NCBI RefSeq assembly: GCF_002571385.2
Contig: NW_019218082.1
Span: forward strand, 124,001-188,000
Direction: 5' to 3'
Source: Stylophora pistillata
Lineage: Eukaryota
Length of the DNA stretch: 64,000 nt
Of the stretch, positions 1 to 64,000 are shown one piece after another (position 1 is the first letter of the stretch; every line of letters starts with the position of its first letter). A program made the position numbers and the translations under genes. Below the pieces are notes generated by a model. The model was not told the origin of the DNA, did no database searches, and saw only the letters and a program-made list of their open reading frames with translations.

Positions 1-394
1 TTCGGGATTATTAGTGCGAACAGATGAGTGTGATTAGGAGAAGTGAAAATACTTATAAAATTTATCCCAACTTTGATACACCCGCTAGCAAAAAATGTTG
101 GCGGAAAAATTTTGGGATATTTGAGTGAATGTTCCTTGCTGTTCAAGGTGGCAAGTCTTAGCTAGTAAAAACAGTTACTAAATATCGCTCCAACATCCGT
201 GCAAATGATGTTGGACGAGTATCCGTTGGAAAATAAACATATGTTGAATACTTTTATGCGGGCCTGTAAACCTGTAATAAACTACGAAAGCTTAAACACA
301 GGCTAGTAAGAAAAGGTTTTACCTTCTCAGCCAGAGCTGATGAGTGATAATTTCCCTGAGTTTGAATATTTTTTACTTGTGCAGTTATCCTTAC

Positions 395-2464
395 CAAAAT
401 AGTTTTCACGAACATATCCTCAGCTTCACTCCCAATCGATGCAAGTGTGGCAAAATCCGCAGCGCATTTCTCTGAGGCTTGAACCCAGTTGACTGGACCA
501 GGAAAGTACTTGTATCAAATATTGTTGTACAGTTTATATCCATTAGGGCACTTTGCTGTTAAAATTAAAATCAGCTTGATTTAATTCTAAGGGCTCACGA
601 ATTTGTGCACGAGATATGGTTAATCGTTATGAATTATGGTGAGGATTGTCAAAATAAAAGCAGTCTTACATGGTCCTTGCTTTCCAACACCACTCCCTGA
701 AAAAGAACAAATTTTTAAAAAGTATAGTTATTGAGTTATTTCGTGCAGAAAGATGTTATTCATTCAATGACACAGGTATGAAAGGACAAAAAGAACTCGT
801 GGCTCCCAACTTGGAGTCAAACTTGCGACCTTCCAATTACTATTTTGGATTCTCCACCGTGGGACTGGGAGACTCATGGTAGGCTAGGTCGTTGAGCTAG
901 GTCCATGGTGACAAAATTTCTCCACACTGCTTGTCGGGATAGGAATGTTGATATATGTTGCGTATGCGCTATGATGATGTAAATGATGATGATCATTTTT
1001 ATAAGCCACAGATCTCTACCATGCGTCGACTACAAACATATTGTTATACCAAATGTACATTTAACAGCTTTTTTTTTTTACAAACAAACCTGTTACTGGG
1101 AGCACATTATGCAGGAAGTTTCCTTCGTTACCAGGAGGGTTAAATAAGGCGACGATGTAGGTTTTACCGCTTGCACTTTTCGCCTTTCCAATACCGACGT
1201 CTTGAGATCCAACCCAGACAAGCTGGGTAAAATAAGAAGACTTAAGAGATTCCTTTGCGCTGTGGAAATCATAGAATCTGATTTCATTATACCACGACCG
1301 CACGCTTTTAGCTGCGACGTCTTTCTCATCTTTGGTCGAGAAAATATTCTGACCATATTTGGAGTTGACGTCAATCTTTTCCTTGTCTTGATTGGCTAGT
1401 TGAGTTGCCCATAACTCGGCCTTGTTGGTTAGGTCGAGTGAGAGCTGAAGAGGAGCGGCGGCGTGCATCAAACGATACTTGTTTATCAATTGTAATTCCT
1501 TTTCTAAGAATGCTTCAACTCCTGCGAAGAAAAATGACTAAAATTTATTTGTTAGCTAAACCAAACAATTAAAGTTAACTCTTATGAGCCACGATCTTTT
1601 CTGTTCAGTTCATCAAAATTTGGAGCGACAAGGACAGTGTATAGGTTTAACAAGTGTCTTGTCCCTCCCCACCAATACTGGTCGGAAAATAACAAAAACC
1701 AAGTCCAAGTCTAAGTCTTCAGTTCAAGTATTTTTTTTTTTTTCACAATTACGTACTCCGGGGAAAGTTGCATCTGCAAGATGCGTTATTATACAACTTG
1801 ATCCTCTGTTATTTCGCAGTCCACCGATTTAATCCTGGTTTCACTCCAAGAAGAATGGGTCGGACATTGAAACAAAAATGAATAACTAAATAACTAATTG
1901 TGTAAAACATTTCGAAAAGATCAGTCATTAGTTATCGCTTGGAAAAAAGAGGGTAGGGAGGGTGGAGGATTTTAGGGGGATCTCGTGATTTCAGGGGTAA
2001 CACGGGGGGAGGGGTGTGAGTCGTCGTCGACAAAGTATAAAGTGGGAACTATAGAAAATTAACTGCCTATTAATTGCCATTGAGGGAGGGAGTCACGCTA
2101 ATATTAGAGAGCCAAAGAGGGGATCAGCTGAATATTATCGTGACACAACAAAAACACTCCCACCCTTCCCTGGTGATAAATTATGGCAGCTCCTAATTAG
2201 GACTCCTTTGTAATCGACTTTAAGTTGATTCATCTTTAAGGTATTTAATCAATTATGATTTTGAATTGGTAAAGATATCTTTCAACAAAGAGCCTGTGCT
2301 GCTATATATCGGAAAGAATGACAGCCGAAATGGTCGCTTGAAACTTCAAAAGGTAACCTCACATTACCTGGTGCCTTCTGAGAGGCTTCGGGTATAGGAT
2401 AGGGGGCAGCTTTTATTGTCACCACGAACAACAGCACAGTTTCAAAACACGTTCGGAGAAACAT
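395..2464 (-). CDS. Secreted CAP/SCP (GAPR-1/GLIPR2-like) domain plus C-type lectin domain protein, 3' partial; coding exons 2464-2368, 1521-1090, 555-395; in-frame TGA at 517-515
   Basis: Exon 1 has GCC-ATG at 2464 and signal peptide MFLRTCFETVLLFVVTIKA, donor CAG|GTAATG. Exon 2 follows acceptor ttcgcag and encodes CAP motifs NKYRLMH, YGQNI, SVRSWYNE, YFTQLVW, VGIGKA, YIVALFNPPGN, donor CAG|GTTTGT. Exon 3 follows acceptor ttttaacag and reads KCPNGYKLYNNI*YKYFPGPVNWVQASEKCAADFATLASIGSEAEDMFV, the N-terminal half of a long-form C-type lectin domain, donor TTG|GTAAGG. Phases (1, 1, 0) are consistent. Confidence 0.8.
765..950. mobile_element. Degenerate tRNA-related interspersed repeat (second copy at about 26285-26450)
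   Basis: Both copies show the same layout: acaaa(a/g)aa, then an antisense B-box-like segment (ggagtcaaac / ggaatcgaaac), accttc, gagact..atggt, and aggtc/aggcc. Confidence 0.4.
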
Positions 2465-3473
2465 GGCTGACAAGTTTCTATCGTCAAAAGAAGGAAACGA
2501 TAAGAAGTTAGCGTTTTGACTTGCTCATTATCAACCAGAGTTGATAATGAGGGGGGGGAGGGAGGGAGAGGGGAAGGAGAGCGTTCTGTTTACGGAAAGG
2601 TGTAAAAATATTCCTTATTGCTTCATGCTCATGCAATCCGTCAATGGATCCAGGAAAGTGGGCACTTCACTCGTAAAACACGAAGCTAACCCAACCTAAT
2701 TAACCATGCAGTACCCTCGCGAAAAGGGGAGGTACCAGATCAAATAATTCATTAGGTAAACACCTTTATTGCTGGTGCTTTAACGCTTGCTGTTGAATTA
2801 ATTCATTTTCATTACTTCCCTTCACTTTCCTTTAAATGGACAAAATTAAAGGTGACAGTAACTTTTAAGGCCTTGTTGTGTATATGAATGTCACCCAGCA
2901 ATGCTAGTCACTTATTCATAATTGCAAGGCGAGCAGAATAAATCTGATCACTGTCTTTCCATTAGGACTTTTCCTTAGCTATTAGCGGCTAGTTAAGCAG
3001 ATTCCGATTACAGATTTCGTCGTCACATGATTTTTAATTTTAAACTGGACAATATCAATGCGTTTTTGAGATTTTATTTGAATATGTTTCCGTCCGTCTT
3101 CGATTTTTCCACTTTCCACCTTGTCGGTTCTTATCCGTCTGTCACCAGCTACTCAAAACAGGTAAGTTTTTCTACCTTTAAGATCAAACTAATCACGAAG
3201 AAGAAGAAACAAAAAATCTCGTTGAACCAAGGTTTCGAAGCATATACAATCTCGAAACAGAAACCGGAGTTTCTCGCTGCAATCACCGCACCCAAGATTT
3301 ACCAACTACAATCTCAAAGTTGACATGATTGTGAGTGGCAACCTTGTCAATAAATGCATCTTCCCACACATTCAAGGTACGTAAATGTATTGCCATTTGT
3401 CAGACAATGTACACAAAAAATCATCTACCAATAGCTTCGTTTTGTCGAAAAGTGTTTTCTAAATAAATCTTAC

Positions 3474-3580
3474 CTCCACCAGTCAGCTCACTGTTATCCC
3501 GGCGTGAATCCAAACTTCTTGAAGACCTGTAGACGGAACTAAAAGAACCTGTAGTCCTTTATGTGTTTGATAATTCATGA
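3474..3580 (-). other. Putative non-coding 5' exon of the CAP-lectin gene
   Basis: Strong minus-strand donor GAG|GTAAGA at 3474/3473. The ATG exon has an acceptor (ttttgacgatag) 13 nt upstream of the start, so an upstream exon is expected. The 5' limit is a guess. Confidence 0.35.
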
Positions 3581-4599
3581 CCGAAGGATGACCGGAAGTT
3601 CGACTAGGGAACAAAAGATTTCATTGGCCGACGAGATACCTGTCTGTTGTCCCCCCATGATTCACTCGACAAGTCAGTGCGACAACAAATAGCAGACCGC
3701 ATGTTTTGATACTTAGCTTTGATCGCGCCAATTTAGATAAAACCTCAGTCTATAAATCGATGAAATAATTTTATCTTAACCGAAGCCGGTTTCCAAGTTT
3801 TGAAAAGCTGGAAAATGTACTGAAATTGGCTGGCAACTGACCAGCTATAGTTCATCGTAAAAATTTGTGCTACTCCACGACTTTTTTGCTTTTATTCAGC
3901 CTTGGGCCTACATGGCTACTAGACCTACTAAGGACTAAGGAGCTTTGAGTACAGTTATTTCTGAAAAGGGGCTAGTATCCCTTGGAGTTTGTATATGTAG
4001 ACGGATTGTAGGCGGAAAATGGGAAACGTTTTCAAACAAATTGCATTGAGAACATAACAGAACTCTTCTCCATACCTGAAGCCGAAAAATAAAACACAAA
4101 ACTCAAACTAACTCTACGTCTAATTATAGATGGAACTGAGGAGACCAATTTAGACTTCGATCGGGGGTGTTACCTAGCAAGACAGACAAGGAAAAACAGC
4201 TGAAAATCTTTCACTTCTATCAAGAGAGAATATCCACTTCTGGTTCTACTCTGCGCACTCTTGTCAGTCTTATCAAGGGGCAGTGGTGGAAAGAATTGGA
4301 GGAGGCTTAATCGCAAGATGCAAATAGTGAACTTATCAGTTACCGAGAAGGAATCATTTCAATGAAGAGGGTTTTCGTTTGTGGGATTGTACTAAGGAGC
4401 CGAGGAAGGCAGGTTTCGATGGGGGGGGGGCTCGCTAGAATTTGAATTATAGCAGTTGTAGTTTTGGTTAAACTTTGTAGACGTTGTAGCAGCATGACAG
4501 TGGTACATTAAACTAAAAGATTTTGTGATCCAAGACCCATGGCGCTTCACGAGGTTGCTATGGGAAATCGCCCTTACAACTAAATCAGTATTCTGAGTT

Positions 4600-4958
4600 T
4601 ACTTTATTTATTTAATAGCTTCGCCAACCGGCAGGGACGCCGCAACGGCTTTGCGCCAATTACTGCGCGCCCAATAAACCCACCCATCCTACCCCAGGGG
4701 AGGACATCCATCACACAGTAATCTCGTGTGTGGGAAATTAACTTCTCCTACCCCTAACCCTGCAGGAGATGGGACCTCCATTTATTCGTCCCTATCCGAG
4801 AAGACTAGAATATCTAATCATTTCTTGATGTTATAGAAAGGCAGCAAATTATTCTCAATTATTTTAAGACCCTGAGTGTTGGTCCGGCGGGGCTCGAACC
4901 CTCGACCTCCCGCACAACAGTCCAGCGCTCTATTCATTGAGCTAACTGGGAGGCGGTT
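4600..4958 (-). mobile_element. tRNA-derived SINE, family A copy 1
   Basis: Minus strand has A box TAGCTCAATGAATAGAGC, B box GGTTCGAGCCC, body CAGGGTCTTAAAATAATTGAG...TTCTCGGATAGGGACGAATAAA and an A-rich tail. Near-identical copies at 16170-16531 and 27035-27344. Confidence 0.85.
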
Positions 4959-5455
4959 AGCTCAATGGATAGGGACGCAGAGCTTTCGGGACGCAGAATT
5001 TACTTACGGGACATCTCCGCGTATACAGACACTCTGTCCAAGTCACCAAAGAACCCATCTTTTGAAACTTTTGATTATAAGATTAAACTTCACTTTAGAG
5101 GTAGATTATTATCGCTATGGTCCTAGGGATTCTGGGAGTATTGCCCTTTCGAAATATTCGATAAGCTTATGTTTAAATGAAGCTGTCCCTCGTGATCCCC
5201 GCGACCCTGAATTTCGTAATTCTCCATACCATTTTGCGCTTAAAATCATTTAAAAGCCTTTATGTTAGCGATGTAGGAAGAGAAAATAAATTTCAGCCGT
5301 TTTGAGTTACAGCAGGTAACCGTGCGTGAGTTTTCCCGACGATTCTCCTATCTTCGTCGTCTTGTTTTCGTACATTTACGACTAACCTCCGGATTTATTT
5401 CGGGTCATTGTCGTGAAAGTTGAAAAGTCATTCTCATTTTCTGACAGCGTACAGC

Positions 5456-6023
5456 CACAGGTGGCTCAAGCTCTGTCACAGGCTCTTTCACAGTGGATTA
5501 TTAAAGAATAAAGGCTGATATATTCGAAAGAAACTGTTTGGGGCTGCGTCGGTGGGAGTAACGAAATAATTTGGATATATCAACAAAGTTGAAATGATAA
5601 ATTGGCCACCGTAACGATTACAAAAAGCTGACGTTTCGAGCGTTAGCCCTTCGTCGGATTATTAAAGAGTTTGTATAGTGGTTTCGTTGGACTTGCTTTT
5701 GAGTTCCGTAACTGTAAAGTTGTGTGAAATAATCTAAGAAATAAAGTCTTACCTTCATAGAGAGTAGTCTGTGTTGTTCTCCTCGCGATGTGAGGCCGTT
5801 TTGATGTGTTTTCATATGTTTTGGCTTGAAACACATTAAAACGGCCTCAAATCGCGAGGAGAACAACACAGACTACTCTCTATGAAGGTAAGAATTTATT
5901 TCTTTGATTATTTCACACAACTTTACATTTACGGAGCTCAAAAGCAAGTTCAACTAAACCACTATACAAACTCTTCAATAATCCACTGTGAAAGAGCCTG
6001 TGACAGAGCTTGGGCCACCTGTG
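5456..6023. mobile_element. Foldback (fully palindromic) MITE with 8-bp TSD, P-element-like or hAT-like termini
   Basis: Termini CACAGGTGGC...GCCACCTGTG; exact TSD CGTACAGC at 5448-5455 and 6024-6031. Arms of about 200 bp pair around a short loop near 5820 once the 5508-5655 insertion is removed. Confidence 0.9.
5508..5655 (-). mobile_element. Truncated Penelope-like terminal-repeat insertion with partial minimal hammerhead ribozyme
   Basis: Flanked by 13-bp duplication GGATTATTAAAGA (5495-5507, 5656-5668). Minus strand begins GACGA-AGGGCTAACGCTC-GAAAC-GTC-AGC, a type I minimal hammerhead core missing its first CT. Confidence 0.8.
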
Positions 6024-6375
6024 CGTACAGCATGTCTTTTATCTTGACAATCTTTGGCTCGAACTCCAAGGTCACTGTTGAGGAAAAAATGAACAAATGA
6101 TCTGATAAATTGTGATATAAACGATCTCGAGATCAAAGTACCGGCTGTTGGATCGTGCTCCCTGTCCTTAGCACAAGACAGGATATCCGCTCGTCATATG
6201 AGCGTAAACAATTGACGGATTTGTCATTTGAGAGGAAGGGCAGGAAAAACGCAGATGAAACGTGAAACGAAACTCGACCCTTAGAAAAACAGCATGCTTC
6301 ACTGACACTTCCGATCAGTTCACGGTAGTCTACGTTTGGGTGACAAATTTTCATGTTGTTGCAAACGCTGCAGAA

Positions 6376-9300
6376 ATGTCGACGTTGATCGTGGATTTCT
6401 CTGGTTCAACGTCCTCTTTTTGGCGTGTACTCTTCGTTGCCGTTCTTGTCCTCTGTTTGGCTGGGAGTGGCTTAACTTGCCCAGAGAATTGTCTATGTTA
6501 CCGGACGCATGTCGGACCAACTGTGCGCTGTAACCATCATTCTTTGTCAAGAATACCCAATGTCCCAACTTCGACTGTTGTGTTGTAAGTAGCGCTGTAA
6601 TTGTCTTTGTAAACGCGTGCGAGCTGTTCGCCAACACAATGAACTCACTGTTTAACTTGGTGTCATTTTGGATATTTGTTTAAAAGGCTTTGAGAGGATT
6701 TAAGCACAACGTGAATCTCTTATATCGTGAGTCAGTTTAGCATATATGTTCCGACAGCATTTGGGTTCCTTCCAAATGCGATAAAAGATCAACTATGTTT
6801 TACATTTGTTCCTTAAAACTGCAAGCCATCGCCGAATTGTGGGCTTGCGATCGCTTAATCCGGTAAAATTTGCGGTTTTTATCGTTGAAACTCTGACGGC
6901 GATTCAAAGAAAAGACAATCGTTGGTCTGCCCTATTTCAAAGTTTGAGTGAATTTCGTCTGACCGGCGTCAGGATAATTACCGCAAAGAGGCACACGAAA
7001 AAAGTTTATTTTATAGATTTTTGATAACATAACGGCTTAGCATGAACACAAACATATGCCCGCCATGGTAAATTTCAATCCAGCAGCCTTCTGACATTGG
7101 AGATTGGCATCTCAAATCATGTAGACGCCATGCTAAGTCATTAGAGGCATTTAGTTTGATCAAATCTTTCCAAATCGAAACAGTGACGATTTCATTACAT
7201 GTCCGCTTAGGCTCGACTTCAGACTAGTTAATCCACATCTTTCAATCATTAGATTTGCTTTACGAGAGACAATTAGTTTTGCAATATTTCATCGAAAAGA
7301 TCTGCTTCCACCGCAAGAATTTCGTGACAGTTCTCGAACAACCCAATGTCGAATAATGCTGGAGATTTTTTTTGTCAATTCCGAAAAAACGCACTTTTGG
7401 ACCCACGAGTTCTCAAAATACGTGAGACATAAAACGTTTGATGAAAAATTCTTGGTTCCATTATTTTGAAATCAAGAGAACAGCGCCATTCCTCTATTTC
7501 GTGACATGTCACGTATTTAAGTGTTTTACTGCCATATGGTACACAAGACAGCCACTTTTCCATCTTTTTTTTAGAGTTTTCGAAGAGTATTTTATATTGC
7601 AAATAGATGTTTGAAGTCAAGTGCTCCGTTTACAGGCCCTTCAGGAATGAAGAAGCGATTTTAAGCATTCAACGCCTTTCTTTGTCAGACCGGAACAATT
7701 TGGCACTACGGCGCTGCGCCAATTTTCTCTCAATGAAACGTTAAGTAAAAAATATGCATTCCTGTGATGTATTGTGTTGGATTTGAGACTCGAGAAGTTA
7801 AAAAAACTTTATCAAGGTAATGTAAAGGTCGGAAAAGTTATTTAGTTTTACTTGACAAAGATGCTACCAGTAAGATTGTAAGTGTTTCCTCCTTTTGACT
7901 GCTCGCTGGAACAAGGGGAAACAAATTTTGATTTAGTTCTATTTATGCTTTGACTGCTAGATGCTACTACTTTCTCTAAATAATACGCTTGTTTTGCCGG
8001 TGAAAGTAAAGTTCTGCCTAAATTACCAAATCCGCTTCGATTCCGTCCCTTCCATGGACAGATTGTGTCTGAAAGTATATGTAGACAACACTTTTATGAC
8101 TGAGCCAGCAAATAAAACATCAAGCTGTTTAATAAAGAACTTTTTGGTCGCGTTAAAAAGACATTTCTCGTTATCAGTTTAAACAATTGGCTTGAGCTTT
8201 ATTTAGCGTAGTGTTCATTACTACGCAGATCACTCATGTATTAATTTATTAATCCACAGTTCACAGGTATGGTTTTTATATATTCACAGCCATTCAGAAG
8301 TAATTGCAATGTCTAGTTAGCCACACGTGCTTTAGTAAACGTTTAGACCATGCTTGATGTTTGTTGAATTGGAATCTTTTCTGGTTTTCTTGTCAACTTC
8401 CTGCCATCAACGAAACTACGTTTTGAACTGATCACCTTTTGTAGTAAACCAACCTTAAAGGATAGGCTTGTCAGTTGTCTCTTTGAACAACAAAAATGTA
8501 GGGGATCTCATAGTTTGCGATTGAATTCTACCCTCAAAGTTGAAGACTGGCTAAAATATTTCGAGTGGGACTTGGTTTGGGATGATTAAAGTGCTGTAAA
8601 AAGTAATTAAAAAACATGCTTTGTCGACTTTGGTGCGGTTTGATGGAGCATTTCCAAGATTGGTATACCACAGGAAAAATCATCTTGAAACCATTGTAAT
8701 TTCGCCCCACTCCTTTACGTAAGTAATGCCTTTAAAAGGATATACCGGTACTTTCCGAATTGTTTCTAAATTTGGCACTTTTCTATAGCCTTGCGCTGGA
8801 CATCTGAATACTGGAATCAAAGTTAAGTCCTCTGTGCCTATTTCAGTTGCTTGCTTGTGATTCTTAGTGTTCTTTGCTGAGTTGGTAAGATCCAATTTGA
8901 ATAACCGAAAAAGTTATTATCATATAGCTAAAACTATGATTGTTATCGGAGCTACAATCTTCAAATAAAGTGATTTCAGATTGCTTGATCTCACAAACAT
9001 TTAGGAGTGCTCAACGGAGCCAATCCTCAAAATAGCCGCTCCCCAGCCTCAGTTGAACTAGCTGGCAACTTTTTCGAATAGGTACGAATCTAGGCTGTGA
9101 AGGAATATTTCGGCGAATATTTGTCAGGTATTTTTGCTACAGTAGTAGAACTTCAACTATCCAACTCTTTCCTTCTAATGTTATTTTTCTCACCTATTTA
9201 CTGCTAGTAAATAACATTCACACTTTAATCCCTAAGAGTTACTGGCATTTCATTTCTCCTTCCAATATCACCCTCGAATCAGACATTACTGAGGTCAGGA

Positions 9301-10317
9301 GAATAAAGGAAATGGTTGTGAACTTAAAAAGCTCTTGATCGTTCGAGAAATTCTCCTTGTAAGTACCATAGATAACGTATAGAGAACAGTATGGAGAACC
9401 TGCATACTGATAAGTAAGAAGGGTTAATTAGTAACGAGGGTCATCGTGCTCTTTTACGAGAAGATTTTGTGAAACACACTCACTCGCGGGCTCCAGCCAC
9501 GAAAAAGGCTGGCATCTTGTTACTGCGCGTTTGCTACGCAGGACTGTAAATTATGCGCAGAGAGGATGAGTATTGAAAATAAATTAGTGACCGTGATGAT
9601 TCGATTTAGCACCCTCGTTCCATTAAGCGCCCCCTCTCTAATAAGCGTCACCTCGTATCTCTTTTTGTTAATAAGTGCCCTCATTCGAACAAGCGTCTCT
9701 AGACCGAAAAACGTATTGTTAGAGTCTATGGACATTGAGATCAACCGTGCTTTATCTTCCTTAAATTGCTCACTTAAAGCCTCATCACAAAAACACTTGT
9801 CTTCCTCTTAGTCTGAACAAGTATGTCCAGGTGAGTACACAGTTACTTCAAACGAATCATCATCTTAAGAAATCAGGCTAAATTTTTCTGCGCCAGAGCA
9901 GGGAGGATGCGTGCGTAACATTCTTCAACCGAAATTACTCTTCTTCCGACCCACTATGATAGTTATTGCCGCGTTGTGCATTCACAAGACCATATGCCCT
10001 TAGGACAGGAGAAACTGTGTCTGTACCTGCCTCTCCAAGATCTCATAGATTTGGAAATTTTTGCACCATCAACTACCAGAATCACGTTTAAAATACCGAA
10101 TTACGATTCGTCTTAATACTCATAGCATTTCATATTTACATAGTATTCAATATTTGCATTTAATTGATATCTATAATAGTTATATTTAGGTGTAACGTAG
10201 AAGTATTTGTAATTAATGACCCGCCTTGTAATTCAGTGTATACTGCAAAAGGGTTAAATAAACGATCATTATTATTATTATTATTATTATTTTTTAAAAT
10301 AATAATAATAGATTTAA

Positions 10318-10353
<36 letters not shown>

Positions 10354-10705
10354 CTCTTCTTAAAATTTTGCCATGATTGCTTGGCTCGTAGTTCTAGCCA
10401 GGAAGGATCCAGGGATAACAAATCAGTTTTCCAGTGTTTTCATCCTTTTTAAATAAACATCAGAGCCTTGTTTCTTGCACTCTGCTGTTTCTCAAAAAAG
10501 AAATAAGCGCCCTGTCCCATTAGATGTGCCCTATCCCTAATAAGCGCCCTGTTCCGGATTGGTGCCCCCCTTGCGGTACCCAAAAGGAAATAGGCGCCCC
10601 GAGCGCTTCATCTAGTCATTACGGTAATGCTAGCCCTTTTATTAGGTTACCATCCAATCTTTCGTTAACGAGCACCAAGTTTTCATCATATTGTTTTTAT
10701 TATTA

Positions 10706-10736
<31 letters not shown>

Positions 10737-13700
10737 CATTATTATTCTCCATTCATATTATAACAGGTTTCTAGGAATTCTGGCTGATAGTTTCTAAAGA
10801 AACTGTTTGGGACTGTTTGGAATTCTGTCGGGTTCTATAAATCGCAGCGATTTCAGAATCACGATATGCGCGAATAAACATCAAACAGTTTTACATGAAT
10901 TTCTGGTCAATGTGCAGACGCTTATCGTTATCAGCTTAAGATGGCTAATGTCTTTAAAAATAATCCAAGTTAATGGACAAAACTTTTTTTTTTCTCTCAA
11001 TGCAGAACTTAAACGCGACCAATTCTTAAATGTACTTTAATCCTTTACTCACCTGAAAAGTCAGTTTACATATTCCCTATATTGTTCTTCGTATATTCCC
11101 TTTGTCGCTGACAAGAATTTTTTTAACAATCAGGAGCTCTTTTAGTTGGTGATCATTTCCTTCATTCTCGTGATCTTAATGTGTGATTCAGGGGGTGATA
11201 TTGTCAAGAGAAATTAGACGCTAGTAACTCTAAAGAGCCAAAACGTTAACTGCACTCAACCTGTTAATTAATCGAGGAGACTGCCCGCTCCAGTTGAAGA
11301 AGCTGCATGATATACCATCCAATCTTTATTTCATACTTCGTTCACCTTGATGGTTCTTCAGACATGACTTTGAATCTGAACTTTTAAAGAGCTGTTCATG
11401 TTGTTTTGCTATACAACGTTTGTTCACCGGCGTTGTTACATCGTAAAAAAATTGCAAAGCCCGGCATGGGGAGTGTTGGATTCAAATTCACATGAAATCC
11501 GAACACCCGTGAAAACTGGCTTAGGATAAAACCAAAAACAAAAAAGATATTTTAAGAGATTGAAATATCCCTCAAAATCTCTTTAGCTACTCATGTGTGG
11601 TTTTCGAGGCGGTAATATGAATTCTATATATGTCTATAGCTTCTTCCATGCAAGCCTGTGGTTTAACCTTTTAAGCTGTGAGGTTAACTCAACTATTCCT
11701 CTGAGGGCATGTCACACATTTTTCACGCCTGTTAAAGAGTGAACTAATTAAACGTCTTGTTAAAAATCCCTATTTTTTCAGACCTACCTACCCACGCAAA
11801 ATTTATTGGAAGAAAGGTCAACAAAAAACAGTAGTTGGTGAACTCACCACCCAGGTTAATAATCGCTCATGCTTCAGATTAGAGAAAGAGGATTATGCTA
11901 CTTGAGAGACATGTCACTAAGCTGTGGAATTAAAAAGATTTACAATGGCTGTCTCGAGACTACTCTTATCCTTGGGAGAAGATTTATGAAAAAAAAAAAA
12001 TTTTTATAATCTGGACGAGTTCGGAGACAGCACGGGGAAAAAATTCATTCAGATTTTGCTTCCTTTCCTCCAATCCTTAAATCAGCTCTGTAAAGAAAGG
12101 GAAATTTTATTATGTTCACAATGACCTCAGTTATTTTTACTTAAGTATGCAAAGCAGGCGCACAGTGGTTCAAATTTTTACTGTCTGCCTTGTTGCTTAA
12201 CCTCTTGTCTTGCGTGATTTAATCACCCACCGCATTTAGTGAGAGGAATGCTCAAGTCGTGCTTTTAACGTTTTGGCTCATAAAACGTTAAATTTATAGC
12301 ACACAGTGTTTTAACTCTAAACGATGAAAATCCTGTTGTTTTCTGCCATAAATGGAAGCTTTAGACATCCTACATCCAAACTGAAACAAAATATAATAGC
12401 ATTGTATGTAACAGAGCGTGTTATTTCGAAGATTTCACTATCACGTCAAGTTTAAAAATAACCAAAGAGCTCATTATAATCTCATACAGATTTGAACGCA
12501 GATAAACTGAAAAGCATTTTTTAAAAAGCTAATCTCTTGGATAACCTCCATTGATGTCTTATTTGGGCAAGGCAGACAAATTTAGCCCAATGCTGTTTGT
12601 TGTAAACTGCGTGAATGAGTCGCACCATTTAACTATTTTGCCTAAGCACTTCTTCTTTCTCAAAATTTTTGATCCTTTGGCTTTCAAGATCAAATTAATA
12701 GTCCTTCTTACTTAATACTATACTTTTCCCTGTATGTTAGACAGGGTATTTTGGTCTTATTCCAAAATAAACCCTTTAACTGATAACCTTGTCTTTTCTC
12801 AAACCTATTTACAAGATTAGCCTTTAGAATTGCAAAGAGAAGATACGTGTTAATCACTCGTTGGAGTTAACGGGTTAAGCAGAAATTTAGCTTAATTGAA
12901 GTATTTGTGTCAAGACATTTCACAATTTTAAAAATTGCTTGACTAAACATAACACAACCCGCCTTTCAAGCAAATGATCTGTTTAGAAATTGTCCCTTAT
13001 GGCTTCCATAAAATTCCTTCTGAATTACATAAGAGAACTTTGTGTTTGATCATATCAAGGTAACATCTCCAAGCTGATAAGCTTGTCTATTCACATTATC
13101 TGTTTTCCTCAAGACGTCGTGAAAATGTTGGAAGAGGCCACTTGTAAATCTTTTCTTTAAGTCAAAGCACGATCAAGGGCATTAAGCACGCAAGACCTGC
13201 CCGGGAAAACAAAATTTCAAACGGATCTGACAGGATTTCGAACTTCCGTTCACTTAACTTAACCTCATTGCTGTCGTATTCTCCTCAAGCGGTATATTTG
13301 ATAATTAGCAGCTTTGTAAGGTATTAGAAGTCAAAGTCCATATATAGTTTTTTTGTTAAAGTCAATGGCACCCGCCCATTTAGGAGACATAGACTGCACG
13401 CCAATTAAGTCTAAAAAGGTATTAATTTGCATCGCAACTTCTTGAAATTCTTTTTGTTGCCTGCGTCGCAACCATTTTTCGAAACGAGGGAGAAGGAATA
13501 TTCAAGTTCTTGTTTTTGTGGCTCTTCATAACCTTGTGCATCTGGTTTTTTTTTATTGACACGCGCGAGTGTTTCTTAAAACCCCTCGAGTCACGTAGAC
13601 CAAAACATGTTTTTATATATATATATTTTTTTTTCCTTGTGTGTAGGTTGTTATTACTGCAACGGTTGTCTCTTTGGGCCGAGTTCCAAGCGATTTAAGT

Positions 13701-16700
13701 TCTAAAACCGTTAATAATACTCAAAGAAGACAAGCTCTTTAACCCTTAAGCTCTTAGGAGTGCCTAACATAAAACTTTCCCTTGCAATTAATCGCAGACA
13801 AAAGTCAACAGCTGAACGCCATTATTGAAGGCCTGAGTATAAAATTTGGGCTCGTTCGTGTCGAGTCACGAATGGCCGTCGAGGTTCTAAGGCGCATGCG
13901 TGAGTGCAAGGTTTTTCACTTAAAAGCTCCAAGCACTAGTAAAGCATAAGAGAACAATGTTTGAAAGCAGTAACAATCTTCTTGCGCCTTTCAGTTTATT
14001 TTTTCGTGTCTTCGACATGCCCAATTTCTTGTGCGCTTGAATTTTCTTGCGTAAAAAGCGTTAGACTGTGCCTAAAATTATACCATTACGAGCGCCTGAG
14101 TACAACTTGATATGTTTCTTGTCTAAACATGACACCAGATTGTTTCAACTACAAGTGTGAAATGTGCAGCTGCTAGCAGGGAGAGTAACAAATCAGATCT
14201 CAATTGAGATTTCACCACAAACAAAATCACTTGATTCAAGCTGCTTTTTTAAGTGAAGTCCAAGAAAAATAGCAATTACTGATGTGAGCCATGCTTTAAT
14301 AATAAGAAAGAAAAAAAAAAAAGGTGGGGGAAGGAAGAGCAATTTTTTACCAGACCTGTGCAAAGTTTTACAACTGCCAATCTTCTGTGGAAACAAATCC
14401 ACTGTACTCAAAGCATCTTCTGAAACCCAAACCCTCCAGTATAAGCCACGTAATTTTCTCATTTCTTTTGTATATTTCTTTTCGCTCAGGGATTTGAGAT
14501 TCAACAATATATCCGTAATCAGTAATGGAGACCTGGCAGAGTTGCGACACCTCACTACACTGTGAGTATCTTCATCATTCAGTATTTCAATCATTTTAAT
14601 TTGACTTTTTTTTGTCGTTGTTGTTACAATTGCTACCCAATTTGTGGCGTACTTATTGCCCTTTTTTTTATTACTTCCGACAGATTCCTTAGTGGTAATA
14701 ACATTCAAATTATTGAGCCAGAGGCCTTTGTAGGATTAGCATCACTGAAGTATCTGTAAGTAGCCACCTTATTGATATTATGGACTTTATGAAACCACGA
14801 CGGCGACGCCAAGGAAGACTTCGATTAAAAAATGAATTTCTACTCTTGGTTAGAATTTCAAAAATGGCTGCAGGAGCTTACTGTCTCATACAGCGCCTCA
14901 GCTCAACTTCAGCATGACGTATAAAGTAGCCGTTGAGTTCCAAATGGAAATTAAAATAATTTGCCGTCGCGGTTTTGGTTCGCAGACGACGCAAATTTTG
15001 GCGATTACACGTTGTTGTTTTGCACAGGACGGATAAGAAATGTACAAAGTTCCAAAACGCACGTGCTGAGCTATTTTTTCTGCCAATTAGATGTCTTGTT
15101 TTTCCACGTCCTCGTTGCCGTCGCCGACGTGGTTTCTTAAGGTCCCTAATATCATCTAGTAATCTTGAAATAGTTCATGCATTACCATCTAACTGCAAAT
15201 AAATAAGTTAAAATGGTAAAATCTGTACCCAAGCCTATTGGCTCTTTCAGGGGCAGCTTATCCTGGTTTCCGTGTGGCATGAAGCGATTAGGATAATTAC
15301 AACTGCCCCTGGGTGGGATGTCAGTCCATCGCAAGGTTACCCCACCCCCTCCCCCCAGAATATGGTCAGGCCTTTTCTGATAATTCATCGGTACCCATTC
15401 ATACCCTTAGGCCCAAAAGTTCGTAAGCCGATGAGCCCTCACCCAAGGTTAAAATTTAATCCAGGTTTCTTTATGTCTTTATTGAAACGCCTTTTTGGGT
15501 TAATTTTGCCTTGTTATTTTTAGAGCATTCAATCATCAAATTGTAGACAAAAATAATTAATGAAGATTTCTTTCAAAGCTTTTAGATCTAAAAAAAAATC
15601 TGCAGTAACTCTAGGTTATCTTTAACCAGCTAGGAACAACCCCTCCCTCCCTCCCTCCCTGGGTGGAGAGGGGCATTGTGAGATTGAACTGTTTACCAAC
15701 ACAGCACATGACCCCGCCAGGTCTCGAACCCAAGCCCTCTCGACCCGGTGTTCAACACTCTAACCATCAGGCCGCTGTTTTTCTGTAAATATATACATGA
15801 CTGTATTGAATTATTTCTTCGCAGATATTTGTTCAATAATAAACTTAAACGGATACACGAGAATGCATTTAGTGGGCTCCGTTCTCTTGAACAATTGTAA
15901 GTAGAGCGAATAACACACTCAGAAGTATATTTGTTTAAGCTTCCAGGTTTTTCAAGGTTACAAATTACCGTACTGTAAATGAAATTATCGAGACACTGTT
16001 TCGTTGAAGGGGTCGTGTTTAGATCGTTCTTTTTCTTCCATTAGGAATTATAACATAAGCAAAGTAAAGCGCGCGCTCTGATTGGTGAATTTAGCGTCCC
16101 CCATTTGCCCATGGTGCATGCTGCTGACGTCTTAATTCACGCAAACTTGATATTTGATTCAAGGGTTATTTATTTCATTTATTTATTTACAAGATTTACC
16201 GACAGGCAGGGACACCGCAACAGCTTTGCGCCAATCACTGCGGGCCCAGTAACCCACCATCCCACCCTAGGGGAGGACATCCATCACACAGTAATCTCGT
16301 GCGTGGGAAATTAACGTCCCCAACCCCTACCCCTGCAGGAGACGGGACCTCCATTTATTCGTCCCTATCCGAGAAGACTAGAATATCTAACCGTTTCTTG
16401 ATATTATAGAAAGGCAGCATATTCTTCTCAATTATTTTAAGACCTTGAGTGTTGGTCCGGCCGGGGCTCGAACCCTGAACCTCCCGCACAACAGTCCAGC
16501 GCTCTATCCATTGAGCTAACCGGGAGGCGATTAATGATGTAACAATGTTTACCTTTCGCAGATATCTACACTTGAACGAAATAGAAGATATTCCTACATT
16601 CACTTTCAATGATCTCACCGCTCTTGAACGATTGTAAGTTCAAGCCTTGTGATTCAGTTGTATTGCATTTATTTATTGTTATTGATTGGTTCTTCTGATT

Positions 16701-19700
16701 TGGTTCTCAATAAGTTCTTTCATGTTTGACTAAAAAGAACTCATGTTACTTTTCAGATATCTTCATCATAACCGCCTGAGATCTGTTCCAAGGGGACTAT
16801 TTAAAAATCTGGAATCATTAAGAAGACTGTAAGTTGGGTTGTTTAAGTTTAATCTTTGCTGCTGAAAGGAACAGGGGTACGCTTACGTAAGTTCGTAAAA
16901 CTTATATTTATTCAAGACCAACGAAGGTTTCATGGATTTACTTTAAGTACTGCAAGTCTCTGTAAGTTGATAGTGTTAAGTTTGATATAGATCTCAACCA
17001 CGACAACTTAGATTTACCTAAGAACCACGAGAGTCTCGTGGATTTACTTTGTAATCTGCCATTCTTAGTGAGTTCATAATGTAAAGTTTGACATGGTCCT
17101 CAACCACGACGTACAATTTCTAGTTTGTCATATATTATAGAGATTAGGTCGCATTTCCATTTGTGATAGCCATTCGCGGTCTCTCTTCATTGGATCCACC
17201 GGCGGGGAAACATAAGAACAACACAGAGTAGAAAACGATGTGAATTGTCTATATTCATTTTTCAAAGGAACGCATGTTGGGCTATGTAACCTAACAGTGC
17301 GTTGAGGCCTATTTGTGAACCAGAGTAGATTAATGCTTACGAAAGGTGAATTATCGCAAAATGACCTAATCACTTCTCCCTGAATAATCTTTAGATTGGT
17401 TTATCATACTAACGGTATCCGTGACTGGTCTAGAAAACACGTGGTACAATCCTGGCCCCGGTTGTTCGAAGGATGGATAACGCTATACACTGGATAAATC
17501 TCTATCCGGTGGGTAGCGCAGTACGTTTTGGTAACACTTATCCGCTGGATAGCGATTTATCCGTTGGATAGTGATATCCGCCCTTTGAACAACCGGAGCC
17601 TGATCGATAAGATTTTGAACGAAAGCTAGTTGCTTCTTAGTCTCTCGTGTTGCCCCGTACTTTAGGCAGCTGTCGTGTGTTTCATTACTTTGAGTTTTCA
17701 TTGATCCTTTTGGAAAATTTCCTTTGTATTAATTGTCCGATGATTGTTATGACTTTGGAGTCGGTTTAACGGCATCCAATAGGATTAAGGGCAAAATCGT
17801 GTTTTTTTTTTGTTTTTTTTTTGCTCTACCAAATAGAATTTCAGATTTAAAAGCCTTTGTTGCCCGCGTAGGCACAAGCCTATCGAAAATAAATTGAATC
17901 AATTGTAAGATTGCTAGATTCTTAAGCCAGGATATGGTTGTTGTTAACCTCAGCCGACTCGACTCCAACCCTCTAAACTGTACGTGTGATATGCTGTGGC
18001 TTGCTCAGCTGCTAAAGAGGACACCAAACACGGAGACAGCAGCTACTTGTGGTGAACCACCCCACCTTAGAGGGAAAGCCTTAGTCCGCCTTACTCCTGA
18101 GGACGTCAACTGCAGTGAGTCAGTCTGGTGTACTTGTCCGTATGTGTACTAAAATTGGCTATTTTTCATTTCTTCCCCTCGGAGATCTTGGCAAAATCTT
18201 AACAATTTTTCTTTATTTTGCGCTGATAATATACCCACAGGCGTAAATGGGCTCACGGAAATGTTCTTTTTCGAAGCGCAATCTCAGGACTATTAATTTT
18301 TAAGGAAGAAGAAGCGTGGACGGGGAGGGGGGGGGGTGAGTTATTGAGTTTCTCATGAAAGACAAAAGACAGTGAGTTTCCAAGAAAAATGTTCAATAGT
18401 CTTGCTTTCAAACCGTTTCTACGCTGCTATTTCGTTGCTTCTCTCTAAACTTTCTCTTCTGCAGAATCTGACGATCTATTGTAAATATCTGGAAATGGGA
18501 ATTTAATAGAAATCTAGGATTTATTCGTGAATAGTTTTCAAGCAAACACGGGGCCAATTCTCTGCAGACAAGGGACGTAGGGAAAATTATCATGATGCCA
18601 GCAAGAATATGTCTTTGAACGTTTTAAAAATATATTTCCATAAAAAAAGGTATTTCTCCGTACAGTGGTTTCAGATATAGATAATGATCTGTTGTCTCTA
18701 TCACCAGTACCACCATCGTTTGTAAAAACACCAACCAATATAGAAGTCTCTGTGCGAGATCGTCAGGTGCTGTTCAGATGCCTTGCCACAGGCAACCCAA
18801 GACCTACCATAACATGGCGGAAAAACGGCAAGCTTCTAAAGCCAGATACGCGTCACGTGATGAGCGAGAGCGGCGCGCTAAGCATCATTGATCCTAAATT
18901 TGATGACGAAGGGAGTTATGAGTGCGTGGCAGAAAATTCTGCTGGGGAGGTCGTCAGCAAGGCGGCACTCAATTATTTTGGAGTCGAAGGTACAAAATAA
19001 TTCTCTGTGTCGGTAGAGGTAGCTATGATTTTGTGAGGATATTCGTGAAGACTATTTCACCCTCTCTCCAGCTAAAAATTGACTTTACTAGAACTCGCCC
19101 TTTTCGGTTTCCTCGGGAAAGGCAACCCTTAATTGCTTTCATAGTGTTTTCCTCTCGAAAACCATCCCTGAACCGGTGATAAATTAATTTTCTCCACGTT
19201 AAATCTGAAGGATTTGTATAATTATTCTGCAGCTGCTATCTGAGCTGACAACTTGTCGTGTTCAATCCTAGCTCCGCCATTCCTTGTCCAATATCCTCAT
19301 TCCAAGGTAGAATCTATTGAAGGAAATCCAGTGACTCTCACCTGCCGCGCTCGCGGTAATCCTAAGCCTGCTATCCAGTGGAGTAAGGAAGGAATATCGC
19401 TGGCCTATGATCCTCATTACAGAATCTTACCATCCGGGGATTTGTACATCCTGGAAGTGCGCGTCGTTGATCATGGCATGTATAGATGTCGCGCAGCCAA
19501 CAGAGTTGGGGCTGTGGCAGCGACAACCAGATTGATTGTGACAGGTAATAGGAGACATCTAAGCAAAAAAACGTCTTTCTTTCGTCTTAGCGGCGTGTTT
19601 ACCAACCAGGATCTTGAACGAGAACGGTTCATAAGTCACGTGCCGAAGGCGATTAATTGCTTTCGAGAAAGCGAAACACGAAATGCAATTGTGCGTACTT

Positions 19701-22700
19701 GTTTGTTTCGTTCGTTTTCGCTGCTGGCTGTTTAGGTGATCAGCTGGGGCAGAATGTAAGATAATTTTGAAAACAGATCCCATAAAGATGTTTATAACGC
19801 TTTTTTCCGACATTTCGCCAACTAACAATGTACTATGAGCGATGCAACACAAAGTGTTTCTCTGATTTTTTTCTACCTTTTATTTAGCTCAACCAAAATT
19901 TACAACAAGACCCGCAAATACTGAAGTATTAGAAGGAAGTACGGCTGAGCTTAATTGCCGAGTCACCGGTCACCCAGTACCAGCCATCGCCTGGACCAAA
20001 GATGGCGACCGACTGCCATCACCGCACCGACATATTGTCCTGCCATCCGGGACTTTACGAATATTGTTTGCATCACGTCGAGACCGGGGACAGTATGAAT
20101 GCCAAGCGATCAACATTATCGGAGTGAGACTGGCGAGAGCATTTCTGACAGTGAAACCTCGAGGTTAGACAAATGGCAGTAGTTACGATTACTTGGCAGA
20201 AGGCAGTAGAGCGGAGCATATCCCAGGGATATCCCAGGGAATTTCACCCCAGAAACTACTGAATTTCTTGTGACTATTGAATGGTTTATTTTGGAGACCA
20301 GGCAGAAGTTGTCAAAGTTCAAGTGCAAACAATAAGCATTCACAACGCTTGTTCTTTACTCATACACGTAATCTTAATAATGACTTTTTTATTTTTATTT
20401 TCTCTTTATATCTCATTAGTTCCTCCCTCCATTGTGGAATCCCCTACAGACATCATTGTGACCGCTGGTCGAACAGTTGAAATTCGCTGTTCGGCTTATG
20501 GCGCCCCTAAGCCCATTATAACGTGGATCAAAAACAATGTACATATCACAGAAGCGAACAGGTACTCTGTGAGCAAATCCGGGACCTTAAGCATCCGGGA
20601 TGTTGGAAAGACTGACGAAGGGCGTTACGAATGCGCAGCACGTAATAGCATTGGGGCAGCGTCTGCGCAGATGACACTAACTGTACAGAGTAAGATTTAT
20701 CCTGATTCTTACCTTCGTTCACTCGTGTATTTATCATTCCGAGGAATTTTTGAGCGACAAAATTCTACCTTCTTAACTGAAAACTGTACAAACATTACGA
20801 CAGGATATAGCTGGTTGGAATAGCGTCGGTCAGTTTCTTCAGTTTTAGTTTCTTAGCTCGCCTTTTATCCCCCACCCCCACCCTCCCTCGAAAGCAACAT
20901 GCACAATTGCACAATGCCCGTCTGTTTGTCAAAAAAAAAAAAAACAAAACAGTAAAATGTTGTGGTTCAAAAGATGTTGTATGATTGCCTAGGAAAAAAA
21001 CTTGACATATTTTTTGAGGAAAGTACCTACACTACTGGAACAGATCAAGGAGATGATAAACCTCCAATTATAAAGTAGGGGGAATACCAGGCGTGTTTCT
21101 GTCGGGGAACACTGACGACTTCGATTCTCCCCTATTTAACTTTACCCATGCAAACCCAGCTCTTTTCAATCTAACCTTTGATATCGTATGTGTCCTTCCA
21201 ATTTAATTAATTTCGTGATGACGTTTCGCCCCAAAATGGGTCTAATTCCTTTAAGGCTTGTAAGGACTGGTATGGCTCCTTCATTTAATTTCCTCCGTTT
21301 GCCTCAAACCGAACATGAATATTTTCTGAATTTGATTTTACTGTTGATGACGTAATTCCTACCCCACCCCCTCCCCCTCCCCCCACATTTTTCTATTGGA
21401 AAAAGTGGGAAGCGTGGCTGTGCTCGTTTACAGGAGAAGAAAGATTTAACATCACAAAAGCTGCCACTTCCACAATGTGCGCGCCTTACTCGCGCGTGAA
21501 AATCATACACAGTAAAGAAACGGATTGTAGGACAAGGGAGTCTTACACTATGTTAGAATAGAGTTAGAATTAACTAGGAGTCTTACCTTTCAGTTCCTTC
21601 GAATGAAAACCGCATTGGCATTGATGTTATCAACAGAACGATTGGTATAGCCAGGGAAAATGTGAATAGAGCAATAAACGCCAGCATTAAAATGCTGTTT
21701 TCCTCTTCACAACCACGGAAACCAAGCGATCTTCTGGCTTTGTTTCGCTTTCCCTCACCTGCGGCACAACAGATCGCTAAGTCCGCCGAAATCTTCGAAC
21801 GCACGATTCATCTCGTCCACGAGCACGTCAAAGAAATGGACAGGGTGAACATAAGCAATGACAAGTACAATTTCTTCCATCTGCTGTCTCCAGAACATGT
21901 CAATGTTATTGCCAACTTGTCTGGATGCAGCGCGCATCGCCGAATCAACAACTGCTCTGACATGTGCTTCCACCTCAAGTATCGCACGATCGACGGTACA
22001 TGCAACAACTTGCAGCATCCCATGTGGGGAGCCTCGCTGACACCATTTAAACGTCTACTAAGTCCCGTGTACGAAAACGGCTACAACACGCCAGTGGGTT
22101 GGCAGGATACGGAGGGTCACCCGAGCGCTCGTCTCGTGTCTACAGAGCTTGTGTCATCCAAAGAAGTGAGCGAAGATGAACTCTTCACTCACATGGTGAT
22201 GCAGTGGGGACAGTTCCTTGATCACGATATTGATTTTATTGTAACTAGTTTAAGCACGCTAAGGTTCAGCGATGGTCTTGACTGTACAAAAAATTACGGT
22301 TTTTGTGATAATCAGCCGCCATGTTTTCCTATCTCAATCCCGGCCAACGACAAGCGCATCAATAATAACGGGCATAAATGTCTGCCTTTTACTCGTTCGA
22401 GTGCAGTGTGTGGCACGGGGATGACGTCCGTGTTTTTCAGTGCTGTCACTCCACGGGAACAGATGAATCAAATCACCTCGTACATCGACGCATCGAATGT
22501 TTATGGCTCATCAGAAGAGGAGGTGATGAACTTACGAGATTTAGAAAGCAGAGGACTTCTTAAATCAAACTCTAGCATCGGCAGTGGAAAACCTTTGTTA
22601 CCCTTTAACCGTGACACTCCAATTGAATGCCTTCAATCCGAAGACAGCCCTGTCCCATGTTTCCTTGCGGGAGATTTCCGTGCAAACGAACAGCTTGGTC

Positions 22701-25700
22701 TGCTGTCGATGCACACGATATGGATGCGCGAACACAACCGCATTGCAAAGGAGCTGGGAGAGTTGAATCCCCACTGGGACGGGGATAAAGTGTACCACGA
22801 GGCACGTAAAATAGTGGGGGCCGAGATGCAACATATTTCCTACACAGAATGGCTCCCTAAGGTTCTTGGCCCTCAAGGAATGGCTCTCATGGGGACCTAC
22901 AGTGGATACGAACCTAACATTGATGCGGGGATCGTAAACGCTTTTGCAACAGCAGCCTTCAGGTTTGGTCACGGACTAATCAATCCGATTCTTTTTCGTC
23001 TCAACTCTTCCTTTCAACCAATCGAGTTAGGAAACATTCCTCTTCATAAAGCTTTTTTCTCACCCTATCGGCTGGTCACAGAGGGCGGAGTAGACCCAAT
23101 TTTGCGCGGGCTCTTTGGGAGGGCCGCCAAGAGTCGAGATGACAAGCACCAGCTTATAAATTCAGACCTCACAGAGAGGCTCTTTGAAATGGCTCACGAG
23201 GTAGCCCTCGATCTTGGTGCCCTTAACATACAGCGAGGACGGGATCATGCTTTACCAGGTTAGTGAGATGATATCTTTTGCAGACCTGCCTCACTTTACC
23301 GTCTCAAAAGGAAATGTTAATTATTGTGATAAGCAGTCTGCCGGGTAAGTGTCACATAAAACTGGTGTATGGTCTATTTAGGTTAGTGTTAAAGCATGCA
23401 ACCAAGATTAAAACAGTTTTTGCTGTCTTTATTTCATTCTTTCTTTTAATTTTTTTTTTTTGTAACTTACTAGCCTTCTCATAATTGGCTTGATAACCCA
23501 GTTTATCAATACGCTGCCCTATTTTTACTGGAATTCCATTGGTTCTTCTAAATATTTCCTCAATCTTCCCTCTCACGAACTCTTAATATGTGTAACTAAC
23601 TTCGGCGAAATTTCTCGTATAAAAAAGGCGACAAATGAACTGCTTAAAAAATCAACTTTCTTGTCTTTAATTCATCCTTCTTCGATTAATTTAAATTATG
23701 TATGCCGGTATAATTTGTAAAAAAGAATATTGTTGACCTATTTCTTGCAGGATACAATAGTTGGCGCGGTCTTTGCAACCTTTCCGTGGTAGAAACCTTT
23801 GACGATCTTAAAAACGAGATTGTGGATGACGATATTCGCGCCAAGTTGAAAGAGCTATATCAACATCCGTCAAACATCGACTTATGGGTAGGAGGACTCC
23901 TGGAGGAATTGGCACCTGGTGCCCTTGTGGGACCAACTTTTACTTGTATCATTGCTGAACAGTTTAGACGAACAAGGGCGGGAGAAAGGTAAGGAAGAAT
24001 TTGCATTTTTCTTTCGAGCGAAGTGCTCTGCGCAGACTCCTTTCGTGAATAGTAGCTTGTTATAGGGGTTATCTAAGATATCGATAAACTGACTGAATGA
24101 TTAGTGACCTAGAATAACTCAGTTTTTTTTCTTAGTGATGCAAATGACAAAAATAACAACGCATGGGTTTTGTATGATTTAACTCATTATTTCCTAATAA
24201 TGAATTATGAGAAATATGTGGAAGGTAACAAGGAAAATTGATCTTAAAGATCACGGTGGTGAAAAAATCAATCGGAAAGCGAATGGCCGAGAGAAAGCAA
24301 TGCTTAAACCTTAATTTCTCTCTCGGTTTCCGTTAGGCCGACTGAAATCTCACACTATGAAATCTAACTCACAACTGCTGCAGCCAAGACCTATTAAGTC
24401 CTTTTACTGCATGAGGAAAATCCCTTTATCTTTGCAATAAAAGGTAACTCATTATTAAACTTCACCTCTGTTACAAGGTGCTCTGTCACATTTTATCCAT
24501 TCAAAGAAATTTGCCGAAATGTTTTGAGTTCTTCAATTGGAATCCATGTAAATCCTTGCCATTTTTCAATCTTCCTCCCTACTTCCTTCTATAACACTAT
24601 CTGTTTGGAGTTTGTCCCCGTTGGCAAACGATTACTTCAGTTTTTCACGATATTCAAAGACGTCTGTTTACGACGCAGAATATTGCCACGGGCTCCCTTT
24701 CACTGGCACGGCGTAATTTAGAAAAAGACTCTGACCTTACTTCCTGAAAGTCAGAATATCTAACGTCTTTCCTCCTCCATCAGATTCTGGTATGAAAGCC
24801 CATCCACCTTTGATCATTCTCAGTTGATTCAAATCAAGCAAACCTCGTTGGCCAGCGTGTTATGTGACAACGGGGATGCTATTGACCGGGTTCAGCGGGA
24901 CGTTTTTCTCCGCGCCACCTACCCCGAGGGATATGTGTCGTGTTCCTCCATTCCCCGTATGGATCTCCGCATGTGGAAATATTGCGAGCATGGTTTGTAT
25001 CAAGTCACCTAGATAATGTAACCTCATATACGTTTTTCGCGTGGGACTGGGACTTAACATGAACTGATGTACTTCTTCTTTGAAATTGTTCCCATGGCTC
25101 TACTCTTATCACGTTGATGTTGCAATGAGTTCTTTTTACCACAATTGGCAGTAATGTAACTACCTGATTGGCCAATTTGCCGTTATTGATAAGAGTACAG
25201 AGAGCACTGCTCGCTTCAACGTGTCACGCAACGTATCACGCAATATGTCACGCAATATGTCACACAACGTGTCATACAACGTGTCACGTACTGAAAGAAT
25301 GGTTTAATTGGACGTTGATATTGCGGACAGCCTCGTGAGTCCACAACATTTTGACCACTGTAATGAAAAACATCGCTGTCGAAAAGAGTACAGACCACGC
25401 TAAACCATTGTCGATGTGTTAAATTTATTTTATTTATTTTTCAAGGTCTACTAACACAAATCACAAAATTCACAGTACTAACATTTTAAAATATCCAACA
25501 TGGCGCGCTGGCTATAACTTACATCACCTGCTTTCACGCACACAACACTGATCCTTAAAACGCTTTACGTTCTTACATACAGAAGGAGGGTAAGTGCCGG
25601 AGTGGTATTAGGACAGAGTAGTGTCCAGCAATATCGCCACCTTAGCTTTCTTAACTTGATTTGAAGACCTGCTAACTACGCATTCCAATCGATCAACAGG

Positions 25701-28304
25701 CCATTGCTCCACCCCAGATAACACCCCCACGTTAAGCAACCATATTCAGGGGCGTCTGTTTAAGCGATCAGTGGAGGAATATCCCTCTGAAACCGAAGAG
25801 CAAAAATTCGAGGAGGAAGAAGAAGAACATAATGAGCCGAACATGGATGAAGAAGAAAAGCTTGTCATGTCGCCGACCGGGGACGAAAAAGAAGATGGAA
25901 TTGAAATTCCTTCGGAAGAAAACATCTCGAGTTTGAAGAAAAGAGTTCAAGTTCTTGAAAATACAGTAGCAAACATGGCTAACACTTTGGCCAGATTAGA
26001 AGACGCATTTAACAGTCTTCAAAAACGGGTGAGTGCCTGTCCTGAGAAGTTGTGTAAGAGCTGATTCTAAGCACCATAATGAGAAAAGTATCATGCGTAT
26101 TATACGCGTGTTAAACGTCTAAAAGACGTGTGCATCAAGTCATGATTTGAACCAAGATTGCGTCCGTCCCCTGCTTGGCCCGTAAACGTGTGAATTTAGT
26201 ATTAGACTTAGTGCTTCATCAAAATTAGGGTTTTTTTTAAAAAATCCAATTGGCCATCATCTTAAAACGTATCAGTTGAGATGTTTTATCCGTTTGTGAC
26301 AAGCGTGGAACAAAGAAAAAATTCTAATGTCCTACGAGGAATCGAAACTCAAACCTTCGGATTCCGCGCCTTGACGTTGTGCAATTGAGCCGCCGAGACT
26401 TAATGGTGGGTAAGGCCACTTCAAGGTTCAAATGTTATACGCCTCGTGTGAGTCATTAGAATAGGATGGCAAATTATAAGCTCTATGATGAAGTTTAGAA
26501 AGATGATTTTTCGTGTTCTCCTGATCGTGTCAGAAAGAAAAAAAAAAGGGTTCAAGCGTTCTCAGTTTTGGCAAATAAGACGGCAAGCGAGTGAAAGTTG
26601 GAATATTGAATAGTTTTGTACTTAAAATATTACTGCCCGTTTTACTTGTAATAGAAAATTTAAACTGATTTGTTGATTTTTTTTTAAACAGGTGGGAGAA
26701 ACTAAAGAAAAAACAACAACGAAAGAAAAAAGAGGTTGTGGAGTTGTTCAAGGCATAGCTCGTCAAGAGGGTGAAACGTGGCAAAAAGATGTTTGTACTC
26801 GTTGTTCATGCAAAGTAAGTGACTTTGTTTTCGTTATCTTCAAATTCAGAGCAATCACTTTATTGTGTGATGCAGAAGACCCTCCTCATCTTCTGTTTTT
26901 GCTGGTATTGCTGTGTAATCTTCTGTTTTTGCTGGTATTGCTGTGTAGTTTGAAAATGTTCTTCTGGACTCCTGTATTTGCCGTGATTTGCGGTTCGTCT
27001 AAAACTTTTCTAGGTATTACCATCTGTACTTGATTTAATTATTAATTTATTGATTTATTGATTTAATCGCTTCGCCAACCGGCAGGGACACCGCAACAGC
27101 TTGCGCCAATTACTGCGGACCCAATAAACCCACCCATCCCACCCCGGCAGGAGACGGGACCTCCATTTATTCGTCCCTATCCGAGAAGACTAGAATATCT
27201 AACTATTTCTTGATGTTATGGAAAGGCAGCAAATTGTTCTCAATTATTTTAAGACCCTGAGTGTTGGACCGGCCGGGGCTCGAACCCTCGACCTCCCGCA
27301 CAACAGTCCAGCGCTCTATTCATTGAGCTAACCGGGAGGCGGTTCATATTATGTGCTACTCTACCTTTATAACGTGTTATTTATATGACACGAAGATGAT
27401 ATTTCATGGCCTCGCGTGGATGCGAATTATATCTTCGGATGATAGATAAACCCTCCGACCAGGGTGATTAAAGTCAGTTTAAGGTGATCATACACCAAGT
27501 TGTGACCTGTAAAGAGTAAACACCGCTTAAACTGAGAGGAAAAGGGAGGGAGCGGTGGGAGGGGATTTTCATTATGCTTGCAGATATCAAACTGGCATCA
27601 AAAGAAGTGAACCTTTGTTTTGTTTAGGACGGAGAAGTTCAGTGTAATGAAGAAATATGCAAAGAGGTTTTATGTGAGGAATATGACAAGGATGATAATG
27701 AATGCTGCCCGCGTTGTGTAGGTAAGTTGGAAAAAAATTAAAAAAAAGGATTGAGTTTTCTTTTTATAAGGAGAGGTTTGTAGGTAAGCGATCCTTGTCT
27801 TTCAGATAGGCTGTCAATTCTAAACGGTGTGAGGCTAGTCATAACCTTATCGTGAAAATTCGTCAAAATTGTTAAATCCGCCGAGCTGCTTTTGACTAAT
27901 ATTCGTCAAAACCGTTAATTCTTCGCTTTGACGAATTTGTCTAAAACTCGCCAAAAATCGTCAAATCCATGAACATTCACTCGGTTTCACGAAATTTCGT
28001 CAAACCTGCCAGTTTCGTTATTACGTGCGTTCCTGGACACAAGTATCTTTATTGTGATGAATCGTTTACAACTTTACTTCACGCTGTGATAGAGGAATAG
28101 TATATCAAAGAGCTTTTACTTAAAACACAAACACCAAAACAAATGAACAAGTGGCCAGGTCTGTGTTTACAGCAATTTACTTTATGACTGAAGAGAAGAC
28201 AAAACCGTGGAGCGAGCGATCTATTTACAACCTTATCAGTCCTTTCTGTAAACGTTTGTTTAAGAAATTACTGTATTTAATATTTCATTCCTTTGATAGA
28301 GTGA
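6376..28304 (+). CDS. PXDN: Peroxidasin (signal peptide, LRRNT, 5 LRR exons, LRRCT, 4 Ig I-set, heme peroxidase, coiled coil, vWC), about 1508 aa, 18 coding exons
   Basis: Exons: 6376-6584, 14490-14561, 14684-14755, 15825-15896, 16562-16633, 16757-16828, 17954-18114, 18708-18989, 19272-19544, 19888-20163, 20420-20689, 21594-23258, 23751-23988, 24784-24992, 25667-26028, 26692-26814, 27628-27721, 28300-28304. All GT-AG, phases consistent, total 4527 nt. Motifs: [35 protein letters not shown] (distal His), DFRANEQ, AAFRFGH (proximal His), [13 protein letters not shown], vWC CTRCSC and CCPRC. The last 5-nt exon and the 25667 acceptor are the least certain. Confidence 0.95.
9222..9428. mobile_element. 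About 210-bp MITE family with TTAACCC...GGGTTAA-like ends (piggyBac-like); other copies at about 11037-11249, 12669-12878, 30243-30445, 36806-37018, 51829-52040
   Basis: Shared core atttctcctt-caatatca...gagaataaag-aaat...aaattctcc...gtatggag and termini ending (a/g)gggttaa or close variants in either orientation. Confidence 0.75.
9590..10626. mobile_element. Tc1/pogo-like non-autonomous element (taagcgcc subterminal repeats) containing a nested 5'-truncated LINE at about 9870-10290
   Basis: Ends ccgtgatga...tcattacggta with repeated taagcgcc motifs at both ends. The interior translates on + as REDACVTFF...DPL**LLP...RPYALR...RSHRFGNF (LINE ORF2 C-terminus), followed by aataaa and a (TTA)n tail. 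Confidence 0.55.
10783..10818 (-). mobile_element. 36-bp ultra-short Penelope-like insertion
   Basis: gctgatagtttctaaagaaactgtttggg matches the end of the 5508-5655 element; flanked by 9-bp duplication GGAATTCTG (10774-10782, 10819-10827). Confidence 0.6.
14780..15149. mobile_element. MITE with TIR agggaccttaag-aaccacgacggcgac (second copy at 61093-61349)
   Basis: Inverted ends accacgacggcgac / gtcgccgacgtggt and shared interior gattaaaaaatgaattt...tcaaaaatggctgca...tctcatacag...gcacgtgctgagctat. Confidence 0.8.
15225..15778 (-). mobile_element. CORE-type tRNA SINE split by a MITE insertion (about 15408-15640)
   Basis: Head at 15710-15775 (antisense tggttagagtg...ggttcgagacc), CORE-like ctcacaatgcccctctctccacccag, tail tcgcttcatgccacggaaaccaggataagc; homologous to the 36075-36350 copy. 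Confidence 0.65.
16170..16531 (-). mobile_element. tRNA-derived SINE, family A copy 2 (PXDN intron 4)
   Basis: High identity to 4600-4958; its head ends about 30 nt before the acceptor at 16561. Confidence 0.85.
17452..17602. mobile_element. MITE with TIR ggccccggttgttc and internal tatcc/ggata repeats
   Basis: ggccccggttgttcgaa ... ttgaacaaccggagcc inverted ends; repeated tatccNNtggata units. Confidence 0.75.
25217..25290. repeat. 11-bp tandem repeat (caacgtgtcac-like, about 6 units) inside a dispersed element
   Basis: caacgtgtcac gcaacgtatcac gcaatatgtcac gcaatatgtcac acaacgtgtcat acaacgtgtcac. Confidence 0.7.
27035..27344 (-). mobile_element. tRNA-derived SINE, family A copy 3 with internal deletion
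   Basis: Same sequence as copies 1 and 2 but lacks the aggggaggacatcc...cccct segment. Confidence 0.85.
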
Positions 28305-29790
28305 AACTGTCAGCTTCGTTTTTCAAGTGTGTCATGGTGCATCAGCGGTCACCTATGCAGTTACCATGGAAACTCTCTGGTCTCTTATAGTAGCTAAAGA
28401 AAGGCTATAAGTGAGATTGAACTAACTCAAGCGACCACTCAGGCGGACTCAGGCGTTTATTTTAACAGTACATTCATTACTTGCTTGCAATATGCTGCGA
28501 TGCCATAGGCAGATATATTTCTTCTTTAAGGGAAATCTTAGGAGTTTTTATGAGATCAGATAACATAAATTGCGACGCTGTTTTGCTAAATCATGATGAT
28601 GTTTTTGACGATACATTTTAACAATCAATTATATTTTGTAAATTTTTTCAATTCGTTTTTTTTATAAGATGTATACTTCGGGAATGATAATCATGTTTTC
28701 AAATTCTTTTTTCCGTTTTGTCATTTTTTTCTCTTGAATCAGTGAGATTTCAGTGGAGCTGCAATACTTTTTTCTCCCTTCGGTATATATACTGCGTGGG
28801 TTAATAGTGTTAATCGCGTGCGCTAATTGGCCAGCTGGGAAGTGATTATCAAAGGCTATCCTCCTCTGAGGTGACAAAATCGCGCTTCAAGAGTTTAATT
28901 CGCGATCATACTTCTAAACAAAACTAAGACTTTTTAGTGATTCTGTGGTACATACAAAAACAATTATTCCCCTCCGTGTGGGTAAGGGGTAGATATTCAC
29001 CTCTAGGCTTTGCAGCTGGGTAAATTTCCTCCATGTTTACCCTCTCTTCGTTGAATAACTGTGGACTGTAATCTAGTGCACGTATATCAAAGTCGTCTGT
29101 GTCAGAGACGCATTGAAGAGGTGCATTATGCGCACAGTCTTACAAGCATATCACCTGGGCACTGGTAAGCACTGCATGAGGACCATCATGTAAACACAGC
29201 CTTTGGTATACAAGCAAATTCTCATTGGCCCGGCTGGAAAAGCGGCAACCTTGAGCAGCGGGAAAGGCGCGCGTCTCGAGCTCGTTCCTCGACGTTTATG
29301 TCGCAGCACTGATTAAGAGCCTGCTCGCAAGGTGTTCTTAGAATACAGGCTACCATTATTTTAAGTTTACCAGGGTTAACTTATTCTGCAGAACAGTGGT
29401 CTTTTATTGCGTTTTTCGGATCAGCAGAGGTAAACGCAATGCGCGAGACGCGCAAAGTAGCCCCTCCCCTCGCGTGTAATTCGTTTACCACTCACGCTTG
29501 ACTCACATTAAATTTTGTCCCTGCTCGCCCTGCGCTGTTCTCCCCCTACCCACAGGCTAAATTAATAGATCGTCTATTCTGTCATATTCGTCTTGTATTT
29601 CTCTCCTACCTGAGACGCGTTACGCATTTCCAAAATTGACCCAATAGACGTGCCTAAATATGGCCAACTACTTTGAAATTCCGAATGAAAGGAAAGCTTA
29701 CCAGTTGGAAGGTCGGTTTTTGGGACGAGCTTTTCCTTTTCCCAAAACGGACCTCATGTCATATGAGAAATACAATTACACATATTTTTC

Positions 29791-29932
29791 TTATTAACCA
29801 AGTGCGAGGGCCGTACTGGGAGAATATCGGCCCGAGGTCTAGACAGCACGGACCGAGCGCAGCGAGGTCCGTACAAAAAAGACCGAGGGCCGATATTCTT
29901 CCAGTACGGTCCCGAGCAAGCTTGGTTAATAA
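29791..29932. mobile_element. Palindromic MITE ttattaacc...ggttaataa (related copy at 51455-51586 in an eIF3e intron)
   Basis: Nested inverted repeats ccgtactgg/ccagtacgg, aatatcggccc/gggccgatatt, cggacc/ggtccg around a central cgagcgcagcgag. Confidence 0.8.
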
Positions 29933-31919
29933 GAGATTTATTATACGACTGAATTTCAAAGGGACACAAGTGCGGTATCATCCGGGACAGTGCCCGGTCC
30001 AATACTGAGAGAATATTGACCGGTAATAGAGCATTTTGATTGGCTGATTTTAGTTATTGGCCCTCTGACAGCCCGAGTCGTGTAATAAATAGGGTTTACT
30101 ACTTCTCATGTGTCACGTGTTTCAAACGTTTCATGCAGTTTTGTTTGATTGAAAAATATCATTAAGTTATTTTTTCAATGACTCGTTACCATGGGCTTTT
30201 TAATTCTTGTAAGCATAGGACATCAGAGTCAACTCTTAGCCATTAAGCCCCCTTGATCTCATCAGTAATTCTCCTTACCGTCTGCCATACAATTGTTGAT
30301 GTTTGTTTGGAGAATTTGGTATTGGATCAACTAATAATCCCCTTATGGATATTTTGCTTTATTCTCATCACTTGTCTGCTAGATATTGTATTGATATTGT
30401 AAGGAGAAATTCTGTCTTGGTCATTCTTCGGGATTAAAGGGTTAAGAGAAAGACAATGAAATATTGACCAGAAAAATTCCTATATAAAAAAAAAACTTCG
30501 TCAATTTAAAGTTAGTTTCCTCTTTCACTGCAACCTAGACTTATTGCTCTGCTTTAGCTTACACCAGCTTTTCTATTTGCATAGAGTTGGAGAAATTAAG
30601 ATGTTTCAACATCAGTAAAATCTTTCATCTTGTGCCTAGGCAGGGTCTCCATTTCAAACAGGGGGCTTTTGGTTTAGAAATGACCTTTATTATAATCATG
30701 GAATCAAATGAAAGGTTGATTAAAATGGTTGGTACAATTACACAATAGCCTTTAATTTCCTTTACCTGTTGTTTACTTTGCAATTAATGAGCTCTGTATC
30801 TGAAATGAGTCATAACCCCCGACTCCGAAGAAAAAATATTATAAAAGGTGGGTGACTTCCAGTTCCTCTTGAGCTTTGCACCCAGATCCTTGGCAGTCCC
30901 ATAATCAGAGCTTTAACCAAGAGGCTAGCAGCCATGGCAGGATTTGGAAAGGAGATCAGGTTAGGGTCTGAAGCTAACTATTTTCCTCTCACCTTTGAAA
31001 AGCAAGTTCCAGAAAAAAAATTACCAGATTTATTTCTCAACAACACTCCTTTCTTCAGTAGCCAAAATAATTTGATTCTACTCCATTTTTTCATACAAAA
31101 TCACGCTCAGTAGTGTGGCTACTGTAACCAAGGTGGTTGTGATCAACTGACCAGTCTGATCTCATAAAACATGCCATGAATTACCATCCTTCTAAGTTCT
31201 TTGGTATCAACATTTGTCTTGCTCTCAAACACTGATTAGCATAACTAAATTTAATTGGCACCATTATTTGTTTTCTATGATATGATTTGTTAATTTTGTT
31301 GCAGTGTTGGGTGGGTGGGAGTTCCAGTACACTATAAGCAAAACTTACCAAAATCCTTTATCTAGAGAACTGTAAAAGGAATACTCTGGTCTTACAATTC
31401 AACAACCTTATGCTCTGAGACAACGGTAAATCATGATGCCATGCACCTTGAACAGGTAAAACCATAAATGCACAATAAATAGGCCATTCTCAGTGCAAAA
31501 TTAAACACCTTTAATAATAAGTTCTTTCCTTCAACAAGTTTTACAACAGTATTTGAAAAAATTCAGTGTTTCTTCAATAACCATAGATCTTTTCTGAGAT
31601 GAAAGTTCATCATACCTTAAAAATTTTAGGATTATAATTTAGCAAAGGGGAGGGTGTTGTCCAGCTTTTGGCTTTTTATTTGCAGTAGCAAGAAGTTTAG
31701 TGTTTTTATATAAATATCACTTTGACTAAAGGATGATGGCAAAACTTTACCGGCATACATGAACAAGCACACACCCCAAATAAATGCTGCATTTGAGACA
31801 GAAATTATAAGCTGTATGTCTCAGATTGGGCATTAACTCTAAGAATTCTTTCAAAAACTTCAATACATAAACAGTTGGATATCTTGAGTGTTAGTTGTCA
31901 CTATGTAATGCATGAAAGG

Positions 31920-32217
31920 CAGTGGCGGATCCAGGGGGAGGGTCCAGGGGTCCAGTCCCCCCTGACAGATCTGATGCTTACAACTTTGAAACTGAAATTC
32001 TTACAACAACAGAATCATATATCACTTTTTAACTGGCTGATCTTTTTAAAGAATCCAAGTAAACAGTAAGCGGCCAAGGAATTATAACGTGCAACCGCAA
32101 CTGGTGGGAGGGGGTGTGGGGGGAGAAGTAACTTAACTCAAAAGAGTCCAACAGTCCTTAATTTCTGAACCAAAGTTTGCACCCCCCCCCAATCAAAAAT
32201 TATTAGATCTGCCCCTG
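31920..32217. mobile_element. hAT-like MITE (TIR cagtggcggatc / gatctgcccctg)
   Basis: Inverted termini with G-run and C-run subtermini; imperfect 8-bp flanks atgaaagg / gtgaaaag. Confidence 0.6.
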
Positions 32218-32945
32218 GTGAAAAGTGTGTGATGCATCTCGGGTTTGGTTTGAGCATGATTTTGTTGGAATGGCAAATGTGTAAGTGTATTAAACTGTTG
32301 GATTAAGGTTGCAGTCCATAATATTAAGCCAATTCTTGAACAAACCACATAACCCACTTAAGAAACTCTTTCCATTAGTGAGGGAAGCCTACCACTTTAG
32401 GGACCACTGGATTGCTGGAGCTCAGAGACACAGAGCAAGAAGGGGTCAGCGAGACTGCAGTTGAGTGAAGAGACTACCCGTAAGGCAATTGAAAAATGCC
32501 TAGAAGAGATGGTGACAATAAAAAGACACCTCTAAAAACTACTGTAATTTAATTATACCAGGTAGAAAATGTATTGTTAAATCAAAAGATTTTTGACCCT
32601 ACCCCCCCCCCCCGGACCAATTTACGAATAAGCGCAGCCCACAGACGAGACATAGAATCAATGAAATAAATGATTAGCAATGAACCTCTCATTATTACCT
32701 TTGAATTAAAAGAGAGTTTTGTTGTACCCAATTTTTGAATAAGTGGTGCCCCCAATTCAATGCTACCCTAAAAAAGTTGTAAAAAGAAAAAGTACCATGG
32801 CTCTTACATACAGTATATGTGCCTTTGCATGTTGCCAGTCAGACTACCAAACGTTTTTTATTTTTAACCACCCATCCACTCAGAATTTCTGTTCCAGGGA
32901 GGTTTATGGAGACCCCCCTTCCCTCCAGAATTTACAGATTTTTTT

Positions 32946-33771
32946 NNNNNNNNNNNNNNNNNNNNNNNNNNNNNNNNNNNNNNNNNNNNNNNNNNNNNNN
33001 NNNNNNNNNNNNNNNNNNNNNNNNNNNNNNNNNNNNNNNNNNNNNNNNNNNNNNNNNNNNNNNNNNNNNNNNNNNNNNNNNNNNNNNNNNNNNNNNNNNN
33101 NNNNNNNNNNNNNNNNNNNNNNNNNNNNNNNNNNNNNNNNNNNNNNNNNNNNNNNNNNNNNNNNNNNNNNNNNNNNNNNNNNNNNNNNNNNNNNNNNNNN
33201 NNNNNNNNNNNNNNNNNNNNNNNNNNNNNNNNNNNNNNNNNNNNNNNNNNNNNNNNNNNNNNNNNNNNNNNNNNNNNNNNNNNNNNNNNNNNNNNNNNNN
33301 NNNNNNNNNNNNNNNNNNNNNNNNNNNNNNNNNNNNNNNNNNNNNNNNNNNNNNNNNNNNNNNNNNNNNNNNNNNNNNNNNNNNNNNNNNNNNNNNNNNN
33401 NNNNNNNNNNNNNNNNNNNNNNNNNNNNNNNNNNNNNNNNNNNNNNNNNNNNNNNNNNNNNNNNNNNNNNNNNNNNNNNNNNNNNNNNNNNNNNNNNNNN
33501 NNNNNNNNNNNNNNNNNNNNNNNNNNNNNNNNNNNNNNNNNNNNNNNNNNNNNNNNNNNNNNNNNNNNNNNNNNNNNNNNNNNNNNNNNNNNNNNNNNNN
33601 NNNNNNNNNNNNNNNNNNNNNNNNNNNNNNNNNNNNNNNNNNNNNNNNNNNNNNNNNNNNNNNNNNNNNNNNNNNNNNNNNNNNNNNNNNNNNNNNNNNN
33701 NNNNNNNNNNNNNNNNNNNNNNNNNNNNNNNNNNNNNNNNNNNNNNNNNNNNNNNNNNNNNNNNNNNNNNN
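32946..33771. other. Assembly gap
   Basis: Run of N. Confidence 1.
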
Positions 33772-34556
33772 CATTTTATATTTGGAAAATTAACAGCTTA
33801 GGCAAGTGAGTACTCAGTGATCCTTGCCATTTTCAAAGTGAAAATTATAGCTGCTATCTTTAATTTTAATGGAAGCAGAAGGCTAGGGAGATAAGGAAAT
33901 TTGTACCAAGGGAGAGGGGAAGTAACAGTGAAAAAATAAGGAGGGGGTGAGGGTGGCCAGTTGAATAAATGATTGCGTGCTTCTTAACATTAACTGGCCT
34001 TAATAAGACACCTGCACTACAGGCTACTGAAAACACATTCCTATAATTTTGACAGTGACTTTGAGCTGAACCCACCCATAGTTAGAAATGATTGTAAAGT
34101 TTTGTCTGATATTTGAGATATTTAAACCATATTTCATGAACAATAGACTAAACATGCTTCATTTCTTCTAAATTCAATCACAATCATTATGATAGTTTAA
34201 AATGCAAACTGCAATGCTGAACAGTCACACTCAAGTCACTAAAATGTTGTCACAGACAGGACTTCTTTAAGCACCAGGTCAAATAATGTAAAAAATCTTA
34301 AGTATCATGTTATGTTCTATTATGCATGGAATACAAGATAGTTGGACTCACAATATTTACATGAACATTAACATTTATTTTTACCTATTATCATACTTTG
34401 TATACATGTTCTCATGATCTACCAAGTTACCATAACTACTACCACCACTACTTTAATTAAAGCAACATGATCTCATAAACAAGCCTACGATGTATTATTT
34501 TGATTGTATGTTCTCATGACATCCAAGTTTTCATTTGATCATTTAGTCTTCCTTGT

Positions 34557-35333
34557 TTACCCTTCATGGTTCTCATCCACTGGCTCTGGATTTGTTCTGC
34601 CCATCGCATCATCAATATTTTGCCCGTCTACCTCCCTTCCATCATCACGTATATTTCCTTCAGCCACATCAATAACAATAGCACCCTCCCTCAAATCAAC
34701 ATCACTTTTAGTCCCCATTTCAGGAAAAATGCTCATATGACTGCACACACGCTCATTACATTTCAAAAATGGCCTCCTACCCCCTCGACCGCGAGAGAAA
34801 CCGCCACGCCCACGCACCCCTCCCCTTCCCAGGAACCCACGAGGGGAATTTGCGCGGCCCCGAGCAGGAAAAGGACCGATACCGCAGCCATATACTTCTA
34901 AGAAATCATCAGTACCCCCTTGTTCTGAGACAGGTCGAAACGGCAGTGGAACCGGGCGACTTGTAGGAGAACATGCACGAAACCCGCCGAATCCTCGAGA
35001 ACCGAATCCAAAACCTCGATTTGCTCCAGGAAATGGAACTAAAGGGGAAAAATTTGATCGAGCCATGAAACCTCGAGGAGAAAAACCGCCTCTTGGAAAA
35101 GAAACATTTAATGCCTCACAGCTTCTTCCTCGGTGAGAAAAACCGCTTCTTGAACAGGGAAGATGATCCCACGGCCTTGAAGGCGGATCCCGATCTTCAC
35201 GAAAACCTCTAGGATCGCATTTTGGACATGAAACGATTTCTCCGCACTCCACACATCGGAAGCAGATTGCCTCCAATCGCTCGTTGCAGTTTCTGCAGTG
35301 CTGTAGATTCTCTTTGCTGAAAACGACAACCAT
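34557..35333 (-). CDS. Intronless 258-aa protein: degenerate ZZ-type zinc finger, RG/RGF-rich low-complexity region, LIR-like and SIM-like motifs
   Basis: ACA-ATG-G at 35333 opens a 777-nt ORF. Features: CRNC-x10-CVEC-x5-CPKC, 13 RG dipeptides, GGTDDFLEV, AIVIDVAE. TATAAA lies 105 nt upstream of the ATG and AATAAA about 180 nt after the stop (34379-34374). Confidence 0.7.
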   Translation of the reverse strand: MVVVFSKENLQHCRNCNERLEAICFRCVECGEIVSCPKCDPRGFREDRDPPSRPWDHLPCSRSGFSHRGRSCEALNVSFPRGGFSPRGFMARSNFSPLVPFPGANRGFGFGSRGFGGFRACSPTSRPVPLPFRPVSEQGGTDDFLEVYGCGIGPFPARGRANSPRGFLGRGGVRGRGGFSRGRGGRRPFLKCNERVCSHMSIFPEMGTKSDVDLREGAIVIDVAEGNIRDDGREVDGQNIDDAMGRTNPEPVDENHEG

Positions 35334-35437
35334 TGTTACTTCTTTCAAATACTATCCAAATCCTCTTCGCAGCAGCTTTGTTAGCTTCAAAATCCAGTAG
35401 AATTCTAGTATGAAACTCTAGCAAAGACCCTCGCGCA

Positions 35438-35526
35438 TTTATATCTTTGATTTACAGCGCTTGCGCAATCATCATAGCGTGACGATGCAGTTCTAAACCA
35501 GTTCGGCTACGTCAGCGTTCTAAGAA
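35438..35526 (-). promoter_or_regulatory. Putative core promoter of the ZZ/RG gene: TATA box with C/EBP, CRE-half and GAS-like sites
   Basis: TATAAA 35443-35438, TTGCGCAAT 35461-35469, TGACGTA (antisense) about 35508-35514, TTCTAAGAA 35518-35526. Confidence 0.5.
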
Positions 35527-35549
35527 TAGACATTACATAACCATTAGAT

Positions 35550-36030
35550 TACATCATATCTGGACCCCTGACACCCACACATATTGCTGAGCAAGGGTTG
35601 TGAGTATAAACGTAAAGTATAGAGTAGGAAAGTCTACATCATTGTTGTTTTTAAACTTGAACTGTTCCACAGTTTGTATTGCTTCTGAATGCGAAACGTC
35701 CCAAATTCTATTCCTTTTCTGACCCCACCTTGGCAAGGGCACATTTGGACATTTGTATCTTGCTGTCGGCAACTTCGACGTTTGTATTCGATGGGTTCAT
35801 AGCCTGTGAGCTCGCTCACATTGGCTTTGACAGGACAGCAAACCCGGCGAGACTCGAGCCGGTCAGTGAAGCAAGCGTGCGGGAGTTTGGTGAAATGTCA
35901 TTTTTGTTCCAGAACTCTTGCAGACCTCTTGCACTCTTACACAGCTTGCGTGCTTGCCACTGACGTGTCACAGCATCAACGAGAGCCTGTTCTGAAGCTA
36001 ATAGCTTCAAAATTTAGTCGACTTCTTTGG
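35550..36030 (-). pseudogene. Probable decayed tandem paralog of the ZZ/RG gene
   Basis: 36002-36026 matches the 5' UTR segment 35382-35406 at 21/25 nt. A downstream frame reads CKRSARVLEQK* against CRNCNERLEAIC. Stops occur in all frames. Confidence 0.35.
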
Positions 36031-36074
36031 AAAAAACGTTCTTCAGGCCCAGTAGCAAGACAAGCTGGCAGGCT

Positions 36075-36350
36075 CTATAGCCAAATGGTCAGTGCACTGG
36101 ACTCCGAATGGAGAGGTCCAAGTTTGAGACTTGGTCAGGTCAATGTCTTGTGTTCTTGGGCAAAACGCTTTACTCTCGCAGTGCCTTTCTCCACCCTGGA
36201 CTATAAATAAGTACCCTCATGAATTGCTGGGGGGGGGGGTAATCTTGCAATGAACCAGCATCCCATCTGGGGGCGGTAGTGGCATTGATTGTTGCTCCAT
36301 GCCGCTTGAAAACCGCGGTAAGCTCCAGTTAGGTGCGCTAATGGGCTCAG
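36075..36350 (+). mobile_element. CORE-type tRNA SINE
   Basis: Degenerate A/B boxes followed by tgtgttcttgggcaaaacgctttactctcgcagtgcctttctccaccctgga...tataaat. Confidence 0.7.
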
Positions 36351-36540
36351 TGTCGGTGGCTAACAATGAGTATTTACCTTGACCCTTCACAGCTCAATAA
36401 ATATTCTCTACTAGCTGCAACATTGAAGGGAATAATTGTTAATTTTAGACCAAATGCTTGTCCCATGAGGTTCAATAACTCACTTTAAATCTAACCACCA
36501 TGATTGCATACTCAGTTTGTTTGTGATCAGGCCTATTTTC

Positions 36541-36702
36541 TATGGAGTGCCATTACCGCCAATATTCAGCTACTGTATTTTTATAAAATGGTGCTTCAGA
36601 TATGAAGCCAATCATGTTTTATGCAGCTAATCATATCTCAGTTAACCACCATTTTATAAAAAAAAAACAGTAGCTGAATATTGGCGGTAATGGCACCCCA
36701 TA
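36541..36702. mobile_element. Palindromic MITE with about 45-bp TIR
   Basis: gtgccattaccgccaatattcagctactg...ttttataaaatggtg versus caccattttataaaa...cagtagctgaatattggcggtaatggcac. Confidence 0.8.
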
Positions 36703-37429
36703 ATTTTCATTCTTTCCTTCATTTCTCAATCATCCACCTTCTGTCTTTTATTCAATTGTTTATTTATTGTTCATTTAATGTTAGGCATTTCAAACAGTGT
36801 CTCCTTAACTCGTTGACCCCTAAGAATGACTAACATCTAATTTCTCCTTTCAACCTCACCCCTGAATCACACATTTAGGTCATGAGAATAAAAGAAATAA
36901 TAACCAACCAGAGAAGCTCTTGATCGTTTCACAAATTCTCCTTGTAGGCTCCTCAAGAAAAGCATAGATAGCAGTATGGAGAATATGCATACCCATGTTA
37001 AGGTGTAGAAGAGTTAATAGGAATGATCAGGAGAGTGGTTAAATTTCCATGTTTATGGAGACCTTTTCATCTTTCCAAAGAAAAAAAAATTGAATCAGGT
37101 CGAAGGGAATGGAGCACACACTACATGGCTGTATCTTAAAATATGTCTCTTTACATTTGTCTTAGAAAAAGGGAGGTGTTTCCTTAAATGACCCTGCTTT
37201 AGACAAGAGTAGGCTTCAACCAAACGAAGGTACTCTCCCCAAGCTCGGAGAAAAGATCATCTGAAATTTCTCCCCCTTTCTTTGCCTCACATGGTGTAGA
37301 AACAATTCCTAATTACATGGTACTACAGGAGTTAGGGCTGTCTGCTTGTAGTACACTGGTCAAGTAATTTTAGGCTATAAAAATTCTCCTGAAAACCCAA
37401 AGAGTAAAGTTTAATCGAAAACATTTAAC

Positions 37430-38180
37430 AACCCTCACAGTAAGTTTAGACATGTAAGGGATTTCTACAAATGGGAAGAAACCTCATAAGAGAATTAAAA
37501 CATAATCACCATATGTAGATTAATTGAAAGCCATAAGTGCACAAGGTGAAAAGGATGAGGGGGGGAAAGGTAACAGCCACACCCTCCTCTTCCCGCTCCC
37601 CCACTAATTTTTTTAAGGTAAACACCCAAGAATGCAACCTCAAAATACTCTAAACATGCAAGTATTTTCTACAAATGGGTAGAGACCTTTTAAATCTGCT
37701 ATCCTGTAAAAGAATTACTGCTAATACACAGTCACTACATACACATTAACTTAAAGCCATAAGTGCGCAAGGTGAAAATGGTGAAGGGGAAAAAGGAACA
37801 GCCACACCGTCCTCTCTCCCCCCACCTCCAACCTTTTTTAAGGTAAAACCTTTGACACACAGACTTAAGACATGCAAGTGATTTCTGTAGATGGGAAGAG
37901 ACCTTCTAAATCTGCTTTCCCATAAGAAAAATCCTGTGTATAACCTCTGATTATAATACTTATTAACTGAAAGCAATAACTACACAAGGTGACGAGAGTG
38001 GGGGAAGAAGGCAACAGCCACACCCTCCTTGTCCCCAACCCCCAACCTTTTTTCAAGGTAAAAATCTTAGATATGAACACTTTAAAAATGCAACTGATTT
38101 CTAAAAGTGGGAAGAGACCTTCTAAATCTGCTTTCCATAAGAGAATTAATACAAAATCACTATATGATACCGATTAACTG
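37430..38180. repeat. Degenerate tandem repeat, about 210-bp unit, about 3.5 copies
   Basis: The motif atgcaagt-atttct-caaatgggaagagacc recurs at about 37452, 37657, 37872, 38088; caaggtga...aacagccacacc...tttt(a/c)aaggtaaa recurs three times. Confidence 0.75.
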
Positions 38181-38917
38181 GTAAAACAGTGAACAAAATA
38201 TGAAATAAAATAAAAGGAGTAGAAAGAAAGATTTGACAAATTAAGCAGAGTCCAGAAAAAACCCTGAAATGGCTCAATTGCTTCCTGAGTGTTTTCCCAA
38301 TCCAAATTTTGCTACATAGTTTACAAGCCAAAATATTGGGTATACGAAATTTCCATTCCAAATAGCTTTTTGTCTAGTCAGTAAACTGCTATAACAATTT
38401 TTGTTAAAAAACAGAAACCATATGCCACTTGCTAAAATATTCCTTAAATGAACTTATTAATTCTTAGGATAGCAAGACGCATGTTGCAGTCTCAGGATAT
38501 GCACAAACAGTAATGTGCCAATTTCTGTGGTTATATCTGGTCTTTTCTGCTTGAAAATGATAAACAACCAAGATGCTAAGGTAGTTGTCATGGACAGTTT
38601 TCTTAGCATGGTTGTTAGCTTAGCTGTACACTCAAAGGACTTAATAAGACCAAAACAGCTGCCTAAACTTGCTGACTTACCTTCTCTTTTTAATATTAAT
38701 GGAAGTGTAGTCTGCCTGCAACATACCTTACATAATTCTTAAATAAAAATATACATTATTTCCATAAGATTTATTTTTAATTTTTTAACCATAGTGACAA
38801 TTTGTTTGTTTGTTTGTTTGTTTTTTAATATCATTCCTAGTTTCCTTTACAGCCAAAGTTTGGTTTGTCATGCAATCATTCTGGTAGACTGTGTTGTGTG
38901 ACAAGACCAAACAATTG

Positions 38918-39484
38918 CTGATTACTGTGACATTGTTTGGGGTAGCTGTGGGAAAACGCTACGAGACAAACTGCAGAAATTGCAGAATAGAGCAGCCCGT
39001 GTGTTGACATTCTCTAACTATGATGCTGATGCAACTGAGCTACTCGAGTTTTTAGGGTGGAAAAATCTTGCACGCCAGCAGGAAATCCATAAAGCCACCA
39101 TGATGTTTAGATGTCTGCACGGGCTAGCTCCAAGGTATCTATATTCAAAGTTTACGTGGCGTGACTCTGCTTATGACCTCAGGGACTCTGAAAATAAGCT
39201 TAATGTTCCACTACCGCGCACTAATTATTACAGAAAAAGCTTTAGCTACAATGGCGCCACATTATGGAACAGTTTACCACGCGATATAAGGAACACAGAG
39301 TCTCTGGGGTTATTTAAACGTAAGATCAATGACATTTTTTAAGTCTAACGCACGGCATTCACGGAAAACAGCTTTAGTGTTATAGTATGTAGTTTTAATT
39401 TTAAATATCTTAGCGTATGTGATATGTATTTTTATAGGCTGATGAATTGATCGTGTCTAAATAAAGATTACAATACAATACAAA
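38918..39484 (+). mobile_element. 5'-truncated LINE (CR1/L2 group) ORF2 C-terminus and 3' UTR
   Basis: DYCDIVWGSCGKTLRDKLQKLQNRAARVL...LGWKNL...YDLR...PRTNYYRKSFSYNGATLWNSLP; ends aataaa then a (TACAA)n tail at the gap. Confidence 0.9.
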
Positions 39485-40053
39485 NNNNNNNNNNNNNNNN
39501 NNNNNNNNNNNNNNNNNNNNNNNNNNNNNNNNNNNNNNNNNNNNNNNNNNNNNNNNNNNNNNNNNNNNNNNNNNNNNNNNNNNNNNNNNNNNNNNNNNNN
39601 NNNNNNNNNNNNNNNNNNNNNNNNNNNNNNNNNNNNNNNNNNNNNNNNNNNNNNNNNNNNNNNNNNNNNNNNNNNNNNNNNNNNNNNNNNNNNNNNNNNN
39701 NNNNNNNNNNNNNNNNNNNNNNNNNNNNNNNNNNNNNNNNNNNNNNNNNNNNNNNNNNNNNNNNNNNNNNNNNNNNNNNNNNNNNNNNNNNNNNNNNNNN
39801 NNNNNNNNNNNNNNNNNNNNNNNNNNNNNNNNNNNNNNNNNNNNNNNNNNNNNNNNNNNNNNNNNNNNNNNNNNNNNNNNNNNNNNNNNNNNNNNNNNNN
39901 NNNNNNNNNNNNNNNNNNNNNNNNNNNNNNNNNNNNNNNNNNNNNNNNNNNNNNNNNNNNNNNNNNNNNNNNNNNNNNNNNNNNNNNNNNNNNNNNNNNN
40001 NNNNNNNNNNNNNNNNNNNNNNNNNNNNNNNNNNNNNNNNNNNNNNNNNNNNN
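39485..40053. other. Assembly gap; a family A SINE fragment (+ strand) emerges at 40054-40125
   Basis: Run of N followed by cgagattattgtgtgatggatgtcctcccctgggg. Confidence 0.95.
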
Positions 40054-40334
40054 CGAGATTATTGTGTGATGGATGTCCTCCCCTGGGGTGGGATGGGTGG
40101 GTATGGGATGGGTGGGTAACAGGACCACCGTTGATACCAGTGTTTAGTACACTGAAGGGGCTATCCTGTATAAATAATATATACTACTACTACAGAAGAG
40201 GTAGCTACTGCTGCTTTGCAAAGTAACAAAATGTCACTGTTAAGTAAATACAAGATGTCATATCAATGGTGGACACAGAGATGAGAGGCATCGATCTTCA
40301 GGCCTGTTTGGAACTGGTTCTTGTAGACTTCATT

Positions 40335-43233
40335 CTAATCCTTTGCAAGTAGGGTCTTCTTTGCTACAATGAAAATGTCCATAAGTTGGTAATTGCTGTT
40401 AGTAACAGTTATTAGATCTTTCTTGCCATTGAAGGTGATTTTGAGAATTTCCACTAAAAAGCTAGTTTTAATAAATATTAAACCAGAAAAAGTTAAGAGA
40501 TCACAATCTTATGTTCTCTTGTCCAGTGGTAAAGTATGTCCTGTAAAGTTTCTTCTCTTTGAAAAATTGACATAATTATTATACATTATAATAATAATAA
40601 TGATAATAATAATAAGAGTACTGATAACATACAGTGATAACATCAGGGATGATGAAGATCCATTTTGACAATTATTATGAAAATTAATGACAACAATGAT
40701 AATGACGATGATGATGAGAGTTATAATGACATTGATGATATTGAAAGAACTCAATCAAATACGCTCAAAAAAGGCCCACGTCAGACAGCTAGCAATCGTA
40801 ACTCTCTAAAATGATAGGTAATGGAAATACTTTCTCAAGATTAAACCTACCTTCACCAGTGAAGTCAATTCTCACATCATCTCCAATTAACATAAACGGA
40901 GCCCACTGGGAAACTTTGGTAAAGCCGTTATTTCTCATCCACTTCATGGCCAGGTGTAGTGACTTACTGGCAGTTTCTCCGCCAGCAAGGTGTGCGTAGA
41001 ATTGGTTCATGAATTGTTCTGTTGTTGTGTCCTCCAGGGCCCACCGTGCAACTAATACCGAGCGAGCACCAGATCCAAGGAACGCACGAGCAATTCCAAC
41101 CACGCCTTCAAAATTGATTTGACCCTTGCCACTGTGACAACAGCTAAGTACTACCAGTTTAGCTCGCAGTTGAACTTTTGAAATATCCTCCATGGTTAGA
41201 AGGTAGTCGTCTTCTTGTGGAAGACCAGTGCTCTCAGTTGTGCGATTGGGAGCCAAGGCAATTTGTCCTCTTTCTGCATTACCATGAGCCGCGATGTGGA
41301 TTAGAGTTACTTGATTTATTCCGTCAAGTACCGCCTGCTTTGTTGCATTCTCTCCTATCAAGGGCTGAACGCCCATCAGTCTTCCAACCATTTCTGCTTC
41401 CTTTCTTGCACAAGCTAATGCTGTGATGTTCTTGCGAGCTCCTCTGTACAGCACCTCGCCAACTTCAGGGTCGCCCAGTATCAGCGCACCGGCAAGACTG
41501 TGATAGTCCGCTGGACTGTTTTGAATGAGCTTCAGAGTCGTCAAAGAAGGGGCGATACGGATCCTAAACTCTTCTGTTAGAAATTTCTTGCCAGCCTCAC
41601 GCAACGCTGCAAATGGGACTCGGTACATGGACCGCTCGGGGACAATGATGATTTCAGACCCAGTAAGTAAATTGGCCACAGGAGCGATAATCAATTTGTA
41701 AAACAAATGAAGATCCTTGTCGGTTTCTTTGGTTTCATTCACTCGGGAAGAGATTTGACTATCATCACGGTTATCGGTGTCATCCAAGGATCGATCTTCA
41801 CAGAGCTCTTTGGGTAAAATACCAAAAGAACGGAAGCTTTTGTTGAAAAGATCATCCAAATCAACAACATCCTCGGCTATCAGAGTGGGGATATCAGCTT
41901 CTTCTTCCTCTGAGAAGTACGTGTCGTCATCCGGTTTGAAAATCGCAGCACGAACGCTTCTTCCGGTATAGGTAAGGTACAGGTAAGTACAGTTAATTTC
42001 GTGATTGATGAGTTTTTCAATCCCGAACAATGATTGTAAATCAAGTGGAATCGGATTTACTTCAACAAAGTACTTGGCTGCCATCAAATCTGCTAATGCT
42101 CTAGCTCGGCCTAGTTCTTCCGCAGAAAAGCCCATGTGTGGATTTCCTGAGGCAAAAAGTATGCAGCTTAACAGCTTGTAAAATCGACACTGCTCCAAAA
42201 TACCAATTGAAAACTGCTCATTGATTTTATTGAAATTTCGACACTTTTCAAATAATTGAATGCATTGGGAAAGGTACGAATGTGCTTCCTGAGTCTTTGA
42301 GAGTAAGAACTTAACCAACACGAGACTGATAAGGGGGCGTAACGTGATGTTTATCTCTTCATGACTGCTGTCTAATAAGAGCGCCCTTTCAAGGTATTCC
42401 TCAGCCTTGATGAATTCACCAAGAATTGTAAGTATTCGTCCTAACTGTTGATAAATCACAAATACATCTACTCTTTTGCCAGTTTCTAAAATGGCCGCAA
42501 GTTCTTTCTCCAGATACTCTAAAGCCTTTTTATGGTCTCCCAGCATGAAATAAAAGTCTGCTTGGTCCTTGTAACAAGCTGCTAATTCTCCTCTTCCGCC
42601 ACTTTCCACCCTGATGTCTTGTGCTTTCTGAAAATATTTATTTGCCGTTTGATTCTGTTTAACACTTAGAAAATAACGTCCTAGTCTGCTGTAACATTTT
42701 GCTTCCCTTTTTTTGTCGCCAGTCTCTTTAATGAGGAGGAGCGATTTCTCGAGATATTCTTTTTCGCTCTGAATGTCACAGATTGATCCAGACAGCGCTG
42801 CCAGATTGTGGTACACGTCTGCTTCTAGTAATCTGTCACTAGTTGCTTTCGTGATATCCAATGCTTTCAGTAAACCTTCCTTTGCCTCTATTAATTTACC
42901 TTGGACTGTGTTCACTCTTGCCAGCCATAACCTCCAATATCCTTCCTGGTGTATGTCGCCAGAGTCTCGAGAGATGACAAGAAGTTCCTGGCCGTATCGT
43001 TCTGCATTTTTAAAATCAAAGATCTTGAAGTGTGCATGGAACAACAATGTAAGGATCGAAGAGCACCTCGATTTGAACGCGTTTTCTTCAAGCCACTCTG
43101 AATTGTTCCAAAGTAAAATCAAGCATTCTTCGCATAACTCGATCCCTTGTAGAGAACGGTAGGTTTTTAGAAGGAATTTGGCAACAACAAAACCGGTTTC
43201 GATGGCTTGGAAGTCTTTGATTATGTTGTCCAT
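40335..43233 (-). CDS. TPR-repeat plus CHAT (caspase-like clan CD) protease, TTC28-like, about 803 aa; coding exons 43233-40851 and 40363-40335
   Basis: 2.4-kb ORF with TPR helices (EAKCYSRLGRYF, KALEYLEKEL, KAEEYLERAL), ELGRARALADLM, IIIVPERSMYRVPFAAL, IHIAAHG (His), VVLSCCHSG (Cys), GIARAFLGSGARSVLVARW, WAPFMLIG. Donor GAAG|GTAGGT at 40851 joins in phase 1 to cattgtag|CA giving AKKTLLAKD*. An acceptor at 43261 implies an upstream exon (candidate donor at about 44737). Confidence 0.9.
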
Positions 43234-44937
43234 CACTGCATGGCTTTCCCTGTTAATTTGACTGAAAAAAACACGAGAGAAACTTACCGTGAAAAAAAAG
43301 GTTACTGAAACTGAAAGATGTTCAGTAAATGTGTTTTTTACACATAAAGTTATAATCTGAAAAGATAATTAAGAGCAGTTTTAATTGGCTCCAGTCAAGA
43401 TTTTTCGATTACATTTACAACGGAGAATGTAGAAAGAGTATTGTGGAATTTCAGTATGGTTTTTAATTAGACTCTTAAATGTCATATTAAAGAATAAAAG
43501 TAACTGTACGAGGTTGAGAAAAATAATTGATTTGCGAGCCACTGCAAAAAAAAATTAATTATGTTTATATGTTGGTTTGATGGCTACCTATGTCTGTTTA
43601 TCCTTTACAGGGACAGTCTATTCGCCTATGGCCGAACGCGTGAAATACAGCCTGGATGGTGTTTCAGTCCATTTGAAGATACACTGGAGAATATGAATTG
43701 CATTCTGTATTTACAAGCATAAGTACGAAGTAGGTTAGTGTTCAAGGCTTTTCCATTAGTCACTGTTAGCAACTTCGAATATTCAATCCTGTCCGAAATG
43801 TTTGTTTTCTCGTGTTGCAAGAATTATTGTCGCAAGAAATTGTAAGACCCTTATTATAGTTCTGTTATAGTTGTGAGTATAGTTAGTTTTGAAGTACTCT
43901 ACAGAAGGTACTGTAACTATATCAAGTATTTTTTTCAAAAAGGTCTTAACCGTTTTTTTCTGTAAACAGTACTTGAAAAAGGAATAATATTTAGAGTCGC
44001 TATTAGTATCATTAACGTAGTATTTATGTTTTTTTTGCTTTAACAAATGGCTCTGTATAATGAACTTTCGATTTTATTGATTTGTATTCGTAAGACCACT
44101 TGTTTTCACCTGACACCATAACATAACAATTTCTTATGTGGACGACTGATAGAAATCCTCCAATCCATATTGGACGGGAAGTTTTCCGTTGAGTCAAGAC
44201 ACCTACAATATTTATTTAATATCGCAACGTCAGACTGAACAAACCAAAATAATTAAAATGAACTGATATGTATGTTATAAATCAGATTAAACGAAATAGG
44301 TTTGCCATTCTCGAGTTTAGTTTGATCAGAGCGCTGTTGTCAATTCATCGATGGCTGAACCATCAGGAAAAAAAACTCAGCTCTGGTTACAAACCTATAA
44401 ACACCTACGGACCACGACCAACCCTCAAATCAACACATTCTGAATTGCGATTCACATTTCGTTACGGTAGATGTTCATCCGAGTGAGTTATTTGATTATT
44501 TCCAATGCCTTTCTTTGAAATTCAAACTCGACCTGCATAAATTCATCCTCTCAAGTGTCAAGTGCCAAACGTGACTTCACGTTGGACTATTGCAGATGGT
44601 CATCTTGTTGTTTATAAAAAGAAGTGAACTGTTTTTAGTGTCTTGATCTTGCTTCGCAGATCAAACCAAAGGGAATGAAATGAAATGTCATGGGAAGACA
44701 ACTCTCCAAGTTAGGACCAAGTTTAGAAAATTCTTACCCGCTAAAAAGTAAAGAAAAATTAAGTCGTGTTAAAGCTTCGATTCAATCCAGACACGCGAGA
44801 GGAAGGACTCAAATTTTCTTCCCTCAGGGGGTATTCGAGGTTTTGAAACAATCTGTTTAATCTACCTGAAAGATTTGAGCGCGGCTATTATTCTCCTACT
44901 ATCTTAAATATTACGGATTATTAAAAACTGGATCATC

Positions 44938-44970
<33 letters not shown>

Positions 44971-44996
44971 ACCATTATGGTATACGAGCCAATATC

Positions 44997-45408
44997 TGGA
45001 GGCAGTGTGGCCGAGTGGTTAGAGTGTCGGACTTGTAATCCGCCGCTCCCGGGCTCGAGTCCCATCCTGATCACTGGATCTGTTTCACGGTAGCCCCGAG
45101 TTCAGATCCTTGGCCACGCTTGTAAATAGCCAACTGGTTTGTCTCCGACCGTTTGAGATTCTTAATGTTGTTATGTTCAATTTAGACCATTTGTTTTATT
45201 TGTTTGCAAGGACCACAATGGAAACTACTGGTTCACCTGACCACTGGATTTGTTTCACGGTAGCCCCGAGTTCAGATCCTTGGCCACGCTTGTAAATAGC
45301 CAACTGGTTTGCCTCCGGCCGTTTGAGATTCTTAATGTTGTTATGTTCAATTTAGACCATTTGTTTTATTTGTTTGCAAGGACCACAATGGAAACTACTG
45401 GTTCACCA
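44997..45408 (+). mobile_element. tRNA-derived SINE with its 170-bp body tandemly duplicated
   Basis: A box TGGCCGAGTGGTTA, B box GGCTCGAGTCCC; body cctga-cactggat-tgtttcacggtagccccgagttc...tactggttca at 45066-45235 and 45236-45405. Confidence 0.8.
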
Positions 45409-45429
45409 NNNNNNNNNNNNNNNNNNNNN

Positions 45430-46160
45430 CGCAGTTTCTACCACAACGGAAAGAGCCGGGGGGGAGTTGAGGATGGGAAGTGGTAGAATTAGAGGGGAGT
45501 TTGGCTGTTACTAATGTGTCGCGAAGGTTGGGGGAGCGTCTGAAGGCGACAACTGGCAGCTGAGGAAAAGCTTTTTTGCAGCGGTTAGAAGACTGCAGTA
45601 GATGCCAGTGTTTTTTGATGATGTTGGAGATGTGAGGAAGCGACGGATTAAAAGTAGTTATAAATGGAATACGGTTAGGTTTTTTTACGTCTTTAGTTTG
45701 TAAGGTGAGTGTGCGGGAGATGTCAGCGGCGCGTTGTATTTGTTTGGTGACGAATTTATGGCTGTAACCTCGTTTGAGAAGGTATGAGGTAAGTTGAGCG
45801 GCGCGAGTCTCAAAAGCTTTATCTGTAGAACAGATACGTCGTAGGCGGAGTGCTAGACTGAACGGAATGGCTTTTTTGGTATGTAATGGATGGCAAGAAG
45901 AGTGCAATAGATACATATGTTTGTCTGTGGGTTTGGTGTAGAGGTCAGTGGAGATATTACCGTCGGTGGTTAAAGAGACACTTACGTCAAGGAAAGCCAC
46001 ATTAGTGGAAGAGTGTGAGCTGGTGAATTTGATGCTGGGGTGGATATTGTTAAGATAATCGACGAAAACTTTTAGGTTATCTAAACCTTCGGTCCAGACC
46101 ATAAAGATATCGTCGATGTATCTAAACCAAGTGTGGGGTTTACATGGGGCATTTTTCAGC
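45430..46160 (-). mobile_element. Penelope-like retroelement fragment (RT catalytic motif, thumb and start of Cys linker)
   Basis: WFRYIDDIFMVW (YIDD at 46120-46109), IKFT, FLDV, DLYTKPTD, SSCHP, PFSLALRLRRICS, FRRSPNLRDTLV, GSFRCGRNC. Uninterrupted frame up to the 45409-45429 gap. Confidence 0.9.
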
Positions 46161-48277
46161 CTAGAAATTGATTGTTAAAAACTTGTTATTTATTTTGAGA
46201 AAAAATCAACATTAAAGAAGCTGCTTGTAGAAACCTCATTCTGCTCATACAGAAGGAATGCTTCACATTCTTTAAACAATAATTAGTGTGTTAAAAAAAA
46301 TAAGTAGATAAAACAGCGAACAAAACAAAAAAAAAGTCAAACATTTTTTTTCATAACATCATCGATCGAAAATGTTGTTTTGTAACGTCAGGGGCACTTA
46401 AGTTCATCCAAAATGTTTGGAGCCTTGTTTCTCGAGGAACGTAAACTGGGTATATAAAACTACGTAGACGTATTGATAGCATATATGCGAAAATTTCCTG
46501 GAGACTAAAAAGAAAATTTAGGATATCATTGATCGGATCATAAATCATACTCACAAAAGTTTAGGTTTTGGCCGCATTGCGTTATAGAAAGAAACTGACT
46601 GCGTTTTCAGATTCTGAAAGAAATAAGAAAATGAAGAAAATCAAACGGGAATAAGAAATGTGCATGAGTTTGCCTATTAAACAACTTTCAAATGGTCATA
46701 AACCTTTTTCTGTGCTGTGACGATCTATGTCGAAAAGTTACGTTTCCGAAAGGGAAATTAAAGACAGAGTTATTTGTTCGATCGATGATGTATCATCACG
46801 TAAGTGAATTTACAAATCCGTTCTCTATCATGACAAGGAAATAAAAATCAGTCAAGCATGTTCCCTTGTAATGGGAAAAATTGTTTTAAATGAATATCTT
46901 TCTATAGGATCTTATTGACATTTTGTTTCCTTCTTTTTTTATCTTTCTAGAGATGTGTATAATCATTACTAAACTTTTGCATTTTCGCGTAACGAATGTT
47001 TTTAGAAATAAAGCTTTCTGTAATGGATGAATGCAAAGCACCCGACGGGCATTCGTGAACATAATCAAATTTTTGTTGAGCAGATATGCGTTTGCGTGAC
47101 TTACCACAATTTATTGCGTGACTTACATAACTTGCTGAAAGTGTTCAATCTTTGTCACGTAAATCATGTAGAGGTTCAGTCCATTCCCATATAAAATTTA
47201 GGGTGTGTAATAATGTCTGTTATAAATCATGTACGAAATCATTGATGTACAAATCTTGGTGTAAAATGAAACCAAAAGGCTCTCAAATAGAATATTACCG
47301 AAGCAAGCGGTCGATGTAAAATAACTTGACAAACAGGAAACTAGAAACTTGAAGAGTTGAAAATTACTCGGTATGAGCAAACGCCAGTCTCTACAAATTA
47401 ATTAAACGCACATTTTTTGAAACTTAACCTCCTCGTCAGAGTCAAGTCCTTTACTCTGATGACTGGTATGATAACCTCCGCTCACTTTGGATTAGCGTCA
47501 GTTCTCCCAACAAACTTCCTTTTCAGGTCTACTCTAAAAGGGAAAAAAAACAATTAAAAAATGTCATCATTTAATAAATTAGTGTAATCTTCTGAATGTT
47601 GATCATTTCATAGACGAATAAAGAGTAGTAAATCATAGCCATTGAGAACTCTTTTAACAGTCCAAAAGACTGCATACCAAGTATTCTTATGGGCTAAAAT
47701 TCCATATTTCGTCTTTATCGCATCCGTTACAAAGTTTCATTTGACAACGATAAAAAATACAACAACAGCAAAAAAAAAGACAACTTAGCATGCTTCCAAA
47801 TTCTCTAATTTAATTTACTGAAATAGAATTTCATTGAGATAAACACAAATTGATATCATACCTGGAGCTGACTGTTAGATCCAAGCTTAAGCTTTATAAA
47901 GATGTGTTACAGATCAGACTTCAATCTATTTGTGTTATATTTCCTCTCCGCACAATTTCAGTACAATATCGAGCGACGGGATTTAACGAGTGGGGTGCTG
48001 TCTTGATAAAGCGCTTAATTCTCTCAAGTACTTTAAAAGGAAATCTACGGCAGTGCAGACGGGAGAATTAATAATCAGATCCTGCTAACGAAATTGTAAC
48101 GACGTGTCATATAGGGAAACTCACATCTGGTTGGAAAATGAAAGCACTCCAGCATAACTACTGATGGAACCATCGCATACAAATAGCTTCCAGTGTAAAG
48201 AATAGAAAATTCCTGCACTTACTGGTTTCGACCTTGTTGTCATGATAAACAGAACGAGAGATTAAAAGAAGTGGTAT

Positions 48278-48410
48278 ACTCAGGTTCTTAAAATAACCGA
48301 ATTAAGAGCCAGAATGAGTTGCCTTTGGTATGACATTTGCTATTAAATAGTTAGACGTTCTAGTTTTCTCAGGTATGGACGATAAACTGTAAGTCCCGTC
48401 TCCTGCTTCT
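48278..48410 (+). mobile_element. Old diverged relative of the SINE family A central domain
   Basis: ctcaggttcttaaaataac...gccttt...ttagacgttctagttttctcaggtatggacgataaac...gtcccgtctcctgc aligns with the family A body. Confidence 0.6.
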
Positions 48411-49153
48411 TCTCCATACTGGTTAGCACAGTGAACTTGTTTAAAAAATTCCTAAATTGTGGCTCCTCAGCGATGAAATTTCATTTCAAAAAAATGTAAA
48501 GTGCTCAATGTAGCCTAGCCAAGGTGTTGTAAAGCGCATTACAACATATTAATGTACATAAATGAATCATCACGATAATAAAATTTCATAGAAACAAGCT
48601 TTCCATGTTAAGAAATGAAAGCCGGCTTAAACCAATCACATTGAACGCATTGCATTGGCGTAAGTTGTTCAGAATTTCGACTCTCCCTCCCCTCTCCCTC
48701 TAGACCAAGGTGTAAATTAGAAGTCAGTCCATTAAAAAGTTAGTTATGATGGCGAAAGGTACAGTATAGTTAAAATCACGCTACATGCTTTTTTGACTTC
48801 ATCAAGCTCCGAGCGATTTGTTTTTGAAATTTACATTTTGGTGTCAACCTTTTCATGGTCATATCACATTTGAAGGTTGGGTTTGTTCACTTGATGTTTG
48901 ATAAGTTGTTGCACAATTACGTCGTAATTCTCTAATTTCCGGCGCCTGATTGAGGAAAGAAACCATATGGAGCCATTTTAGCAACAAATAAAGCTTGCAC
49001 CTAAATCTGCATGGGCAGGATCCATGAGTAGGTTATTTAGTTACGATAGTGTTCAATAATTCCCATTCCCCTCTTGGTCCCCTTGTCCGTCTTTCCCTTC
49101 TTTTTATTTTAATGTGAAAGACTGGGAACCAGTCTTAAAACCACGTTTGCAAA

Positions 49154-52100
49154 ATGGCGGAACACGATCTCACTGCCCGAATGGGCTGTTTTTTAGATCG
49201 ACATCTGGTGTTTCCCTTGTTAGAATTTCTCTCTGTTAAGGAGGTAAGTGTTACTTACATCGTTCTTCCACTGATTCGTGATCTTTTACTGACTCTTATG
49301 GTGAAGTTATTGGGAAATAGCTGTCCATTTTCAAAGTTAAAGCTCGATGAATAAATGTCTCTTTCTCAGACGATTTTAAGCTTACAATCTGTTCCTATCT
49401 CAACTTTTGTCTCGTAACTCAGATTTACGATGAAAAGGAATTGCTCAAAGGGAAGCTAGATCTTCTTAGCAACACAAACATGGTAAGAAATCGGAATCAT
49501 AAACATAAAAACAATTTAATCATTTGACTGGAGGCTGTTGATGTCGAAGTCATTCTGTGTATACCCAACAAACTGTATCCTCCAAAACCTTTTAGATCTT
49601 TCAAACTTATTGATCCTACTGAAATGCACGTTAACTCCAAAACTATATGGTACGAACGCTAAAATAACATATATGTACTTAGGAAGCTTACTATTACTGT
49701 AAAGAAGAACTCGCATCTATACATATGTGTTCTTAATTATAACAGTCAGGGAAAAAGTGTTTTGAATAATTTTGAAGCTGGTTCATTTTTTCAGAAAGAG
49801 GAAGTAACATTTCTTGGGTGTATTTGGTTTTAAACTGTGTCAAGTTGTGAACCCAAAAATCTGGCAAAGAATCACAGTAAACTCCTCAGAAATTAAGAAA
49901 TGAGTGCATTATTTTGTGCTTTGTTGAGTCATAGCACTCTAACTTTCATTTCATTCTTGAGAGAATTTCACAAAACTGAAAGAGGACATTAAGGATCACT
50001 CTAGCTTTAAATGATTTTAAACTAGAACATACCCATACATATTGTCTTCCTGTACAAAGTTTCCAGCCATTTAAACTGTAAGAACACTGTACCCATAATA
50101 AAAGATATTCTTTGTCTTGATTGATCAGGTTGATTTTGCCATGGATGTATTCAAAAATCTCTACCCAGACCAAGATGTTCCAGAAGGTTTGTTGGTATTG
50201 TTTGATAAAAACTGAGGAGTTTGAGAACTACGTATAGATTTTGTGTATTTAGGCTTTTGAAACTCATTTGTCTTACTTGAATTACAAACATCCAAAAATA
50301 GAATTACCCTGAAAAATTAAATCTCTAGTTTACTTTCTTCTGTAGAGCTTGTTCAAAAGAGAACAGAAGTTGTCACACAACTGAAATATCTTCAGGCTCA
50401 GACAGAACCCATTGTGAAATGTTTTGAGGATCCAGAGTTTAATAATCAGATGCAGACAACGAGGTAAAATTTAATGAGAGTACTTAATGCAGTGGTAAAT
50501 GTTGTTTTTTTTTTTAAATGTTGTCAGCTTATATGTTAAATTTTATGTTTAACCTCGGTTTAATGCTTATACAGAATTATAGTGGCTGAATGAGCAATAT
50601 CAAGGCTGTGCTCTGAGGAAAATTGAATGGAGCCCAGTGCTCTGAAACTGTGAAATCCAGGGTCCCCAGCATATGCTTTGCATGAAAAAACTAAAATTCC
50701 TGAGTTGCCCAAGAGCAAAAGTAAGGTGCCAAGGGCCACTGGGTGCTGCTAGACCACAGCCTTGAATATGAACTGTTGAATTTCCTTATCCACTTGATTA
50801 TCTAGTTTTTGTCAAACTCAGATAAACCAAAAGTTGGAAATTATTGAAGAGCATTGTTAGTACTAGCTTACTCAAGCAGCTTTGCAAAAATAGGAAAACC
50901 AGCTCATTTCCCTGAAAATATTGCTCTAAGAAAAATCTATATAAAACTATTTACTAGGCAGTTTTTTGTTGAATCAGATGTATATAATTATAATATCCTT
51001 CAAAGGGTCTAAGTCATCATATGTTGGTGAGACAATGTTAGTTAAACATTATATCCAATCATGAAATTAGCAGAACACTGAAAAATATGACAGAACAAAT
51101 ATGATCAGAAAATATACAATGGCCGGTACAATTTTAATTTTTTGTTGCATTCTACAAGAAAACCTCGTAATCTTATAAGCAACTTTTAGTTAGTTTATTT
51201 AAATATTCATTCATTTTTGACAGAGACGGGCGACAACTGTTTGAATACCTGGAAAAGAACCATGGGGTTTGTATACTTTCTTAGCAATTAATATAGCCAT
51301 TACAATTACTTTCATGATACTGACTAGAATCCAGATCAAATGCCATGTCTCTATTTGCCCAGGAGTTTACACAAAGTAGATTCTTTACAGTTACTTTGAT
51401 AAAGGCAACATCTTTGTGCTTCACACAAATTCTGTTGCATCATTACTTAGTTCCTATTAACCGAGCGGGAGGTCTGTATGGGAGAATCTTGACTGAGGTC
51501 GCCAGTACAGACCGAACGCAGTGAGGTCTGTACCAGCGACGGAGATCAAGATTCTTCCATACAGACCGACCTAGCTCGGTTAATAAGATGTTTACTATAT
51601 GGCTGTGTCTTATATGCCAATTTTTTATATTCTTTGTACCTTTTTTTTCTAGACCAGTCTAGATGCTGATCTAGATGGGAAAATCTAGACTGCCTTCAAT
51701 ATTGATTTCAGCCAATCAAATTCCTGAATTTGGTAGTTCCCAGTCCTTGTGAGACACAGCCATACAATCAAATGTTTTAAAATTTATTAAGGTGAAGACT
51801 ACAGGCTTTCTCTGTAAGTTGCAGTGTTTTTACCCTGTAACTCCCATGAGTGACCGAGACAGAATTTCTCCTTACAACATCAATACAGTGTCAAGCAGAC
51901 AAGTGATGAGAATAAAGAAAATTATCAACAAGTGGAGTTTTAGTTGATTCAATACCAAATTCTCCAAACTTGCATGATCAGAATTGTATGGCAGACAGTA
52001 AGGAGAATTTGTAAGAAGATCATGGTAGTGAAAGGGTTAGTAAGAGGTTTGGGCTTCCTTGTGACGCAAGTCAGGTTTTTTTTCCTTTTACCTTAGGTAC

Positions 52101-55100
52101 AAGCTAAGACTATAATGAGCTGTTTCAAAACTTACTGAAACTTTTGTCTGATCTGTTTTCAGATTGAGCCAGAAATGTTGGACACATTGTACAAATATGC
52201 AAAATTTCAATATGAGTGTGGAAACTACTCTGGTGCTGCGGAATACTTGTACTTTTATCGTGTACTTGTGAGTAATCTCAGAACTTATCATTGAAACTTC
52301 ATCAGTTATTTCCCCTACAGAACAAGACCCCTGAGATCAAATGTAGCGATGCAATACAGTACCTCGAACAAGCTGAGTTTGAGGTTTGCACTGTAAATTG
52401 CAGCTACTGTTTTTTTTTTCCCTTCAGTTTATAACCATGCACTTCGCAATTGGGCTAGAAACTTGTGGGAAAATGATTAAGATCCATAACTTACAGTCTG
52501 GCCTGAGAACAAAAGGCTAACAGGATTTGATTTATCTCTATGTATTATGTCTTGGCTGTGTGTCTGATGGGTTTGTCTGAAACACAGAAGCAAAAGGAAA
52601 TTGGAATAATTCTTTAGTCATTAATGCATTTTAAGATACTATTGAAAGGAAACGATATATTTTAAACTTTGTTGGCCGTAGAAAGTTAAGATCAATTGGT
52701 GAAAGATAAAGAGAGATTTTTATTGATAACAAAAACAGCTTTATATTCAGTTTTGCTTGCTAAATTGACCAATCACACTCTTGTGGTCGTGGAGAGGTAT
52801 AACACCATTTATTTTCCTTACAGGTTCCTGGGAATGATGATAGAAATACCCTGAATGCTCTTTGGGGCAAACTAGGTTCTGAAATCCTCATGCAGAACTG
52901 GGAAACTGCACTAGAGGATCTGAACAGGCTAAAAGATGTCATTGAGAGTAAAGTAAGTATTCCTCTTCTCTTAATTGGTTGATAAACAGTTTATAAGTAA
53001 AACCAGAGGATGTCTTGAGTAAATAATATATTATGGCATTTAGATGTAGATCAATATGCTTAGACCTGCGACATTTGCTTAATTTGGTCTTCTGTTAAAT
53101 TTACTGTCCCTTGAAAGGCTGAAGCAAGCTAAAAAAGTTTCAAAATGTCAATACCATCTTTTTCTGTCCCTGTTTCACTTTTAAATTTTGTTCCCAAATT
53201 AGAAAAAAAAAAGAGTTGTTGGTTTACACAGTCATGTTTCAACATTCTCATGTCATTCTTAGTTGAATAACATTTAAAAAAAATTGTTATCGTTCTTAAA
53301 AAAGTGTTATTGCTGTCATTCAATTACAGTGTTAGATTATGCTTTACAGATTCATGAAGTATTGTTGTTTGAAATTATATTAAAATCTCATATCACAAAA
53401 TAAAAAGTTAATTTTCAAAGGTGCTTGTATAATTTTATGGAGTCTCTCTTTTAAAGAAATGAATAATTAAGTTTTTTTGCACTTCTTCTTCAGAATCAGG
53501 CTGGAACACTCCAACTGCTGCAAGAAAGAACATGGCTTATTCATTGGAGCTTGTTTGTGTTCTTCAACCATCCAAAAGGAAGAGATTTGATTATTGATTT
53601 GTTTCTCTACCAACCTCAGTAAGTTTATGTATGAGGGCTATCAGATCTTCACTGCGACCACAAACAATGCTGTTCAAAGCCAGCAAAGTTGATGTCTTGC
53701 TTCCCAGGAAAGCCCTCTTATCCTGGTGAAGTTAGCCTTTTCAGTCACTAAAGCAATCAAATTTAACCTTAAAAATATGTTATAGAGAATAAAATATAGG
53801 TTGTCACAAAGACAGAAAAACTCCATATATTGAAATGTTGTTTATGAAACGGTATGAATTTTTATGCCTATTAATGTTAGAGTGTAAAAGGTTAAATCTT
53901 GGACATACTGCACAGGTCTGATAATTTGATAATAAGTTTTCCAAGAATTTCCTCTTATTTTCTTTTTGTTTACCTTTTCATATTTAGATATCTCAATGCA
54001 ATCCAAACCACATGCCCCCACATTTTGAGATACCTCACCACAGCCGTCATCACCAACAAGCGCAGACGAACAGTACTCAAAGACCTGGTGAAAGTCATTC
54101 AGCAAGAATCTTACACCTACAAAGATCCAATCACAGAGTTTTTAGAATGTCTTTATGTCAATTTTGACTTCGATGGTGCTCAGCAGAAGCTGAGAGAATG
54201 TGAAACAGTGAGTGTTTCTGTTGTTGCTGTTGTAAATAATCTATCTAATTGAAGTTATTTTGTGGTGCAAAAGAAGGCAGTTCATCAAATTTGGTATGAA
54301 ATGGGGAAATATCCCTTGGAAATGAATTTTGTTTTCAGTCAGGAATGCATGCTCAACTTTTTCAAAGTGCCATCTGATTTCTTTAAATCAGAAAAGTCTT
54401 GATAAAAATACAGTTTTAGATGCTAGAAGATAAAAGAAAAACCACTACCTTTTTTTAAATCTGCATTACCATATATTATAGCAGTGACCATGCTGCTTGT
54501 CTTTGAAATGAGCGATATGTCTGGCAATTGTTTTGAAGTTATGCACTATAGCTCACAAAATCTAAAGCCTACATGTACTTGGACAACCAAGGATAAATTG
54601 ACAAATATTTATTTTTAGAAATTTAGTAGTTTTTATGTGTCTCACTACAACTCAGGATGGAAAAAAAAAACAAATAAAAATGGCTCAGCTTGTTACAGAC
54701 TACCAGTTACCAAACTGGCGATTTTTGCTGCAAATGAGTCACCAAAATTTTTCTCTCTGTGCTATGACAACCAAAGTGGTCACGGCTTGGAGCACTGCAC
54801 TTTCTGTAAGCGGCTGCAGATGGTGAATTAGGTGGCTGTGCCCAAAAGGGGCTGTAAGGCAAAATCCAAACTACTTATAGACTAAACAGATGGCAATGAG
54901 AGGCTAGTGACTAGCCTTTATGGGAACACTGCATAAACAAGCTTTGTCTGTCCTGATGTTTTTTTTTTTTTGCAGGTACTGCTAAATGACTTCTTCCTTG
55001 TAGCCTGTTTGGATGACTTTATTGAGAATGCCAGACTGTTTATATTTGAGACATTTTGCAGAATACACCAGTGCATCAGTATAAGGTTGGGAGTAAAGCA

Positions 55101-57215
55101 AAACTTGATTCATCTTCTTGATCTGTTTTGGTTAAAAATATTTAAGAACTAGTGGTTTATCATGTTCATGTATTTCTCAGAGTCATGCTATGCAAGTTGA
55201 AATTTGTGTCTTCTTGATCAAATTTAGAGGTAAATGTAACTGTTAGGGCAGGGAAGGTGTTAATCAGGTTTCAAATAACCCCATCAGATTGATCTTCGTG
55301 AACCTAATTTCATTAATGTTATTAGAGAAGAATTTGAAAAACCAAAAATTAGAGTTAAAGTAACTTGAGGCAAGATGTGAGTTCATTAGCATGATTTTTA
55401 TATAAATGAACATCAATATCTTGAATTAACTTTTGATTTCTAATCAACTTCTCAAGAGGGTTTAAAGAGTTGCTAGATAAAACTGATTGAAGTTCATTTA
55501 ATTTTAATTTTTGAATGTTTTTGTTTCCACTTTTTTTCTTTTGATATGAAGAATCATATCAGGAATGAAGGGTTAGCATTGACCCGCAGACAATTTCATG
55601 CAGCTTTGCCTTACTACTGGCAATTCCTATATTGTTATTTGTTTTTTTTTTGTTTTGTTTTTTTCTGTCAACATTATTAACCTCTCTGTGGGACAATCTT
55701 GAAGTGCTCTTTGAATTGTTAATTTTAAAGTAACAATGTGATAGCACTGCTCCAATATCCTACAGGTAAATTTACTAAAAGCAATTAATTTAATGTTGCT
55801 TTCCTCTATTGTCAGCATGCTTGCTGAAAAGTTGAATATGACCCCAGAAGAAGCAGAGAGGTGGATAGTCAATCTAATCAGAAATGCAAGATTGGATGCT
55901 AAAATTGATTCTAAGTTGGTATGTCTAAGACCTGTTAACGAACACTGCACGTTCATAATGGAGTTTCGTTACCGTCTATCATGTCCCAGATACATCAGTC
56001 TATCTCTCGACCTTTGAATTACAAGTTTCTTGCCCTGTGGAAGAAGCTTTTATCTAAGTTACTCCATGCGAGATAAACTCTGATAATGTAGGCAACTGAG
56101 CTTGTGTGCCAGATAAGAAATGTTGCATAAAAAAACGCTGGGTTCAAAAATGGCCTTTGAGCATCCCTGTCCCAGTGCACTAGATACCATTCCCATCTTT
56201 TCCGTTTCCTTACTCCTCCTACCTTGGCCCCCATTCACCGTGACCTCTTCCGCCTGACCTGTTCCCCCCTCCTCCCTCCTTTTCTCTGCCTTTTCCCCCA
56301 CTAGGTTGTATAGCCTAGCCTATTGGTGCCGCAGGACCTGTATTTTTCCACTCGGGTGAAGATTTGAGACGAGTCGGGGAGAGGTTTGCCAGGAGTCTGG
56401 AACCAATTATCAGTGCCACATGGAGACCCCTTTGCTGACTTTTTGCCGGCTTGGGTTGCTCAAGGCTTCATACTTTCATACTTACGCATGTGCAGGCTAT
56501 GGGCTGTATTTGGTGTGATATATAACTCTCTCATGCTATTTTCATGACCTGGAGAACTTTCAGTGATCCCTTGAGGATTAAAAATATTGGGACTCTCATG
56601 TGCATCTTTTCGTGGAGATCACTTGTTTTAACCACCACCCTCTTTATTACAGGGTCATGTGGTTATGGGTACCCAGGCCCCCTCTGTTTATCAGCAAGTG
56701 ATAGAAAAAACTAAGGGAATCATGTCCCGCACTCAAGAACTGGCTCGTAACATTGAAAAGAAACTTAACGTGGACAAGATGGGATATGATGGGGTAAGAG
56801 CCAGTTACAACATACTTATACTTTTGTTTGACTGTACTCCCATTTATTGTATGTTTTTTTTTTTTTTCAGTTTTGTCTTGTTCTGTTTTGTTTTTTTTTT
56901 TTGGAGCTTTTTTTTTATTATGGGTGGAACGCTTGTCAACATTCAATTGAAGATTATCCAGTTTTTTGTTATTAAGTTTTCTTTAGTTTTATGAGCTGCG
57001 CGATGTGATCGAGGAAAACCCCAGTGCACCCCCATTCTGTTTATAAATGTAGACTATCTGCAATACAAGGAACAGTTTATCTGAGTTACTCCTTCAACAC
57101 AATCATTAGATGGCGCCTTTAATGTCATTACTTGACGTCTTAATTTCTTTCTTATATTTCGTCTCTTTAGGGTCCGTGGGATGCGTACGACCCATCTGGA
57201 TTCTTCAAGCCCTAA
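49154..57215 (+). CDS. EIF3E: Eukaryotic translation initiation factor 3 subunit E (INT6), 448 aa, 13 coding exons
   Basis: Exons: 49154-49243, 49423-49482, 50129-50186, 50346-50463, 51224-51266, 52163-52267, 52824-52952, 53494-53618, 53988-54207, 54976-55085, 55816-55918, 56653-56793, 57171-57215 (1347 nt, all GT-AG). Motifs: [93 protein letters not shown]. Confidence 0.97.
50601..50764. mobile_element. Small MITE in eIF3e intron 4
   Basis: TIR caaggctgtg / cacagccttg with aatat on both sides. Confidence 0.55.
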
Positions 57216-60200
57216 AACAACCTAAAAAAAAAAAACTTCAACTTTTTTAGCGCCAAGTTTGCGTGTGCGCCATGTGCAGACTGTTAGTTCATAGTACAAT
57301 GTATTACAAATCATTGTTTAATGATCTCAAACCGGCACAAGAAACTTTATATACTCTTCTGAACTAAAAATTACATCTGGGGTAAGGGGTGCGGGAAAGG
57401 GCGTAAGGGGAAAGGGGGGTTAGGAAGAAGGCAGGGGGAGGTAGGTATCTTGTATGAGGGGGGGGGGTAGGGATACTGACCCTTAAAAGAGACCAGTCTG
57501 GGCCCCAGTGCATACTTTATTTAACTCCTGAATGATACCACTTTACGAGAAAACAAGTTGTAGCTAGCCACTTGCGAATGAAACATAACATTGCAACTCC
57601 AAATGACACCTTGGTTGCTGAGAATATTGGCCTTTCGTCCTGAACTCCCTCATGAAGACCAAAAAGAAGAAAAGAAGGGAGGGGTAACCTAGTCTACTCC
57701 ACAGCTGTTCCTACGGAGGCAACATCCTATTATCCCCAGACTGTGAGGAAGAAGACGGGAGGCGTTGCACTGCCGTCGAAAAAATATCACCACCTTCCCT
57801 GTAGTGTGAGATTTCCCTCTACCCCCTCCCCTAGGTGTACATGTGTCAGAAGATTTACAGTTGAAAGTATTTATGAATAAGTCTGTTTGAACTATACGTA
57901 AAACTTGGTTAGCACTCTCAAAGTGCATAACGAATTAATCGCGAAAAATAGACAAATATACGTGGAGACTCCGCTCCGAAATGTAGTAACTTTTGTTTCA
58001 AATACCCAATTACGTTAACGCAAAAAACTCCCGACGGCCTAAAGTATGAGCCTGCGAGCAGGAAAACGTCACTAGAGCCGCTGCACGAGTGTGTCTTTTC
58101 CCACGAGTATGTGTGAGGCCTAGAGAAAAGCGAACCGGCGAGAGGTTTGCTACGGATCTGGCGCTGGTCATGAGGTGCTTTGTTCCTTTTTGTGATTGGT
58201 CTAGAAAGCACGCGCTACTTTCTCAACCAATCAGAGGCAAAAGTAAAACCAATCCCGACTTGGTTGCCCGCGCTTTAGGCAGTGTCCCTTCTACTTTTGG
58301 TTTTTTCCGTTCTATTGATTGGTTGTTATTGTCATTCCTTTTCTGGAGCGCTATTGTTTATGGTTTAAATGCTGGAGGCATCAATAAATCCGACAAAATG
58401 CTTGTTTCATCGCATAAAATATTAACTTCGTAAGCAACGCGAAAGTAGTGTTCTGTGAATTTAAACTGCCTTTTCAAAGCTCAATGAGCGACACGTAGCT
58501 TCTGTTTGTTTGCATTTACACGCCAAAAATTCTGTTTAGGCTTGATTTCCACCGTCCACGAGTCCAATCTTCGTTCCTCCTTCACCACTCATTTCTTGAA
58601 GACAGGCAGGTTATCGAACTTCCCTTGCGCCCTCTCGGCAAGGCAAAATTCTTGGTTTCCAAACTCATGGTTACACACTAGATAAATATTAAACCAAATT
58701 TTTGGCAGTGCATGGTGCAGGTGTTGCTCAGTTTTTGATGTGTATTGTAATTTTCACAAAGTCGCTGCGTTTATATATTTATTCATTAATTTATTAATTT
58801 TTGGGCTCTTTCCAAGACTGTTGCATAACTTTTTTTCTCACAACCTTCATCCAACAATTCCATTAATTTTTATACGGAGAATACCGGCAGGTTGTTGCGT
58901 GAATGTCAGAGCAGCACTCAAAGAGTCCTTGCTTGGTGAACATGGTGCTCGCTGCTGTCAAAGTTTTCGAGAAAAGGTGCGATATTTTGGACGTTGAGAG
59001 CGAGATAAACCTGTTTTTTAGTGTGGTAAATATTTCATGATAGCTTGGCCTTGAGAGCCGAAAAATTTTTCACCTTTAAGCAAAATGTTTACCCTCAAGT
59101 AATGCGCTTGTTAAGATCCTGATAAATATATGTGAAGGAAGAGCTTTACTCCCTCAGCGCAAAATATCCAGCCCATTGCTTTTCTCCAGTTAGACATGCA
59201 CTTTTACTTTTACGCTTTCAGTCTGCCAATAGTAGTCTTGTAAATTTTTTTCTTCATTGTACCTGCTGGGCCTAAGCCCTTCTCGATTCAGTCAAATGCG
59301 CATCTGCAAGGTGTTACTTTGTAAACTCCACATCATCTAATCTTGTCAAAGTACAGCTCTCATGGATTCGTGAGTTGCCCAGTCAGTTTAAACTGCGAGC
59401 GAGTAAGGGAAACGACAGTTAGCAATGATGTAAGTCGCAAACTTGAGTAAAGAGGCCGGCGAATCTCTGCTATCACAAAGAAAACGTTGCGATGAAGGGA
59501 CAACAGCACATCCATAGAAAACACATGGAGACCATGCAGGCAGTTTGAAGAAGAAAAAACAATTCTTGGATCATGTTGCGAACCAAGCAACGAGACAAAG
59601 ACGATTGCTATCTCTTAATGAAAAACTGTTAGAATGACAAATTTTGCTTGTTTATGAATTAACATCACTTGAAATCATTCATTGGCTCGAATGCATGAAA
59701 CGAACATGTATATCCCTTTTAATTAGTTGTTTGTGAGCATGTGATGTTAAAGGTGATATTTCCATCAGCTTTGAAGTAGATCTTTCAGCTTCATCAGCCT
59801 AATTGTAGCCGTACCCTAACCCCCCCCCCCCCCCGAATCTCCTTGGCGGGAGGGAGGGTACGGCTACACGTAAGCTAATGCTCCATCTACTTGATGATAG
59901 ATGTATCTTGGAACATTCAGGCTACATCTTTCAACTTCGTCAAAAAGTGAATTCAGTGTTTATCTTTTCATTCTTTACTATTTCTTTTTGTTTCTAGTCA
60001 ATTCTGGCCTCTGGTCAATTCCTGCCTCGTTGGAGGTTTTTTCGCGCATTGAGATTTTCCTCGACTTAGAGTATACTAAGTGTACCCGTCTTTGGTTGAC
60101 TGAAATGTAATAATTCTTAAAGGAAGAAAAAGGAATAGGAAATTATATTTTGTTGTTCGTTTGCTTACAAGGTTAATATTAACGGGACCATTGAATTGCA

Positions 60201-60929
60201 TGCCGGCAATTCAGTCTTAGTCCGAGTTCTTTGTGCATCAGAAATTTTATCCTGACTGTGTTTTCCTTGGCCACTTTAAATTCCAATTATGTGTTCGACT
60301 TAGTTGAATTTTTATTACCAGTACTGTGAATTTCATGAAGAAAGCGAGCCAACTCTTATGAAATAACATCAATCTTGTTAAATTTTGATGAGTTGATGGA
60401 TTTTAAGTTTTTCTTGGCATTTATCGTGATTATTGACAAACAGTTCGACGTTTATCCATATCTGCATTCATTTTCAGTACTAAGGACATCCTTCATTGGC
60501 GAACTTTGAGGTAAAAAGTGATCTGGTGCTTCGATCATGGTCAGAAACTGAATGTAGTGTGTTAACGTTCTGGAATCTTCGATCATTTGGAACACATGCA
60601 AGTCAGTGAAGTCCATGTTGGAGCAAGCTTCTCTCGCTTTCGTGGTGCTAATTATTTATCTCGTGGCTGGAATGTGGGGAATATTCCTTGGCAAGGTTAT
60701 TTTCGATCAATGTTTTGCAACTGCTTGAAACTCGAGCCATTATTCCGAGATGCTGTCCAAGGAATCCGATGTGGTTTTCCTCGCTCTAAAGAAAGCAACA
60801 TTCCAAATTCCAGAAGAATAGCCACCTAGTGGAATGTCTTTTGCTAAATTCCAATTTAATTCCCACAATAGAATGACTTTCCTTTGCTATCATGGCTTGA
60901 TAACTTACTGATAGGCTCGACAGTGTCTC

Positions 60930-61292
60930 AAACTAACTGACTGATTAGTATATTATCTGTCTGCCTGAATGACTGACTGGTTTTTTTGTTGACTGATTGA
61001 AAGAATTAATGAGTTAGTTGCTTATCTTTGACTGAAGGACAGACTGTCTAACTGACCTACTGATTGGCTGTCTAACGGACTGACTGTCCTATTAGGGACC
61101 TTAAGCAGTCAGGATGGCAACGCTATAGTAGACGTCGATTAAAAAATGAATTTCCACTTTTAATCAAAATTTCGAAAATGGCTGCATGTGCCTACCATCT
61201 CATACAGTGCCCCAACTGTTCTAAGTTTTAAAATGCACGTGCTGAGCTATTGTTCTGCCAATTAGATCTTTTGTTTTTTCCACGGCCTCGTT

Positions 61293-61329
<37 letters not shown>

Positions 61330-61940
61330 TGGTTTGTTTAAGGTCTCTATTGTCTGACCGACGGACTGACTGACTAACGGACTGACTCACTAAATTACTT
61401 GTCATCGACTGAATGAAAGAGTGATTAACATTTGACTGGCTGACTGACTGACGGGCTTGCTGTGTGACTGAATTATTAAACTACTGAGCGAGTGACTGAC
61501 CGACTGACTGACTGACTGACTGACTGATTGACTTATTGATTGATTGACTGGTTACCTGACAGGATGTCTGATTGAATTATTGACTGATTGACTTATTGAC
61601 TGACTCAATGACTGATTGATTGACTTTTTGCCTGATTGACTTATTGACGGATTTACTTATTGACTGACTGACTGATCAGTTCAATGATTGACTGGTTAAC
61701 TGACTGAGTGATCTACTGAATTACAGACTTATCGACCGATTGACTTATTGACTAATCGAATGATTGACTTATTGACTAACTGAATAACTGAATAACTGAT
61801 TGAGTGAACTATTGACTGATCAACTGACTTACTGATCTGTTGAATGACTGACTTATTGACTGGCTGACAGAAATACATTCTACCTGGTCACCTATAAATG
61901 ACTACTGAATGACACTCTGATCGACTGACTGTCTGATTAA
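60930..61940. repeat. Degenerate (GACT/GATT)n microsatellite-like tract, about 1 kb, with a MITE inserted at 61093-61349
   Basis: Runs such as actgactgactgactgactgactgattgacttattgattgattgactg. Confidence 0.85.
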
Positions 61941-61949
61941 GTGACCTAT

Positions 61950-62062
61950 GGGGGGAGAGGGTAAGTTTCTAAAGAAACCGTGTGGTACTGCGTCGGGGGG
62001 GGGGGGGGAGGGGTAACAAGGTAATTTGGTTTTATCAATTTATTTTGATAAAAACAAATTAC
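61950..62062 (-). mobile_element. Short Penelope-like terminal-repeat insertion
   Basis: tttctaaagaaaccgtgtggtactgcgtcgg...gtaacaaggtaatttggttttatcaa resembles 5508-5655; 12-bp duplication TAAGTGACCTAT at 61938-61949 and 62063-62074. Confidence 0.7.
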
Positions 62063-64000
62063 TAAGTGACCTATAGACTCTCAGCTCGATGAATGGAAAT
62101 GATGGATTGACTAAGTGCTTGTTAATCGATCCAACCCAACGATTAATGACAAAGAAATAATCCAGAAACTACTAGGCTTGAGAACAATGAAACCAGTCGT
62201 GATCATCGGCTATTGTACAACTTGCCACTGGCCAGCTGACCGGATTTCCGATATTCCAAAGTATAGCAGAGAAAATATAATGCAAAGAATTTGATCATTG
62301 GTCAAAGAAACGGATGCCTGTTTTCTTTAATATTGAGAACATACTGCAGTTTCCTGATGTTTACTGATCGAAGCGGCTGCCAGAGGCGCCCGATATGCTG
62401 ACATCTGTTCTCAACCTTACAGTGCACCCGTAATTCAGTCTCTGGGCTGCAAGTGGTCAGATATAAACTATATTCATATTCATATTCATACGCCCTGCTC
62501 AGTGTTGACTGGTTTATTCAGGGTCAGATCCTTAAAGATGAAGATCGCTATAATTGCAAGGAGTCGAATTCAGGGATTGTCATTCAATTGTAATCTATCA
62601 TTACGAGTGCACGATGGCTGAGCATGTCAATAAAATTTTCGTTCAGTGAAACTGGAATCAGTCAATCAGACGGGAAAGCTAAAAAGGACAGTTGGTAACA
62701 ATGTGTGCTTTAACAGGTGAAATAGTAAAGATCTTATGCTACATGCCACACTTCAGCAAGCGGTGACGACGCAAAGAATTAATTGGCAATGTTTACTCAC
62801 CGATCAAAGTTTGTTTTTTTTTTTAATGCTACAAACACCGCTCCTTCGAATGATAAAGTACATTACAGAGAGCCTCATTAAACGCCAAAAGTGGAAAATA
62901 GGTAAGAGAATAGTACTAAGAAACTTGATCGAGAAAAGAAAGTTGCATTCTACGTGTTTCTATAAACCAACATGACTATTTCCCCCAATAAATGTGTCAG
63001 TCGAAGAATAACAAAATATTAAGATTCCTGGCTTGGTTTCTGTTCCTTTGTTGAACGAAACGATCATGAGAATTAAAAAAATGTTGCAACTAGTTGCCTT
63101 AAATCTAGCTGATGAGCCTAACTTTACATACTTGTTTCTACCCTGCATTTAAATAAACCGATTGTTTAATGAACTGCGAGTGCCCTTTTCATCTGTGAGC
63201 CGTTGGAATAGAGCGTAAACGGCGATTCTCTTTCAAATGCGCTAGTTTGAAGTTCCACAATATTATTCTTGCACAGCATAGACAACCTTGCAAATTCTTA
63301 AGACTGAAGTTTTCCAAATGGGTTGAAAACTAGGTCGCGATGCGCCAGATTTTCCTCTAAAGGCAATCGTTTATATATCCATTTTCTTGTGGCTGTCCAG
63401 CTAGAAAACACTGCCCAATAAAATAAGCTTGCAAAAGCGCCAATGCTCCAATTAATCCAACTGCTACTGCAGCGAGAAAGATAGTCAATGTTCCGGTCAT
63501 AACTCAACTTCGATATGTCCGCTCTCATATAAATCGATATGCTTGTGTTCTCCAATGTTTATTTTCCAAGGCTGGTCTATCATCTTTCTTTTCTTTCCAT
63601 TTCGACTCGATTCGAATTCTGTGTCAATAGCGCGTCGTACTTGACAGAAAATCATCAATAATTGATTCCCACAGTAGCTAAGAGCTTTCTTTGCGGCTCG
63701 CAAAGCATGTTGTGAGGTTGAAAGGGCGTGGTCGAACAACGAGGGATTTTCAGGAATTCTGATTTTCAGGACTTTCCAAAACGGTATAAAGATGGAAGGT
63801 TTTCTTCAGAGGGAGATAAAAGGCCAGAAGTCCTTCCTGATTTGAATTTCAACTGTTGCAAGCTAGCAAAAATATATTAAGTAGATTAACAGGTGGCAAG
63901 GGTGTGTTAAGCGCAAAAATATCAATAATTATTTAACATCCACGCAAATAATTCTCACAACCGCTTAAAAATTCCTTGAAAAATAACAGAAAATAAAAAA

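What the first reader, a model, noticed from the sequence alone, without database searches (positions are those of the whole stretch)
395..555. In-frame UGA at the conserved cysteine of a C-type lectin domain: candidate recoded (Sec or readthrough) codon or nonsense allele
Seen: splicing 1090 to 555 gives ...VTAKCPNGYKLYNNI-TGA-YKYFPGPVNWVQASEKCAADFATLASIGSEAEDMFVKTIL, with TGA at 517-515. The 40 codons after the TGA stay open, look like an undecayed lectin and end at a good phase-0 donor. Established: long-form CTLDs start C-P-x-G-[WY]-x6-C-Y, where the second Cys pairs with the first; Cys-aligned UGA is the standard signature for finding selenoproteins. Inference: this could be a secreted lectin with Sec in a structural disulfide, or a readthrough switch producing CAP-only and CAP-lectin forms. 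A one-base TGC/TGT to TGA mutation or a sequencing error is at least as likely. The exon is absent from the ORF track.
Basis: partly seen in the sequence, partly recalled or inferred. Interest (0 to 1): 0.78.

Follow-up and report, generated by a model that had tools for sequence, protein, structure and literature searches.

The report
Reference-only stop codon, not selenocysteine
The stop codon at a conserved cysteine of this coral lectin gene is found only in the reference sequence, because other colonies and five related corals read cysteine there, so it is an ordinary broken allele or base error rather than a selenocysteine site.

Summary
The TGA at window 517-515 (minus strand) is real in the assembly. 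It sits at the second cysteine of a long-form C-type lectin domain (CTLD).

It is not recoded:
- Four other sequencing runs of the same coral read TGT or TGC (Cys) there. These are RNA raw reads (5 of 5), a polyA RNA contig, a run of unrecorded kind whose contigs span the introns, and a fourth run holding both alleles. None reads TGA.
- Five orthologues or homologues from other corals read Cys.
- No SECIS element lies on the transcript, by Rfam and by a fold-based scan that recovered a control hit.
- The gene ends at an ordinary TGA.

It has nine exons and 890 codons: signal peptide, CAP domain, a missed 27-nt micro-exon, CTLD, a weak SEA-like stretch and a P/Q/Y-rich tail. dN/dS against a ~92% identical orthologue is 0.06-0.12 before, between and after the stops.

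A second in-frame TGA lies one exon downstream, left of the window. It is not Cys-aligned (Ser, Asn or Phe elsewhere). It travels with a Cys-to-Trp change at the true lectin Cys2, and it also appears in two other runs, so it is a genuine nonsense allele.

Best reading: a private nonsense change on an already disabled haplotype, or a consensus error. The scan earlier noted another private in-frame TGA in this reference.

The parts
2368..2464 (-). Exon 1: start codon and a hydrophobic N-terminus that looks like a signal peptide (by eye). It ends in phase 1 at a GT donor.
   Evidence: Sequence; frame and junction computed. The loose end of the X16 RNA contig behind L021 4324 matches the end of this exon.
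1090..1521 (-). Exon 2: CAP (cysteine-rich secretory protein / SCP) domain.
   Evidence: Pfam PF00188, E 2.2e-15, 58 bits. RNA joints at both borders.
670..696 (-).
   Evidence: Joints 3355>3470 and 3495/6>3889/90 of L021 in RNA raw reads (X23) and in the polyA RNA contig (X16). AG/GT borders. Conserved in L035.
395..555 (-). Exon 4: first third of the C-type lectin domain (C0, C0', C1). It holds the TGA of the finding.
   Evidence: Pfam Lectin_C, E 0.0048 for the 40 codons after the stop. Orthologous exon is 91% identical in L035.
515..517 (-). In-frame TGA at the codon of conserved Cys C0'. It is private to the reference sequence.
   Evidence: L021 place 3315 (+ strand T). X23 RNA reads show A in 5 of 5 (TGT). 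The X2 contig shows A. The X16 RNA contig shows G (TGC). X8 has one contig with A and one with G. Orthologues read TGC/Cys.
1..394 (-). Start of intron 4. The gene runs on left of the window. Exon 5 is L010 7698-7479 (rest of the lectin; TGG at 7563-7561; second TGA at 7551-7549). Exon 6 is L010 6721-6609, exon 7 is 6267-6209, exon 8 is 5517-5330, and exon 9 is 4833-3461 with the terminator TGA at 3460-3458. L010 position = window position + 8000.
   Evidence: Joints, borders, frames, terminator.

Best explanation
The TGA is an unrecoded premature stop that exists only in the reference sequence. It arose by a single third-base change in the TGY codon of the conserved lectin cysteine C0'. The gene is otherwise intact, expressed and strongly conserved. 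It encodes a secreted protein built of a CAP domain, a C-type lectin domain, a SEA-like stretch and a P/Q-rich tail. Most likely it is a true private variant of the sequenced colony. It would lie on a haplotype already disabled one exon downstream by a Cys2-to-Trp change and a second TGA, so a further stop costs nothing. That haplotype would give at most a CAP-only fragment. The normal allele in other colonies makes the full 890-residue protein with all six lectin cysteines. Shown here: the stop is absent elsewhere, Cys is conserved, no SECIS was found, and the second stop is shared by other samples. Inferred: that the first stop is a real allele rather than a consensus error, and that both stops lie on one physical haplotype.
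For:: at L021 3315, none of four other runs has the reference base. RNA raw reads are 5/5 TGT, a polyA RNA contig reads TGC, a contig of run X2 (kind not recorded; it spans the introns) reads TGT, and a fourth run has both TGT and TGC. Cys at this codon in L035, L038, L039 and L040. Cys in the distant homologue L028; no SECIS anywhere in the 8.6 kb that hold the rest of the transcript and its 3' UTR, while the same fold-based scan recovers the control hit; the gene's own terminator is TGA; the downstream TGG and TGA states of the reference recur in an X8 contig that differs from the reference at 14 places, all of the listed ones in the intron, and in 2 of 5 X23 RNA reads. So that nonsense haplotype is natural; the orthologue L035 has no stops, all AG/GT borders are kept, and dN/dS is 0.08, 0.06 and 0.12 in the three segments; the reference frame is open for all 890 codons apart from the two TGAs, so the damage is recent.
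Against: In X8 and X23, the samples that carry the downstream TGG/TGA haplotype show no TGA at the first site. The first stop is therefore not a general feature of that haplotype and could equally be a consensus error. The site would be tri-allelic (TGA, TGT, TGC), which is unusual. The assembly may also mix the two haplotypes. An earlier scan note (s1-775569, unchecked) reports another private in-frame TGA in this reference. That could hint at a class of errors, or it could simply reflect that readers pick out TGAs.
Confidence: 0.58

Rival explanations
1. Base-call or consensus error in the reference assembly. The sequenced colony really has TGT and/or TGC at this codon, and the stop does not exist in any genome.
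For:: no other run shows the reference base, including X8 and X23, which carry the reference-like haplotype one exon downstream. The gene is under strong purifying selection, which argues against real stops. Earlier scan note s1-775569 reports another one-off TGA in the same assembly (unchecked).
Against: A consensus error to a third base is rare, since the other samples have A or G on the + strand and the reference has T. Private single-base variants are far commoner than assembly errors. The same reference sequence holds a second stop that is demonstrably real, so a disabled haplotype is at hand.
Confidence: 0.34
2. Selenocysteine codon. UGA is recoded with the help of a SECIS element and gives a Sec-Cys bridge in the lectin domain.
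For: UGA lies exactly at a conserved Cys. A second UGA in the same domain at first looked Cys-aligned too. The downstream frame is intact.
Against: Transcripts and contigs of other colonies read UGU or UGC, never UGA. No SECIS was found by the Rfam E-value scan or by a fold-based scan validated on a control. Its only candidate is weak, intronic and at chance level. The second UGA aligns with Ser, Asn or Phe, not Cys, and it sits beside a Cys-to-Trp loss. The gene terminates at UGA. A word search of the literature found no Sec-containing C-type lectin.
Confidence: 0.01
3. Programmed stop-codon readthrough, or a regulated switch between a CAP-only and a CAP-lectin product.
For: A stop at residue 199 would leave a complete CAP domain. 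Some coral lineages have the CAP exon without lectin exons nearby (L036, L023, L026).
Against: A programmed site should be conserved as a stop, but here it is a sense codon in every other sample and species. The base after the stop is U at site 1 and A at site 2. From my own knowledge, these are not the leaky UGA-C context. No conserved structure follows the stop.
Confidence: 0.02

Closest known systems
Cys/Sec homologue pairs, the signature used to discover selenoproteins (SECISearch/Seblastian logic)
   Same: An in-frame UGA aligned with a conserved Cys, with an open and conserved frame downstream.
   Different: No SECIS. The UGA is absent from RNA and from the contigs of conspecifics. The cysteine is a structural disulfide partner, not a redox-active one.
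Natural loss-of-function (nonsense) polymorphisms, and premature stops private to one reference assembly
   Same: Single-base TGY>TGA and TCA>TGA changes in an otherwise conserved gene. One of them is shared by several samples, and the rest of the frame has not decayed.
   Different: Nothing essential. An unusual detail is that three changes on the reference sequence hit the lectin's disulfide framework or truncate it within 90 codons.
Vertebrate CLEC18 (mannose receptor-like) proteins, which are secreted CAP/SCP plus C-type lectin proteins. This resemblance is recalled from my own knowledge and was not tested here.
   Same: A signal peptide, an N-terminal CAP domain and a C-terminal-side C-type lectin domain in one secreted chain.
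   Different: CLEC18 has EGF-like domains between the two. It lacks the SEA-like stretch, the Cys-rich stretch and the ~450-residue P/Q/Y-rich tail found here. Orthology was not tested.

Membership tests
Eukaryotic selenoprotein gene | The in-frame UGA is present in the mRNA and kept across individuals | tested here: not met
   RNA raw reads are 5/5 UGU, the polyA RNA contig reads UGC, and the X2 contig reads TGT. No run other than the reference has TGA.
Eukaryotic selenoprotein gene | A SECIS element in the 3' UTR | tested here: not met
   the Rfam scan at E<=10 over L010 (which covers exons 4-9 and the 3' UTR) gave no SECIS family; the fold-based scan recovers the control (L022) and gives only one weak intronic candidate, against 0-3 in shuffles. 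Sensitivity to atypical SECIS forms is limited.
Eukaryotic selenoprotein gene | Orthologues carry Sec or Cys at the aligned position | tested here: met
   Cys in L035, L038, L039, L040 and L028. This is compatible with Sec but equally expected for a plain nonsense change at a Cys codon.
C-type lectin-like domain, long form (Pfam PF00059) | Profile match | tested here: met
   Reference pieces are weak because they are cut by the stops (E 0.0048 and 0.017). The uninterrupted orthologous exon 5 of L035 gives 6.2e-9, above the cut-off. The homologue L028 gives 3.3e-17.
C-type lectin-like domain, long form (Pfam PF00059) | Six framework cysteines (C0-C0', C1-C4, C2-C3) | tested here: not met
   All six are present in the orthologues and in the common allele of the species. 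In the reference sequence C0' is TGA and C2 is TGG (Trp).
CAP / SCP superfamily (Pfam PF00188) | Profile match over the whole domain | tested here: met
   E 2.2e-15, 58 bits, profile positions 1-115 of 117.
SEA domain (Pfam PF01390) | Profile match | tested here: inconclusive
exon 6 alone gives E 0.017 and 15.7 bits, below the cut-off of 26.4. Exon 8 has no match.
Programmed stop-codon readthrough site | The stop codon is conserved among relatives | tested here: not met
   It is a sense codon in all other samples and species.

The most novel reading that the evidence does not exclude
The truncating haplotype (Cys2-to-Trp plus TGA in exon 5) shows up in the reference and in two of four other data sets. 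It may therefore be a common, possibly maintained, natural knock-out that leaves a CAP-only or CAP-plus-half-lectin product. That would parallel the coral lineages in which the CAP exon stands next to sulfotransferase genes with no lectin exons nearby. The gene would then be a case of ongoing, recurrent domain loss in a strongly conserved secreted protein.
Probability: 0.1. Interest if true: 0.3.

Novelty: not a real feature. Interest (0 to 1): 0.1.

Why it matters
A selenocysteine in a structural disulfide of a secreted lectin would have been a new kind of selenoprotein, but it is not one. Three practical points remain:
1. In-frame TGAs in this coral reference need checking against other colonies before they are read as recoding.
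2. The locus needs a corrected nine-exon gene model that includes a 27-nt micro-exon.
3. A real nonsense haplotype segregates in a gene that is under strong purifying selection between genera. This is of modest interest for coral population genetics.

Tried and rejected
1. A first ungapped SECIS pattern scan failed on the positive control because that hairpin has a bulge. I discarded it and replaced it with a constrained-fold scan.
2. The whole-genome Rfam SECIS_1 search scored only 129 of 7990 candidates and gave one sub-threshold hit. I used it only as a control hairpin, not as a census.
3. No close paralogue exists in the genome for either lectin exon or for the CAP exon (best 41%), so mis-assembly from a paralogue is rejected.
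The 49-residue exon-5 piece found nothing in the metagenome contigs. The CAP exon did find loci.
5. Exact-product look-ups of two small overlapping ORFs whose sequence depends on the allele found nothing on record. This is uninformative.
6. For a while I read the second TGA as a second Cys-aligned UGA. I rejected this once the common allele and the orthologues showed the true Cys2 four codons upstream.
7. Findings searches by place and by words gave nothing on this gene.
8. The big representative-protein search, structure prediction and complex prediction were not used, because the question did not need them.
9. The joined spliced protein was never sent to a search tool. Exons were searched one by one by reference. 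Frames were checked only in local scripts, with X at both stops.

Full report
**Observation**

On the minus strand, window 555..395 reads ...KCPNGYKLYNNI-TGA-YKYFPGPVNWVQASEKCAADFATLASIGSEAEDMFVKTIL. A GTAAG donor follows, and the TGA is at 517-515. The piece after the stop matches Pfam Lectin_C weakly (E 0.0048). The upstream exon 1521..1090 is a CAP domain (E 2.2e-15).

**Where the window lies and the full gene**

The window is G000:C298:124001-188000, in a 398-Mb genome of 5513 contigs. Public runs that hold the stretch are labelled coral or coral metagenome. Earlier notes of this scan call the genome Stylophora pistillata (unchecked by me).

I fetched the DNA left of the window. I then laid four runs on L021, which is C298:121201-126800 (L021 position = window position + 2800). 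The runs were:
- X23: stranded RNA raw reads.
- X8: contigs of a metatranscriptome that also cover the introns.
- X16: a 3150-nt polyA RNA contig.
- X2: contigs of a run of unrecorded kind, from another study. They span the introns.

The RNA joints define the exons, all with AG/GT borders:

| Exon | Coordinates | Note |
|---|---|---|
| 2 | window 1521-1090 | CAP domain |
| 4 | window 555-395 | first part of the lectin |
| 5 | L010 7698-7479 | rest of the lectin |
| 6 | L010 6721-6609 | |
| 7 | L010 6267-6209 | |
| 8 | L010 5517-5330 | |
| 9 | starts at L010 4833 | the loose end of the RNA contig was located there |

- The TAA that seemed to end the lectin is intronic.
- Read with X at the two stops, the reference model is open for 890 codons. 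In order it holds a hydrophobic N-terminus, CAP, a linker, a C-type lectin domain, a SEA-like stretch (exon 6 alone gives E 0.017, below cut-off), a Cys-rich stretch and a ~450-residue P/Q/Y-rich tail without a Pfam match.
- The gene terminates at a TGA at L010 3460-3458.
- The joined protein was not sent to any search tool. Exons were searched singly by reference.

**The codon in other colonies**

L021 place 3315 is the + strand complement of the third base of the TGA. The reference has T there. The other runs read as follows:

| Run | + strand base at 3315 | Codon |
|---|---|---|
| X23 RNA reads | A in 5 of 5 | TGT, Cys |
| X2 contig | A | TGT, Cys |
| X16 RNA contig | G | TGC, Cys |
| X8 | one contig A, one contig G | TGT and TGC |

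Nobody else has the reference base.

**The second TGA**

Exon 5 of the reference reads ...NFPGKKWGVI-TGA-TNFNWKYNACDGSRGFVCKRPLR. I first took this for a second Cys-aligned UGA. The reads and the orthologues say otherwise.

- In X16, X2 and most X23 reads, the codon four positions upstream is TGC (Cys), not TGG. The TGA itself is TCA (Ser) (places 2361 and 2350).
- This gives the canonical spacing of Cys2, eight residues, then Trp.
- The reference states (TGG, TGA and two further nearby changes) recur in an X8 contig that differs from the reference at 14 places, all of the listed ones in the adjoining intron. They also recur in 2 of 5 X23 RNA reads at 2350.
- So this nonsense haplotype is natural and is transcribed.

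**Orthologues**

A word search with the CAP exon and look-ups of the encoding contigs gave coral contigs from other assemblies.

L035 is a Tara Pacific metagenome scaffold and is presumably a related pocilloporid. That identification is my inference.
- It is collinear with the reference over exons 2-8.
- Its exons are 91-93% identical to the reference. All splice borders are kept and it has no stops.
- It reads TGC (Cys) at site 1, TGT (Cys) at the Trp position, and TTT (Phe) at site 2.

L038, L039 and L040 also keep the lectin exons.
- At site 1 they read NNV-C-YKYF, NNV-C-YKYF and NNS-C-YKFF.
- At Cys2 they read GKK-C-GVI or GRK-C-GVI.
- At site 2 they have Ser, Asn and Phe.

L028 is a distant homologue with a CAP domain 47% identical.
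- CAP (4e-16) and Lectin_C (3e-17) sit in one open frame.
- It reads KKS-C-YRYF and GRK-C-ATL-S.

Cys at site 1 is therefore universal, and site 2 is a variable non-Cys position.

dN/dS between the reference and L035 is 0.08 before site 1, 0.06 between the sites and 0.12 after site 2. The gene is strongly constrained along its whole length, and the reference shows no decay beyond the changes named.

**SECIS**

- The Rfam E-value scan of L010, which covers exons 4-9 and the 3' UTR, lists no SECIS family at E<=10.
- My first ungapped scan missed a control hairpin, so I dropped it.
- A constrained-fold scan recovers the control (L022 1509-1550, the best SECIS_1 hit). On the gene strand of L010 it finds only one weak GTGA candidate, inside intron 6 at -7.8 kcal/mol. 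Shuffles give 0-3 such candidates.
- A word search of the literature found no selenocysteine-containing C-type lectin.

**Interpretation**

Selenocysteine and programmed readthrough are refuted. What remains is a premature stop private to the reference sequence.

I favour a real private variant (about 0.58). The same sequence carries a demonstrably real disabling haplotype one exon downstream, so a further stop there would be neutral. Private variants are also much commoner than assembly errors.

A consensus error remains a serious rival (about 0.34). X8 and X23 carry the downstream haplotype without the upstream TGA, and the site would be tri-allelic. Another private TGA has been noted in this assembly (s1-775569).

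**Comparison with known kinds**

- The architecture of CAP plus C-type lectin recalls vertebrate CLEC18. This is from my own knowledge and was not tested.
- The SEA-like stretch and the P/Q-rich tail are extra relative to CLEC18.
- As a recoding site, the feature is not real.
- As a gene, it is an ordinary member of known domain families with a nonsense polymorphism.

Noticed in passing
L010 7551-7549 and 7563-7561 (C298:123549-123563), minus strand, left of the window: A second in-frame TGA lies in the lectin domain, with a TGG (Trp) at the true Cys2 codon four codons upstream. The common allele reads TGC...TCA. The reference states recur in an X8 contig and in 2 of 5 X23 RNA reads, so a truncating haplotype segregates.
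   Followed up: yes
window 670-696, minus strand: A 27-nt in-frame micro-exon (GSGVGKQGP) lies between the CAP and lectin exons. It is used in RNA and conserved in L035. It is easily missed by gene models.
   Followed up: yes
L036 8001-16417; L023 4001-6411; L026 387-2229: In some other coral assemblies and metagenomes, the orthologous CAP exon (84-89% identical) is followed within 1-4 kb by Sulfotransfer_4 genes. No lectin, SEA or tail exons lie within up to 8 kb. This may be a lineage-specific loss or a rearrangement of the C-terminal part.
   Followed up: partly
window 747-1001 (intron 2): An interspersed repeat with at least 45 copies at 68-78% identity across the genome. It looks SINE-like by its size. 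It was not classified.
   Followed up: no
L010 32-192: A long perfect-stem palindrome matches several plant miRNA-precursor families well below their cut-offs on both strands. It is most likely a MITE-type inverted repeat, not a miRNA.
   Followed up: no
L010 4833-3461, minus strand (exon 9): A 457-codon exon that starts with a Cys-rich stretch (CPSYC...CNPWCC). It continues as a P/Q/Y-rich low-complexity tail with short repeated motifs and no Pfam match. The distant homologue L028 ends instead in a Q/N-rich tail.
   Followed up: partly
L010 about 6950-7160 (intron 5), minus strand: A tandem repeat that translates as SQSV repeats in all three frames. It is intronic according to the RNA joints.
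   Followed up: no
L010 1184-1882, minus strand: A 233-codon open frame downstream of the gene, probably the next gene. By eye it resembles a 3'-5' exonuclease of the REX4/ISG20 type. It was not searched.
   Followed up: no
window 515 (L021 3315): The site is polymorphic TGT/TGC among other colonies. X8 holds both. With the reference base it would be tri-allelic.
   Followed up: partly
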